This document shows, in pieces, positions 1-64,000 of a DNA stretch of 64,000 bases. The stretch is from Lama glama (lineage: Eukaryota). The stretch covers positions 51,648,001 to 51,712,000 of the forward strand of contig CM052816.1 of assembly GCA_028534125.1 (NCBI GenBank), read 5' to 3'. Within the stretch, counting starts at the first letter, position 1; every line of letters starts with the position of its first letter. The notes beneath the pieces were generated by a model. That model was given only the letters and a program-made list of their open reading frames with translations, was not told the DNA's origin and made no database searches. The position numbers and the translations under genes were made by a program.

Positions 1-686
1 TTATGGAAGACGGTATGGAGATTCCTCAAAAGACTGAAAATAGACTTACCATATATGATCCAGCAATCCCACTCCTGGGCATATATACAGAGGGAACCTT
101 AATTCAAAAAGATACATGCACCTTAATGTTCATAGCAGCACTATTTACAATAGCCAAGACATGGAAACAATTTATATGTTCATCAACAGATAACTGGATA
201 AAGAAGCTGTGGCTGTGGTATATTTATACAGTGGAATACTACTCAGCCATAACAAAGAATAAAATAATGCCATTTGCAGCAACATGGATGTACCTAGAGA
301 TCGTCATTCTAAGTGAAATAAACCAGAAAGATAAAAATACCACATCACTTATATGTGGAATCTAAAAAAAAAAAAAAGACAACAAGCTTATTTACAAAAC
401 AGAAACATATAGACATAGAAAACAAACTTATAGTTAGCAGGGGGGGAAGAGGTAAATTGGGAGTTCGAGATTTGCAGATACTAACTATATATAAAAGAAA
501 CAAGTTTATACTGCATAGCACAGGGAACTATATTCAATATCTTGTAGTAACTTATGGTTAAAAAGAATATGAAAACAAATAGATGTATGTTCCTATATGA
601 CTTTATTGTGCTATACACCAGAAATTGACACATTGTAAACTGACCATACTTCAGTAAAAATACATTAAAAGAAAAAGAAAAAACAA
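1..686 (+). mobile_element. LINE-1 3' end: ORF2p C-terminus, 3' UTR and A-rich tail (cetartiodactyl-type)
   Basis: ORF 3..365 has the L1 ORF2 C-terminal motifs (YDPAIPLLGIY, MFIAALFTIAKTWKQ, EYYSA..K..IMPFAATWM.LE...LSE). The 3' UTR contains 'tagcacagggaactatattcaatatcttgta' and ends in an A-rich tail. Confidence 0.93.
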
Positions 687-1519
687 ATATCCTGATGTAT
701 TTCCCAGCATTCTCAATATACTTCCCAGAATTCCCAGCAACGGGTCCTGTCTCATGTATACAGCTATTCCCCCTTATGACGAAGAAGGGAATAGTTTCCT
801 ATCTTCTATAGTTCCTTTGTAGTTCGTTGCTTCCTTTGCTCATTTTTCCATGTTCTTCTTCTGGTCTGAATTTTTATTTATTATTCCTTTCTATCACATT
901 AACTTTTCTTCAAGATTTAGCTTAATCATGGAGCTCAGAAAGGACTGAGACTTCTCTGGGGATCACCTTATCTAAGCTGCATCAGGGAGTTTGTGTGAGG
1001 GGGGATACATGGCAATGCCTTAGCTTAGGTGTGAATACTCAGGTTTCTCACAAACATACAAAGAATTTGTAATATTTTTACCAAGGCAATGAAATACACT
1101 ACAGTTTATGATAACTTCTCCCACAGCCTGTTTGGTGTTTGTTTCCTTCTGAGATACTTCTCTTTACTTTCCACTTCAGTGCACCTTCAGGGGTTTGAAT
1201 GCACACAATGTTTGGTTTTACCCCATAGCTATGTTTTTACCACTATATGTTATACTTGATTATATGCATTACCTTACACTATTAAATAACCACTTCTCTC
1301 TTTTTCTTTTCTTTTCTTTTTTTTTTAAACAACAGACTTAAGAATAGAATCTTACATTCCATTTCACTCAACTACATCTAGGAAGCACCAAGTCTAAAGA
1401 TAGAAACATAATAAATATGTGTGTAAACTTCAAATGGAGCAAAAATAAGCTCCCTATATTTATTACTGTGCAGGGATAAATCAAAAACATCTGATATTTC
1501 TAGCCTTTCCTATCACCTA

Positions 1520-2115
1520 ATATGCATATTTAAGCTGTGAACTTTCTCAAAGTCCTGCTTTAGCTTTACCTTACAAGTTTTGATATATAGGGCTTTTGTA
1601 GTTCAAATCTAAAGTTTTCCATCATTATTTTACATATTTGAAATGTGTATGTTCAGTTTCTAAAAGTATACAGTGTTGAATAATAAGTTTTTTAATTTCT
1701 AATTTTATTGCATTATGTTCAAAGAATATAATCCATATCATATATATTCTTGTCTTTTTTTTTTCTTCTTTGTGGTCTAGAGTGTGATCAGTTTTTTATG
1801 ACTATTCTAAGAGTGTTTGAAAAAATGTATATTTTCTTTCTGTGGGTCCTGGGTCTTAAAAGTGTCCATTCAGTCAAACTTGTTAATTGTGGTCAAATCT
1901 AATTTTTAGTTTGTTTAAATATATCAGTTTTTGAGAAGTCTCTTATTCTTTCCTGTGATGATGGATTTGTAATTTTGTCAGTTTTGCCATATATACTTTA
2001 AATATATACTGTTACATGCATTAAGGATCATTATAACTTGCTTGTAAATCATTCCTTTTATTATTAAGTAAAGACTCTCTTTGTACTGATGCTTTTTGCC
2101 TTAAATTTTACTTTT
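1520..2115 (-). mobile_element. Old LINE-1 (L1M-type) fragment, antisense
   Basis: T-rich degenerate sequence resembling the antisense L1 ORF2 5' region ('acaagttttgatatatag', 'tctaattttattgcattatg', 'aaaatgtatatttt'). Boundaries approximate. Confidence 0.6.
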
Positions 2116-3099
2116 AGACAAAACATCTAGTTTTATCTAGTTGAGTAATCGCCAATAATTTCACAATAAAATAAACAATTATTTTATGGCTCCATTTTCA
2201 AAATGGTGTTTAAAATGAAGTTAACTTCATGGCAATATGTGATTGGCAACCATATATTAGAACCTGATCTTGAAAATGAATTATGTGGTCATCTTACAGT
2301 AGTCAAATTACTATTCAGATGAAGTGATACTAAAAATAAGTTGACATTTCCCATGTAATAGCACCATTGATTCATGTTTATCACCTACAGTGAATGCTAA
2401 CGTGAAGATTGTTTAATTTATTCCACTTTAGTGTCCTTTAAAACTGTCCAAGCCTATTTAGAAAATAGTGAAGCAAGTATCTGCTACATTGGCTTCTGTC
2501 TACTTGCCTTCCAGAACTTGATATGCTTGCTTGCCATAAAATAACACAGGCTAGTTTAGATTTAAGATATTAAGTAATTCTGTAAATGACATAACATTAT
2601 CTTAGCCAGAATAAAAAATGTCATAATAGCGTGGATTCAGTTCAGCCAATTTTTACTGACCTACCACACACCAGGCACAAGCACTACACATATACAAAAG
2701 AAGAAAACAGGCCTGGCCCTTTAAAGGTAAATATTTTCAGATCAAACAGAGAAAAATCTCAATGTAATATGGTTGGTACCACAAGAGAACTTATGCAAGA
2801 GATCCAGAAACCATAAATTCTTATTCATTGTTTGCTAATGAAGGTAAATATTGCTATAATTTACACATCTAAGGTGGCGGCCAATTGTTTTAACTATAAT
2901 ATAGGAAAAATTGAAAAGAAGGACTTAAAGGAAAAGAAATTAATTCAAAATGCAGGGTCAGTAAGATTATTAAACAAGTTAGCAGGTGTAGAATTTTCTA
3001 ATTGTTGTTAATAAATAAATTGTTGTTTACTAACACTTGTTAGCAAGTAAATGTTCTTGCTGAATGTCTTACACATTCTAAATTGAACTGATGCTTCTC

Positions 3100-3875
3100 C
3101 CCTTCCCCTCTTGTGCTCTTCCCTCCAAACCTGATGTACATCCAGTGCTACCTGTCTCACTGCATCCAAGCAATGCTATGCCAGAAATCTGGGTCATCCA
3201 TGACATGTCCTCTTCCTTACCCTTGTTTCGTTGGCCTTCATCAATCCTGGCAGTTTTGAACTTTGAAACGTATTTTGAATCCATTCATATTTCTTCTCTA
3301 CTGTTGCCCAACCACCTCAACTTATTCCTATGATAATTCAGAAGGAATCTTCTCTTGCCCCCTTTATTTCCTTTTCCTAAAGGGAGTTATCAGAGTTATC
3401 CATTTAGAACAATAGATCTCATGATCATGTGCTTCTTTCTCAAAACCCTTTGTTGATCTGTCCTATGGTAAAGTTAAAATCACATCTCATGCTACACACT
3501 GGAATCACTGATTGCACCACTCTGACCTTTCTTAATATTTCTTACTCTCTGTCACTCTCCTGCCCACCCTAGGGTCTTTACTTTTTAATTCCTTTGGTTT
3601 ATAATAATTTAATTCTGTTGCCTCACTTGTTAATTCTTTTTTTTGCCCCTGTATCACCAACACTTTCTTCAGCTCTTAGCTTAAATTTTACTTCTAGGAA
3701 ATGGTGTGTAATCCTCTAAAGTATATCTTCTCTTTTCTTTTTCTAGCATTTATCACACTGGTAAATAAATATTTATGTAATTGTCTGTTTCCCCCTTACC
3801 AGCTCCTGAGAACAAGAATGAAGTCTACTTGGTATAGTATCAGATACGTTGTAGGCCAAATATTTGTTGGATAAA
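3100..3875 (+). mobile_element. LINE-2 3' fragment
   Basis: C/T-rich L2-like body ('ccagaaatctgggtcatccatgac', 'agctcctgagaacaaga') ending in 'aaatatttgttgga'. Boundaries approximate. Confidence 0.6.
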
Positions 3876-6249
3876 AAATACACTAATGAGTGAAAATTAT
3901 GAGGTCAAAAATAGATTTAAAAATATATATAAACACCTAAAACAGCTCAATCATGTCATCACTTTAAAAACTTCAAATTTTTGCAGTTGAATTCAAAGCT
4001 ATTTTATGTGGAAAGGCCATCATATTAAAATTTTTAATTCAAAAATTTACCTTTATTAACTGCTATTTACAAAACACTATACCACATGAATTTTGCCTTC
4101 TTCCCAAAAGCAAATTAAGGATAAAGATTTCTTATCTTGAGAATATCCAAGAGAATGTGGTATAGTGTCTGAAGGCAGGTAGTTCCCTAAAAGGAATTCC
4201 AGGCGTTTTGAGGAGTGTTGGCATACTCTAGAGCCCAGTACCTGTTTCTAATACAAGATTTGGTGTATCTGCTTTCTTAAAAAAAAAAAAAAAAAAAAAG
4301 TTACACTAACTTTTTCTTAAAACTACACTTAACCATCCTTCTCTGGTAACTAAATATCTTACATATGTCGTATCAGTGAATATACAGTGAATACTATAGT
4401 AGTTGAAGTTTAGAAAATACTGTAGTTGAAGTTTAGAAAAAATGGTAGATGAAGTTAGGCCAAATGTATCTTAAGCACTTTCTCATGAGATTTATTGTTT
4501 TAATTTAAAGCAAATCTTTAGCATTATTTTCTCTACCTTTGTTTCTCTGTTCTAACAGGAGTACCAGGTATTTGCTGAATTTCTCATCTTTTAGCCTAAT
4601 TGTATTTTTATAGGTACTATTTTTAGGATCTTTGTTAAGGCATTTTTAAGATTATCTTGCCATCAAAACATTACACAGATATAAATGCACCCTTTACAGA
4701 TACCCCTTAATCTGTGTGTTTATATGTGCTAACATACAACAAAGTTTTGTTTTGCTTTGCCTGTGGCAGCAATTAAGCTGAGTTATACCCTATATTAATA
4801 AAAAAGACTTAGAAAAGTGGTTTAGTGACTTAGCCCCTGTTTCTAGTTTGGAGACAATATAAACAAGTATTTTCACTTATTATCTTATTACTATTTTCAT
4901 TTTGTGACTTTTATAATCCATCTGTTATACCACTTTTAAGAAAACAATTACTAACATCTTTTAAATAATGTTTCTGCTGCAGTTACATTCAAGCTCTTTT
5001 TTTATTCATAATAGCAACTAATGGGGATATGAGAGAGATTAAATAAAATAAATGTTGAAGGTATAAAAATTAATCTTTGTATGGCAATCCTAAAATATTG
5101 TGATGTAGTGAAATATCTGAATTTTCTTTTAAACCTATTAAAATTTCTGCTTAAGCATATTTGAACTATTCTAGATAAAATTTAAGAGCTTTAAAAAATT
5201 TGTTACATTAGATGCATATTGCTTCAGGTCCATGTTAATAATGCTATTAATTACTGACTAAATTTCTGTCTACAAAAGCTGTAAATTTCAAAAGAAAAAA
5301 GATATTTTGGGGAAGATATGCCTTTTTGCATAAACTTTTTCACTGACTCATAAGGGATGTGAATTTTGAAAAGATGAGTATATAATGGTTATCCTTTTCC
5401 TGGAAAAATGAAATACACAAACAAAAATTACAATGATTCATGCTATTCATACAGAGCTGTTCTTCCATGACTGTAATTTGTTCTGTGACAAAGATTTTAA
5501 AAAAGAACTTAAATAGGAGTTCTGTGGTCATGCAATCAGAACAAGCATGCCTTGGATTCTAAGACAAGGCCATTCTAGGATGACAGAGTAAGCATTGAAA
5601 GAGGTCCTATAGCAGACCGTCAAGATGGTTAAGTAGACAGATCTGCCTTAGAGATCTTAGAGACTGCATACCTCTTCTGCTTACATTCCATTAGTAAGAG
5701 CTTAATTCTTGGTGAGAGCAAGGGAGACTGAGCAATATAATGTGACTGGGCTGCTGTGTACCTGGCTACAGTGTATCACGATGGAAAAAGAGAAAAACAG
5801 ATGTTTGTGGTCTACTTGCAGTCTTTCACAGCTGCTACAGAGGACCTTTGTCAAGTATGTGAAAGTAGTGCATACATGAATAAAACTAAAAATCTCAATG
5901 AAGTTAAGTGTTCTGGGAAAAATATAAATGGACAGAATTGAAGCAAATAGATGTAGAAAATGTAAAAAGGATTATGACCATAATTATTTCCCAAATTGCC
6001 TTTGTATTAAAGCAGCTTTACTGCTGCATAATTTTTAACTTTTAAAAAGTAGATAAACACCCCATTATATAAACTTCTTCAGAGCATTGAATGAGTTTGC
6101 CATCTAATTCATTTTAAGAAGGTAGAATATTCCTAATGCTTGAAAATATAACCTAGTTTGATTATATAACCCAGTAAGAAACTTTCTAAACCTGTTATAT
6201 AGAATATAGATAATATAGAGATCTTCAATAAAATATTAGCTAATAGAAA

Positions 6250-6345
6250 TCATTAGCCTGTTAAAAGGATCATCCATGATGATCAAGCATGGCTTAATCT
6301 CAGAAATACAATGATGGTATAAGTTTAAGAAAACTATCAATATCT
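6250..6345 (+). mobile_element. Degenerate L1 ORF2 (RT-region) fragment
   Basis: 'aaaaggatcatccatgatgatcaag...gaaatacaatgatggtataag...agaaaactatcaat' corresponds to the L1 motif [26 protein letters not shown]. Confidence 0.6.
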
Positions 6346-6403
6346 GATTACTTATATTTCCCCAAAGAAAAAACAAATAATACCAATCAAATATGAAGAG
6401 GAA

Positions 6404-6903
6404 NNNNNNNNNNNNNNNNNNNNNNNNNNNNNNNNNNNNNNNNNNNNNNNNNNNNNNNNNNNNNNNNNNNNNNNNNNNNNNNNNNNNNNNNNNNNNNNNN
6501 NNNNNNNNNNNNNNNNNNNNNNNNNNNNNNNNNNNNNNNNNNNNNNNNNNNNNNNNNNNNNNNNNNNNNNNNNNNNNNNNNNNNNNNNNNNNNNNNNNNN
6601 NNNNNNNNNNNNNNNNNNNNNNNNNNNNNNNNNNNNNNNNNNNNNNNNNNNNNNNNNNNNNNNNNNNNNNNNNNNNNNNNNNNNNNNNNNNNNNNNNNNN
6701 NNNNNNNNNNNNNNNNNNNNNNNNNNNNNNNNNNNNNNNNNNNNNNNNNNNNNNNNNNNNNNNNNNNNNNNNNNNNNNNNNNNNNNNNNNNNNNNNNNNN
6801 NNNNNNNNNNNNNNNNNNNNNNNNNNNNNNNNNNNNNNNNNNNNNNNNNNNNNNNNNNNNNNNNNNNNNNNNNNNNNNNNNNNNNNNNNNNNNNNNNNNN
6901 NNN
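6404..6903. other. Assembly gap (500 N)
   Basis: Run of exactly 500 N. Confidence 1.
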
Positions 6904-7225
6904 AGTAAAAGGTGGAAGTTCTCAACTTAAAGAAAAAAAAAATCATAAGCTGAGGCTGCTATCTTCTATGGTAAGAGCAAATCTTCTATCCATGAAATTG
7001 TGAGGAAGGGAAAAGAAATCTGTGCTAGTTTTCACATCTCAAGCTGCAAAAGTCAAGACCACAGTGTGTGATAAGCATTTAGTTAAGATGGAAAAGGCAT
7101 CAAACGCGTGGGAGACATGAACGGAAAACGTGTTCTGACTGACGGCAGTGAGTTTGGGCCAGAAAGCAATGAGCCTGTATGAAGACTTCAGCAAGGGATC
7201 TCCTGAAACTAGTGACCCCAAGCTC
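6904..7225 (+). mobile_element. TcMar-Tigger DNA transposon fragment (Tigger7/MER44-like transposase N-terminus)
   Basis: 'aaaggtggaagttctcaactta...tcttctatccatgaaattgtgag...ttagttaagatggaaaaggcat...gaagacttcagcaagggatc' matches the recalled Tigger7/MER44 internal sequence. Confidence 0.8.
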
Positions 7226-7955
7226 TGTAGTAGTTCTTCATATAATTAAATCGTTTTCTCTCCTTTTGTAATTCAGTCACAACCTCCCCCCCAGAATAAT
7301 ACATACTTTATGAGCTAGAGCTGACAACTTTCTGTGCATCCTCAAGTCATGAGATAAAGTAGTCTCATGAGTTGGAAGTAAACTCGAAACAAGTCGTAGA
7401 AATTCCACCAAAGAAACGCAAGAAATGTGGTACTTCTCCCTTCTACATAAAGCTCTAATCCCCCAAACTGGATTCTTACTTAACTTACAGTTTCAAAGCA
7501 TGTATTATTTATATTACATATACATTATAAATGAGCAAGTTAGGCAGTTTGAGAAATACACTCTTTTATAAACGCTTCGGGTACCACAGAGTGTACTTCT
7601 GTAAAACTTATCATCAGACTAGTATTTGCTACTGATCAACATGCTGTCCCAAATGGTACTCTAAACTAAGTCCTCACAATAGAATAAAGGGGGGAATTAT
7701 CCCTTAACAATAGACCCTAGAAGAATAGATGGACAATTTAGCTCAAAAATGTGGTCCACAAAGTGAAGTATGGGCTGAAATGCTCTGGACTAGGGCACTG
7801 TACTGGGTAAACAAACTGGATAATTACTAGTTTTCTGTTCACTTCACTTTGTGTCCTTAGGCCAAGGCCAAAAATTGCTGTCACACCTAAAACTAAATTA
7901 TCAGGCTCTATACTAGAAATCAACTAGTGACAAAACTCTATTTTCAAGACACCTC

Positions 7956-8052
7956 AAGGTGGGTAGAGCACAGTGGTCGAGTGCATGCTGAGTATGCACA
8001 AGGTCCTCGGTTCAATTCCCAGTACCTCCATTTAAAAAAAAATTTTTTTTAA
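7956..8052 (+). mobile_element. tRNA-derived SINE (camelid Vic-1-like) with degenerate TSD
   Basis: Degenerate Pol III A box (tagagcacagtgg), B box (ggttcaattccc), 'agtacctcc' end and A/T tail. Flanked by ttcaagacacctc (7943-7955) and ttcaggacatctc (8053-8065), 11/13 identical. Confidence 0.85.
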
Positions 8053-10623
8053 TTCAGGACATCTCTATTGTTACGTAATTATTAAGAAAAACCTGTACAA
8101 AATTCTTGGGCCACTATGAGGGAATAGGTGCAAACTATAAAAATGTGGGACACCTTTAAAATGTAGGAAGGCAATCTCAACAACAGAGTAAGAGGCATAT
8201 TTAAATCAGTTAGTCACCATAACCTGGCCTATTAGTTCGGTTCATTCATTCATTCCTGACTATTCTATTTAAAATTATAATTTCTACCTCCTTTACTGGG
8301 AACTCTCTATTCCTGTTTGTTTGTTTTTTTCTCTCCATTAACACTTACCATTGTTTCCCCTACCCCCCTCCCCAGCTAGGATGTTAACTTCAAAAGGGCA
8401 AGCTTTTTTTTTTTCCTACTGTATTAGTTGCCGTATTGGAGAGCTTATAAGAGTCCTTGGAAAGATATATTTTGATTGAGTTTATTAAATAATTTTGAAG
8501 TCATAAACTGAAATTTCAGAAGGTATTTCAAAGATTTAACTTAATCTTAAATCTTCTTAAGCTTAAATCTTCAGCTGTATCATTTATTTTTGTTTCACTC
8601 TTAAATAACAGCTTAAAAAAGCCCTTAGGAAACATATACAATGAAGAACTTTGAAGGAAAAAAAACTAGCATATTATATACCTTTAAACAATGTAGTCCC
8701 CCCAAAAAGAGAAAAAATAAAGGAGCCAGGGATGACTCAACATCTTTACTTGTTGAATTTTAGTTTAGATGCAAAGGAACATTTTTCCCCTGTAAGTAAT
8801 AAGCAAAAGCCTCTTTTATACACTTGCTGAGCAACTACAACTGAGGGAGAAATAGCATCTTTGAACCACACTAAGAAGTTGCAGCAATTCACTGAATTCT
8901 GTTTTGTTTTTGTAAACCTGCTCAACATTATGGTATATATTTATATAAAAGCATAGGTGAGCTTGGTTTGCAAACTCGTCTCTTTATTACGTCTTTTATA
9001 TTACAAAAACAGTGACATCGTATGTCTAGCTTTTAGTATGAAGAGCAACTTCCCCATTATAGTAATTGTCAAAGGATGTAGATCGAATCTTCTTAGATCT
9101 GACTGTAATCATGTATATTTAAACTAAAAGAGGACAAATGTTTGGTGGTAAGTTTTTCTCTAACATTGTGTATTAAAATTTTAAGCAAGTTTAGTTAATA
9201 TGAAAAAATGCAGTTTTGCCCTTCATTTTTGAAAACATTGAGTGTTGATATATAATGTGAAATAAAACAATATCTGACAGATGGTAGGTATTCAATTAAT
9301 GTACACTGAATAAAACTGCATGTTTTTGCTTAAAGTAGAGAAATAGATTGATGGTTCATCTTACTGTCTAAGAAATATTATTTCTCCTTTTAGACTTACA
9401 TGCTTAATCAGAAGTTTAGAATTTTGGCATTCATAAGTAACTAACATTTTAGATAACCATATTTAAATCTACATTTCCTCAGGAAATACTAAAATCATTG
9501 GCCTTCATTAATAACTTCTAGCACTATAGAATAAACATATTTTAGTATTTTTATCAATTTATATACCAGGAAATGTATGCTACAAATATAGAGATATTAC
9601 ATCTTCTAATGAAATATTAATACATGAATGAATAAACTGAAATATAGTTTAAGACAATACAACAGATACGCTAGATCTGGGGTTTGTTTTTGAGTTCTTT
9701 TCATGGCAGCACTATTGGATTCACACTGATCTGTCTTCAGCATATTTCTGGTCCCTTCTTGACTATTCTTAGTATTTGTAATGTGTCTAACAAGATTGAG
9801 GGATGAAAGCCATGGTTGTAGAACAGTTGTATGTATTACTGCTCTACGTAAGAATTAAATCTAAAGCCTTGATTTGATTACAAAGAGTCTAACCCAAAGT
9901 TTTTCATATTCCTATTTCATGACACCGTAGGATTCCATGAAATAATCTGCAAGTGAAGTAGTCTTTGAATTTTTTAATCTGAGTTTTTCATAATCTGTTT
10001 ATATGAGACTAATCTCTCCAAATCTAATTCTTTTCCTTTATTCAGTCTCCTAATTACTTTTTCAACCTCACTACCCTATTTTTGCTATCAGTTATATTTT
10101 GGGTACCAATTATAGTATATCAGAAAGTACATAATTTGAGTGTTACCACCTATAAACAGAACATTAGGTATACTTATTTATGACACAGAAAAGCATAATC
10201 TAAAAAAAAAAGGTTCTTTTTTCCAACTCCTACAACCACCATTTTCAAACTTACTCCTTTCATATTTACCTATTTGTTGTTGATGTTGCTGTTTCAGACA
10301 CCTGTGCCATAAAATAGAGCATTTACTTAAACTTTTATCATTTTATTATATTATTATTTGCCTTTTATATGTCATTCCATAGATATACCATCTTGTTAAA
10401 GTTCTGTGACTTTAAAAAGTTTAAAGAGTTCTGCTTAAACCAGATAACTTAGTCATATACTAAACTAACTGCTGTATCTCAGTTGACCTCTGGAGTGGGG
10501 AAAATTACCAGTATTTGTTGCCAAGAATGAAAAGCTTCCCTTCCTACCGTCTTTTATCATTAGTCTTTGGTTTTGTGCCTTCTCTGTAATGATATAGGTT
10601 TGTTTCTCCTTTATTCTTTGCAG

Positions 10624-10713
10624 AGTGCTGCAGCAGCTCCCAGTCCAGTGCTAGGAAACATTCCCCCAGGAGATGGCATGCCAGTAGGTCCTGTGCCACC
10701 AGGGTTCTTTCAG
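10624..10713 (+). CDS. SSBP2: SSBP2 exon 5 (90 nt, phase 0-0): [30 protein letters not shown]
   Basis: Acceptor ctttattctttgcag|AGT, donor CAG|gtactc; peptide visible inside ORF 10567..10752. Confidence 0.96.
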
Positions 10714-11904
10714 GTACTCAGAGAAACTCTGACTAGGAATGTTAAGGCGTAGGAACTCCTGTTCCGTTTTATTTAAAGATATGAAGGAGAATGAGGCTAT
10801 TCTAATGCTGTGCAGCCAACTCTTGGTTATTCAGAGACCTGTTGTCTAGTTTACAGACTAGCCTATCCTTCCAATGTCGTGTTTGTTGTCAATTTTTTAT
10901 TCATATATTTATTTTGCCATTTCATTGTCCAAGTAAGGAAAAAAGTTGAAATGCAAATTAGGCCATTAAATTAACTGTGCTAAAAGTTTGGTGGGAGAAG
11001 AGGCTAAGGATAAGGTTCTGAAATGACATATGGATTTTAACTATCTAAACTATCCGTATCTCCACAGACTAAAGATAATCAAGATTTGGCTGTACTTTAA
11101 AAATATGGCTAAATCATAACCTATTCATTTATCAAAATTATAGCCTGTAACAAAGTATTTTGAGAATCATCTTTGTGGCTTTTAAACTGGAATTTTTATC
11201 AATATCATTATGTAACATTTAAAAATCAGATTCTAAAATACATATGTTAGTATTTTAAATTTGCAACAAGCCCATTTATTTTAATAAAAGCTGATAATGA
11301 TTTTAGAATTTTAATACATCACTTTTTAATTTTATGGCATCTACATTTAAATCTGACAGTTTTCTAACCCAAACCAACATAGATTTTAGATTTTTTAACT
11401 ACATAATTAATTTTATAACACCTTTTGAGAAAGAATTTAGGAGTTAAGAACTATAGTTGGAAGGCATTACAGGAATTAAAGTAATATGCTGTATTTTTAA
11501 TGAATTACATTAGGTATTTATAAACTAATTTGTCATTTTAGTGTTTTGTATTTTCAAAGTCCTTGATAATAATTTGTCAGTTAATGAGTATCAGCATTAC
11601 AGGGTAGATCAATGTATTTATACATGTGAAAATGGAAAAAAAAATTATGAGTAATTTTCCACGGTATAGCAATTGAATAAAAAGGTCATAATTAGAACCT
11701 AGTACCAACTCTGAAATGTTAAGTCCTTTACCTCTGAAATGTTAGTCCTTGCTTAATTGTCTGGCTATTCCATATTAATATTCAAGTAGTCTAGAATATT
11801 TCAGAGTCTTTTAGAGCTCACATTCCGCCTTGAGGGTCCTTTCTTACAATCTAGGAACATACTCTAACTCTTGATTATTAATTAAGCAATCACTATTTAA
11901 TCAC

Positions 11905-12125
11905 AATAATAATAATAGTAGCTAACACTCAATAACTGCTTACTCTATGCCATGCTTTGTTCTAAATGTTTTACATGTATAAACTCTTAGTCCTCATAAT
12001 AACCTAGATGTGAAGTATGAATTATTGTCATTCCCATTGCACAGATGGAAAAAAATAGGGCTTGATAAGCAGTTTGCACAAAGTCGGAAAGTTACAGGAC
12101 TGAGATTCAAAGCAAGATTTCTGAA
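11905..12125 (-). mobile_element. MIR SINE
   Basis: 'aataatagtagctaacact...ttactctatgcca...ttctaaatgttttacatgt...cccattgcacagatggaaaaa' is the typical antisense MIR core. Confidence 0.8.
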
Positions 12126-12469
12126 CTTCTGCCTTGAATTTACCTTTTAAAGTTCATAGTTGATCATTATTCATAAAGTATTTGTAGCTAATTTTATGAT
12201 TTTTATTCATGCTCTGATTTCCTGCCACGGATAGATCAGCATTAGGGAGTAAATCAGAAGAGTTTATCTGCTTTTAAGAGTTAGCAGAAGCTCTCTAAGT
12301 GGCACTTTTAAAAAGAGGGGGTGGGTTGGGAAGGAAGCCAAATTCCTCTTAGGATTAAGCAAAGATGTATAAACCCATACATTTTGTAGAATGAACCCAC
12401 TCTCCCTTTACCTGCCTTCTGCCTGAGTCTTGGTTAGAGGAGTTGAAACAGAATTAACTTTTGCTCTAC

Positions 12470-14050
12470 TCATTCCAATTAGATAAATATTTGAGCACTA
12501 CTAGGTGCCAGGCACTTTAGCAGTGTGTAGATTATGTTCCATCCTCAAGCTTAGTATCTAGCCAGTGAGGTATGATTAAAAATAAATAGCTGTAATACAG
12601 CAAGGTATTATAACAGAGGTGTAAAGTTCCGTGCTGACCTCAAAGAGAGAGCTATTAAAGTCTGCCTGAGTTGGAACTAAGAGTGGCTTGGGAAAAGTTC
12701 TCCAAGAAAACAAGCAGAGGAGTGATAGTCCAGAAAGTGAGAACAGTACATGCCAAAGCATGGAAGCATCAGAAGGCCCGTGCAGAAGTGTCTGGAGTAA
12801 TACTTACAGACAGCAGAGGGAGGGCAGGCAGGAATTCCTGAAAGTGAAGTTGGAAGATACGCTCTAGCAAACTGAAAAGGGCCTTAGATGCCATGTTAAC
12901 AACTTGGGTCTCTATTCATTAGGCTTGTAGGAGCTGTCAGAGATCTTTAAGAAGGGCAGCGTCCTGAATTCAAACTACAGAGTAGATTTAGTCTTTGTTA
13001 GGCACCTATCATAAAGTTGTATACACAATCCCTGCCCTCAAAAAACTTACATTGTGGTGAATGAGAGAACAGGCAATTAGAATAAAGGAAGAAAATGGCT
13101 ATATTAAAAGAGTAATCTGTGTTTTTAGAGAAAATCAGAAGGCCTACACACCCAACCTTGGAAGGGTCATTGTCAAACCAATATTGGCAGAACAGTAAAT
13201 AAAATCTAAATTGGCACCTATTTGAGTTTGGCAAAGGAGGCAGGGAGAGATGGAAAGAATATTCCAGGAAGAGGGGAAAAAATTTACAAAGGCCCAGAGG
13301 AGAAAGGAGAGACCAAATTTTTTTTAAAAAAAAGAGCTTAATTAGCTAAAGGGAGAATGGCTTCTGATGCAGTTCCAGAGGAACCTTGTAGATCCTTGTA
13401 GGTTAAGAATTTGAACTTGATCTTAGGACAGTAATAAGCTATTGAAGGATTTTAAGCAGGAGAGAGGCATGTTCATACTTGCATTTTCAGAAAAAAATCA
13501 CCCCAGTTATAGTGTGTAGCCAGGATTGCGAAGGGACGGGTTTGAAGGTAGGGAGACTTTATTTAGGAGGCTGATGCAGTAATCCAGGTGAGATTTGATG
13601 ATGGCCTGAACTAAAGTAGTGGCAGTGTGTATGGAGAGATGAACGGGTTTGAGAGGCAATTAAATGTGGGAGGTATGAGTGAAAGAACTCAGGACTAATT
13701 TCCTGGCTTCTAGCTCTGACCTGGCAGGTGGAGGTTTCATTTTCAGAGATAGGGACCACAAAATGAGGAATAGGTTGGAGATGGAACCAATGAGAAGATT
13801 CCTGTGGGACCTCCATTTAGAGATACCCCTTAGGCTAATGAACTTACGGGTTTGAAGCCTAAGACTGTCATGTAGGCTAGAGATGAAAATCACAGAATCA
13901 TCACCATATTAAGGAGCTGAATCCGCAGGGATAGACTAATTGTCCATGGAGAAAGTATATTGTGAGAGAGTAAAGGGGTTGTACATCTGAACTCCAAACA
14001 CACTAATGCTTAAAAGAAAGACAAAGGCATCAGAACCCATTAATGAGAGC
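12470..14050 (-). mobile_element. LINE-2 fragments (antisense)
   Basis: Starts with the reversed L2 tail 'cattcca...aaatatttgagcactactaggtgccaggcact'. Purine-rich body includes 'gctattgaaggattttaagcagg' and 'gcagtaatccaggtgagatttgatgatggcctgaactaa'. Confidence 0.75.
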
Positions 14051-16557
14051 GGCACAGGCTGTCGGTTGGTATTTCAGTAGCTTGAGAGACTTTGTGGATT
14101 TATTCAAGGGCAGTGGCGACAGGACTGGAAGGGAAGAAGCAAAGCATAGTTATGTTTGATAGGCCTTAGTTCATTAACCAGATTAGGGGTAGAACAAATA
14201 GAATTGGAGGGATCAAGGATGATTCTGAAGTTCCTACTTTGGGCCCCTGGAAAATTTTAATGTCTTTATCTGGGTTAGGAAAGATAGGAGACAGAAAAAG
14301 TTTTAGGTATGTTTGAGCTTAGACATGTCATTCCTCGTTATCCAGGGAGACCATTCAGCTCATGCTTTAAATAGCCTTTTCCCTTATTCAGTAGGTGTAA
14401 GTATGGCCGGTTTCCCTAGAAATGCCTCTCTGAAACATTGAAAAGCTCAAGCTATCAAACTGAAAAAAGAAATAGGATGGTATTATCTTTGGTACCTATA
14501 ATGGTGGGATCAGAGTACCCAGGTGTTTCCTAAGTATCTGCTTTGGTTTCCTGTGGTGATTGGGCCGTCTTTCAGCATGATTCTGGCCCCAATGCCTGTT
14601 GTTAATGAAGAGTAGCTGCCTTCTGTGAGTAGAAATAGCAGCAAAACCATCATAATCCAAGTCCAAACACTAGTTTCTAATCCAAATCTGTAGAGATACT
14701 GAGGTCCAAGAATTATCCACAGTATGAAAATAGTTTTGAATACCCATTCTTAGTGAGGAAATGCAAAGCTTACTTGGGAACAGCTAGAATGGGACGAGCA
14801 AGAAAGGATTTAGCCTATTAGAATTTAATAAATCAAAGTAAAAAAAGGAGAATTTGTAATTAGCACCTAAAACTTCACCAGCTTCAACAGTTTTGAGCTC
14901 TTATTTGTGATCATACCATAGAAAGTACATTGGAAACACTCTCCTTTTAGTAGACATGCATACTCCTTTTATTCCTGTTTCCATTGCAGAACAAGCCCCG
15001 TCTTTTTCATTCTAAGTATAGATTTCAATCCATTACCAAGTGGAATTATTACAAACTCTAAATTTGTGAATTCATAACAACTGCATTTGAATAATGGCAA
15101 CTAACTGAAACTCTAAAATAAATAGTTATAATTAACACCCCATACATTTAATAAGTCAATCCTGGATAACAGTCTTTAGATTAGTGTCTATTTGTGGCAG
15201 ACACCAACATTGTTCAAACTGAAACTTGGACACTGTTACTGAAACGAGAGTGCCTCTGTTGTTGAGTAGGAGACCAATTAAGTAAAATTAAGAACAGTTG
15301 GACATGCGAAAGGAGGTGTCAATTTAGTAAATAAAGCCATTTAAAGACACACTTATTTACTTGGAGTCTTTTATCAAATGTGTTATTTGTATGTCAAGCC
15401 CTGTAAATTCTTAAAATGACCAACTGTGGAACTGATGAATGACATTAGAGCAGCTTTCTCAAACGGAGAAGTCTTGCTGCTGGGGTCAGAGGAAAGAGTA
15501 GAAGTGACCATTGATCTAACTAGAGTTTGGCAGTTTTAATAGAAGAGAATACAGTATTGTGGGGGTGGTGTGGGTACACAGAGCCCTCAGAACTCAGTCT
15601 ATACTCTGACTCTCCTGTCCCTGGCTAGCGTCTTCCTCAAAGTTTCACTGTATGCAAAGAAATGTGAATTATGTGTGAAAAACATCAATCTGCTATATAT
15701 TCATTCTCACAGCATTCTTACCAACAGTCAGAGAAAGTTTGATTCCTGCAGTTTTATTGACTAGGCAGCAGTATTCCTTGAACCAATTAGATTTTCTTCA
15801 CACTTACATATAATAGTCAAAATAGTTTACTAAAGTGCATAAAACAAAGTTCTTATTCATTTATGTTTTTAAAAAATTAGACTTAACTATTACCTTGAGA
15901 AGTTTTATTTTATAGATTCAAGTAAGTAACAAGAAAGCTTCTCTTGTGGACTTATTGTAACTTATACTACATCACAACAATGGGCATTCATCTCAACCAA
16001 AAAAAAAATTGAAGGGAATGAAAACTTTTTTCCTCCTTTCTGTTCTTTACCAAAGAAAACTTATAAGAAGAAAACTATCTTGTTTTTATCACTTTAACTA
16101 AATACATCAGTAACTTTTACATAAAAATACAGTGTAAGCCTTTAATAGGTGCTAATGTAGATATCTTTGAGTGTATAACTAATGTAGGACATACCTGTAA
16201 ATACCCAATTTTGATTCTGTGTAGCCTTTTGTTCATTTTTACTCTGTATTATATTTTGTTTTGATTTTTGTTTTGATACATTTGCTGTATTCTTAGTCAC
16301 TGGATCTTTAGTTTACTGAGAACTGTTGAAAACTAATAATATATTGATGTCAGGTTGTAAATTTCAGGCTTTGACATGAGTAAGATTATAAATACTTGTT
16401 GAAGATAAGGTATACCAAGTAATTTAGTTTCAGAGTAAGGTGGCTATCCATGTTTTAAAATCTGACTTGATCGAAATCTGATATGGTAGAAAATATGTTG
16501 TAGTGGGTTTGTAAGTCAATTCTGTTTACAGGCGGAATGTTAGCAATGGTAAAGCGC

Positions 16558-16577
16558 CCTCGCCATCTAGTGGTGGT
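16558..16577 (-). promoter_or_regulatory. CTCF-like binding motif
   Basis: Plus strand cctcgccatctagtggtggt = minus strand ACCACCACTAGATGGCGAGG, matching the CTCF core CCACYAGRKGGC. It sits in a small CpG-retaining patch. Confidence 0.65.
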
Positions 16578-18274
16578 TTGTAGATGTCTCCTGTTCGGGT
16601 GTGTTTTTCAGAGGTTCTATTTTTAGCAAGACTGCACTCCAGCAGGCTGACCTAATGCTTTGACATAGTAATAACGCAGTAAGAAGAACAAAAAAATACA
16701 AAGAAATCTCCCCTTTTCTCCATGATGTTGTTACTGACTAGAAAAAGTTCAATACAAATGACATTCATAAAGCACCAAAGACAAAAACAAAACTCGGGGT
16801 AATACATGTTCTTGATAGTCTAAACGAAGAATGAAAAATAAGGAAAATGATTATTTAATCTAACACTTGAAACTGAACAGGAAAAACAAGGAATATTGTT
16901 CTAAGCCCTGGTTAAATGTTTCTGGAGGTAGATATTTATTTAACTTATTTCTGGACTTAAGTCCTGCCTATTGAAGATACTTCATAGCTGAGCATCTTCA
17001 TCAGCTCTGCTCTTCCTATTCAGACTTTCAGAATATAACCATTTTATTGTCAGTAGCGCCTGTTTTACCCTACGATTTATACATACAGTGAGTCTGCATG
17101 CCTTCTCAGTTCCCTTCTGTCGTTAATCTTTATGTTGTCTTTTCTACCAGTGGTTTGCCTTTCCTCCTCTCCCTCCTGATCATGGCTGTCTCAGGACTTA
17201 GTCTTAGGAAATACTGTAAACCAGGACAGACTCCTTTCCTCTCTCCCCAGGAGTTGTAGATACCATTTTTGATCTTAGATTATAAACCAAAAGATCAGTA
17301 AGTATCATTTCTTAGTTTGAATAAGTAGAATACTGAATATCTCAAGTAGAACTGACTTACTGAACTATAACATCTAACATTATCAATATGTATTTTTTAA
17401 AAATTCACACTTTAAAAATAGTATTTCTTACAATTAAAACACCCAGATTTGGAGAGTAGAGGTGGGGAAGGTGGCTTATGAATCACAATTCAAGAAAAAA
17501 AAATTAAGTTTAATTTTCTTAAAAATGTATTTTGAATTTTTAAGGAACAGATTCTAAATATCAAGAACAGAACGAGTCTTTCTCTAGTAAAAAGATAAAA
17601 GCAGCCTAAAAAATTAAAGGTGCCTGACAGCTGCCAGCTTTGATAATGCTTTCCTGCAGTTGTGGTAATAGTTTTTCTGGCCTCAACTATTAGAACAAAT
17701 TAAAACTTCTCAGCTTGAGTAACTAAGTAGGCTTTTTTTTTAAATTGTAGTTTCTAATAACTAAAGCCCCTACAGCAGTGACTAGATGGACAGAGAGAGC
17801 AAAGAAGAGAATGTTAAGGGTTCAGAGTCTTTACTTGGGTTTTGCACTTAGAATGGAATGAAATTATTTCCCATTAGAAACCTTACTTTTTCTGTTTGTT
17901 TATCAAAATGAGTATTTACGAAAAAATTAACTTGGGCAGCCTAAACCAATATCTTGTTATTGAAAATTCTTCCCAGAATGCTTCCATTTTTATTATAGGT
18001 CCTTGGGAAACAAAAAATTGCAAATATCCAGAGGCAATTTATAATACAATTTTAGTTTTTTATTTAAATGTTGGTTACAGAAACAAAAATGATCACCATT
18101 CTTTGGGGAATTAGATAAGGAATGGATTATTAAATATAAATCAAATATTAAATATATTGTAAATTCCCTATATGGGTAGAATAGATTTGTCTTAAGTATA
18201 CATTAGGATACCTTCAACTTTTAAAAAAAAATAGCTTATCACTAGATAGTGTTCTGGAATAATTTATCTTATAT

Positions 18275-18471
18275 CAGAGGTCAATGAACTCTTTCTGTAA
18301 AAAGCCAGATAGTAAATATTTCAGAATTCGAAGGCTTTGAAGTCCCACTAAACACTTATTGTAGTATAAATCAGCCATAGACACTATGTAGACAAATGGC
18401 ACAGTTCTTCTTATTTACAAAAATAAGTGATGGGCCACATGTAGCCCAGAAGCCGTAATTTGCCTACTCCT
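18275..18471. mobile_element. MER58A-like hAT-Charlie MITE
   Basis: 'cagaggtc...tttctgtaaaaagccagatagtaaatattt...cagccatagaca...ttatttacaaaa...gccgtaatttgcctactcc'. Opposite orientation to the copy at 29833. Confidence 0.8.
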
Positions 18472-18569
18472 TTTCCTTATGAATCGGTCACCACTAGATA
18501 GCCTCCAAGAAATCCAAAGGGTAAGGACTAAGACTAATGTTTCTCCAAGTGTTTTCTGTGTACTACCTG

Positions 18570-18700
18570 ACAAGAGAGTCCTGGGAGTCACTCCACTCCT
18601 AGTACATCAGAATTTGTGGGGTTGGGACCATGGGGCTGGAAATCTTTTGTGTTTTTGTTGTTTGTTAATTTACAAGCTAGTATCTGAGAACCACTGGTTA
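18570..18700. mobile_element. MER5-like hAT fragment
   Basis: 'atcagaatttgtggggttgggacc...aatct...tgagaaccactgg' resembles MER5A. Confidence 0.5.
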
Positions 18701-18714
18701 TGATTGCTGATGAC

Positions 18715-19760
18715 ATTCAGCAACAGATATTTATTGCCCTGTCCCTGACCACTCATGCTAGAGTTACCACAGTAAACAAGCTAAGTAGAAATCCTTGTCC
18801 CCATAGGACTTTTTTAACAGGGTTGTTCTGGCTGTGTCGAGATTATAGTCTATTGGAGGAGAGTGTGGAAACAGGGAGATCATTTTGGATGTCATTGCAA
18901 AATTTTGACAAGAGATTATCATGGCCTGGACAAAGCTGGTAACTGGTGAGAAGTGGCTGGTTTCTAGATATATTTTGAAGTTAGAACCAATGGATTTTGG
19001 TGATGGTTTGGATATGTGTTATGAGAGAAAAAGACAAATCAAGGGTGACTGCAAGGCTTTGGGCCTTTTGAGCTGGAAGAATGGAGCTGACATTTATCTG
19101 TGAATGTAGGTAAAACTTAAAAGAGGCTATCTGAGGTGAATATCAGAAGTTTAATTTTGAGCTTGTTAAGATTAAGATGCCTATTAGATATTCAGCAGAT
19201 GTCAAGTAAGGAGCAAGGTATCAGAGCTGGAATTTCATGGTTGGGGCTTAGGCTAGAGTTATTTGGGAGTTATTAGCATATGGATAATATTTAAAGCTGT
19301 GAGCCTGATGACATCACCAAGAGAATGAGTAGAGAGAGAGAGACAAGAAGCTCTGCAGATCCCAGGGCTGTGATGTTGAAAAGTCAAGAATATGAGGAGG
19401 AACCAACAAGAAGAATGGGAAGGAGCAGCACAGGAGTCAGGAAGAAAAGCAGGCAGTGTGGTACCCTGGAAGCAAAGGAAGAAAATGTTTCAAGGAAGCC
19501 AGGAATGATCAGCTGTGTCAGATGCTGCTCATAGTTCAAATTATTTGAGGACTGACAACTGACCATTGGATTTCAGAAGGTGGTAATTGGTGACCTTGAC
19601 AAGATCAGTTTCAGTGGAGTGATGGAGGTGACAGCCTCATAAAAGTGGATTCAGGATAAACTGGGAAGAGAAATTGGAAGCAACGAGTATGTCCAACTCT
19701 TTCAAAGAGTTTTGTTCTAAAGGGAAAGTGAGAGATGAGGCAGTAGCTGGAGGGAGAAGT
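18715..19760 (-). mobile_element. LINE-2 (antisense), relatively long fragment
   Basis: 'cattcagcaacagatatttattg' reversed tail, plus 'gatatattttgaagttagaaccaatggattt' and 'ggtgaccttgacaagatcagtttcagtggagtgatgg'. Confidence 0.8.
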
Positions 19761-22405
19761 GGGGGAGATCAAAGAAATGCTGCTGGGAAGGAAGTGTTGG
19801 CTAGTATAAACTGTTCATCCCTGCCAAGGGACAGAGAAAACAGCTCTGCTGGTAACTGGAAACAGAGTGTAGGCTTTTGCCAGGTACCATCTATTATACC
19901 CAGCAGTCAGGTATAATCTTGACTGTAAGATATACTACCAGAAAATAGAGTAATCAGATATTCTTTATACACAGTAGGTTGCTTATCAAGAAAGAGTAAA
20001 ATAGAATTACTTACTTAGAATGCCTGCAAATGTGACTACTGCCTATTTTCTGTCATTTTTATACTCTGTAAATGATCTGACATTACAAATACCTTTGATA
20101 TCAGTAATAATTTTTCCACTCAAATTTGTCTTACCAGTTTTATTCTGTACATTTATTCTGTATCTAAGACACGTGATTCAAAAATGCATATTTTAAATTG
20201 GAGATGGAGAGAAACAACTTCACTTTGTGCAATTTGAATTCTCTCATCTTGCTTATTTTTATACTTTTTAGCATTAGTCAGATTAGTAAGCTCTATTTTC
20301 AAAACAGACTATTCTCTGTTCAGTAGAAAAGATTATTCTTTCTAGTTCAGACATGAGTTGAGTAATTTTAAATAGACTTCATGTTTGCAGGTAAGTGAAC
20401 CAAGTGAAAGTGAAGCATGTCATTTTATTTCTTAAGAAAGTAAAAATATATATAATCTGTCACCTGTATCAGAGACCAAGCCCATAGGCAAGTTTCTTTA
20501 ACCAGTGTTACCGCTGCCTGTGAATCTGAAAAGACTACAGCTTAATCAGTAGAACCCTCCTTAGCATATCAGGATATCAGAAGGGTAAGGACAAAGCAGC
20601 CTTTTTTTTTTTGCCTGTGGTACATTTAGGTAAATTAAAGTGCTTGTCTCCCACTCTCTCATCTGGAAGAAATTTACATGGAAGTTTGAATAGAAAATAG
20701 GGAAAGGGGGAAGAGGGGACTGCTTTTACCATTCTTCAATGAAAAATTAGGAGTAGTTTTTTAAAAAATTACTGTTTTTGCTTCTCTTTTGATTTAGTCA
20801 TCCTGACACTATCCTGAATTATAAATCTCACAGATTTATTTTCATACCCATAGTGTTACTTTTTAATGCTCTAGGAATGTGGGTTGATCTGTCCTTGTGA
20901 CTTCAGTCAGCGGTGGGAGGCAGCAAGGAGCCAGATTCAGCTTATGTAGGACTCCAGCTGCTTGTCTCAGACACACACACACACAAAAGTGTCTATTTAT
21001 GAATATAAATTGACCTAAAACAAATTATTAAAGTTTTTTTAATAGAATTTTATTCAAACTTCTGCAGTTTTATTAGACCAGAAGGCAGCATAGTCCTCGT
21101 TCACAATCCACAAGTCCACAGCCACAGACCTGTAGCTGATACATGGTAACGAAGACTTGAGAAACAGTCTCATGTTCTTGAAAAGGCTCATAATGTAAGT
21201 GAGCAGTTTTGATGCTTAGACTAAATCCCTATCAAAAGAATAGCCTGCTTATAACTCTGTGCTGAATTGGATTAGGCTTGCCAAAATAACATCTAGGAAA
21301 CTGGATCTGTTCATACTTCACAGTTATTTTATATGCGTTATTTTAATTAAGTGTTGTTGATGATAGAATATCTAAGATGTATGGAAGATAAACTACCTAT
21401 TTATGCTTAGCAGCAGAATATGCTAGCACAAGTATGTCATTTTGTGAGCTAAATTAGTTTAATACTAGTTGGAATTAAAATGTGTTAATCAAGAGTGTCT
21501 TATCCACTGGGGTGTCAGTAATGTCTGATGGAGATTTTCATGAAAAACAGAAAAGAAACTGAACAAATTAAGATATATGAATTGTAAAGTAACTTTGACG
21601 AAATTCATTTGATGTATAATTTATGCTTCATTACTCTTCTACAGAAAACTCATGAAGCATCTCATAGAATTATAAAAGTACAAACATGTGAACAGTTTTA
21701 CTCTATGAACGATGGCTGAAATGAAATGTATAAGCCACAAACTCATACTTTTTTCAAAATAATATTCTCAATATTATTTATTATTGATAGCATATGACGT
21801 CACTTAACATAATCAAGAAAAAAAGATTTACTTCTAAGTGAATTTTTCAATAGCAAAATAAAGAACAGAAATCTATATTGGAAAATCATATAAAGAGAAC
21901 TGAACTAACTAAAAAAATACACAGAATGAATAAAAAAATAATGTTTAGTTTTTAAAAGAATGTTTATGCTTTGGGTAAAATCTCATAGTGAACGTATTTT
22001 TATTACCTTTTCAGGACTGTAAATAAGTCATTATAACCTTCCATATTTATCATTTTAAAAAAATATTTGGGGAATTTCTCCCTTGAAACTTTGTAGAATA
22101 ATTTTTATATCACAGAACTGTATATTATTACCTGTGTCTACTTAGTACATGAAAAATATCAGAAGATTAAATCTGTCTAAAGCCATATTTTCACAGAACC
22201 AAGTAAGCTAGATATTTGATCTTTATATAATTAATATAATTACTGAAGAAACCCATATTTTTCCTGGCTATGTATCACTTTGTACCTTGTGTTTTTGCCT
22301 AAATGTTGATGGAAGCAAATCACTTTTTACCAAATTTCTTACAAATTTTTAGACTAGAGATAGCTATGTACTAAAGACAATATAATGTTAAGAAAGAAGA
22401 ATGTT

Positions 22406-22799
22406 CTAAGTGAAGTAAGCCAGAAAGAGAAAGAAAAATAACAGATATCACTCATATGTGGAATCTAGAAAAGAAAAAAAGGGGACACTAATGAACTCAT
22501 CTACAAAACAGAAGCAGATTCGCAGACACAGTAAACAGTCTTATGGTTACCAGGGGAAAGAGGGTAGGAAGGGATACATTTGGGAGTCTGAGATTTGCAA
22601 ATGTTAACAACTATATAAAAACAGGTAAAACATTTCTTCTGTATAGCACAGGGAACTATACTCAATATCTTGTAATAACCTTTAATGAAAAGGTATGTGA
22701 AAACAAATATATGTATGTATATGCATGACTGGGACATTATGCTGTACACCAGAAACTGACACATTGTAACTGACTATACTTCAGTTTTTTTTTTTTTTA
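22406..22799 (+). mobile_element. 5'-truncated LINE-1 (ORF2 end + 3' UTR), same subfamily as 1-686, with TSD
   Basis: Colinear with 308-655 ('ctaagtgaa..aagccagaaag', 'tatagcacagggaactata', 'tacaccagaaa.tgacacattgtaa'). TSD aaagaagaatgtt (22393-22405) / aaaggagaatgtt (22800-22812), 12/13 identical. Confidence 0.9.
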
Positions 22800-25700
22800 A
22801 AAGGAGAATGTTTAATACTCACACCCAAATGCTGAGCCTCTTCTTAATGGAAAGAAAACATGTAAGCTAAAACGTGTTTCTGAGACCCGAGGATTACAGC
22901 TCTGTGAATGTATTTCAGTCTAGAAACACTAGGGTCTCACGTGTACACCCGGTACAACATGAGACAGACAGCTGAGGTGCCCTGTATGGAGCTGGCAGTT
23001 CTCATGGCTGGCCTCTGCTTCACAAAAGATCAGTGAGTTACCAGACTTTTTTTTTTTTTTTTTTGCCAAATTGTACATAAATTAACCTGACATGCTTCTC
23101 ACCAAAGAATGGTTACTGAATACTGCTTCTCTGTAAAACTGCCTAAGAATCATTATTTTCAACCTTGACATCTCAGAAATAGTAAGAGAAACCTGAAAGC
23201 AATAGGAGACAGTGAAAGATCTTATTCATCTAAATCGTAAATTCTTTTATATGTTGTTGAAATGGATATTGTCATTATAACTCAGTATCGTCCTGGGATC
23301 GCCAACACTTTGTTCCTTACCTACTCTTACTAGGTCCTTTAAAAAGATATAATTTATCTTATATAAGCAAGCTGAATTTTCACCTCTACACATATAAGCA
23401 TTTTCTCACTGGACAACCGGATATACTAGGCCAATACTGCACCTTACTCTTTGCAATATCAGTAAACACTACCTGTTTTTAACAGGACACATAAATTGGC
23501 CGGGTGAGATTTTATATAAGGAAACCAAACTTTACTACATCTTTTCTGATTTTTAGAGTCTTTCGTTAGTGTTGTGCATTCACTCAGATCCAGCTATGGA
23601 ACCAACCAAATAGTTACTGAATGCCACTCTGTACACTCTTAGAATGTGCTAACTGCTCCCTTGCCTTCCCCCTGAACCTCATTATAAGTTACCACATTCT
23701 AAGGAACAGTTGGATTATAATAATGCTCTTCTAATGATACTACATCCATGTACCACCATTCCTCACCCATCTTGTGTTCCCTTTAAGCACCTGACTTAAA
23801 AACAAGTAAATGGACTAAAGATGACATATATTATCAAAACTCTACCAAAAGTATTGGAGAAGAGAGAGAGAGCTTACTACATTTATTTTATTTCCGCTTT
23901 CCAATTCCTTTTAGTCCTGGGGCATCAAGAGCACATGCTAATTAGTGCTTTATATGCAGATTAACTTGCTTACCTGAAATACCACTGCCTTTTCAGCTTT
24001 TCAGGGTTGAGTGGTAGCAGGGGTAAAGAATTTTGCATTAAGTGAATGGTTGCAGAGTTGCTGGGGGGCATAGGAGGAAGTGCCAAGGCAGGCAACTTGT
24101 TTCTGGTCAGTTGGACATAAAAATGAAGTATGTGTACCTGCCTTTATTCTATAAATATATTACTGTAGTAGGATGTTATAGGTAAGAAACTAAAATGTAA
24201 GAAAACTAAAATGACAGTTAAGAAATTTGGTCTTTTTCTTTTACATAAAATAAGGAGGTTGACCTAGTTAACTCTTAAAAACTTCTTGCTGTAAAATGTG
24301 TCAAAAAGGCATATTCAGATAAAATTCTGTCAGTCAGATTTTATTATGACTGTACAATGCAGAACTTGTAAAACTTCAGTTGGATAGTTTTGTGAAGAAG
24401 TCATTTTTTTAAGCATGTTCATTTTTTAGATTGTTTTCTAAGTTCATATTTTCTTAAACTTGATAATTGTGTACTTCTTTGTAACTTAAAGATATTTTTT
24501 CAAAATTATAAGCAAATTTCACATGAATAATTTTGTCCTGAAAAAAGTTCAGTTACTTTAAATTAGGTAAATCTTATATAATTGTATATTGTAGAACATA
24601 CCTCAGACTTCTAAATTTTCAGAAGCATAAACTGACCTAAATGTTACATTTGTTCATTTTAAAGAAGTTAGTATCATTCTTCTTTTCACCATTGACGTGT
24701 TCTAAGTCATGCTCATAAAATAAAATGTACTATATAGAAAATGCTTGTGTATAAAATTGGCATTTTAAAGAAGCTTTTATTTTTTAATGATTTTAAATTT
24801 TCTTTATTATCAATTTGTTCTTAAAGATCAGGATTTAAAGAGTTTCTAAAGCCATGTTGAAGTATTTTTAAAAAGATATAAGGTGATTTATACACTGCTA
24901 AAGCAATTTTTAGGATTCTTAGAAATACCAGTTTTATCTTATGGATGGATTACCTTGACATTAAGATAGCTACTTGCTCCTATATGGTCTTGTGTTCTTC
25001 CTTCTGAAGTGGGTTTCCTTCCTATCAAGGCACACGTTACACTGCAGTGTGCTGATTTCTCTGTGATAATAATGTAAACAAGTGCCCAGGTAGTGGAGGG
25101 AAGGAGCCTGTAGAGATTCCTTAAAGAGGAAGTAACAATTAAACTGTCCCTTGGAGGATTAGTAGAAATTTCCTTGGCAGAGAAAGGGGAGTTCAGAATA
25201 ATCTCAAGAAATATTCTGGTATTGATAAGTTATATTTATGTTTTCTAGCAACTAGTTAAAATGTTAGAAAATATTAACAAAGTTAGCATTTGAGCAGTGT
25301 GTCATTTATGATGTACACTTTAATCACATATATATAAAGTTAGGGCTTAAAATAGTTCGTATCACCTGTAATTACAGGATAAATTATTTACAAAACAGTT
25401 CCATTGTTCAGTGGGGAGGGGGTCTGGGATCTTCAGAGAAGGAAAGATGGGGAAGAACTGGTCCCTTCTAATTCTTAGGGAATTGAGGTAAAGCACTAAG
25501 GGTTTATGAAGATCAAAGAACAGGGAGACTGCTACTTTCCACTAGCAGAAATGGCAAAGAATAAAGGAAAATATCTCTTAGGAAAGCAGAAGTTTAAAAT
25601 TTCATAAATAATTCTTGATATAATGGAAAATAATAATCTTTTAAAATTGAATGCTGTTCATTCTGAAGTAACTTACGATTCTAAATGGTATGATCTCTTC

Positions 25701-26219
25701 TCTAAAAGACTACTTGGAGGAAATGAGCTGGACGTTTGGTTTATATTTCTATTAGAGATTTTTTTCCTTTCATTTAGTCATCAAATATTTATTGATTTTC
25801 TGGCTTTGTATATACATATTTTTTTTACTTTGGGTTATCCCATTCATTCTCAGTAGGTAACTGAAACATGTAGAAATGAGAATTTATGCCTATAAATGTA
25901 TTGCCACATGTCTGAGTACTGACTGTGCTGTTCAGTTCATCTCAGATATTATAAAGAACATTTTAGTCCACGAATTTTGCCTAATTTGGAAAACTTTATA
26001 AAATGCATAGCCTTGATTTTTCAGTCATTCATAGCACTACATGTTCTCTCAAGTCGGGATGATGTAATATGACTTCTAAGGGAAGGCACCAGATTGAAAT
26101 ATTATTTTCTTTGGGTTTTCATTGGTACTTGCCATTTGGTGAAGAGAACATTCTATTTCTTTCAGATCAGTGGACTGTAGAAAATATTTTTCCAGAAAAT
26201 TGTTTCTCATATTAATTAC

Positions 26220-26347
26220 AAGACTGTGAACCTTGAAAATTCCTAAGCACAGGGCAGTGATCTTTATCTGCTTTGTTCACTATATGTCCAACCACCTAGA
26301 ACAGTGCCTTTGTCGGTGTTAAATAAATATGTGTTGAATGAATGAAT
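26220..26347 (+). mobile_element. LINE-2 3' terminus
   Basis: 'tttgttcactatatgtccaaccacctagaacagtgcc...aataaatatgtgttgaatgaatgaat' is the canonical L2 3' end. Confidence 0.8.
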
Positions 26348-26679
26348 CTGTAGCACACCTTTTAATAGATACATGCCACTTTTTTATTCTGTTGGCCTTT
26401 GATCTGAATAAAGAGCACTATTATTTATCTTTTTCTTCTACTAGGTTTTTCTTTTTCTCTGGAACGCATGGGAATAAAAGTTTCTCCAGCTTCTTGAAAA
26501 AGATAGTTTGTGCCTTAGGAGGGCATACATATACCCTACCCCAACCCCATCCCCACACACTTCAAATATTTATTGCTACTTACAGTATGCTAATCTTTGT
26601 AATTAAAGGTAATACTAGAAATAATTAACACAGAATTATGGGGTCTTTTAATTATTATTTCCCAAGAGACTTTTGAGAT

Positions 26680-26815
26680 CATCTAATTCTCTCATTTTAA
26701 GGTTGAGAAAACTAAAGCCCTGAAAGGTTTTTAGTTTAGGGTCTTCTACTAATTAGTGGTGGTGCAAAAACTAGAACCCAGGCCTTTGACTCCCAGTCAG
26801 ATATTTTTCCTACAC
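26680..26815 (-). mobile_element. MIR fragment
   Basis: 'ctcattttaaggttgagaaaactaaagccc...ctaattagtggt...actagaacccaggcctttgactcccagtc'. Confidence 0.7.
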
Positions 26816-27464
26816 ACATTATAAATAACTTTTTAAGCTCATTTTTCAAGGGGAAGCCTTTTCCATTTAAAATATTGATTCATCATCCGGACACCTTCAA
26901 GCAAATATTTTGATGCCCAAACTATTAAAAAAAAAAAAAGTTCTCCAAATATAAAGAGTAAACAGACTTTCATAGCTACGGGCTTTTTTGAAGATCCTGC
27001 TCTTCCCAGCTTGTCCGCACAGAGATTACTGCCAGGTCTGTCAGTAGACGTACTTTGTATTATTAATAGGTAATCTCTTAGATAAGCACTTTATCATAAA
27101 AGAATTTAAACTTGTTTCAATATCTTGAATTATATTTGAAAGCAAATTGACTTCTGAACACTGAAAAACAAATGTTAGTAGAATATTCTGTTGCTAATAT
27201 GAAAACTCTTCTGGGTTCTTTTGCTGTGTCTGTACCTCAGTAAGTAGGAAGTTGAGGACGTACATGGTTAACTAGATAAATTAGGAATCAATCTGAATAT
27301 TGAGAGCTTATGTTATAACAGCACTCATTTGATATTAAAGTGCTTTACCCATAATAATGTTTATATTTTAGGGAAAAGTAGGTTTTTATCTAAGCTAGAT
27401 TTGGGTGGTATTTTTTTTTTTTGCTTTAATTTTCTAACTATAGATCCAAAATATAAGTGGTTTT

Positions 27465-27501
27465 CTCTTTTCTTTCTTTTTTTTTTTTTTTTTTTTTTTT
27501 T
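27465..27501. repeat. Poly-T / TTTC tract
   Basis: T-rich run including more than 20 consecutive T. Confidence 0.9.
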
Positions 27502-27595
27502 GGCCAAAAAAATATTTGAACTTCTTGGAGGAGGGCATACAAGAGGAAATAAATTAAAAGAGAGACACTCTCTCTCTCCCAATCTTATTCTAGAG

Positions 27596-27675
27596 GGTCC
27601 TGCAGGTTCCCAGCCACCACATGCACAACCTTTCCCTCTCAATAATCCCTTCCCTTGATGAGGCCTCATGGTTGG
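27596..27675 (+). pseudogene. Decayed (pseudo)exon homologous to the SSBP3/SSBP4 'GPPGSQPSPH...MMGPHxQ' exon
   Basis: After a CT-rich tract and AG (27594-95) it reads GPAGSQPPHAQPFPLNNPFP*. A shifted frame from 27655 reads LMRPHGW, followed by atagga where a gtagga donor would be. It lies between the FFQ and PFMSPRY exons. Confidence 0.8.
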
Positions 27676-29615
27676 ATAGGAGACAATCCCATTAAAATAC
27701 ATTTATTCACAATGCCATTGATTAGAGAAAAAATTTCTCTTTTCAAATAGTCCATTTATATTAATACTATAACATTATTTTACATTCAGAGGAACATACA
27801 AATCTCAAATGCTCTATTTCAAATAAGGTACATTTCAGTGTTCATTGATATTTAGTAATGTTTTAATGTAACTTCTACCTTGTATTTTGAAGTGATCTTA
27901 TTATAAACAGGGATTATTAGTAACCTATTTTTATTTCTCCATGTTTCAAAAAGTAAATTGATACTGTACTTTGACATGACATTTAATTATCAAATTTTTT
28001 GGATGAGTCCAGAATTTAAAAGACAGTTTCATAAATGAAATTAGGTGATTGGGAAAATAGCAAAGGGGAGTTGTGAATATTGAGATAAACTTCTAGTTGA
28101 CAGTATAGTTAATTAATTAATCTAATTTAGAGTAGAGTTTCAGAAATGATCAAAGAGACAACTTTGATCAAATGTGTGAAAACTAAACATTTTTTAATGT
28201 TAAAACTGGAAAATCCACTTAGGTTTTATCAGCTAAAGGTGACAATTTTATCTGAATAACCTACTGTTTATGTCCATTTAAAGTAATCTCCTAGAAATAC
28301 ATTAACAGATAAGAACACAGTGAGCAAAAAGTCATGTTACTTAATTCTAAAGTTCTTAATTGTTTGTAAGACCCTCCAAAAGATATTACAGAAAAGTCTA
28401 TACTGCATCAATTTGTTAGGATTTTATTTTTCAGGTGCTTCTTTTAAAAGAAAATATGTGTAGTCATGAATTGCAGGCCTAATTTCTAAAATATTTCTAA
28501 AATTTCTAAATATTTGTAGAAAATGCATTATAAATGTGGAATTTAATTATGTAAAGTACTGTAGATTTGGCTTGCCTAAGCCTTTAGTAAGTTGATTCTT
28601 AATTTATATTAATTCATTCTTAATATTTTACTTAATATTTCAACCCTTTTGAATTGATAATTTGCTTATATTACATGTAATTAATATTACATGTAATTAT
28701 ATATAATTATATATATTATAATTAACCAAAACTATAAAAATGGAATATTGAATAATTTTAGGAATATACTTTTAAAACATTCATGCCCAAATCTGAATGA
28801 TCAGAAATACTCTCCTTCCACTCAACATTGGACAATCATTAAAATGATACCTTTAGGATATTTTTCAGACAGTTTTGGCACTAAGTCATCACATCTTAGC
28901 AGCCTCCAATTCATCCAACAAGATAAATTGACTTCAGTTTTAATATAAGTCCATTTTTTTCTGTTGTTAAAAGTACACACCTCATTGTCTGCTAGGCTCA
29001 AAATATGCAAAGAAATTTCAACTTTAAAATTTATAATCAGTTTTGAATTGTAGCAAACCCTTAAGGAAGGAAAGTCAAAGCTCTTCTAACCACAAATGAC
29101 CCATGGAAAAGAAATTTCTTTCCCTTAAACAGAACTATGAAAGAAAAGATGAAGAAATTTGGCAGCTTTAAAATTACTAAAGGAAAGCAATAACCAAATT
29201 GGATAATTCAATCAAAAATTTATATTCAAAATCTAAATTGTATAATGATGTAGCCAGTAATCCTCTTCATAAAGTCTTCCTGAGAGTCAATTGCCTGAAT
29301 TTCTTAATCTTACTTTTGCCAGTAAGATAGCATTATCTTAATAATACACATTTTAAAAAATATTTTCTACAGTTAACTTTAGTCATCTTTGATATTTTTA
29401 CATTTTCTTTGGAAAAATCTTCCAGGTATTCTACAGAATAAAAAATAGGATGGTAATTGTTCTTAAAAGCCTTTATTCTACTGAAAGAACCACATAAGAA
29501 AGTAAATTGATTTGTTTCATGTAATTCTAAAATTCTTTTAAGTAGTTTATTTTCAGATCTGTATTTTACATTGTATTTTGTTTGTTTGTTTGTTTCGTTT
29601 ATTTTACTTCAATAG

Positions 29616-29675
29616 CCTTTTATGTCACCTCGGTACCCTGGAGGTCCAAGGCCCCCACTGAGGATACCCAACCAG
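29616..29675 (+). CDS. SSBP2: SSBP2 exon 6 (60 nt, phase 0-0): PFMSPRYPGGPRPPLRIPNQ
   Basis: Acceptor ttttacttcaatag|CCT, donor CAG|gtaaga; translated by hand. Confidence 0.96.
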
Positions 29676-29832
29676 GTAAGATTTGTGTGTGCTACTTAAG
29701 TTTGGTGCTTTTTTTTTTCTTTTTAAGAATCAGTAAAGATCTTGAAAATGTCACAAATATTTCCTACCTATAAAAATGTTAAATTATCCTTCATCCCATT
29801 TAATGCTACTTCTAATGATATACAGTCTACTT

Positions 29833-30042
29833 CAAGAGTTGGCAAACTACAGCCCATAGTTTGGCTGAGTGTTTTTGCAAATAAAATTTTATTGGAACAC
29901 TGCCATACTCATTCATGTATTGCCTGTGGCTTCTTTTCCACTGCAATAGCAGGTTTGAGTGCTCATGATGGAGACCATATGTGGCCTGCAACCCTAAAAT
30001 ATTTACTGTCTGGACCTTTGTAGAAAAGTTTGCTGACCCTTA
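29833..30042. mobile_element. MER58A-like hAT-Charlie MITE, near full length
   Basis: 'caagagttggcaaactacagccc...aaataaaattttattggaacac...aaaatatttactgtctggacctttgtagaaaagtttgctgacccttag' with recognisable TIRs. Confidence 0.85.
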
Positions 30043-30437
30043 GAGTCTACCATATACTTTGAACCTAATTTTTGAAATATGTTTAATTTTGGTACATGCG
30101 GATTATACTCTAAAGGATGGCAATAAAATTTTCTATGAACATACTTCAGTTTATTTTTATATGACATACTTTCAGTAACAAGGCTGTAACATTCATATCA
30201 GTTTTGCCCAATTATAGTGGCCTATCAGGCATATAATTAGCTGCTTCTAGAAGGGTTAGATCTATTAATAGTTAATGATAGATCATGCAACTATTTTTAC
30301 CTACAAGAGCTCTGAGATTTCATAAACGTTTTCCTCAATAGTATATCGGTATCATAAATACTTATTTGCTAAAGAGAACAAAGCACAATTGTTACTTGCA
30401 AGTAGTTTATGGTTCAGTTTTAGGATACACTGTGCAA

Positions 30438-30520
30438 GTGTGTGTATACATATATACATGAGTGTATATGTACGTATGTATATGTATGTATTTATATATA
30501 TATACATATATATGTATACA
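30438..30520. repeat. Compound (TG/TA/TATG) low-complexity repeat
   Basis: gtgtgtgtatacatatatacatgagtgtatatgtacgtatgtatatgtatgtatttatatatatatacatatatatgtatac. Confidence 0.85.
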
Positions 30521-32728
30521 AAACACAAGAAGAAATTACATGCTTAACCATATGGAATATTTATATCAAGATAATTGTTTTGTCACTTTCCTTAATTCTG
30601 ATTTTTGTATACCTCATCATTTTCCCAGCTCCAAAGTAACCCTGTTACCACAGTAAATTCTTTTTCATTCTTTTTCTATTTCCGCTTCCTTCCTGACCAA
30701 AAACAGAACAAGAAAGCTGTGCTTTCTTTACAGCACATTGGATAGCAATGGAGTTCTAACTCTTGCTGAAATTACGCAGTGTCCCTGAAGTGTCCCAGTT
30801 CCTGGTCTTCTCTGCATCTAATGCACAGCAAGGAGGGCCAGCACTTACATTCACCCCCGGGGAGAACTTTAAGCTGGCAGCAGTGCAGGGAGTCCACACA
30901 TTAGCAGCTGGAGGAGTTACCTCCTTCACACTGAATCTACATTCAGTGCATAGGGCGAGGGGAACATGGCATGAAGTAGGAAAGGAAAGTGTTTCAACAT
31001 AAAGAAATTATATTTTCTCTGTGGGTGAACCTGTATATGGTGACAGTCAGATCTACTTATAGATGCCCGAGTTCTTTAAATTTCTTTTTTAAGGACAGAA
31101 AGTTGTATCTTTCACTGGAATCTTCATGGTGTCTCAGATATCCTATCCATAGCTTTGTATATTTCATAGATGTAAGAGGTTTGTAAAAATCTGAATTGGG
31201 GAAATGTGAATTTCTTGTTCAAGTATGTTATGTTTCTTAGACAAGTATATATATGTATATATTCCATATGAATAATGAAAATTGCATGGAATTATTGGAA
31301 TTGCATCCATCTGACATTGTCAAAATGCCTGCTATGTTTGTGATACTAAGCTATGTTCCATATCTAAAGAAACTGTTATAATGAAAAGATGTACTTTTAG
31401 GAAGAGGAGTAGGTTGGTGGTGGGGATGTGGAATTGTACATCTAGATTGTTTGAAATTTTTTTAAAGAACAAGTATATAATGCCCTTGGATTTTTAAAAA
31501 AGGCAATTAAAAAATTCAAAGTAATACAGAGTTATGACATAGGTTCTTTTTTCTCAAGAACTTTAAACAGTCTTTACCTAATTATATTTTGAAACAATTT
31601 TACTCTTCTGTGAGTGGCCTTTTTTGCTCCCCTCCCCATATACAGTTAAATCTCATTAATCCAAATATCTATCTTTCAAATTTTGTAACACAATAGCTTC
31701 TCTAGAATTTATAATTACTAATGATTAGACTATAGTTTTTAAGTTCTTCTGAGATGGTTTTCATGGTTCTGGATTAAATCCACAATGAGTTATATATAGG
31801 ACTGGGTATTTGGAACCTAGTATATCACTATGCCCAGAAAATGCAAGAAGGGATAATAGTACCTAAAATGATGAAAGGAAAGTAAAATTACAAAAATATG
31901 CAATATAGCAAAGAATAAATATCTATAAGAGAACATATGAAACACAGAAATCACACTGGAATTGGTTCAACTATCAGAATAGCTTGGTGGTGTTAAGCAT
32001 ACATGACCTGGAGGTGTTTATCCTTCTCACAGATAAAATGTTTAATCTGAAAAATTCACAACGTTCATCCAACACTATGCTAAGGAAACCAACACAGCCA
32101 GAAGCACAGAAACTGTCAATGAGTGACATCAAGAATAAACTAGTGTTTGATTGATCCTATAGAATTCTGAGAATTTATACTGTTTCTCATCATTCCTGAA
32201 ATTCTGTAAACAGGTGTGTGAATTGAAGTAACATAGGTAATAATGCTGTTGATCATTTTATATCCTAAAGCTGATTTTGACATTCTAAAAGCACACTACA
32301 TCTGACCATTCTACTGAAACTCTCAAAAATATTTGTTCAATAATAGACAGATGAGTGGTTCAATAAATTATATTATTTCCAAATGGTGGAATAGTATGCA
32401 GCTATTAAAAGGCATGTTGTAGAATTAAATTTGCTATGGTAAAATGTTTATGATCTATTATCAAATACAAAAAAGGCACAAAACATATCACCTTTGCTGT
32501 TATCACTGTACAAACTGAGTTCCTCCACTCAGCTCCTGACCCAACACACACATACACATGTCAACGCAAGGGCCGTGTCTGTATTTCTGTTTGGTAGGCT
32601 TATAAGTAATTTCTTTTTTTATTTCTATATTTTTTAAGTTTGCATTCAACAGGAACTTCATTTGTGTTTAGATAAAGATTATTAATTATGTACATAAAGA
32701 TATTTTATTCTTCTGGATATTCAATATA

Positions 32729-33228
32729 NNNNNNNNNNNNNNNNNNNNNNNNNNNNNNNNNNNNNNNNNNNNNNNNNNNNNNNNNNNNNNNNNNNNNNNN
32801 NNNNNNNNNNNNNNNNNNNNNNNNNNNNNNNNNNNNNNNNNNNNNNNNNNNNNNNNNNNNNNNNNNNNNNNNNNNNNNNNNNNNNNNNNNNNNNNNNNNN
32901 NNNNNNNNNNNNNNNNNNNNNNNNNNNNNNNNNNNNNNNNNNNNNNNNNNNNNNNNNNNNNNNNNNNNNNNNNNNNNNNNNNNNNNNNNNNNNNNNNNNN
33001 NNNNNNNNNNNNNNNNNNNNNNNNNNNNNNNNNNNNNNNNNNNNNNNNNNNNNNNNNNNNNNNNNNNNNNNNNNNNNNNNNNNNNNNNNNNNNNNNNNNN
33101 NNNNNNNNNNNNNNNNNNNNNNNNNNNNNNNNNNNNNNNNNNNNNNNNNNNNNNNNNNNNNNNNNNNNNNNNNNNNNNNNNNNNNNNNNNNNNNNNNNNN
33201 NNNNNNNNNNNNNNNNNNNNNNNNNNNN
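32729..33228. other. Assembly gap (500 N), probably containing SSBP2 exon 7
   Basis: Run of exactly 500 N; phase mismatch between flanking exons 6 and 8. Confidence 0.95.
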
Positions 33229-33354
33229 GACATCAGTGGTCCAGTCCCTTAGTAAATGACATGTAACACCAAGCAGAGAGGAGGCTGTAGCCTCTGGTTT
33301 AGCACTCGTGCTCATTGCATTGCTAATAACATCACACTTTTTTTCTGTCCTTAG

Positions 33355-33425
33355 GGCATCCAAATATGGGTGGGCCAATGCAGAGAATGACTCCTCCAAG
33401 AGGAATGGTGCCCTTAGGACCACAG
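33355..33425 (+). CDS. SSBP2: SSBP2 exon 8 (71 nt, phase 1-0): (G)[23 protein letters not shown]
   Basis: Acceptor tttttttctgtccttag|GG, donor CAG|gtaaat. Confidence 0.95.
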
Positions 33426-34407
33426 GTAAATAAGCAGTGCAGGAAGCTAGAGGCTGAGTTTTTTGCCTTCATCTTATGCAAACAAACTATATTATGCTGG
33501 CTTCTATTATATACATTAAAGGCTTAATATAACATGATTGTTAGGCTCTTGAGGACATATTGTCTATGATATGTCCAAATTGATGTAACAACAGATCGTA
33601 TTTTAACAGGTGCTATCACATATGCTTTTGGTACACTGGAGAAAATACATTGTGTAGAAATACATTACAGTAATTATTATAAAAAAGATAAATATTACCA
33701 TTTTGTTATATTGAGGAAATATGAAAAATTGTAGCAATTATTATAGAAGATAACTGTGTAAGATAAATAAAACCCAGTTGACTGAAATAGTAAATAAAAT
33801 AAACTGCATAAAATATATTTCTGTCAGTCTTTTAAAGAGTGCCATTGACAATTTTGTATATACTATCATATTTCTTTACAGAATATGGAAAAAGTAGAGA
33901 ACCATTTAGAAAAAAAACATTGAAATGGGTGTTACTGAACAAGCATAATACTATCAGTATACATCAGATCTTAGCCTCCTTCTGTATCAAAATTTCACAA
34001 CTTTACACCAAGTTTGAACCTATTCAAGCTATTGGTAACATTTTTTATAGAATACTGTTACTTATTTTAGCTGAAGCATTCTTTTATCACTCTTGGGAAA
34101 ACTTCATGGGGTAGAAATTAATTTTATTTTCATTTCAAAGAAACGAATCCAGAATTCAGAATTTTAAATTTCTTCCTCATAGGTCAGAGATTAGTGTACC
34201 ATAACACTAGTTAAAAGAGTGAATTAATTTATTTTCTTAATTCTTTCCAAGAACAGTTTTTTCAGTGGCAGTTTTAGGAGCTTTTTTCATTTATCTACTT
34301 TTAAAAAATTATATTAATATTTTGTTGTGTGCCCAAAGGAGTCAGAGAAGTAAGAATCTGTCACCCAGGGAAGTGTGACTTAGACCTAGGAGTTTCTAAC
34401 TAACACA

Positions 34408-35097
34408 CAGTTGACCCTTGAATAGTACGGGAGTTAGGGACACCAAACCCCTGCACAGTCAAAAATCCATGTATAACTTTTGACTCTCCTCAAATTTTTG
34501 AGTTTATATGAATAAAGGTACAATGATTGACACATCGATAACAAAGAAGCAGCAGTATTACGGTTTTACGGTAGCCTAGTTTAATCATCAGTACGACCAC
34601 TTCACAGTAGCCTAGCCTACACACTAATGAATGAATCATCGTAACAGCTTTATGGCATACAGTATTACAGTCATATTTACAATGCCATATTGGAAACAGT
34701 TACAGTTTTTAAAAACCACTTATATGCCACGATAGGCTGATACACAGTTTCTCCAATTACCAGAGAGAGAGAGGTACACACTGTATGGTAATGCAGTTCT
34801 TTAAAAGCAAAGTTATAAAACAGTAAGAAAACTAACACATTATTAATTTCATATTGAGTATCACTCACCTTATGCCTATGTAAGTGAAGACTTATATCTC
34901 CATATATTTTATGCATTCATGACATACCTAACTTTTTCTTTTTTTTTCCACTATTTATTTCTAGACTGCGTGGTTCATCTGCGAGTTTTTTCACATTTTC
35001 ACAAGTCACCAAAAATTTTTCCAATACATTTATTGAAAAAAATCCACATATAAATGGACCAGCATAATTCAAACCCATGTAGTTCAAGGTTCAACTG
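34408..35097 (-). mobile_element. Tigger2-family (TcMar) non-autonomous element with both TIRs
   Basis: Left end cagttgacccttgaa, right end ttcaaggttcaactg followed by TA. The reverse complement of the right end resembles the recalled Tigger2 start. Confidence 0.85.
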
Positions 35098-37624
35098 TAT
35101 ATATTAGAACACGAAGCACAAATTTACAAGAGATATGTTACATGAAAAAAACTATTATATAAATATATGTGACATCCTCAAAGTCAGAAAGAGGAACATT
35201 TCTTTTATTTAGTCTCAGTTATTTCCTGTGTATTTTCTTACTATCTTATAAAAATCTGATTTAGATATTTAGATTATTTTTCCCTGTTTTTTCTCATGTT
35301 AGAGATGATTTATGTGACCATCATTAAGCTATTAATGGCTATTATAATTTATAAGATCTATGGGATATTTCACTGACTTAATATACTTTTAGTCTTTAAC
35401 GAACTAAGGTGACCAGTTTGGCTATACAGAACCTGAAGGATTTTTTTCCCAAAAGGTTTTCATAACAGATACATTTTAAATACACATTAGAAGCTTGAAG
35501 CCTATACTTTATTCTTCATTCGGTTCACTTATTTCTCAGCTAGCAGCTCTTTGAGCTTTTGTCATCCCAGACCAGTATTTTCAATACTTTTAAAAACTAG
35601 AGTCTGATTTGAGTAAGTTTTGCAGTGTTTCTGAGATATACTAATGCTTACCTAAGCTATATGAAAAATTAGATCTCATTTGAAAATTCAGAAATAAGAA
35701 GCATACTGGTCTTTATGTTTTATAAATATCTAGCCAAACATTTATGTGTTTTTGTGTTATAAGTAAATTACAACAGAAAGTAAGAAAATATTTCCAGTGA
35801 GATTATGAGTAATCTCTTACTGAAGAGTTTTACTAAGTTTATCATATAAGTATGAATTCCTTCTTTGCATTTTCAAACCCAAAGAAAGTAGTTGATTTCT
35901 TCCATTGGATTAATATCCTTACTATCTGTTCTTTATAATCAGAGGGAAGTAAAGTGCTTTGGTACGAATTTACCTCAGAAACTAGAAATACCTACAACAA
36001 CTTTTTAAAAATCACAACATACAAAGTATTAAAGGGTAAAGGAAATTATTTATAGGTATCATGTACTTAAAGCAGGAATCATACTCATATGAATGATGCA
36101 AAGGAGAAAAAGTGAAGAAAAAACATTTGAATTAGGGGATTCTTGAGATACTTACTCAAAACACCTAGTATATAGACATATGGATTATAAGCTGTGAGCT
36201 TTGTAATGAAGTTAGCCATGTTTCTTGAAACACAATAGAAGAACAACTCGCATAACAGATGTTTCATCGTACTGATGCTACCCAAGAATGGAATGCATTT
36301 GCTTTTTTGTAGCTGAATTATAGAAACAGCCTCTGGAGTATTGTTTCTAGCTATATGCACAAACAAAATACACATCTCCTTTGTATCATAGATATTATTT
36401 CCACAATTTTTTAAGCTTAAGACCAATGTGGTGAAGAGGGACAGTAGTCATCTATTGGAATAACTAAACTCCTAGAAGAAATATATATAATCTAACGATT
36501 CTTAGATAATGCTGATGTAGGCAATGTGCACAGCTAGAACGTAATGAACATGTGATTAAAACTTACTGCCTGGGTGAAGAAATAAACTTGGCTCCAAATC
36601 CTGCCATATGTTCCCACCTCTTAATCTATTTTAAATCTAACTTCAGTGATAATATATGATGTTTAAATTGATATCAATATCCTTTCAATAGAAAGCAAAA
36701 TTATCTATTTAGTCAAGAAGATACCATATTTCAAGTCATTTTTCTCCTTGGCTTTTGTAGTAAGATATACTTAGTTTGTGTGTTCTTAGACTCCACCTGT
36801 ACCATATGATTAATAGAAAAATTCACCAAGACTATTCAACCAGTTCTAGTTCCTCTAGAAATCTGAAGAACAAATGAGTGCTATACAAGTAGGAACATAC
36901 CATTCCCAAATTAAGTAACTGGGGTGGAGGAATGGTGAGATGGAAATATAGGACAGGCTCTCATGTAAAGAAAGAGTAAGCCATTCTGTATTTTGAAATC
37001 TAGGATGAGAAGGGAATTTAGCTCAGCATAGGGAAGAACTATCTAGAAGTTAAACTGCCCAATCATGGAAAAACTCTTTATAAACTTTCCAGGCAGGGTC
37101 TGAACAGCCCTTTTGTCAGGATGTTGCGTTGGGAGGAAGATTAAACTGCACAGCTGTATAGCTGCCATCAGCTTTAAAATTCAGTGATTCTGAATTAGCT
37201 CTTCCTGCTCTGCCTTTGTTACCAGTTAGAAAGCCAGTTGCTCTTCTTTCTTATCTTCCTGTTTTCTGTTTGCTTCAGATTATTCACAACATGAAAATAT
37301 TTTGTAAGTCTGTCAAATTATTGGATAATTTCTTACTCATTTCCTCTGACACTTGTGCACTGTGATACTTGAACACTGGCTATACAATGAGTGAAACAGA
37401 CTCTACCTTCAAGATAAGCAGGAGATGCAGATAAATAAAGAAAAACTACTAGGCAGCAGGAAAAAATCTAGCAAAGAAATATGCATAATCTGTCGGGGAG
37501 TCACTACATAAACCAGCATGTAATTCTGTTGGGGTTGAGGCCTCAAAGGAAGATGAAGACTCATTTAAGTTAGTCCCTTATTAACAGTGATAAGGGTCAG
37601 CCATTACAAGGTTGGAACATCAGG

Positions 37625-37860
37625 TATCATGCTTTTAATGCACCAAGCACTCTGAGAGGTGTTTTATATGATTTCATTTTTCTTCCAACAAGCTTATGAG
37701 AGATGATACTATCACTTCACAGTTAAGGAAATTAAGGTTGAGTGGATCATTGGGAGAATCACTGGCCCACCATCACACATATAGGAAGAGGGGCAGAGGA
37801 AATGGGGCAGGGGCAAAAGAGATTCAAACCACTATCTTTCTATGTCCAGAGCTATAAGGA
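37625..37860 (-). mobile_element. MIR SINE
   Basis: 'caccaagcactctgag...ttttatatga...cacttcacagttaaggaaattaaggtt...gattcaaacc'. Confidence 0.65.
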
Positions 37861-38329
37861 AAACTAGAGTTTTCCTTGATAAAACAAAATACAGATCTTC
37901 TAAGATCAAAAATGAGAGGCAGTTTTTTTGTGTGTATGAAGAATTTCTATTATACTGTACCATTCAGGTTTTGTTCCCAGTGACTATCTTCTCAGAACTC
38001 CTTGCTAATACCTTGCTGCTACCACCATGCTTGATCCAGAGGTTAAGGGAATTAGCTATCTTTTTAACCAATGACTCAAGTGTGGATAGACACTATTCTA
38101 CTCTCCCATAGCACACAGAATTGAGATGTTTAAGTAATATTTCCTAAAAGTAAAAAATAATGAGATGAGCATGTAATTAGGTAATTTATTTATTTATAAA
38201 CTGTGGCTTACCCTCTGGAGTTAACTGACCTTTTCTCAATGAGTATTTCCGTATCATCTTAGTACCTACTACACAGAGGGCCATGGCAGCTGAGTTAACA
38301 TGAGTGAAAAGTGTATTGCATGTTTCTGA

Positions 38330-39145
38330 ATCATAAGAAATCCAGTAGTCTGGAGCTTGCAGTTGGGAGAAGGGAAGAAGGTGAATATTATAGAAAATGA
38401 GGGCAGGATAGTCAGGCTAGGGCTGATCTGTGGGTAACATCATGGAGCCAGGCTGAAGCATAGGCTTTCTTTGCTAAGCAGCGTGGGTCATCATGGCTTT
38501 TAAGTGACATAAGTAGGACTGAATTTTAAAACCGAAGTTGTGGAGGCAGTATGGAGACTAGATTGAGAGGGGGAGAGGCTTAGAGAGACCAATTAAGAGC
38601 ACAGTAGTCTCAGTAAGGGTGATATGAAGGAGAGCAGTATTTCAAGAGCTATTTCACAGGTAGAATCAATAGACTTTGGTAACTGATTGGATATGGAAAT
38701 TGAAATAAAAGAAGCATCAAGGAGCTCCTAGAGGTACTTAGCCTGGACTGTGGCTGAGAAGGTGATTCCATAGAACTGACTGAGAAAGGCAATAGGAAGA
38801 ACACAGCCATGAACAGATAAGACTGACTTTACTTCTAGATACATTGAGGGTGAAATGGTATTCAAAGAGAAACAACCCATATGCAGTTCAGTTATCTGAG
38901 AGCTGGGTGGAGACATTATGACAAAATATGAAAGAATTCCTAACATATGAATAGTTGTTGAACCAATGGTAGCCATGAAGGTTACCCATAAATACATATT
39001 TATTTAGAAGACTACTGTGGCTAGCACTTGGAGAAAAGCAACATTTAAAGAGTTAGCAAAAAAGGAGACAGCAAAGGAAACTGAAGAAGAAAAGCTGGAA
39101 TAGTGGTGTCAGAAAGCCAAATATGAAAAGTAGTTGATACTGTCA
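38330..39145 (-). mobile_element. LINE-2 fragment (antisense)
   Basis: Purine-rich L2-like body ('aggtagaatcaatagactttggtaactgattggatatgg', 'gcaacatttaaag', 'tagtggtgtcagaaagccaa'). Confidence 0.7.
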
Positions 39146-39219
39146 AAATATATTAACATGACAATGTTAAAATTAATCTTTTAAATATATTAACATGATA
39201 ATGTTAAAATTAATATTTT
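39146..39219. repeat. 37-bp tandem duplication
   Basis: aaatatattaacatgacaatgttaaaattaatctttt followed by aaatatattaacatgataatgttaaaattaatatttt. Confidence 0.9.
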
Positions 39220-39886
39220 GGGCTTTATGTAAACTAAAGTAAGCTGATATATATGTTAAAACATTAAAATATTTTATCCTTTTAATGCATATAATACATA
39301 TACATATTGACAGAAACCTATTGAGTCATATAATTCATGCATACCTATTTTAAGTTTTCATATATTTTTGTAGATTTGTACATTAGTACATTTCTCTATG
39401 GGATATATTATTTTGTGAACAGAAATTTGCATTCAGTTTTACTATGTTGGATTCACCTATTTGGCTTTTTATCCCCCCGGACTTTGTATAATTGTTTTGG
39501 GTCAATTTCAAACACGTTGACTAAATCTTTTCTTTAAAAACAGTTTTGAATTTATGAAATGTTTCATTTGAAAAAGTTCACTGTTGTACAGATGTCAGGA
39601 AATTAATAAAGATATGTTCATATTATAATTGCAACTATGCCTTAGTCATGTAGCGTACTTCAATGATCATACATACTCACGTAGTTTTTAAAAGACACAA
39701 ACCAAAGTAATTGTTGAAATAGAAGCAAAAGTACAAGAGTGGACCCTTCAGAGAATGAATTGCACAGGCCTTATCCAGTCAGGAGTTATGTAGGGAAATC
39801 ATTAACCTGCTCTCCTTTCTTTCCCCCCTCCTCTTTGGTTTTGTTTTTTTGTTTTGTGGTAGTCTGACCCTTGGTTATCATTACAG

Positions 39887-39954
39887 AACTATGGAGGTGC
39901 AATGAGACCCCCACTGAATGCTTTAGGTGGCCCTGGAATGCCTGGAATGAACAT
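39887..39954 (+). CDS. SSBP2: SSBP2 exon 9 (68 nt, phase 0-2): [22 protein letters not shown](M); alternative upstream acceptor extends it to 39863
   Basis: Acceptor tcattacag|AAC, donor CAT|gtaagc. A second acceptor, ttttgtggtag|TCT at 39862/39863, adds 24 nt in frame. Confidence 0.95.
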
Positions 39955-42900
39955 GTAAGCAAAATGCTATATTATCCTGTAAAGTGTTCTATTTTCTGTC
40001 TTCTAAAGCTACACCAATTTGTATCACAATTTAAGCTCCTCAATTTCTGTGTAATATAAAGAAACTAGTATAAGTGAACTAAACATGAGCTGTAGTGTTT
40101 GCTTCATTTTTACATTTTTTCTGTGTTTATCTTCCTTCTCTTGCAACCTTTCATTTTTTTCCACTTTCAAATGCCATAAGTGCCAACTTATAGTCTGATT
40201 TTCATGTTTCATTTATCATAAAAATTAGTCTCTTATAAATAAGCATAATCTTCACGTAGTCCATACAAAGTGTAAAGAGATGCTGACACCAGGACCATGA
40301 CATAAGTCTACAGAAGTAGACAAGTGAATACTGATAACTTCATTTTAACATATGATTCCTAAGAGTTTTCAATTCATAAATATATATGTCTTTATTTTTG
40401 CTTTGTTGGGACTGCTGTTTACCCAGGAAGAAGTCTCTCTGGTAGTTTTTCCTTTATTAAAGAACTTTCCATAGTATATTTTCTTTTGAAAATTCAAGAT
40501 ATACTTAGATAAGGAGTAAACTAACAGTTTGGGGGGTTGTTTGTGTGTTTTGATTTGTCTTGTTTACTGAAAAGGCCTTTCAAGACCACAAAGTAGCTGC
40601 TTCTATCAGCCAATATGATGTAGTATGTTAAGATTTATTTTCCATTATGTGACTTGCTCTCAAGGTTCCATACACCCCCAGTACTTGTTAATGTCTTTCC
40701 TTAATTCATTAGGTGGATTAATTTCATGCTGTAGCCTAGAGAAAGTTTACCAGAAATAATCAAAGAGTTCCATATAAGGTTGTGAGTGGTCTCCTTTAAT
40801 GTATTTCCCATTAGTCTGTGTTTTGGTTACTTATATGTCAAGTTAAACAACTCTGTCATCATTTAATGGTATTGAATATATACTGAGGTATGCTCTTTTG
40901 ATGTATGTAGGGATTTTTTTAAAGTTTCTGAAACCATTTTCATGGAAAGCAGTTTTGCCTAAAATAGAAAATAGGTTAATAGATGGGTATCAGCCAGACT
41001 CAAACCTAACAGAACAAGGAAAAAAAGTAGGTCAAATTTTCCTATCACATCTTTCCACTTTTAAAGTAAAAATGGATAGACACGAAGTCTGACTTTTCTT
41101 AAATTCCTCAAAGGCTTAGCCTTTATTAATGGTTGCTACGAAAAGGAATGATATCTTGTGTTTATATCAAAAGCTGAAACTCTTAACAATAGGATTTAAA
41201 TATAGATGTAGATATAGATATAGATACATAATTTACTTTTGTAAGATTCTGAATTTAAAATGGAATTAACTTTTAAGGAATAATTTTGAATGCTATGATC
41301 AACCCAGAATTATCATTAAATATTAAGAATGTATATACTATCATTTTTTATATTATTCATCATGATAATTAGCCAGATTTTACTAGTACAGAAAAAAGTT
41401 ATTCCGTGTGACCATTTAGAGGCTCAAATAGCTGCTTAAAACTGTCTAGTTCCTTTTCACATACACTTAAATACTTATGGGTACATTTAATTCCCTAGCC
41501 TATGGAGACTAAAAATATGGCTGAAAATTTTAATGTGATTGTTTTTGTTGATATTTTGGTTTCTCATTAAATATACCCAGTATTTTTAAATATAATACTT
41601 TATATAGTTATACTTTATATAATATCTGGTTTTTAAAGAACTTTTAAGCCTTACAGACTCAAATTTCCATTGTTTGTTACTATGGACTTTTATTTGGGGT
41701 CTTATATCATTTTCAGTTTTCTATAAATTAAGTTTCCTTCAAAGACAATGAAATTGTAAATATTTCCCCTAACAGGGAAAGTTTGGAAGTATGGAAGATC
41801 CAACCAGAGAGAATAATTCTTTTATTGATACTGGCTCCAACAAAGCAAAAGTGAATTTGAAGAGACATAAATAAAACACTATTATCTCCATTGTACTCAA
41901 CAGAGTAAATTTTATTGAAATCCACTTCATAATTTATTTTCTTTAAAACAAAGTAAATCTCACTGTATTACGATAATTAAGTGTTTCTAACTAGAATTAT
42001 GGCTTTCTTCATGTCACTTTTTACATGTTGGGTAACTTAAAAATCAAGGGAAAAGGCATTGGAGTAGGATTACCTTAAGCTATTTTTTTTTTTTAAGCAA
42101 TATTTTTAACAGTCTAAGATATTTGTGTGTCAGGATGAGGTGGGGTATGCTGAAGAATTCTATATGGATGAGGTTTCTTTAGCTTGTCACTTTTTCTTAT
42201 TTGCCATAAAAGTATAACAACTGTAAAAAAAAAAAAATACCCAACCCTGGTCACTAAAGAAACTAAATACCATATTCTAACTACAACTTTATCTTTTACT
42301 GAGAATAAACTATTTGGAATGAAATTTTGATAATTTTGTTGTTTAAAAAAAATGTTGGTTGCCTCTAAAGAAAATGGTTATTTTAATGTAATTTTGAACA
42401 TTTTCTAACTCTAAACTCAGGATAAATTGTATGTAGTGTCATCTAAAATTAAAATAAGAGTACACTTTTAATGTTTCTATAACTAGTTATATTTAGAAAT
42501 AAAGCTTAATACCCATTTCAGTAATTTGAAGTAGAATTTACAAACTGCAATCATGATGTAAATATTTTCAAATGCATTATAGATTATTTTTAAAGGAAAC
42601 TATATTTCTGAATAAACCACCTTTTTACAAATTTCAAAAGAATGTAGAATTCAACATTAAAACATTTCTAATTCAACTTTGTACACCTCGGTATTTTAAT
42701 TGAAACTGAGGACCAAGAATTTCAAAGAATCTAAATCTTCTTGTTCGGGATAATATCCTATAGAATTATAAAGTTTGTAGAGTTATTATCTTGAAATAAA
42801 ATGACTGAATTACAGAAGAAAAGAATTTTTCTCTTTGGTAATCATGGCTGCCTTCATCTCATCGTATCCAGATACCCTTTACAAAAAATAGACTTCTTTT

Positions 42901-44593
42901 AAATTCCATTTTTCTCTTTTTAAGTGAGGCTAACCTGATTCTGTTTGCAATTACACTTATGTAGACATTTGCATTCGAAATAATGCCTACGTTATAGTTT
43001 ATAGATCACTTTCTTGATAATACTGATGGCCCTCAGAAGGAATAGGAATTACTGAGCTTAAGTGGTTGTTCTGGTAGAACAGCTCGCTACTATAAACTCC
43101 ACTTTATTTAGCGGTATTTGCAAAACTTAAAATATTTTCAAACAGATCAGTATTTCCCAATTTCTTTACTGTGTTCTATTTAACATCAAACAAGTCAAAT
43201 GTTTTACTTGATCAACACATAGCCAGTGGTTTACCTCAGTTTCTGCACATTAGGACACTGAATCCTATACATAAAATCATCTTTTTAAATGTTTCAGTAA
43301 TTAATTGTAAGATCATCATCATTGTCATCATCACCATGTTAAAGAGGAACAATTTCCAGGGACAATACAGGTGCCCCGCGCCTTCTCCCTGTGCAGAATA
43401 CTTTGACCACATCCCCTCAGGCATCATATTTTCCCCTTCTATTACTCAAGCAGGTTTGGAAAAATTGCACTTGGGCATCCTAACAGAGCTCAAGGCACGA
43501 TTTTCATGACCTTTCCTACTGCTGACATTCCTGGGGAATCCCAAAATAAAGCTCAAAACAGTTTTCAACATTCCAAGAAGACACAAGTAATACAGCTAAC
43601 TTGGACAGCCTCTAACATTTAGAACTTTAGGTTTAAGTTCCCTAAAATAAGAACCAGGAGACATGTCACAGACTTTTCATAGAGATTAGAGAGAAAGGGA
43701 ATTTTGAGTGACTTTTATTATAGAGGACCTGCTGATAGAGGTCTACTTTTTATCAGGCAGTATTTATGCAGATACACGTAATACTAAAAGTATGAGGACA
43801 AGAGACTTTTTTGGACTTAATTAATTAGGCATTAACTTTGTTTTAAAAGCTTTATGTCCTTTTAAGCTATGGAATATGAAACATTTTCCTCCATCCGAAA
43901 GTGAAGTAATATATTGGCATAGATTACCTCCTATGTTTCCCAAGATTTACTCTGGCCACTGTCTTGAACTACAATTACGAAAACAAGAAATGTGATTTTC
44001 TTGTTCAATGGTAACTAAATCATCAGTAGCACTGAAAGATAGGTGGATATATACATGTATATAAAGTTATGTGATAGTCTATGCAATTTTTTTGAAGAGG
44101 AGGCAAGTTTGGACATTATTTACATTTATTTATGTGGAACTTAATGCGAATAATCATTTTATGTATAATTTATCTTACAAATGATTTCATTTTCTTTTTG
44201 AATGATACGGGCAGTGCTTATATTGATGTCACAAGATTATAGTTTATGTTTATTTCATAATTTGTGATTTTTATTCCAAAAGCATGCTTTCATAATGATT
44301 TAACTAAATGTATATATTTACTGCTATAGATGATTACCACATTTATACTTAAAACATGAACTTAAAATAAAACTGGGCTTACTAGAAGCAGTTTGATTTG
44401 GGAAGAAATCTGTTTTGGGGAATGATAAAATTTTTGGATTTTAGAAATAAAAAAGCGGTGAAAATAAATGTAAGGAGTAATTTCAGTGCTGAACTAGAAC
44501 TGCATAGTAACTGAATTATAAACATTATTATTTTATGATATTATTGCTTATTGTGGCATCAGGTAAAATTTCATTTATCATGTTGTCTTGTAG

Positions 44594-44642
44594 GGGGCCA
44601 GGTGGTGGTAGACCTTGGCCAAACCCAACAAATGCCAATTCA
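44594..44642 (+). CDS. SSBP2: SSBP2 exon 10 (49 nt, phase 2-0): GPGGGRPWPNPTNANS
   Basis: Acceptor tgttgtcttgtag|G, donor TCA|gtgagt; the first base completes the ATG codon begun in exon 9. Confidence 0.95.
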
Positions 44643-47019
44643 GTGAGTATATGCATTTTTCATTTTCTTTGCACTTTGTAGCATTTAACAACAAAAATTT
44701 GTTGCTTTTCAAAGCCCTGCAGTTGGTTATATCAGCCGTTTTGTTTTTTAGGTAATCATTCAAAAAATACATTTGTGTATATTTTTAGAAAATATATATA
44801 ACTTGAAATTGTGTATTTTTTTATTTCAAGATCTAATATAAACATGCATTCTATGTAGATTAACAGATCTTCAAAGATAGAGAAACAGTATGACTTAAGT
44901 ATACTACAGTAGGCTGTATTTATCATAAAATCTATCATAAAAGTGATTTGATCTTCTAAAATAACTATAATAATCAGTAAAGTTGCCAAATAAAATCAAT
45001 CTCTATCTGAGTTATTATATCTGCTGTTCTAGTTACATGCCAGCTTGCTCTCTCCCTCCCTCAGAAGCAAGCACACATTTGCCTCGCGCTGTGGGCTAAA
45101 TTGCTATCCTTACATTTGTACCTATGTATCTGACATCCTGGGAATTTTCTGTATATGTTACGTGTCCCTGATTTGACTGCATAAGTATTTTTCTCTTAAT
45201 AATGTCACAAATATGTGCATCTGGATTTCTTCAGTATGTGGGTTCTGCTCTGTACATCTGTGTAGTGTGTGCTCTGCACAAAGGTGCCTGAGTCAACAGA
45301 GTCAGTAGGAAGCTGAAATACAGCTGTTTTCCACTTGTGAAGTCCATGGAGCATCTGCCCAGAACGGATGCCTTTTGCTAATATGCACAGAGGTACTAGC
45401 AGTGGCCTTGATGCTAAATAAACATGAAGCTGATCCACTATTTAATGTTAATTTAAACTTGAAGAAAATTTAAAGTGAGGTGTGTATGGTATAGAAAGAA
45501 TCATCCTAAATCCATTGCTGTTCTAAAGCAGAAATCATTCTTCTCAATTATGTAACTCATATTTTTAGAGAAAACATTTCTACTATCTGCATATCTCTTA
45601 GTTTCAATAACTATGACATTTGCTAATTAAATAAAATTGTTTGGGGTGGAGAGAATGATGATGTTGCATCCATTAATTTCAATAAATCTTTTAAGATACT
45701 GTTTTGCCTGATTATGTTGTAATGTAACTCCTTTACTCCTCCAAAATTCTTTTAGTTTGATTATATTCTTTTGAACAGTTCACATTTCTATTTGCTTCTT
45801 GCTATGACTTTCAACTTTCAAGATTCTACTTTAAGATGGCACCTAACCAGCAGCTCAAGATACTTTCTTAGAACTCCCTATTAAAACATATATAAAGATG
45901 CAGAAAAACAATTTTTTAATAACAGTGAAAATTCTTGCCAATCTTCCTATTTGCCAGAATCTGTAAAGACTTTCTGTTATCCACATGTCTGATGAAACTG
46001 GATTAAAAATAAAATGCACAATTGATGACCCACCTTAACTAGTAAGCAAGAAGACCCTCTCTCCTTCCTCACTGTCAGCCCAGCCAGCCAGCTCCCTACT
46101 GCCCGTTGCAGGCAAGCCAGAGTGCAGTTCACACCCCCTGCTGCCCACCTCCTGCAGAACCTCCTTTTCTACACTCACCTGGAGACTGTGTCCTCCAAAA
46201 GCCACTTAGAAGGTGGGCAGGATTTAATATTGAGGATGGTGCACTGTACCTAGCAGGTATGTTATCCAAGTAAAGAGTATTAGCTAGAGGCAGAGATGTG
46301 GAGAGTGTTATGCTTTCTGATTTTTAGTTTTTAGATTTCTAAAAACTCTTTGGGACTTCACAGAGCTAAACACTGTTTGTGCAGGAGGAAAGTACCACAT
46401 CAGGTTGGCAGCTCTGCATTATTTTAGACCCTGAGAAACACTAGGAATTAGGGTAGGCGCTCTGCATATCAAACTGCTGTCCAACAACCACTCTGAAATG
46501 GGCATTTGACCAGCACACATGTAGGCACGTAATCGAATCGAAAGCTATCCCTTCTGTTAAATTGTACCCCATGTGGCTACATCTCCCATCACTCAAAGAA
46601 TGAACTGGGAAGAGTAGTGGGCAACGCCTATAGTTTTCTCTTCTGAAAGAGAAGGGAGTCGTCATCCTGAGCACAGAAAGGAAAAGCATTCCTCTAAAAT
46701 TGATACATTAAGAGAGCAGGAAATAAATCAGACAACTGATGACTTTCTGGCAAAAAAACGTAAGGCTTACGTGAAACAAAGCTGAAGTATAGGGACTTTT
46801 TTCCCTAAATACCACTGATTATATTGTAGTGACAATTCATCTGTATTATTTTGAATTCCAAGTTTTTTGGACTTTTTGTCCGTATTTAAAGTTACAAATA
46901 CTTTTCATTTTGTGTTAGTACAGTAAGCCTCTGGCTCCTCAGGGCAGCATGTTAAAGTGGTTGGTTGTTTTGTTTTTGCTATTTCCAAATACATTTTATA
47001 TACTGTTTTTTTTTAATAC

Positions 47020-48230
47020 TTTGTGTTTTCTAAAAACAAAGACATTATCTTTCATAAACAGCATAATGATCAACATAAGAAAATTAACACTGATTTAATT
47101 CCATTTTCCAATTTACTCTCCTTATTTAGATTTCACCAGTTGTCCCAACAATGTCTTTTGTAACAACAACAACAGAAATCCCAGTTGACGTGCTGCTTTC
47201 ATCTGTCATGTCTCTCTGTCTCCTTTAACCTGGGACAGGACCCTCAGCTTTACTTTGTCTTTCTCAGCTCTGGCATTTCGTTGAATGCAAGCCAGGTGTT
47301 TGGTAGAATGTCCTATAATTTGGTCTTGTCTGTTGTTTCTTCATGAGTAGGTTCAGGTTCTATATATATGACAGGAATCTGCAGAGGCAATTTTGTGTTT
47401 TGCTCAGTGTGTCATTTCAGGAGGTGTATGATGGTGATTTGTGCATTATTTGTAATGTTAACTTTGATCACTTAGTTAAGATGGTGCTTGTTAGCTTTCT
47501 CCACTGTAGAATTGCTGTTTTCCCCTTTGTAATTATCAACTCGTGGAGACATGGTTTGACACTATTGTAAAGATCATACTGTAATCTGCTACTTTTGGCA
47601 TCCACTGACGATTTTTGCCTGAATTGTTATTTTTCCACTATGCTGGTTGCCACACGGCTATTTTCTAATTCTTTCTTTCCTTCTCCATTTATGAGTTGAC
47701 TTTCTACTATAACAAAGAGTTTTTCTTTTTTCTCCATTCATTCATATATATTCAATATACTTGTGGATACTTACTCTGTCGGTTAGGTTTTTAGATACTA
47801 AAATCATTCCAGATTTGGCCAACTGAAACCCCCTTGTTCCTTTTGACATGTCCTCATTATTCTTTGAGCACTTTGAAACTCATCTTATATTTTCCCAGCC
47901 TTAGCCCTAGAAACAGCCATTTCTTTAAGGGTCCCTGATTCCTTTTAGTGGAAAGAAGTATTTAGAACTCATTGGAGTGGTACAGCTTCTAGCCCTCTCA
48001 ACCAGCAGAAGTAGAATATAGATGTATGCACATACACACACCTGCACACATCTCTATCTTTCTGTATCTGTATGTATTATAACGCTGGGTGCACACTAGT
48101 GCTTCAGCCCCAATCCAACACGAGTTCATTCGAGACTCTCTGCTTCCCATGTTTACAACATACTTCTCTGAAAGTGAGCAATCTGCCTACAACATTGCCC
48201 ACAATATATTTATTTATCTGCTTGATCTTT
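47020..48230 (-). mobile_element. Old L1 (L1MC-like) 3' region, antisense
   Basis: 'tttagatttcaccagttgtcccaacaatgtc', 'gttaactttgatcacttagttaagatggtg', 'cagccatttctttaagggtccctgattccttttagtgga' resemble L1MC 3' UTRs. Confidence 0.75.
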
Positions 48231-48547
48231 ATCTATACATAGTTTTGTCATGTACAAGTGTTTTGATCAAAAATGTTTTTGGCACCCTTTTTACATAGCA
48301 GCAGGAGAAACACTTTTACGGACAAATTTATGTTTTTAATTCAAAATAAAAGTATGATTTTGACTTTTAACTTCCTTCACTCTGAGCATTACAGTATTGG
48401 CCTCAGATTCTTATTTGGAAATTTATCTATAAATCCACCAACTATTTTTTCTTTTTCATTTGTTTTGCAAAGAACTGTGCACTTTAGTTGAGCTATAAAG
48501 CAAGTTCTAATCATTAAGTATCAAGTGCTTTTACCGAAAATATCTTA

Positions 48548-49042
48548 ATTAGCTTTGTCTAGAGACACTTTTGATTACAAGGTACAGAAAACCAACCAAA
48601 CTAGGCTCATACTGACAGTATTACTGGACCATGTATGTGTGAAGTCTAGACATAAATTTACTTTGGGGCACATTTGGTCCCAAGCATTCTAATCGTGTCA
48701 CCAAGACCCATCTCTCTTCATGGCTTACCTTTGTTCCCCTCGTCTGGCAGGAAGGCTGTGTGAAGCTCCAGATTTGTATCCTCACATGTCCCTGTTGAAC
48801 ACAAAAGAATATTGGGAATAACTATCAGTTAAGCACAAGTATGGGAAATAACCACCTGAACTGGTTTTGTTTAGCTTGGGTCCAGGCTCATTCATGATCC
48901 TGTTACGACCAGTGCTCTGTGGGCCAGGCTGGGTCACACACCCACTCCTGGAGCCCCATCCAAGCCACACGGAAAAATAAGAGAGGTGTGATTCAAAGAA
49001 TATTCAAGGAATTGTTAGCAGAAGAAGGGATAGGCTGAAACA
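48548..49042. mobile_element. MaLR LTR (MLT1-like), running into gap
   Basis: 'ttttgattacaaggtacagaaaaccaaccaaactaggct' and 'gggccaggctgggtcacacacccactcctggagc' resemble MLT1J/K/L. Confidence 0.7.
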
Positions 49043-49542
49043 NNNNNNNNNNNNNNNNNNNNNNNNNNNNNNNNNNNNNNNNNNNNNNNNNNNNNNNNNN
49101 NNNNNNNNNNNNNNNNNNNNNNNNNNNNNNNNNNNNNNNNNNNNNNNNNNNNNNNNNNNNNNNNNNNNNNNNNNNNNNNNNNNNNNNNNNNNNNNNNNNN
49201 NNNNNNNNNNNNNNNNNNNNNNNNNNNNNNNNNNNNNNNNNNNNNNNNNNNNNNNNNNNNNNNNNNNNNNNNNNNNNNNNNNNNNNNNNNNNNNNNNNNN
49301 NNNNNNNNNNNNNNNNNNNNNNNNNNNNNNNNNNNNNNNNNNNNNNNNNNNNNNNNNNNNNNNNNNNNNNNNNNNNNNNNNNNNNNNNNNNNNNNNNNNN
49401 NNNNNNNNNNNNNNNNNNNNNNNNNNNNNNNNNNNNNNNNNNNNNNNNNNNNNNNNNNNNNNNNNNNNNNNNNNNNNNNNNNNNNNNNNNNNNNNNNNNN
49501 NNNNNNNNNNNNNNNNNNNNNNNNNNNNNNNNNNNNNNNNNN
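49043..49542. other. Assembly gap (500 N)
   Basis: Run of exactly 500 N. Confidence 1.
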
Positions 49543-50350
49543 GCCAGTCATGGGCTTTTTTCACTTTAACATTTCCAACTATCACTAAATCTAACCAAAC
49601 CCCAGATTAACTATTGTGCACAACACAAAATGGAAATGTATTCAATTGAACCTTTATCTCTAGTCTTGATCTAATGAGTTCTAGACCTGTATTCCTAAAT
49701 TTCTGTCAATCAGAACTATCTCAATGTGTACTAGTGCCTTCAAATTCAACGTCAGACATTCCCCAAGCTTCCCGTTCCACAATTCCTTATATATAAATTA
49801 CTAGCGACAGCATCCACCTAGCAATTACCGTAACTTCTCCCTTCCCGTGTCCACCACACTCAGTTTGTCACCAAGCCCTAGAGTATGTTTATGAAAAGTC
49901 TGTCAAATTCTCTTGCTCCTACTTACGTTAATCAGCATTGCCTAGAACACTTTTTATCATCTCTTGCCTAGACTTCTTGCAGCGGTCTCCTAGCTTGCAT
50001 TCACGTTCCATAATGCCTCTAGAGTTATCTTACTAAAACACAAATTTGAACATGTGTCTTTAGAACCTGACTCCCTATTTCCTACAACATAAACTCAGTC
50101 TGACCACAGCCTCATCATTTACCACACCCCCTCTAAGTCCCACCCTGCACAGCTGTGTAATAGCACATACCATTTCCGTAACAAACTATGTACTTCCACA
50201 TTTTTCTTCTTTAAAAATGCTGGTCCTTCTCTTTGTCTTTCTGATGGACCCTTACTCTAAGTCCCAGCTACGCAGCTCAAATATATCCTCTGCACCCACA
50301 GAGTACGTCTACCTACATTGTTATATTTTGTTTCTCACGCTAGCCTGGCA
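49543..50350 (+). mobile_element. LINE-2 fragment
   Basis: 'gccttcaaattcaac', 'catctcttgcctagacttcttgcagcggtctcctag', 'ctagagttatcttactaaaacacaaatttgaacatgt'. Confidence 0.7.
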
Positions 50351-50954
50351 GATACTGCTGTAACAAGAGTGTAGGTTCGGGAAAGTGCTAGGGGTAGAAG
50401 CCCAAATGCTCCCTTTCTTTAAATGAGGACATCAAAGACTATGAGGTAGAAACAGTGGGTATAAGCCAGAATTAGAGAGTTTGACGTGGCAAAAATGGAA
50501 AGAAATTGAACAATTAGATGCGATAACAGAGTTTTAAAAATATTTTAAAATTTTATTATATTTAACTGTATTTGAAGAGGGAGACATTAGAGTATAAAAG
50601 AAGCTTCCTTCCACATTAATATAGCCCGCCCCACACCTTCAACCAACTCGTCTGTAGATGGCTACAGTTTGCGATTCCTGAACTACAGTTCCTCTGCTGT
50701 CCCCCCAGTAAACTCAATTTCTAGTCAAAAAAAAAAAAAAGTATGAAAGGAGCAAGGACTTAGGAGAACGGGATGGTCAGGAGGGGCTAGCTTTGGAAAA
50801 GCAAAGGCTTTTTTTTTTTCCCTACCTGAGATGAATGGATGAAATTTTAAATCTCTAAATAATGGAGTGCTGAGTTGAAGATGATGGCATAGCAAGAACT
50901 GGATGGCTTTAATGTATGACAGAAGTGTAAATTTCCAACTCAGGATGGTACAGC

Positions 50955-51118
50955 CACCAATGAGGGCCAGCTCACCACAGTCGCTTGTTAAAAATATAGG
51001 AATTTTGTGGGCTAATCTTTGGTAGCTTGAAATCTGCCATATAGGAATATGTACACCATGTAAGTTGGCAAATGCTACCAATTGGAACTTTTCCCCCGAG
51101 TTCGCTGGCCCACCACTA
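50955..51118. mobile_element. MER63-like hAT-Blackjack MITE
   Basis: 'ttgttaaaaatataggaattttgtg...ttggtagcttgaaatctgccat...tacaccatgtaagttggcaaatgctac...caccact'. Confidence 0.65.
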
Positions 51119-53095
51119 GAATGCTTTGGAGTCTCCATGAAGGCTGAGCCAAAACATTCCCAGTTAGTGAAAGCTAGGTTGAACTTGGAGAACATGGTTA
51201 TATTTTGTACCTTGTCAACCCTATTTTGTGTTTCTTGCCAGGAAATCTCTACCATAAAACAGAAGAGTTGGCTAGAGGGTGATCAGAGAGATCAAACAAC
51301 GGAGGCTTTGGGATAATGAATTTCAGACATTGGAGATAGAAAGAAAATGCTGAAGACGGCGTAGGGGAGGGGCACAGGCAACTTACGGGGAAATAGCGGA
51401 CCTAGTAAACATGGAGGAATTGTGATGGAATAAGATTCTGGACAGAATATAGAATATTTCTTGTTCAACAGCAAAGGAACAAGAAAGGTGTGTCAGTCGG
51501 GAAAGCTGTTTAGATGTCTGTATAAAAACTCCTAGGATGTCACCATACTCACAAATGGAAATGGTGGGTATACTGTAAAGGAAAGGAAAGGCAGTGAAAT
51601 GTCAGTTCCAAAGCTCTAAAAAGTGGTTAAATCATATCTTGATGTTGCTTAAGAATGATGGTAGGCAATAGAGGCAGAAGAACAGGAGCCAGGAGCTGAA
51701 GTTACAAGGAGATGAAATTACAGGGAGATAAGTTGGTGATTTGGAGAGGCAGGTACACTTGTTTCAAATAATATGAAGCAGAAGACGGATGGCAGATCAT
51801 GAACTACAAGGGACCCAAGAGAGCAAAGCCGTATTCATTCCCCACATCGAATAAATGTTTTCTGCCATAGGGATCCCGATAGTCATAGAAGTAACTGTCA
51901 TCACTGGTGATACTGGGCATGCTGGTAACGGCCGTCTGCAGGGCTGAACTACCCGTAGATGGACAGAGGCTGAGACCCACGTGGTCTGTGCTTAAGGCAA
52001 AGCAGGAACACCAAACAGTGAGGAAAGAGGTCTCAAATGGCTTAATATTAAAATCAGAGGAAAACCATACCTTTGTTGTACTCCCATCTCCTTACTTTAT
52101 GATTTCATCTTATTTTTATGTTTAATATGTAGAAGGTGTTGGGGTGGAGGGAGCACTTAGGTGCAGGCACTATAATCTTTTCACTCCTCTTAAGGTCCTA
52201 TTTTGGTCATGGCTGTCTTACTCCAGGAAGACAGTAATGTATTGGCTTTTTTCAGAATAAGGCGAAAATGTCTTTTCTGGATGTGCAAAAGTTGAAAGAT
52301 GTAAGTGAGAGAGCTCATGTGAAAAAAGTGTATTTGGACCTAACTTCTCTATTAATTTCCACACTTAAGGGTTTATTTTTAAATGTATGTTTTCCAGTTT
52401 TCATTTCTTAAATTATCATAACAAAGTTGTATTAATACCTTCTAATCTCTAGAAAAGAGCTCAGTTAAGAGCTTGGACTTAAAGAGAAAGAGGGAATTTG
52501 TTACTCATAGCTGTTCTCCACAAATTAGTAGTCTTCGGAGACGTATTAGCAAAATCTTTTGCATTTATTATGTTGTTTTGTAGAAGCTAATTAGAAAAGA
52601 AAATGAGGAAAGGTGAGGTCTGTATATCAAGAGTTGACCCCTACTGCATGAATATAGTAGCCTGAAACCTGTCTTTAAACAAAAAATGATGTATCCCAGA
52701 ATGCACATAAATTAGAACTTGCATCTGTAAAGGCTACTAATTTGAAATATTCTGGTTTCTGGTTTTTAGCTGCACAAATATATATTTTCCTAATTACAGA
52801 ATAAGTGTCATTAGTATCAAGCAGTGAGTACAACTGCCTTGAAAGCAATATAACTTGAAGCTGTAATTCTGTCTAAATTCCTCTTGACTGAAATTCACTT
52901 TTTTGTAAATTCAAGATAATACTGCATTTTATTCAGTTTTTTACTACTCAGATATAATTCCCTTTATCTTTTACTATCCTTTGTGATAAATTTTAAAGCT
53001 TGATCAGTTAGAAAATAGATTCACTTTAAGTCAATCTCCATACCTGCCACGTGAATCAAAATACGTATATATGTTTTGTCCTGTTCATGTTCCAG

Positions 53096-53131
53096 ATACC
53101 ATACTCCTCAGCATCTCCTGGGAATTATGTA
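53096..53131 (+). CDS. SSBP2: SSBP2 exon 11 (36 nt, phase 0-0): IPYSSASPGNYV
   Basis: Acceptor gttcatgttccag|ATA, donor GTA|gtaagt. Confidence 0.94.
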
Positions 53132-54933
53132 GTAAGTACATTTGGGTTTGTTTGCTCATAAAAACTGATGTTACATTTTATTTGGGCAATGAAATAGTTG
53201 TCCAGATGTTAAGAAGAGCCCCTGTGTATTGGCCAAGAAGTGAACATCTGATTTGTACTGAGTTGTTTCATCTGCCAACCCCAGTACATATGCTGATGTT
53301 CATTAGTGAAACAGTTATCAATCTGGCCAAAATTGCCCTCAGTACCGTGTTTTACTTCAGCATATGTTTCTGTAAACCAGTAAGATACACTCTGTCCAAT
53401 CATGAAGAAAGCTATCCTCAGTTACACAATGATATGCTTGAATTTGCAGTTTTCCAGAACAATCCATACCCACCCCCTGAGTACCCCACCCGCCGTACAG
53501 AAAGTCTAAGAAGACATTAAACTTTCTCCCAATCCTGAAGAGATTCAGATAGCAAAATAATGACTGGTAATTGGAAGGATTTTTTTAGTTTTCACTCTTA
53601 GAAATCGAGAGCACTTACTCTTTTTCTTATCATTTAGTACATGTTAAAATTTCCCAATTATTCATATAGACATGAAGTCAAATTATCATGTTTTACATGA
53701 CCTCTTAAACCTACAAATAACCTTTTAACCATCATAACATCATAATCCTTGCTGCATCTTAAGGCCATCATAGATGACTTGTTATAATACTTCAGGGGAA
53801 ATGCCTAGCAGAGAGGCAAGGATGAAACGGTAAAAAGGAAAACCGTTCCTAAGGAAGTTTTCAGAGCTGGTGACTAACTAGAGCAGGAAAAAGGAGTACT
53901 TAGGGAGATCAATGAGCGTTTCACCCTTCATGGAAATAATGTCCCATGAACACAGTGAAAAGCACATGGTGTTTTAGACCTGTGAACTTAGCGTTCAGTG
54001 TCCCCTTAAGCTATCCAAACTAAGAAAGACTAATTTTTTTCACATTCTCTATGAAACAGAAATAAAAGTAAGGAAGTTTGGATAAACCTAATTTTTCTTG
54101 AAGTCAATTAAGAATAAGCCCAGTATAGTTTTATGAAATTAGACTTACTTGAAAGTAAATTTAAGTTGTCTAATAAATAGCAATAAATATATTACTTGAA
54201 ATAATTAGTGGCCTATGTCTCTATACTGAGAGTGAAGTGAAAATTTAGCTACTTAATAGTTAATCTGATTACTGTACATCTGACAATTCTAAAACCCATT
54301 GCCTGAATTACCATTTCGGTTGTGTGAATTCACTTTAGAATCACCTAATATCCATTTCAGATTGATGGCGTAGCTACAGCCTTAGGAACCCCTCAGCATT
54401 AGTCAACATTACCTCTCATTTCTAACTGATGTGATAGCTCAAGTTATAATGCCCCAGAAGTGTTGCAGTTGAAACTGATAGAAGAGCATCAATGTATCTT
54501 TTTAAATATATGAGTATCTTTTGGTTTTCAGCTGCCTATAAAAGCCAGGGATACAAAATATAAGAAGATTACAGTAAACTAAATCAAGGATACACATGAA
54601 ATATTTCTATTTTATGGATTTGTAAAGGCCCCATTAAATGGTTTCTCCTTAACCTCATTATACCAGATGTGATTAAGTCATGGATAATAAATCAGTGTTA
54701 CAGCCTCATTGTCTTTGGAAACGTGTCAAAACAGTCTCAGCATATTTAAGCTAAACTATATTTTGCATAACATTGAAATGATTGTGCATTCAAAGAAAAT
54801 AAATTATGGAGAAAATATATTTCCTCTATTATTTTCAAACTGGATTATTATAAAGTCTAACTTTTCTTTTGTTTTTCCTTATATTGTTTAATGAAATGCC
54901 TGACTTTTACTGAAATTTTTTATAATTATTTAG

Positions 54934-54988
54934 GGTCCTCCAGGAGGTGGAGGGCCACCAGGAACACCCATCATGCCTAGTCCAGCAG
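54934..54988 (+). CDS. SSBP2: SSBP2 exon 12 (55 nt, phase 0-1): GPPGGGGPPGTPIMPSPA(D)
   Basis: Acceptor aattatttag|GGT, donor CAG|gtattg. Confidence 0.95.
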
Positions 54989-56889
54989 GTATTGTAATCA
55001 AACTAGCCACGTGGGCATTTGACTCTTAGAATAAAAATCACAAAATACAGAGATTCTTAGGAAATGTAGTAGTATTCATTACCTCATTGATGGCTTCACA
55101 AGTCGAGTAGAGGTAGCAAGTAGGAAGAAATAGTGTTCTTAAGTAGCTTATTGTCCAATTACTTTAAGCATTTAGGAAATTCCTGTTGTGTGGGTGACAG
55201 AATTAATTAGAATTAAATGGTGTTGATCTGTATGAATTTCCCAGTAGCTTATCTGACTGAAAGTCTGCTTGAGACTGTGAAAAAGATCCAGATCTCACAA
55301 TTTAGAAAATTTCTGCATAAGTAACACATGAAATACATGGATCCGTTAGGTTTAATACAGCAAAGTAGACCTACCATAGTAGGATGTGGATGTGCTTACA
55401 ATTACAATATCACTTAGCCTGCATGTCTAAGGTATTCATTAGTTAGCTAATAAACCCACTATGTAGTGTGGAAAGTTTTTTAATCTTTTAAAGTACCTCA
55501 GTATTCCTGTAATCTCTTAATATAATTATTTTAAGTATCATTCTCTTTTCTTTAAAACTTTAGTACAAACTATTAAATGTATGTGTCCTGAGGACCATAA
55601 CTGGGACACAGCCCTCTTAGAAAGCGCTCTGGCAACAAGTACCAAGAGCTGTGAGAAAGTTTATACCACCTGATTCTATAATCCTACTACTCAAAATGAT
55701 TAGAGATACAATTGAAGAATCATGTAGGAGGATGCTCATTTGTTGTAACAGTGAAATAGATACAACCTTCATACCTAATCCAGTTTTAATGAACTTTTTA
55801 AATTAACTTTTTATGAACTATAATGTAGCCATTAAAATTATTGTCAAAGAATTTTTTTAATGACATGGAGAAATACATGTTCATGATTTGATAGAGTATG
55901 ATCACAATGTTATTTTAAAATATATGTAACACTGAAATCTAGAAAGTAGGTAACAAAGAAATAGGCTAAGACTTTTATCAGTTTTCACTTCTGGCTAATG
56001 AAACTGATGGAAAATTTTTATAATTAGAAATTATTATTATGTTGCACTGTTTATTATGTTGCACTAGTTTGCTGACATCTAGATATACAGAAGCTTGAAA
56101 TTAAGTATCAATCATACCAATAAATAATTATTTTTAAGTTTGGAATCTTTAATTTAGAAAAAGCATAAATTTGATATTTAATTCAAAATTTTACTTTGTT
56201 TTACTAACTCTTTGGAATACATCATAAACATTTGATGGATCTCTGTCTTCAGAGCATCTTAAAAGAAGTGAAACAGAATTCATTGTGTATAGAATTATAT
56301 GGACTGAACATCTTGCCAAAATTTGCATTCTTATCTGATGAAATTAAGGCTTAATTTATGAAGGTAGAACATGATTAATAAATACTTCACTACAATACTC
56401 AAAGAAATTTTTGGAGTAACACTAAACTTTGCAGATAAAACATAATCTGATCACTTTCTTTCAAGCCAGAAATTGCCACCAGTATATTGTCCTTGCTTTT
56501 TTTGCATATTCTTATGTACTCATCCCTTATCAGTCAGTCCTCTAATATGAAGTCAATACCCCCCCCGCAAAAAAATTAGGTGCCAGTTCTACTTCATTGT
56601 CAAGTGTTTCTGTATATGAAAAGCCCTACATTTTCTAGAAAATACCAATCTATTCACTTAGTGTTTTTTTAAAGATGAAATAATAAGTTTAATTGGTCTT
56701 AAAAAATATAAATTTCTCTTTCTGAATGTTTTAAAATACACAACTCACCTTCCTTTCAAATTAATTACTAAAATTAGTAAGTAAAATTAGTAAGGCCAAT
56801 AAAAGGTGAAAACCCATTCGAAGGTTTCCTATGCTTAAAAAGCAACCCAAGCTTTTCTGAAAGATAAGTTTTCAGGAGAGTTTATTCCA

Positions 56890-57330
56890 TTAGTTGAATC
56901 TAAGTAAGCAGATATTTATTGTCTATAGTACACAACATGAGTAAGACATGGTCCCTTTCCTCCTCTCAAGGAACTTATAACCTAGTTGGAAGCAGGAGAG
57001 AAGAATAAGACAAGTAAAATATTAACTATAATGCAAAGCAGAATTCAGTGGTGGGGAAGCACTCCCACACACCTGTGAGTGTCAGGGGACAATGAGACTT
57101 AATGGAAGATGTGGTACTGGCAATGGACCTTGAATAGTGAGTATAATTTCAGTAAATGGAGACTGGATAGAGAAGATGCTCAGAGGAAGAAAGAACAGAA
57201 ACATGGAGATGGAAAAGTCTGACCCTATGCAAGAAGGAACAAGTGGCCTGAGTTGACAGGAGTATAGTGTACACAGGATGTAGAAATAGTTATGGCCACA
57301 AAAGTAAGTTAGGCGCTTACTTAGTATAAA
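56890..57330 (-). mobile_element. LINE-2 3' fragment (antisense)
   Basis: 'agcagatatttattg...taagacatggtccct...ctcaaggaacttata.cctagttgga'. Confidence 0.6.
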
Positions 57331-57907
57331 CACATAGGGGTCAGCCAGAGGTGGGCATTTCAACTTTTCAACAGCATGATGTATTAATCTAGAAGTAAAA
57401 AATAATATTTAGGTTTATGGATCACTTTACAAACAATGGATAAATGGCATCTAAACTACTCTAAAGTAATAAATTTATTAATGTCTAGTAACTCAAAATA
57501 GGAGGAAAAGCAATTACCCTTTTCCCACTCTATGGTTACTGCCATGAGAAAGCAAGTGATTTTTACCTTCTGCCTTGAATCAGTACAAAACACATGAAAA
57601 ATACCTTTTTCAAAATAGAGAGTCCTACTTTAATATATTTAAGAAAACTGTATAACTGGAAAAATAGGAAAACATTTTATAATTGATAGCTTCTAAATGG
57701 AAAATATTAAGCCTTTCACTCTAGGCCATATGTTATAAAATACATATACTCAAAGACTTAATTAGAATTAGGTAATAGACATGAAATGTAAATTTTTAAA
57801 AATTCTATAAAATGTTGCATATATTTATATAGGTATACACTAGTTATTTTTATTATAATAAATCAAGAATAAAATGAGTGCTAAAAATTTTATTAAAAGT
57901 TGTACTA

Positions 57908-57962
57908 GTGGGACACAACATTGTAAAATGACTCTAACTCAATAAAAATAATAATAATAAAA
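57908..57962 (+). mobile_element. Extremely 5'-truncated young L1 insertion (55 bp) with perfect 13-bp TSD
   Basis: aaaagttgtacta at 57895-57907 and 57963-57975 flanks 'gtgggacacaacattgtaaaatgactctaactcaataaaaataataataataaaa'. The target context is tt|aaaa. Confidence 0.85.
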
Positions 57963-58281
57963 AAAAGTTGTACTACTGGAAGCTGGTTTTTGCTTCAAGC
58001 AAGAGAATATTTCATTCCACTTGTATAGTCTTGTTCCAGTCACTTTCTGTGGGAATTAAGCCAGGATATTCCACCAGGACATAATATTCCACTAAGGAAA
58101 TAAATAACTGAAAAGCTACTTAATCAGAATTTTGAGAGATTTTTATTATATGGATACATATCAGTTGCTTAGAGAAGTCAAAAGGTATCCGTGTTTTTTA
58201 AAAATTTACTGCAATCTTTTAGATTTTTAAAGTAATACTCCTTTTGACCTAGATTATTCAAGTGATTACTCATAATATTAT

Positions 58282-58309
58282 ACACACACATACACACACA
58301 CACACACAC
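58282..58309. repeat. (CA)n microsatellite, interrupted
   Basis: acacacacatacacacacacacacacac. Confidence 0.9.
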
Positions 58310-58523
58310 TAGGTAGGTACTCCTAATTTATTACCTTAGAATAATAATTTCTGGGTCAGAAAATGATTTACAGATACTTGGTTTCTGATCATTAGGCATG
58401 ACTGTTTCAAGTGCTGCAGCTGTTAACATGCATAAGTGTCCAGATCATCTTTGATTATTACTTTGTGATGACTTGGGTGAAGATTATAAAGAAAGATACT
58501 AATTAAGTAATATTTTGTTTCAG

Positions 58524-58594
58524 ATTCCACCAACTCTGGAGACAACATGTATACTTTAATGAATGCAGTACCTCCTGGACCTAACAGGCCTAAT
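58524..58594 (+). CDS. SSBP2: SSBP2 exon 13 (71 nt, phase 1-0): (D)[23 protein letters not shown]
   Basis: Acceptor attttgtttcag|AT, donor AAT|gtaaat. Confidence 0.95.
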
Positions 58595-59196
58595 GTAAAT
58601 ATGAATCTTCTTTAAAATTTTTAGAATGCATTTGAAGACTTAAACTCTAAATACATTCCTTTTCCTCGATACTGTTTAAGCTTTATATTTTATTATCCAG
58701 AATCCTATTGGATATCAAAAGAATCAAATTCTTTATATGTTCTGGGCTGAAAAAAACATAACATATAACATATATAACAAAAGATTTCATATCAGCATAA
58801 TTTAAATGTAAAACTGAACCTAATCAATTATAAAATGTTGGTCTATGGCCTTTATCTCAAATACCTAATAATTAATACTGTTTGAAAATGGCAGGTAATG
58901 TATAATCATCTATGTTAACCTCATTTTCAGCATCACTAATTTCTTCATATGGTTGGGGGTTTTTTTCCCTGATAAACTTGAAATTAAATTAGGAAGTTGA
59001 ATATGCTCACTTTTAACTTTTGAAATCTGGGGTTTAAATATAGAACTAAAGCAGATATACAGAAAGAATTTGGGTATTATTAATAAAGCATATGGTCATG
59101 ATTTTTCCACAAAAACGGACAGGAAAATTGTATTTACCTATGATAAAAACCCACATGTTAACAAAAAATATTTCTAACAAAATACAGTTAATTGAC

Positions 59197-59200
<4 letters not shown>

Positions 59201-59240
<40 letters not shown>
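59201..59240. repeat. (AT)20 microsatellite
   Basis: Perfect AT dinucleotide run. Confidence 0.95.
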
Positions 59241-59243
<3 letters not shown>

Positions 59244-59371
59244 TATACAGTAGCTTAAATTAAGGAAAAATCAGATGTATGACAAATTTCCGTAAGTATA
59301 ACAAAATCTAGAAAGGAAATGAGTATTTTAATTGAGCTTCCTAGCAGTCAAGACAACAAAGGGAAACCATA

Positions 59372-59652
59372 AATTGTCCAGTGTGGTGTGGTACTTGAAA
59401 TATGGCAAGTCCAAATTGACATGTGCTGCAAGTCTGAAATACACCCTGGATTTTGAGGATTTAATGTAGAAAACAAGTAAAATATCTCATTAAACTTTTG
59501 ACTATTTTGAAATGATTAATTTTGATATGTACGGTAAATAGCTTAGTAACTTCACTTGCTTCTTTTTACCTTTTAAACATGGCTGCTAGTAAATTTAAAT
59601 TTTCTTGTGTAGTTCACACTTGCGGCTTGCGTATTTCTGTTAAGCAGCACTG
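59372..59652. mobile_element. MER33-like hAT-Charlie element
   Basis: 'acttgaaatatggcaagtccaaattgacatgtgctgcaagt...aaatacaccctggatttt...aaatttaaatt...atttctgttaagcagcactg'. Confidence 0.75.
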
Positions 59653-61381
59653 CCTCCAGTTATCAGTATTCTCTTTATGTCATCAAATAAATTCTTTTTC
59701 CAGAAAAAGAAACAATTTCCTGTCAGTAATGTCTAAAAGGTGTTTTCACAGAGATTTTAAAGAACACTGTGAATACGATAATGAGCAACGTTCATTTTAG
59801 AAATGCAGCATATAGAAGAGCTCCTCATACTGCAATTTCATATCTTAAAACTTGATATTTGAAAGGGAGGGAGGAAGGGAGGAAACCAAGAGCATATGGT
59901 ACTGGAGACATTTCTACAGGCAGCTAAACTGATATCGTCCAGTGTGCTCCATTCTGGTTCTCTAACTTGTTACAAAGATAAGAGATTCAAGAAAAGTAGA
60001 AGATGAACATATCACTTTTTCAAATGTCATTCATTTCCGCCAGAGGTAGTGAAAGCAAATGCCTGCTAAGGGCTAGGACTGCAGTGTTATGTGCTTCCAG
60101 TATGATACCTACAGTCTTAAAGTTGTTTAGAGCACAGTGGGGCGGATAAAAGGACCAGACCAAGGAGGTTCACGGGCTACTGGCCTCATGGGCACCACTG
60201 GTTTCTTACCTAGATCTAAATTATGCTTGTGACAGTAACCGTTCAGAGTTAATTTCTTTGTCCTCTCATTCAACACATACATATTCCAAGTTATTTACTG
60301 AAAATGAAAACAATTCATCTATGTACTTTTAGGCAACAGAATTGGCGTTATTCTGGGAAAATGTATAAGCACGTGGTTTGTGTGGTCACAGTGATGGAAA
60401 ACCATCTGATTACACACAGTCAGTGCCATACAGGTTGTCTGCTGAGGGCAGTTTCCCGCCCCCCAAAGTCTGTATGATTAGTAACCACCACCCCATCTAC
60501 ACACGTAAATACACGTACACACACTGCATTCCGTATTCTGCACCAAACAATGTGGAAGAAATGTTCTGGGCATGGGGAATTTTAAAAGCAAGTGTTTTTG
60601 GTAGGCTATCTTAACTGGAAACATAAGGTAATTCTAGAGAACTTGTTTTCAAAGTAGGGTCCGAGTCTCCTTAGAAGTATTCCAGGGGAATTGAGGGAAA
60701 GACTGAGGCGGCAGGACTCTCCACCACCAGCTCTGCCACAGCGCATCTGTTCACACCTGTGTTGTAGCAGGCTTCTGATGTAAGGTTTCAATGGAAAATA
60801 AAATACCGCTAGTTTAAAAAAGGTTAACAGCTATTGAATGTCTCTAACTGTCATTGAACTCACGTAGTTGAGACTGCCAAGAAGACCTGGCTATTTTCAG
60901 CTATCCCCAAGGAGCTAATGTATTTAACCTGCAAGATGAAATTATTTATCATGTCCACTTTAACAAAGATAGATTGTCCGCTAAGAAAAATGTTAATGTT
61001 GGCATGTAATATTCAATTATTCTTATTAATAAACCAATCCCTTTAGAGGCTTCTTCTTGTCTGTAATAACAACATTTGTCAACAGCATGGAAGAGAATGC
61101 TTATCATCTCATTTGCACTGGAATGTATGTGCTTTCTAGGTAAGGATATCTGAAGAAGAAAAATTTGGATCTGAATGAGGATTAGCCTGAACATAGAGAA
61201 ATGGAATGAGGGAGGTAGAGAATCTAGAGGGCTGGAAAAAAAGCTAGAAAAATAATCTCCAGACTTGGAAATGAAGATAAGTTGTGGAAGTGTCTTACAA
61301 TGTTAAAGATAGATGTTATGACATTAAGATAAATAACTGTTTTCAATGTGATCATAGTCATTTTCTCCATTTTTTAAATAG

Positions 61382-61460
61382 TTTCCAATGGGCCCTGGGT
61401 CTGATGGTCCCATGGGTGGATTAGGAGGAATGGAGTCACATCACATGAATGGCTCTTTAG
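61382..61460 (+). CDS. SSBP2: SSBP2 exon 14 (79 nt, phase 0-1): [26 protein letters not shown](G)
   Basis: Acceptor ttttttaaatag|TTT, donor TAG|gtaagg. Confidence 0.95.
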
Positions 61461-62482
61461 GTAAGGATATTAAATTTGATGCTCAGAAATGAATTCAAAA
61501 CAAAATCTTAATTCTACATAGTGGACATTATGATGGTTTGCAAAGTTCTTCCGTGTGGAGGAACTCATTTTGAAATGCTTCAGCTTTTACCTGAGACTGA
61601 TGGTTTAATCCACAGTATATTGGCTCTGATGGCTGGAGATCATTTGAAAAATCAGATACGTGAGAATTGTTCTAACCTAGCTCATATTCACAGGCATTTA
61701 CTTTAATCTGTCAAAATCTGAGTGTTCTGTGATAAAAGGGTGCACTGCTGCTTTGGGCACCGGGAGGGCTGTGGTATCCTCCCAACAGGCTTCTTATCTC
61801 CAAAGATCTACACACACTGTCCCCGAGGAGCTTCAACTCCTACAAGAATTTCTTAATTTTGTTTTTGTGTATTAATGTTTGTCTCTTTAAAAATAAAATT
61901 GGTAATCATAATCTGAATGATTCTCTTGAGAGAACACTGTCCACATTGTCAGTGTTTGTAATAAAGTAGTGTGGATAAAGGTTGAAATCATAATTCATAA
62001 ATGATGGTTTTTGCTTTTTTTTTTTTACCAAATGGAGCCAAATATCTGTAAGGTGAACAAAAAGTCTTACAATAGTGAGAAACAGAGACAAGTGGTACAA
62101 AATTGACCCAGTCACACACATGCAGTATATGGAAGCAGGCCAAATGCAAAACACAAAGGAAAAAAAAAGACTTTTTTTATGTTTGTATATGTTTATCATC
62201 ATATCATACTGTATCATAAACAGTGACGGTGGACGTTTGTGATCATTTTTTTTCTTTTGAAAAGGAACTGTCTTTTACTTAAGTTGGAGAAACTATGCCC
62301 ATGAGTAACTCAGGTTGTACACAGACTTCATAACCCCACCCTAGGTCAGGAAATGCCAGCCTCTGATGCTTTGAAAAGCTATGTAACTTCAGTAATCAAG
62401 AAATTCTTTGTAGCACTTTGGAAGACCTTTTATGCTTTTAAGGATCCATGCGTATTTTGCCTAGATTTCAACATGTTTATTT

Positions 62483-62671
62483 GAACTGTCCAATTATGGT
62501 AGCTACTAGTCATGTCTGACTAATGTTTAATGAAATTAAATGTAAAATTCAGTTCCTCAGTTGCACTCATATGTAACATCAAGTGCACAGTCACATGAGC
62601 TAATGGTGACCATAACAGACACTGCAAAGAAACACTTCCATCATTGCAAAACGTTCTATTGGACAGCACTG
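62483..62671. mobile_element. MER3-like hAT-Charlie element
   Basis: 'ctgtccaattatggtagctactagtcat...aaattcagttcctcagttgcact...ttccatcattgcaaaacgttctattggacagcactg'. Confidence 0.8.
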
Positions 62672-63705
62672 TTCCAGAATTTTACTTTCCAGCTTACTGC
62701 AGAATAACTCACTTTTCAGTCTTTTAATTTGTAAGCTCATTCACAAAAACGACATTTGGTCATAGAAGATTCTCAGATATATTACTCACTAAAATAGAAT
62801 TTGCAGAAGAGTTTCACATACATTTGTCATCTCTAATGAGTATTTCTGCATGTGTTTATATATACATAATCACATATGTACATTCAGCTTTATTATGCCT
62901 GTTTATAAATTAATCATGTTAATAAGCCCTCACTTTATTTGTGACTGCTGACGAAATGTAAGATTAAAATAATATTTTATGCCAGGAAAATTGTTTAAAT
63001 GTAAAAAGTTTTTTAAAAAAGCTAAAATTGTGGCAAGGATCTGATCTTTGTTCTTTGTTATGATTCCATTTCTTTAGAGATTAGTACTGATTCTCCATTC
63101 TCCTAAGAACTAAAATAAAGTTATAACACTATATTTTGAAGACATTTTTGCTTTTAATGGATTGCCATGAATATTGATTGCTACCAAATTTTTAATATTC
63201 AGAATACTTTGATTTTGATTATAGTAAAATATGTTTCAGAATATTGTCAGCTACTGTTGCAAATATCCATTTTATATTTTATCATATTTACTAGAAGCAT
63301 CATTTCAGAAAATACAGAGATCTCTCTCTTGCTCTTTATTTACATGTATGTATATCTATATTTGTGTTAGTATACACATTTTTAAATTTTGTATTGAGTA
63401 GGGTATATATGTCCAGTATTTCACTTTCAGGAATTTATGATAATAGTTTCTTATTCTGCCATTACCCAAAAAAGTAGGTGACTGGGAACTAGAGGTACAA
63501 TTCTTCCTTGCATTTGCCGTCAGCTGACACTCACCATACAGTTTAAGAGGAAAGTAATTTTCTGAGATTCAAAAATCCAGGAGGTAAACACTGGAAAATA
63601 CATGCAATGTACTGCACTATTTGCATATATTTATATTAAAGGAATACGTAATTTACAAATGGAATCTTTACCTAATAAAGGCTTTCTTTCCCTATTTTGT
63701 TTCAG

Positions 63706-63734
63706 GCTCAGGAGATATGGACAGTATTTCCAAG
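63706..63734 (+). CDS. SSBP2: SSBP2 exon 15 (29 nt, phase 1-0): (G)SGDMDSISK
   Basis: Acceptor ctattttgtttcag|GC, donor AAG|gtcagt; SGSGDMDSISK visible in ORF 63621..63863. Confidence 0.94.
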
Positions 63735-64000
63735 GTCAGTACTGTGTATTCTATGTTGTTTTTCAATCTTTATTTTATTCCACATGGAAGTCTTAAGATG
63801 ATTAGAGTAACATTATGGATTTTGTTCTCAAACAAGAGTTTGAAAGTAGAAGGCCAGATATAATTAAGTGGAAGTTAAAAATATTAATGGATATAATCTA
63901 TGGGAAAGGGTTAAATGAGTCTTAAGAATGTTCCAAAGCATGCTAAGATTCATTTACAGGACGTGCTATATACATGATTAGTAGAAACCCAAGTAAATAA

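Follow-up and report, generated by a model that had tools for sequence, protein, structure and literature searches.

Lineage-specific exon loss via weakened splice-site recognition is a well-described process; one example is exon 3 of TNNI3, which shrews and moles have either lost or inactivated (PMC12992808). The SSBP2 exon treated in this study would be a similar case of an ancestral coding exon that became unrecognised in one lineage and was kept in relatives, whereas its loss differs in having no linked phenotype, in being apparently old and in that an equivalent exon is kept in the paralogues. Among these paralogues, SSBP3 carries an exon of 81 nt (27 codons), which was found in the Lama glama genome exactly as given in a preliminary description of this DNA (GPPGSQPSPHAQPPPHNPSSMMGPHSQ, G000:C9:25151779-25151859). 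The SSBP3 exon is intact, has Pro at codon 3 and ends in the donor CAG/GTAAAC (the slash marks the exon boundary). It is an alternative exon in mammals, in keeping with the occurrence of SSBP3 proteins that include it and others that lack it (P0116 vs P0242, and others). SSBP4 possesses a paralogous exon at the same position (G000:C11:14259102-14259167, minus strand), which is shorter (66 nt, 22 codons), with its frame open and GT as its donor. In the assembly of the same genome this SSBP4 exon stands without the usual AG acceptor. In SSBP2 itself, a 28-codon exon is present in non-mammalian vertebrates (Sphaerodactylus townsendi X4, P0104; Heptranchias perlo X1, P0110; Lepisosteus oculatus X1, P0203; Xenopus tropicalis X3, P0098), in the same gene and at the same position between GFFQ and PFMSPR as the segment described below.

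We analysed a stretch of 64,000 nt of Lama glama DNA, referred to as the window, with respect to a segment at 27596-27675 (+). Judged by its sequence, this segment is very probably orthologous to the 28-codon SSBP2 exon, GP[PA]GSQPSPHAQPP.HNPSNP.MGPH.Q, in a decayed state, and likely a non-functional relic that would be skipped by splicing. The case is an ordinary exon-loss relic. The upstream SSBP2 coding exon (10624..10713, +) ends in GPVPPGFFQ with the donor CAG/GTACTC and shows 100% identity to SSBP2 proteins of many tetrapods; the downstream coding exon (29616..29675, +), the PFMSPR exon, has the acceptor ...caatag and the donor CAG/GTAAGA. The relic lies within the intron between these two exons, on the same strand as both and 1,940 nt from the PFMSPR exon downstream, so that its earlier placement between the GFFQ and PFMSPR exons is confirmed. 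A search of the whole genome (2.35 Gb) with 27520-27760 returned this region itself as the sole match, indicating a single copy, such copy counts in the own genome being lower bounds. The preliminary description had also considered membership in a known repeat; from the self-match alone in its own genome, the relic is no dispersed repeat.

Alignment to the paralogous exon, proposed earlier as a check, singles out the relic as the top match of the window. The SSBP3 exon of the same genome, compared by blastn with both strands, matched best at 27594-27643 (71.7% of 53 columns, E 0.001), an alignment which takes in the AG of the relic; the runner-up had an E-value of 2.7. With the SSBP3 exon peptide, tblastn placed the top match at 27596-27643 (13/17, E 1.8e-4), the runner-up standing at 0.20. 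In global alignment to the SSBP3 exon the relic scored 21.5, corresponding to a z of 7.4 against a background of 17,768 80-nt tiles of the window (mean -21.05, sd 5.77), the best tile off the relic site reaching 3.5. The SSBP2 exon peptides of the gecko P0104 (15/19, E 2.1e-5), the sturgeon P0106 (E 1.4e-5), the shark P0110 and the gar P0203 (both E 1.4e-4) likewise picked the relic site. The Xenopus exon peptide P0098 gave only E 0.30 at the relic and had its top match elsewhere, at 40658-40717 (E 0.22). E-values between 1e-3 and 1e-5 rest here on few residues, the segment measuring 80 nt and the peptide being proline-rich. Both ends of the match fall on exon boundaries, the 5' end reading AG/GGTCCT as in SSBP3 and the 3' end falling at the last codon of the paralogues before GT.

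Given a short segment of low-complexity composition and a Xenopus query without significance, it has to be weighed whether a proline-rich stretch of intron resembles the paralogue exon by chance. We give this view hardly any credence, as the relic is the top match for four SSBP2 orthologue peptides and for the SSBP3 exon as both peptide and DNA, stands far above the next unrelated tile in a background of that size, and lies in the correct intron and strand with an alignment running from the AG to the position of the paralogues' GT.

The putative relic of an ancestral 84-nt (28-codon) SSBP2 exon now measures 80 nt and reads GPAGSQP-PHAQPFPLN..NP, followed by a frameshift and LMRPHGW. In the frame of 27596 the translation is GPAGSQPPHAQPFPLNNPFP, two stops, GLMVG and a further stop; the frame of 27598 continues into SLPLMRPHGWIG, where LMRPHGW extends to 27675, with ATAGGA directly after it. 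Upstream of it, a relic 3' splice site (27568..27595, +) comprises a pyrimidine tract (~27568-27591), a TAG at 27591-93 and the AG at 27594-95. The sequence claims made previously (pyrimidine tract, AG, TGA at 27656-58, LMRPHGW up to 27675 and ATAGGA) all held on re-reading. At position -3 of the old acceptor the relic has a G (GAG/GGT), where the SSBP3 paralogue has CAG/GGT. A G at this position is generally disfavoured, and the relic acceptor is thereby probably weakened as well.

A perfect tandem 5-mer, CCCTT CCCTT, occupies 27647..27656 (+) and suggests a duplication as the likely source of the frameshift; when one CCCTT copy is deleted, the remaining 75 nt are in frame and stop-free. The repeat leads into two in-frame stops, TGA TGA (27656..27661, +; 27656-58 and 27659-61), which are an out-of-frame reading of what used to be Met-Met (TTG ATG at present). 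An alternative alignment with a 1-nt deletion was set aside as less economical (11/46 mismatches, as compared to 7/44 with the 5-base duplication); the CCCTT duplication is thus the likely and more economical explanation of the frameshift. At the 3' end, AT stands in place of the donor GT (27676..27677, +), the equivalent sites of SSBP3 and SSBP4 being CAG/gtaaac and CAG/gtaagg. The relic has no GT or GC donor at its 3' end (TGG/ATAGGA), and its AT presumably disagrees with the U12 AT-AC donor consensus too. The final codon is TGG, vs CAG in the exon, and further lesions are a missing Ser codon, a CC to TT change and an A to T change in the His codon. As a coding cassette exon the relic fails as well, for its length of 80 nt is not a multiple of 3 and it carries in-frame TGAs. 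The inactivation by frameshift and loss of the GT donor put forward in the preliminary description is thus borne out by the length (80 vs 84 nt), the TGA TGA and the AT for GT. The small hairpin pointed out there (AGAGAGA-cac-TCTCTCT, 27559-27575) is present, but folds no better than shuffled sequences (z 0.12; 107/200 shuffles fold equally well), and was rejected as a meaningful structure, being at chance level.

Proteins of other vertebrates were surveyed among the best 120 of 494 matches, the best 120 of 176 and 15 of 612 cluster members. Among the matches listed, 26 proteins with SSBP2-type flanks carry the exon, namely 16 from cartilaginous fishes, three from ray-finned fishes, one from a frog and six from squamates. 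It is intact in SSBP2 of sharks, rays, a chimaera, gar, sturgeon, a bony-tongue fish, Xenopus and six squamates. The proposed check against non-mammalian SSBP2 proteins strengthens the earlier reading: in fishes, frog and squamates the intact exon stands between GFFQ and PFMSPR. Squamate isoforms occur both with the exon (P0104) and without it (P0046, P0048). The exon occurs in SSBP2 itself of non-mammals, beyond the paralogues SSBP3 and SSBP4, which is new with respect to the preliminary description. The statement made there that canonical mammalian SSBP2 lacks the exon agrees with its presence in 0/29 mammal-named SSBP2 proteins among the matches listed; 25 of these join GFFQ to PFMSPR, three also skip the PFMSPR exon and one has an unrelated 14-aa insert. 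The squamate SSBP2 exon is identical to the relic in GPAGSQP.PHAQP except for one Ser that the relic has lost, and its tail ..NP.M.PHG. is recognisable in the relic. From the non-mammalian SSBP2 exon the relic differs in length (80 vs 84 nt), the frameshift, the two TGA, the absent GT donor and a last codon TGG where the exon has CAG.

It might be argued that the exon is intact and used in Lama glama and that the lesions are assembly or sequencing errors, the assembly being fragmented (1,072,352 contigs) with three 500-N gaps in the window. This is very unlikely, since at least six independent errors would be needed (two or three indels, a G to A change in the donor, TGG for CAG, TT for CC and T for A in the His codon), and the exon is missing from all 29 of the listed mammalian SSBP2 proteins.

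The state GPAGSQ is found in six of the 114 exon-bearing proteins among the matches listed, all six being squamate SSBP2, and it is found also in the relic, whereas GPPGSQ is present in all 27 SSBP3 rows listed. Because the relic shares GPAGSQ only with squamate SSBP2 among these proteins, it is assigned to SSBP2 as an orthologue. The restriction of GPAGSQ to squamate SSBP2 among the 114 listed exon-bearing proteins also supports the earlier view that the exon was lost long after the split of the paralogues. Like the SSBP3 exon, to which it is paralogous, the relic has the same gene position, the same phase and the same start AG/GGTCCT. Its DNA identity amounts to 55/77 aligned bases with the SSBP3 exon (71%) and to 46/66 with the SSBP4 exon (70%). 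These data bear on whether the segment, instead of being inherited in place, reached the SSBP2 intron as a copy of SSBP3 or SSBP4 sequence, through gene conversion or the insertion of a piece of cDNA. A processed SSBP3 copy with the 81-nt exon does exist in the same genome (L003), so retrocopies of the family arise. The match, however, is limited to an exon-sized piece with its own pyrimidine tract and AG and without adjoining SSBP3 exon sequence, the relic shares GPAGSQ with squamate SSBP2 as against GPPGSQ in SSBP3, and it is no nearer to the SSBP3 exon than to that of SSBP4; such a copy is therefore extremely improbable.

Further searches were directed at counterparts of the relic. With a 128-aa open frame whose end lies in the relic (region 79-128) as query, a homologue search gave no candidate ORF in other assemblies, and a search of protein representatives with the last 48 residues of this frame gave no match at E up to 0.001. 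A degenerate pattern of codons 1-13 had no match in metagenomes; the SSBP3 exon of the same genome fits the pattern, so that this collection evidently contains hardly any vertebrate copy. In a literature search with most subscription journals outside its scope, no paper was found that deals with a relic exon of SSBP2 or with isoforms differing at the relic position.

Taking the segment as a decayed SSBP2 exon, the following course of events can be proposed. Since the GPAGSQ state is common to the relic and squamates, we infer that in the ancestor of amniotes the exon still encoded protein. On the mammalian line it would then have been lost, either by failure of splice-site recognition or after the exon became dispensable, with drift thereafter. 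A Ser codon would have been deleted, and probably also a Pro-Ser pair; the 5-base CCCTT duplication would have shifted the frame, so that the old ATG-ATG is read as TGA-TGA, and the donor G would have changed to A. These lesions are read from one genome. In the predicted mRNA, 10713 is joined directly to 29616 (GFFQ/PFMSPR), as in the mammalian SSBP2 proteins among the matches listed.

At the sites fixed by the ancestral peptide, 7/44 are changed (Jukes-Cantor d 0.18), or 11/46 in the alternative alignment (d 0.29). At mammalian neutral rates, decay of this extent in the relic would fit drift from early in mammalian history onward. The decay is uneven, with 0/21 fixed sites changed in codons 1-13 vs 7/23 in the rest (Fisher p 0.009, for a post hoc split), which might reflect some constraint remaining on the 5' half of the relic.

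Together with the intact pyrimidine tract and AG, these unchanged fixed sites in the first 13 codons would speak for a relic that, though homologous, is still used. It might serve as an NMD poison cassette, as a terminal exon formed by intronic polyadenylation, from which a truncated LUFS-domain protein would result, or as an element within the intron that regulates splicing. Such use would find possible donors in an internal GT at 27671 (ATG/GTTGGA), which fits 5/9 consensus positions and whose use would yield a 75-nt exon carrying a premature stop, and in AAG/GTACAT at 27828, which fits 7/9; the real donor at 10713 scores 6/9, all these scores being crude counts of consensus matches. An ATTAAA at 27691 lies 35 nt past the first TGA. 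Even so we consider residual use unlikely. The ancestral donor has no GT, the acceptor has its G at -3 and faces competition from a TAG 2 nt upstream, and the unevenness comes from a post hoc split of 44 sites. Moreover, AT-rich introns commonly contain poly(A)-type hexamers and weak GTs, and no protein ending GFFQ-GPAGSQ... was found among the best 120 listed SSBP2 matches of 71-2000 aa. SSBP2 is a cofactor of LDB1 and is expressed in brain and haematopoietic tissues, and a more specific proposal is that mammals turned the exon into a conserved stop-carrying regulatory exon (NMD poison or intronic-polyadenylation terminal) that would tune SSBP2 dosage, with the acceptor and the first 13 codons kept by selection; this we hold to be improbable. 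Parts of 27300-29700 are contained in 24 sequencing runs, and six of these, on record as RNA, contain 28-44% of the sampled words, shares which are no evidence for use or non-use.

As a relic of a lost exon, the segment accounts for the difference between mammalian SSBP2, in which GFFQ runs directly to PFMSPR, and SSBP3, SSBP4 and the SSBP2 of other vertebrates. On the sequence comparisons made here, a 28-residue Pro/His-rich insert is ancestral to SSBP2, SSBP3 and SSBP4, and to SSBP2 itself, and would have been dropped toward mammals. The understanding of how SSBP proteins work is unchanged by the relic. It would provide a checkable example of exon death following whole-gene duplication, and it marks a spot where gene predictors or callers of splice variants could mis-call a pseudoexon. 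The intron layout at the relic is SSBP3-like, the upstream intron being long and the downstream one short (21,079 and 904 nt in SSBP3).

Two consecutive coding exons of SSBP2 lie in the window (G000:C1:51648001-51712000, plus strand), at 10624-10713 (+, 30 residues, donor CAG/GTACTC) and 29616-29675 (+, 20 residues). The 18,902-nt intron between them holds an 80-nt segment (the relic, 27596-27675, +), 16,882 nt into the intron and 1,940 nt upstream of the next exon. The relic is preceded by a former 3' splice site, consisting of a pyrimidine tract (about 27568-27591), a TAG and an AG at 27594-95 (+). Translation from 27596 yields GPAGSQPPHAQPFPLNNPFP followed by TGA TGA (27656-61), and the +2 frame yields LMRPHGW, which ends at 27675 and is followed by ATAGGA. 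All coordinates and residues of the preliminary description were confirmed on re-reading the window sequence. Two further features, a run of about 33 T (27470-27502) some 95 nt before the relic and an AATAAA motif (27548) directly ahead of the pyrimidine tract, have no suggested role. None of the three gaps in the assembled window (6404-6903, 32729-33228, 49043-49542; exactly 500 N in every case) touches the relic.

Paralogues were located by searching the same genome with the two flanking SSBP2 exons. In SSBP3, an 81-nt exon (C9:25151779-25151859, bounded by cacag/ and /gtaaac) lies between the flanking exons C9:25130610-25130699 and C9:25152764-25152823, 21,079 nt downstream of the GFFQ exon and 904 nt upstream of the PFMSPR exon. 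The layout is the same as in the SSBP2 window, with a long intron upstream and a short one downstream. An intronless SSBP3 copy, L003 (G000:C620646:1-906), reads GFFQ-GPPGSQPSPHAQPPPHNPSSMMGPHSQ-PFMSP-stop, which contains exactly the 81-nt exon given for SSBP3 in the preliminary description. The SSBP3 exon of this genome has the NPSSMM form, otherwise found only in mammal-named SSBP3 among the proteins compared, which speaks for a mammalian genome. The SSBP4 counterpart has 66 nt (C11:14259102-14259167, minus).

The relic was the best match in the 64-kb window when both strands were searched by blastn with the SSBP3 exon and its flanks (27594-27643, 71.7% of 53 columns, E 0.001; second-best match E 2.7) and when the SSBP3 peptide was used in tblastn (27596-27643, 13/17, E 1.8e-4; next E 0.20). 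In global exon alignments 55 of 77 bases were identical between relic and SSBP3, 46/66 between relic and SSBP4 and 53/66 between the two paralogues. The global score of the relic was 21.5 versus a mean of -21.05 (sd 5.77) over 17,768 80-nt window tiles (z 7.4), and the best tile without overlap reached 3.5. On the 5' side the relic-SSBP3 alignment stops at the AG/GGTCCT boundary, and on the 3' side at the codon directly preceding the GT of the paralogues. The stretch 27520-27760 occurs only once in the assembly (2.35 Gb). A chance resemblance or an origin from a repeat is therefore very unlikely.

The intact SSBP2 exon of non-mammals is already in public annotation. We retrieved the best 120 of 494 protein matches to the upstream SSBP2 exon, the best 120 of 176 matches to the exon region of gecko SSBP2, and three additional clusters. 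Among these, 115 proteins carry an insert of 16-39 residues between GFFQ and PFMSPR, with flanks of SSBP2 type (27), SSBP3 type (27) or other, SSBP4-like type (61). All but one of the 27 with SSBP2-type flanks have the exon, the exception carrying an unrelated 31-aa insert. The 26 carriers are 16 cartilaginous fishes (e.g. Heptranchias, Scyliorhinus, Callorhinchus; GPPGSQPSPHAQPPPHNPSNPMMGPHSQ), three ray-finned fishes (gar, sturgeon, Brienomyrus), the frog Xenopus tropicalis and six squamates (Sphaerodactylus, Hemicordylus, two Podarcis, Lerista, Euleptes; GPAGSQPSPHAQPPTHNPSNPTMGPHGQ). Three cartilaginous-fish proteins (P0147, P0154, P0180) are named 'SSBP3 isoform' by NCBI, yet have SSBP2-type flanks and the 28-residue SSBP2-type exon, probably a naming inconsistency at the source. 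In line with the claim that canonical mammalian SSBP2 lacks the exon, it is absent from all 29 mammal-named SSBP2 proteins among the matches listed (primates, rodents, bats, carnivore, pangolin, artiodactyls, hedgehog, wombat). Of these, 25 join GFFQ directly to PFMSPR and three additionally lack the PFMSPR exon; the last, a bat isoform, carries an unrelated insert of 14 aa. Nor was it found in any bird, turtle or crocodilian SSBP2 among the matches listed. Exon-free squamate isoforms are also present (Varanus P0046, Naja P0048), so that the SSBP2 exon may have been alternative before its death.

The gecko SSBP2 exon peptide matches the relic (15/19, E 2.1e-5, tblastn), as do those of sturgeon (E 1.4e-5), shark and gar (both E 1.4e-4); with the divergent Xenopus peptide the relic was not significant in the window (E 0.30), the top match lying elsewhere (E 0.22). 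The start of the relic, GPAGSQ, is the state of six of the 114 exon-bearing proteins among the matches listed, all six being squamate SSBP2, and the third residue is Pro in 27/27 SSBP3 and 60/61 other rows. The relic is therefore very probably the SSBP2 orthologue, inherited in place, and no copy of SSBP3 or SSBP4. Selection would then still have acted on the exon in the last ancestor that mammals share with squamates, in line with the proposed loss long after the paralogues split.

Relative to the 84-nt ancestral exon, the relic lacks the Ser-8 codon, contains a perfect tandem 5-mer (CCCTT CCCTT, 27647-27656) and the in-frame TGA TGA (27656-61), and ends in TGG, not CAG, with AT at the former donor GT position. 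Its acceptor reads tctagAG/GGT versus cacAG/GGT in SSBP3: position -3 is G, and two bases 5' of the AG lies a competing TAG. Removal of one CCCTT leaves 75 nt, in frame and stop-free (G P A G S Q P P H A Q P F P L N N P L M R P H G W). Aligned with a 5-base duplication, the relic shows three indels and differs at 7 of 44 sites that the ancestral peptide fixes; aligned with a 1-nt deletion, it differs at 11 of 46. We therefore infer the duplication as cause of the frameshift. The two TGA would be a shifted reading of the former Met-Met codons, which are now TTG ATG. Frameshift and donor loss, to which inactivation had been ascribed, are both seen. Together with match, position and the living SSBP2 exon elsewhere, these lesions bear out the central claim of the preliminary description, a dead copy of the SSBP3/SSBP4-type exon in an SSBP2 intron, and this reading is well supported. 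Exon loss through failing splice-site recognition is an established pattern of gene evolution (PMC12992808). Our search of titles and abstracts found no description of the SSBP2 relic, which illustrates this process neatly.

Jukes-Cantor distances from the mismatch fractions are 0.18 (7/44) and 0.29 (11/46). At mammalian neutral rates of some 1-2 x 10^-9 per site and year, constraint would have been lifted very roughly 80-290 million years ago; the error is wide, as only about 45 sites enter the estimate. The distances fit a loss early in mammalian history followed by plain drift, with no need for residual constraint. Decay is uneven, with 0/21 peptide-fixed sites changed in codons 1-13 versus 7/23 in codons 14-28 (Fisher p 0.009, the split having been chosen after seeing the data). 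Chance or residual constraint may account for this, or the 3' half may have been under weaker constraint beforehand, as it also varies more among frog and fish orthologues. It is the only hint that the relic may still be used as a stop-carrying or terminal exon, the alternative suggested in the preliminary description. The old donor position has no GT. Splicing at a GT at 27671 (ATG/GTTGGA, 5/9 consensus positions) would yield a 75-nt exon with a stop; a second GT, at 27828, has 7/9, and the real SSBP2 donor at 10713 has 6/9. Such GTs, like the ATTAAA at 27691, are commonplace in AT-rich introns. No protein ending GFFQ-GPAGSQ was present among the best 120 of 494 matches to the upstream exon.

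The hairpin previously noted at 27559-27575 folds like shuffled sequence (z 0.12) and was dropped as a feature. The 12 bases ATGAGGCCTCAT at 27658-27669 form a perfect palindrome that encodes M-R-P-H on both strands and accounts for a spurious minus-strand tblastn match (SYPTMRPH) of the gecko peptide. L003 spans the start Met through most of SSBP3, including the 81-nt exon and without another exon block, and has three in-frame stops (two after EKNIT, one between PFMSP and Y). This copy, on a tiny unplaced contig of 906 bp, is most likely a processed pseudogene. The SSBP4 exon (L007, reverse strand) keeps its frame open and its GT donor, yet in this assembly no AG precedes it. Its 5' boundary reads ggttc/TGTCCTCCGGGC, with TGT, not GGT, as first codon, which may reflect either a genuine shift of the acceptor or a fault in the assembly; an internal CCCAG/CCT acceptor would yield an in-frame 48-nt exon (PSPHNPNTPMIGPHIQ).
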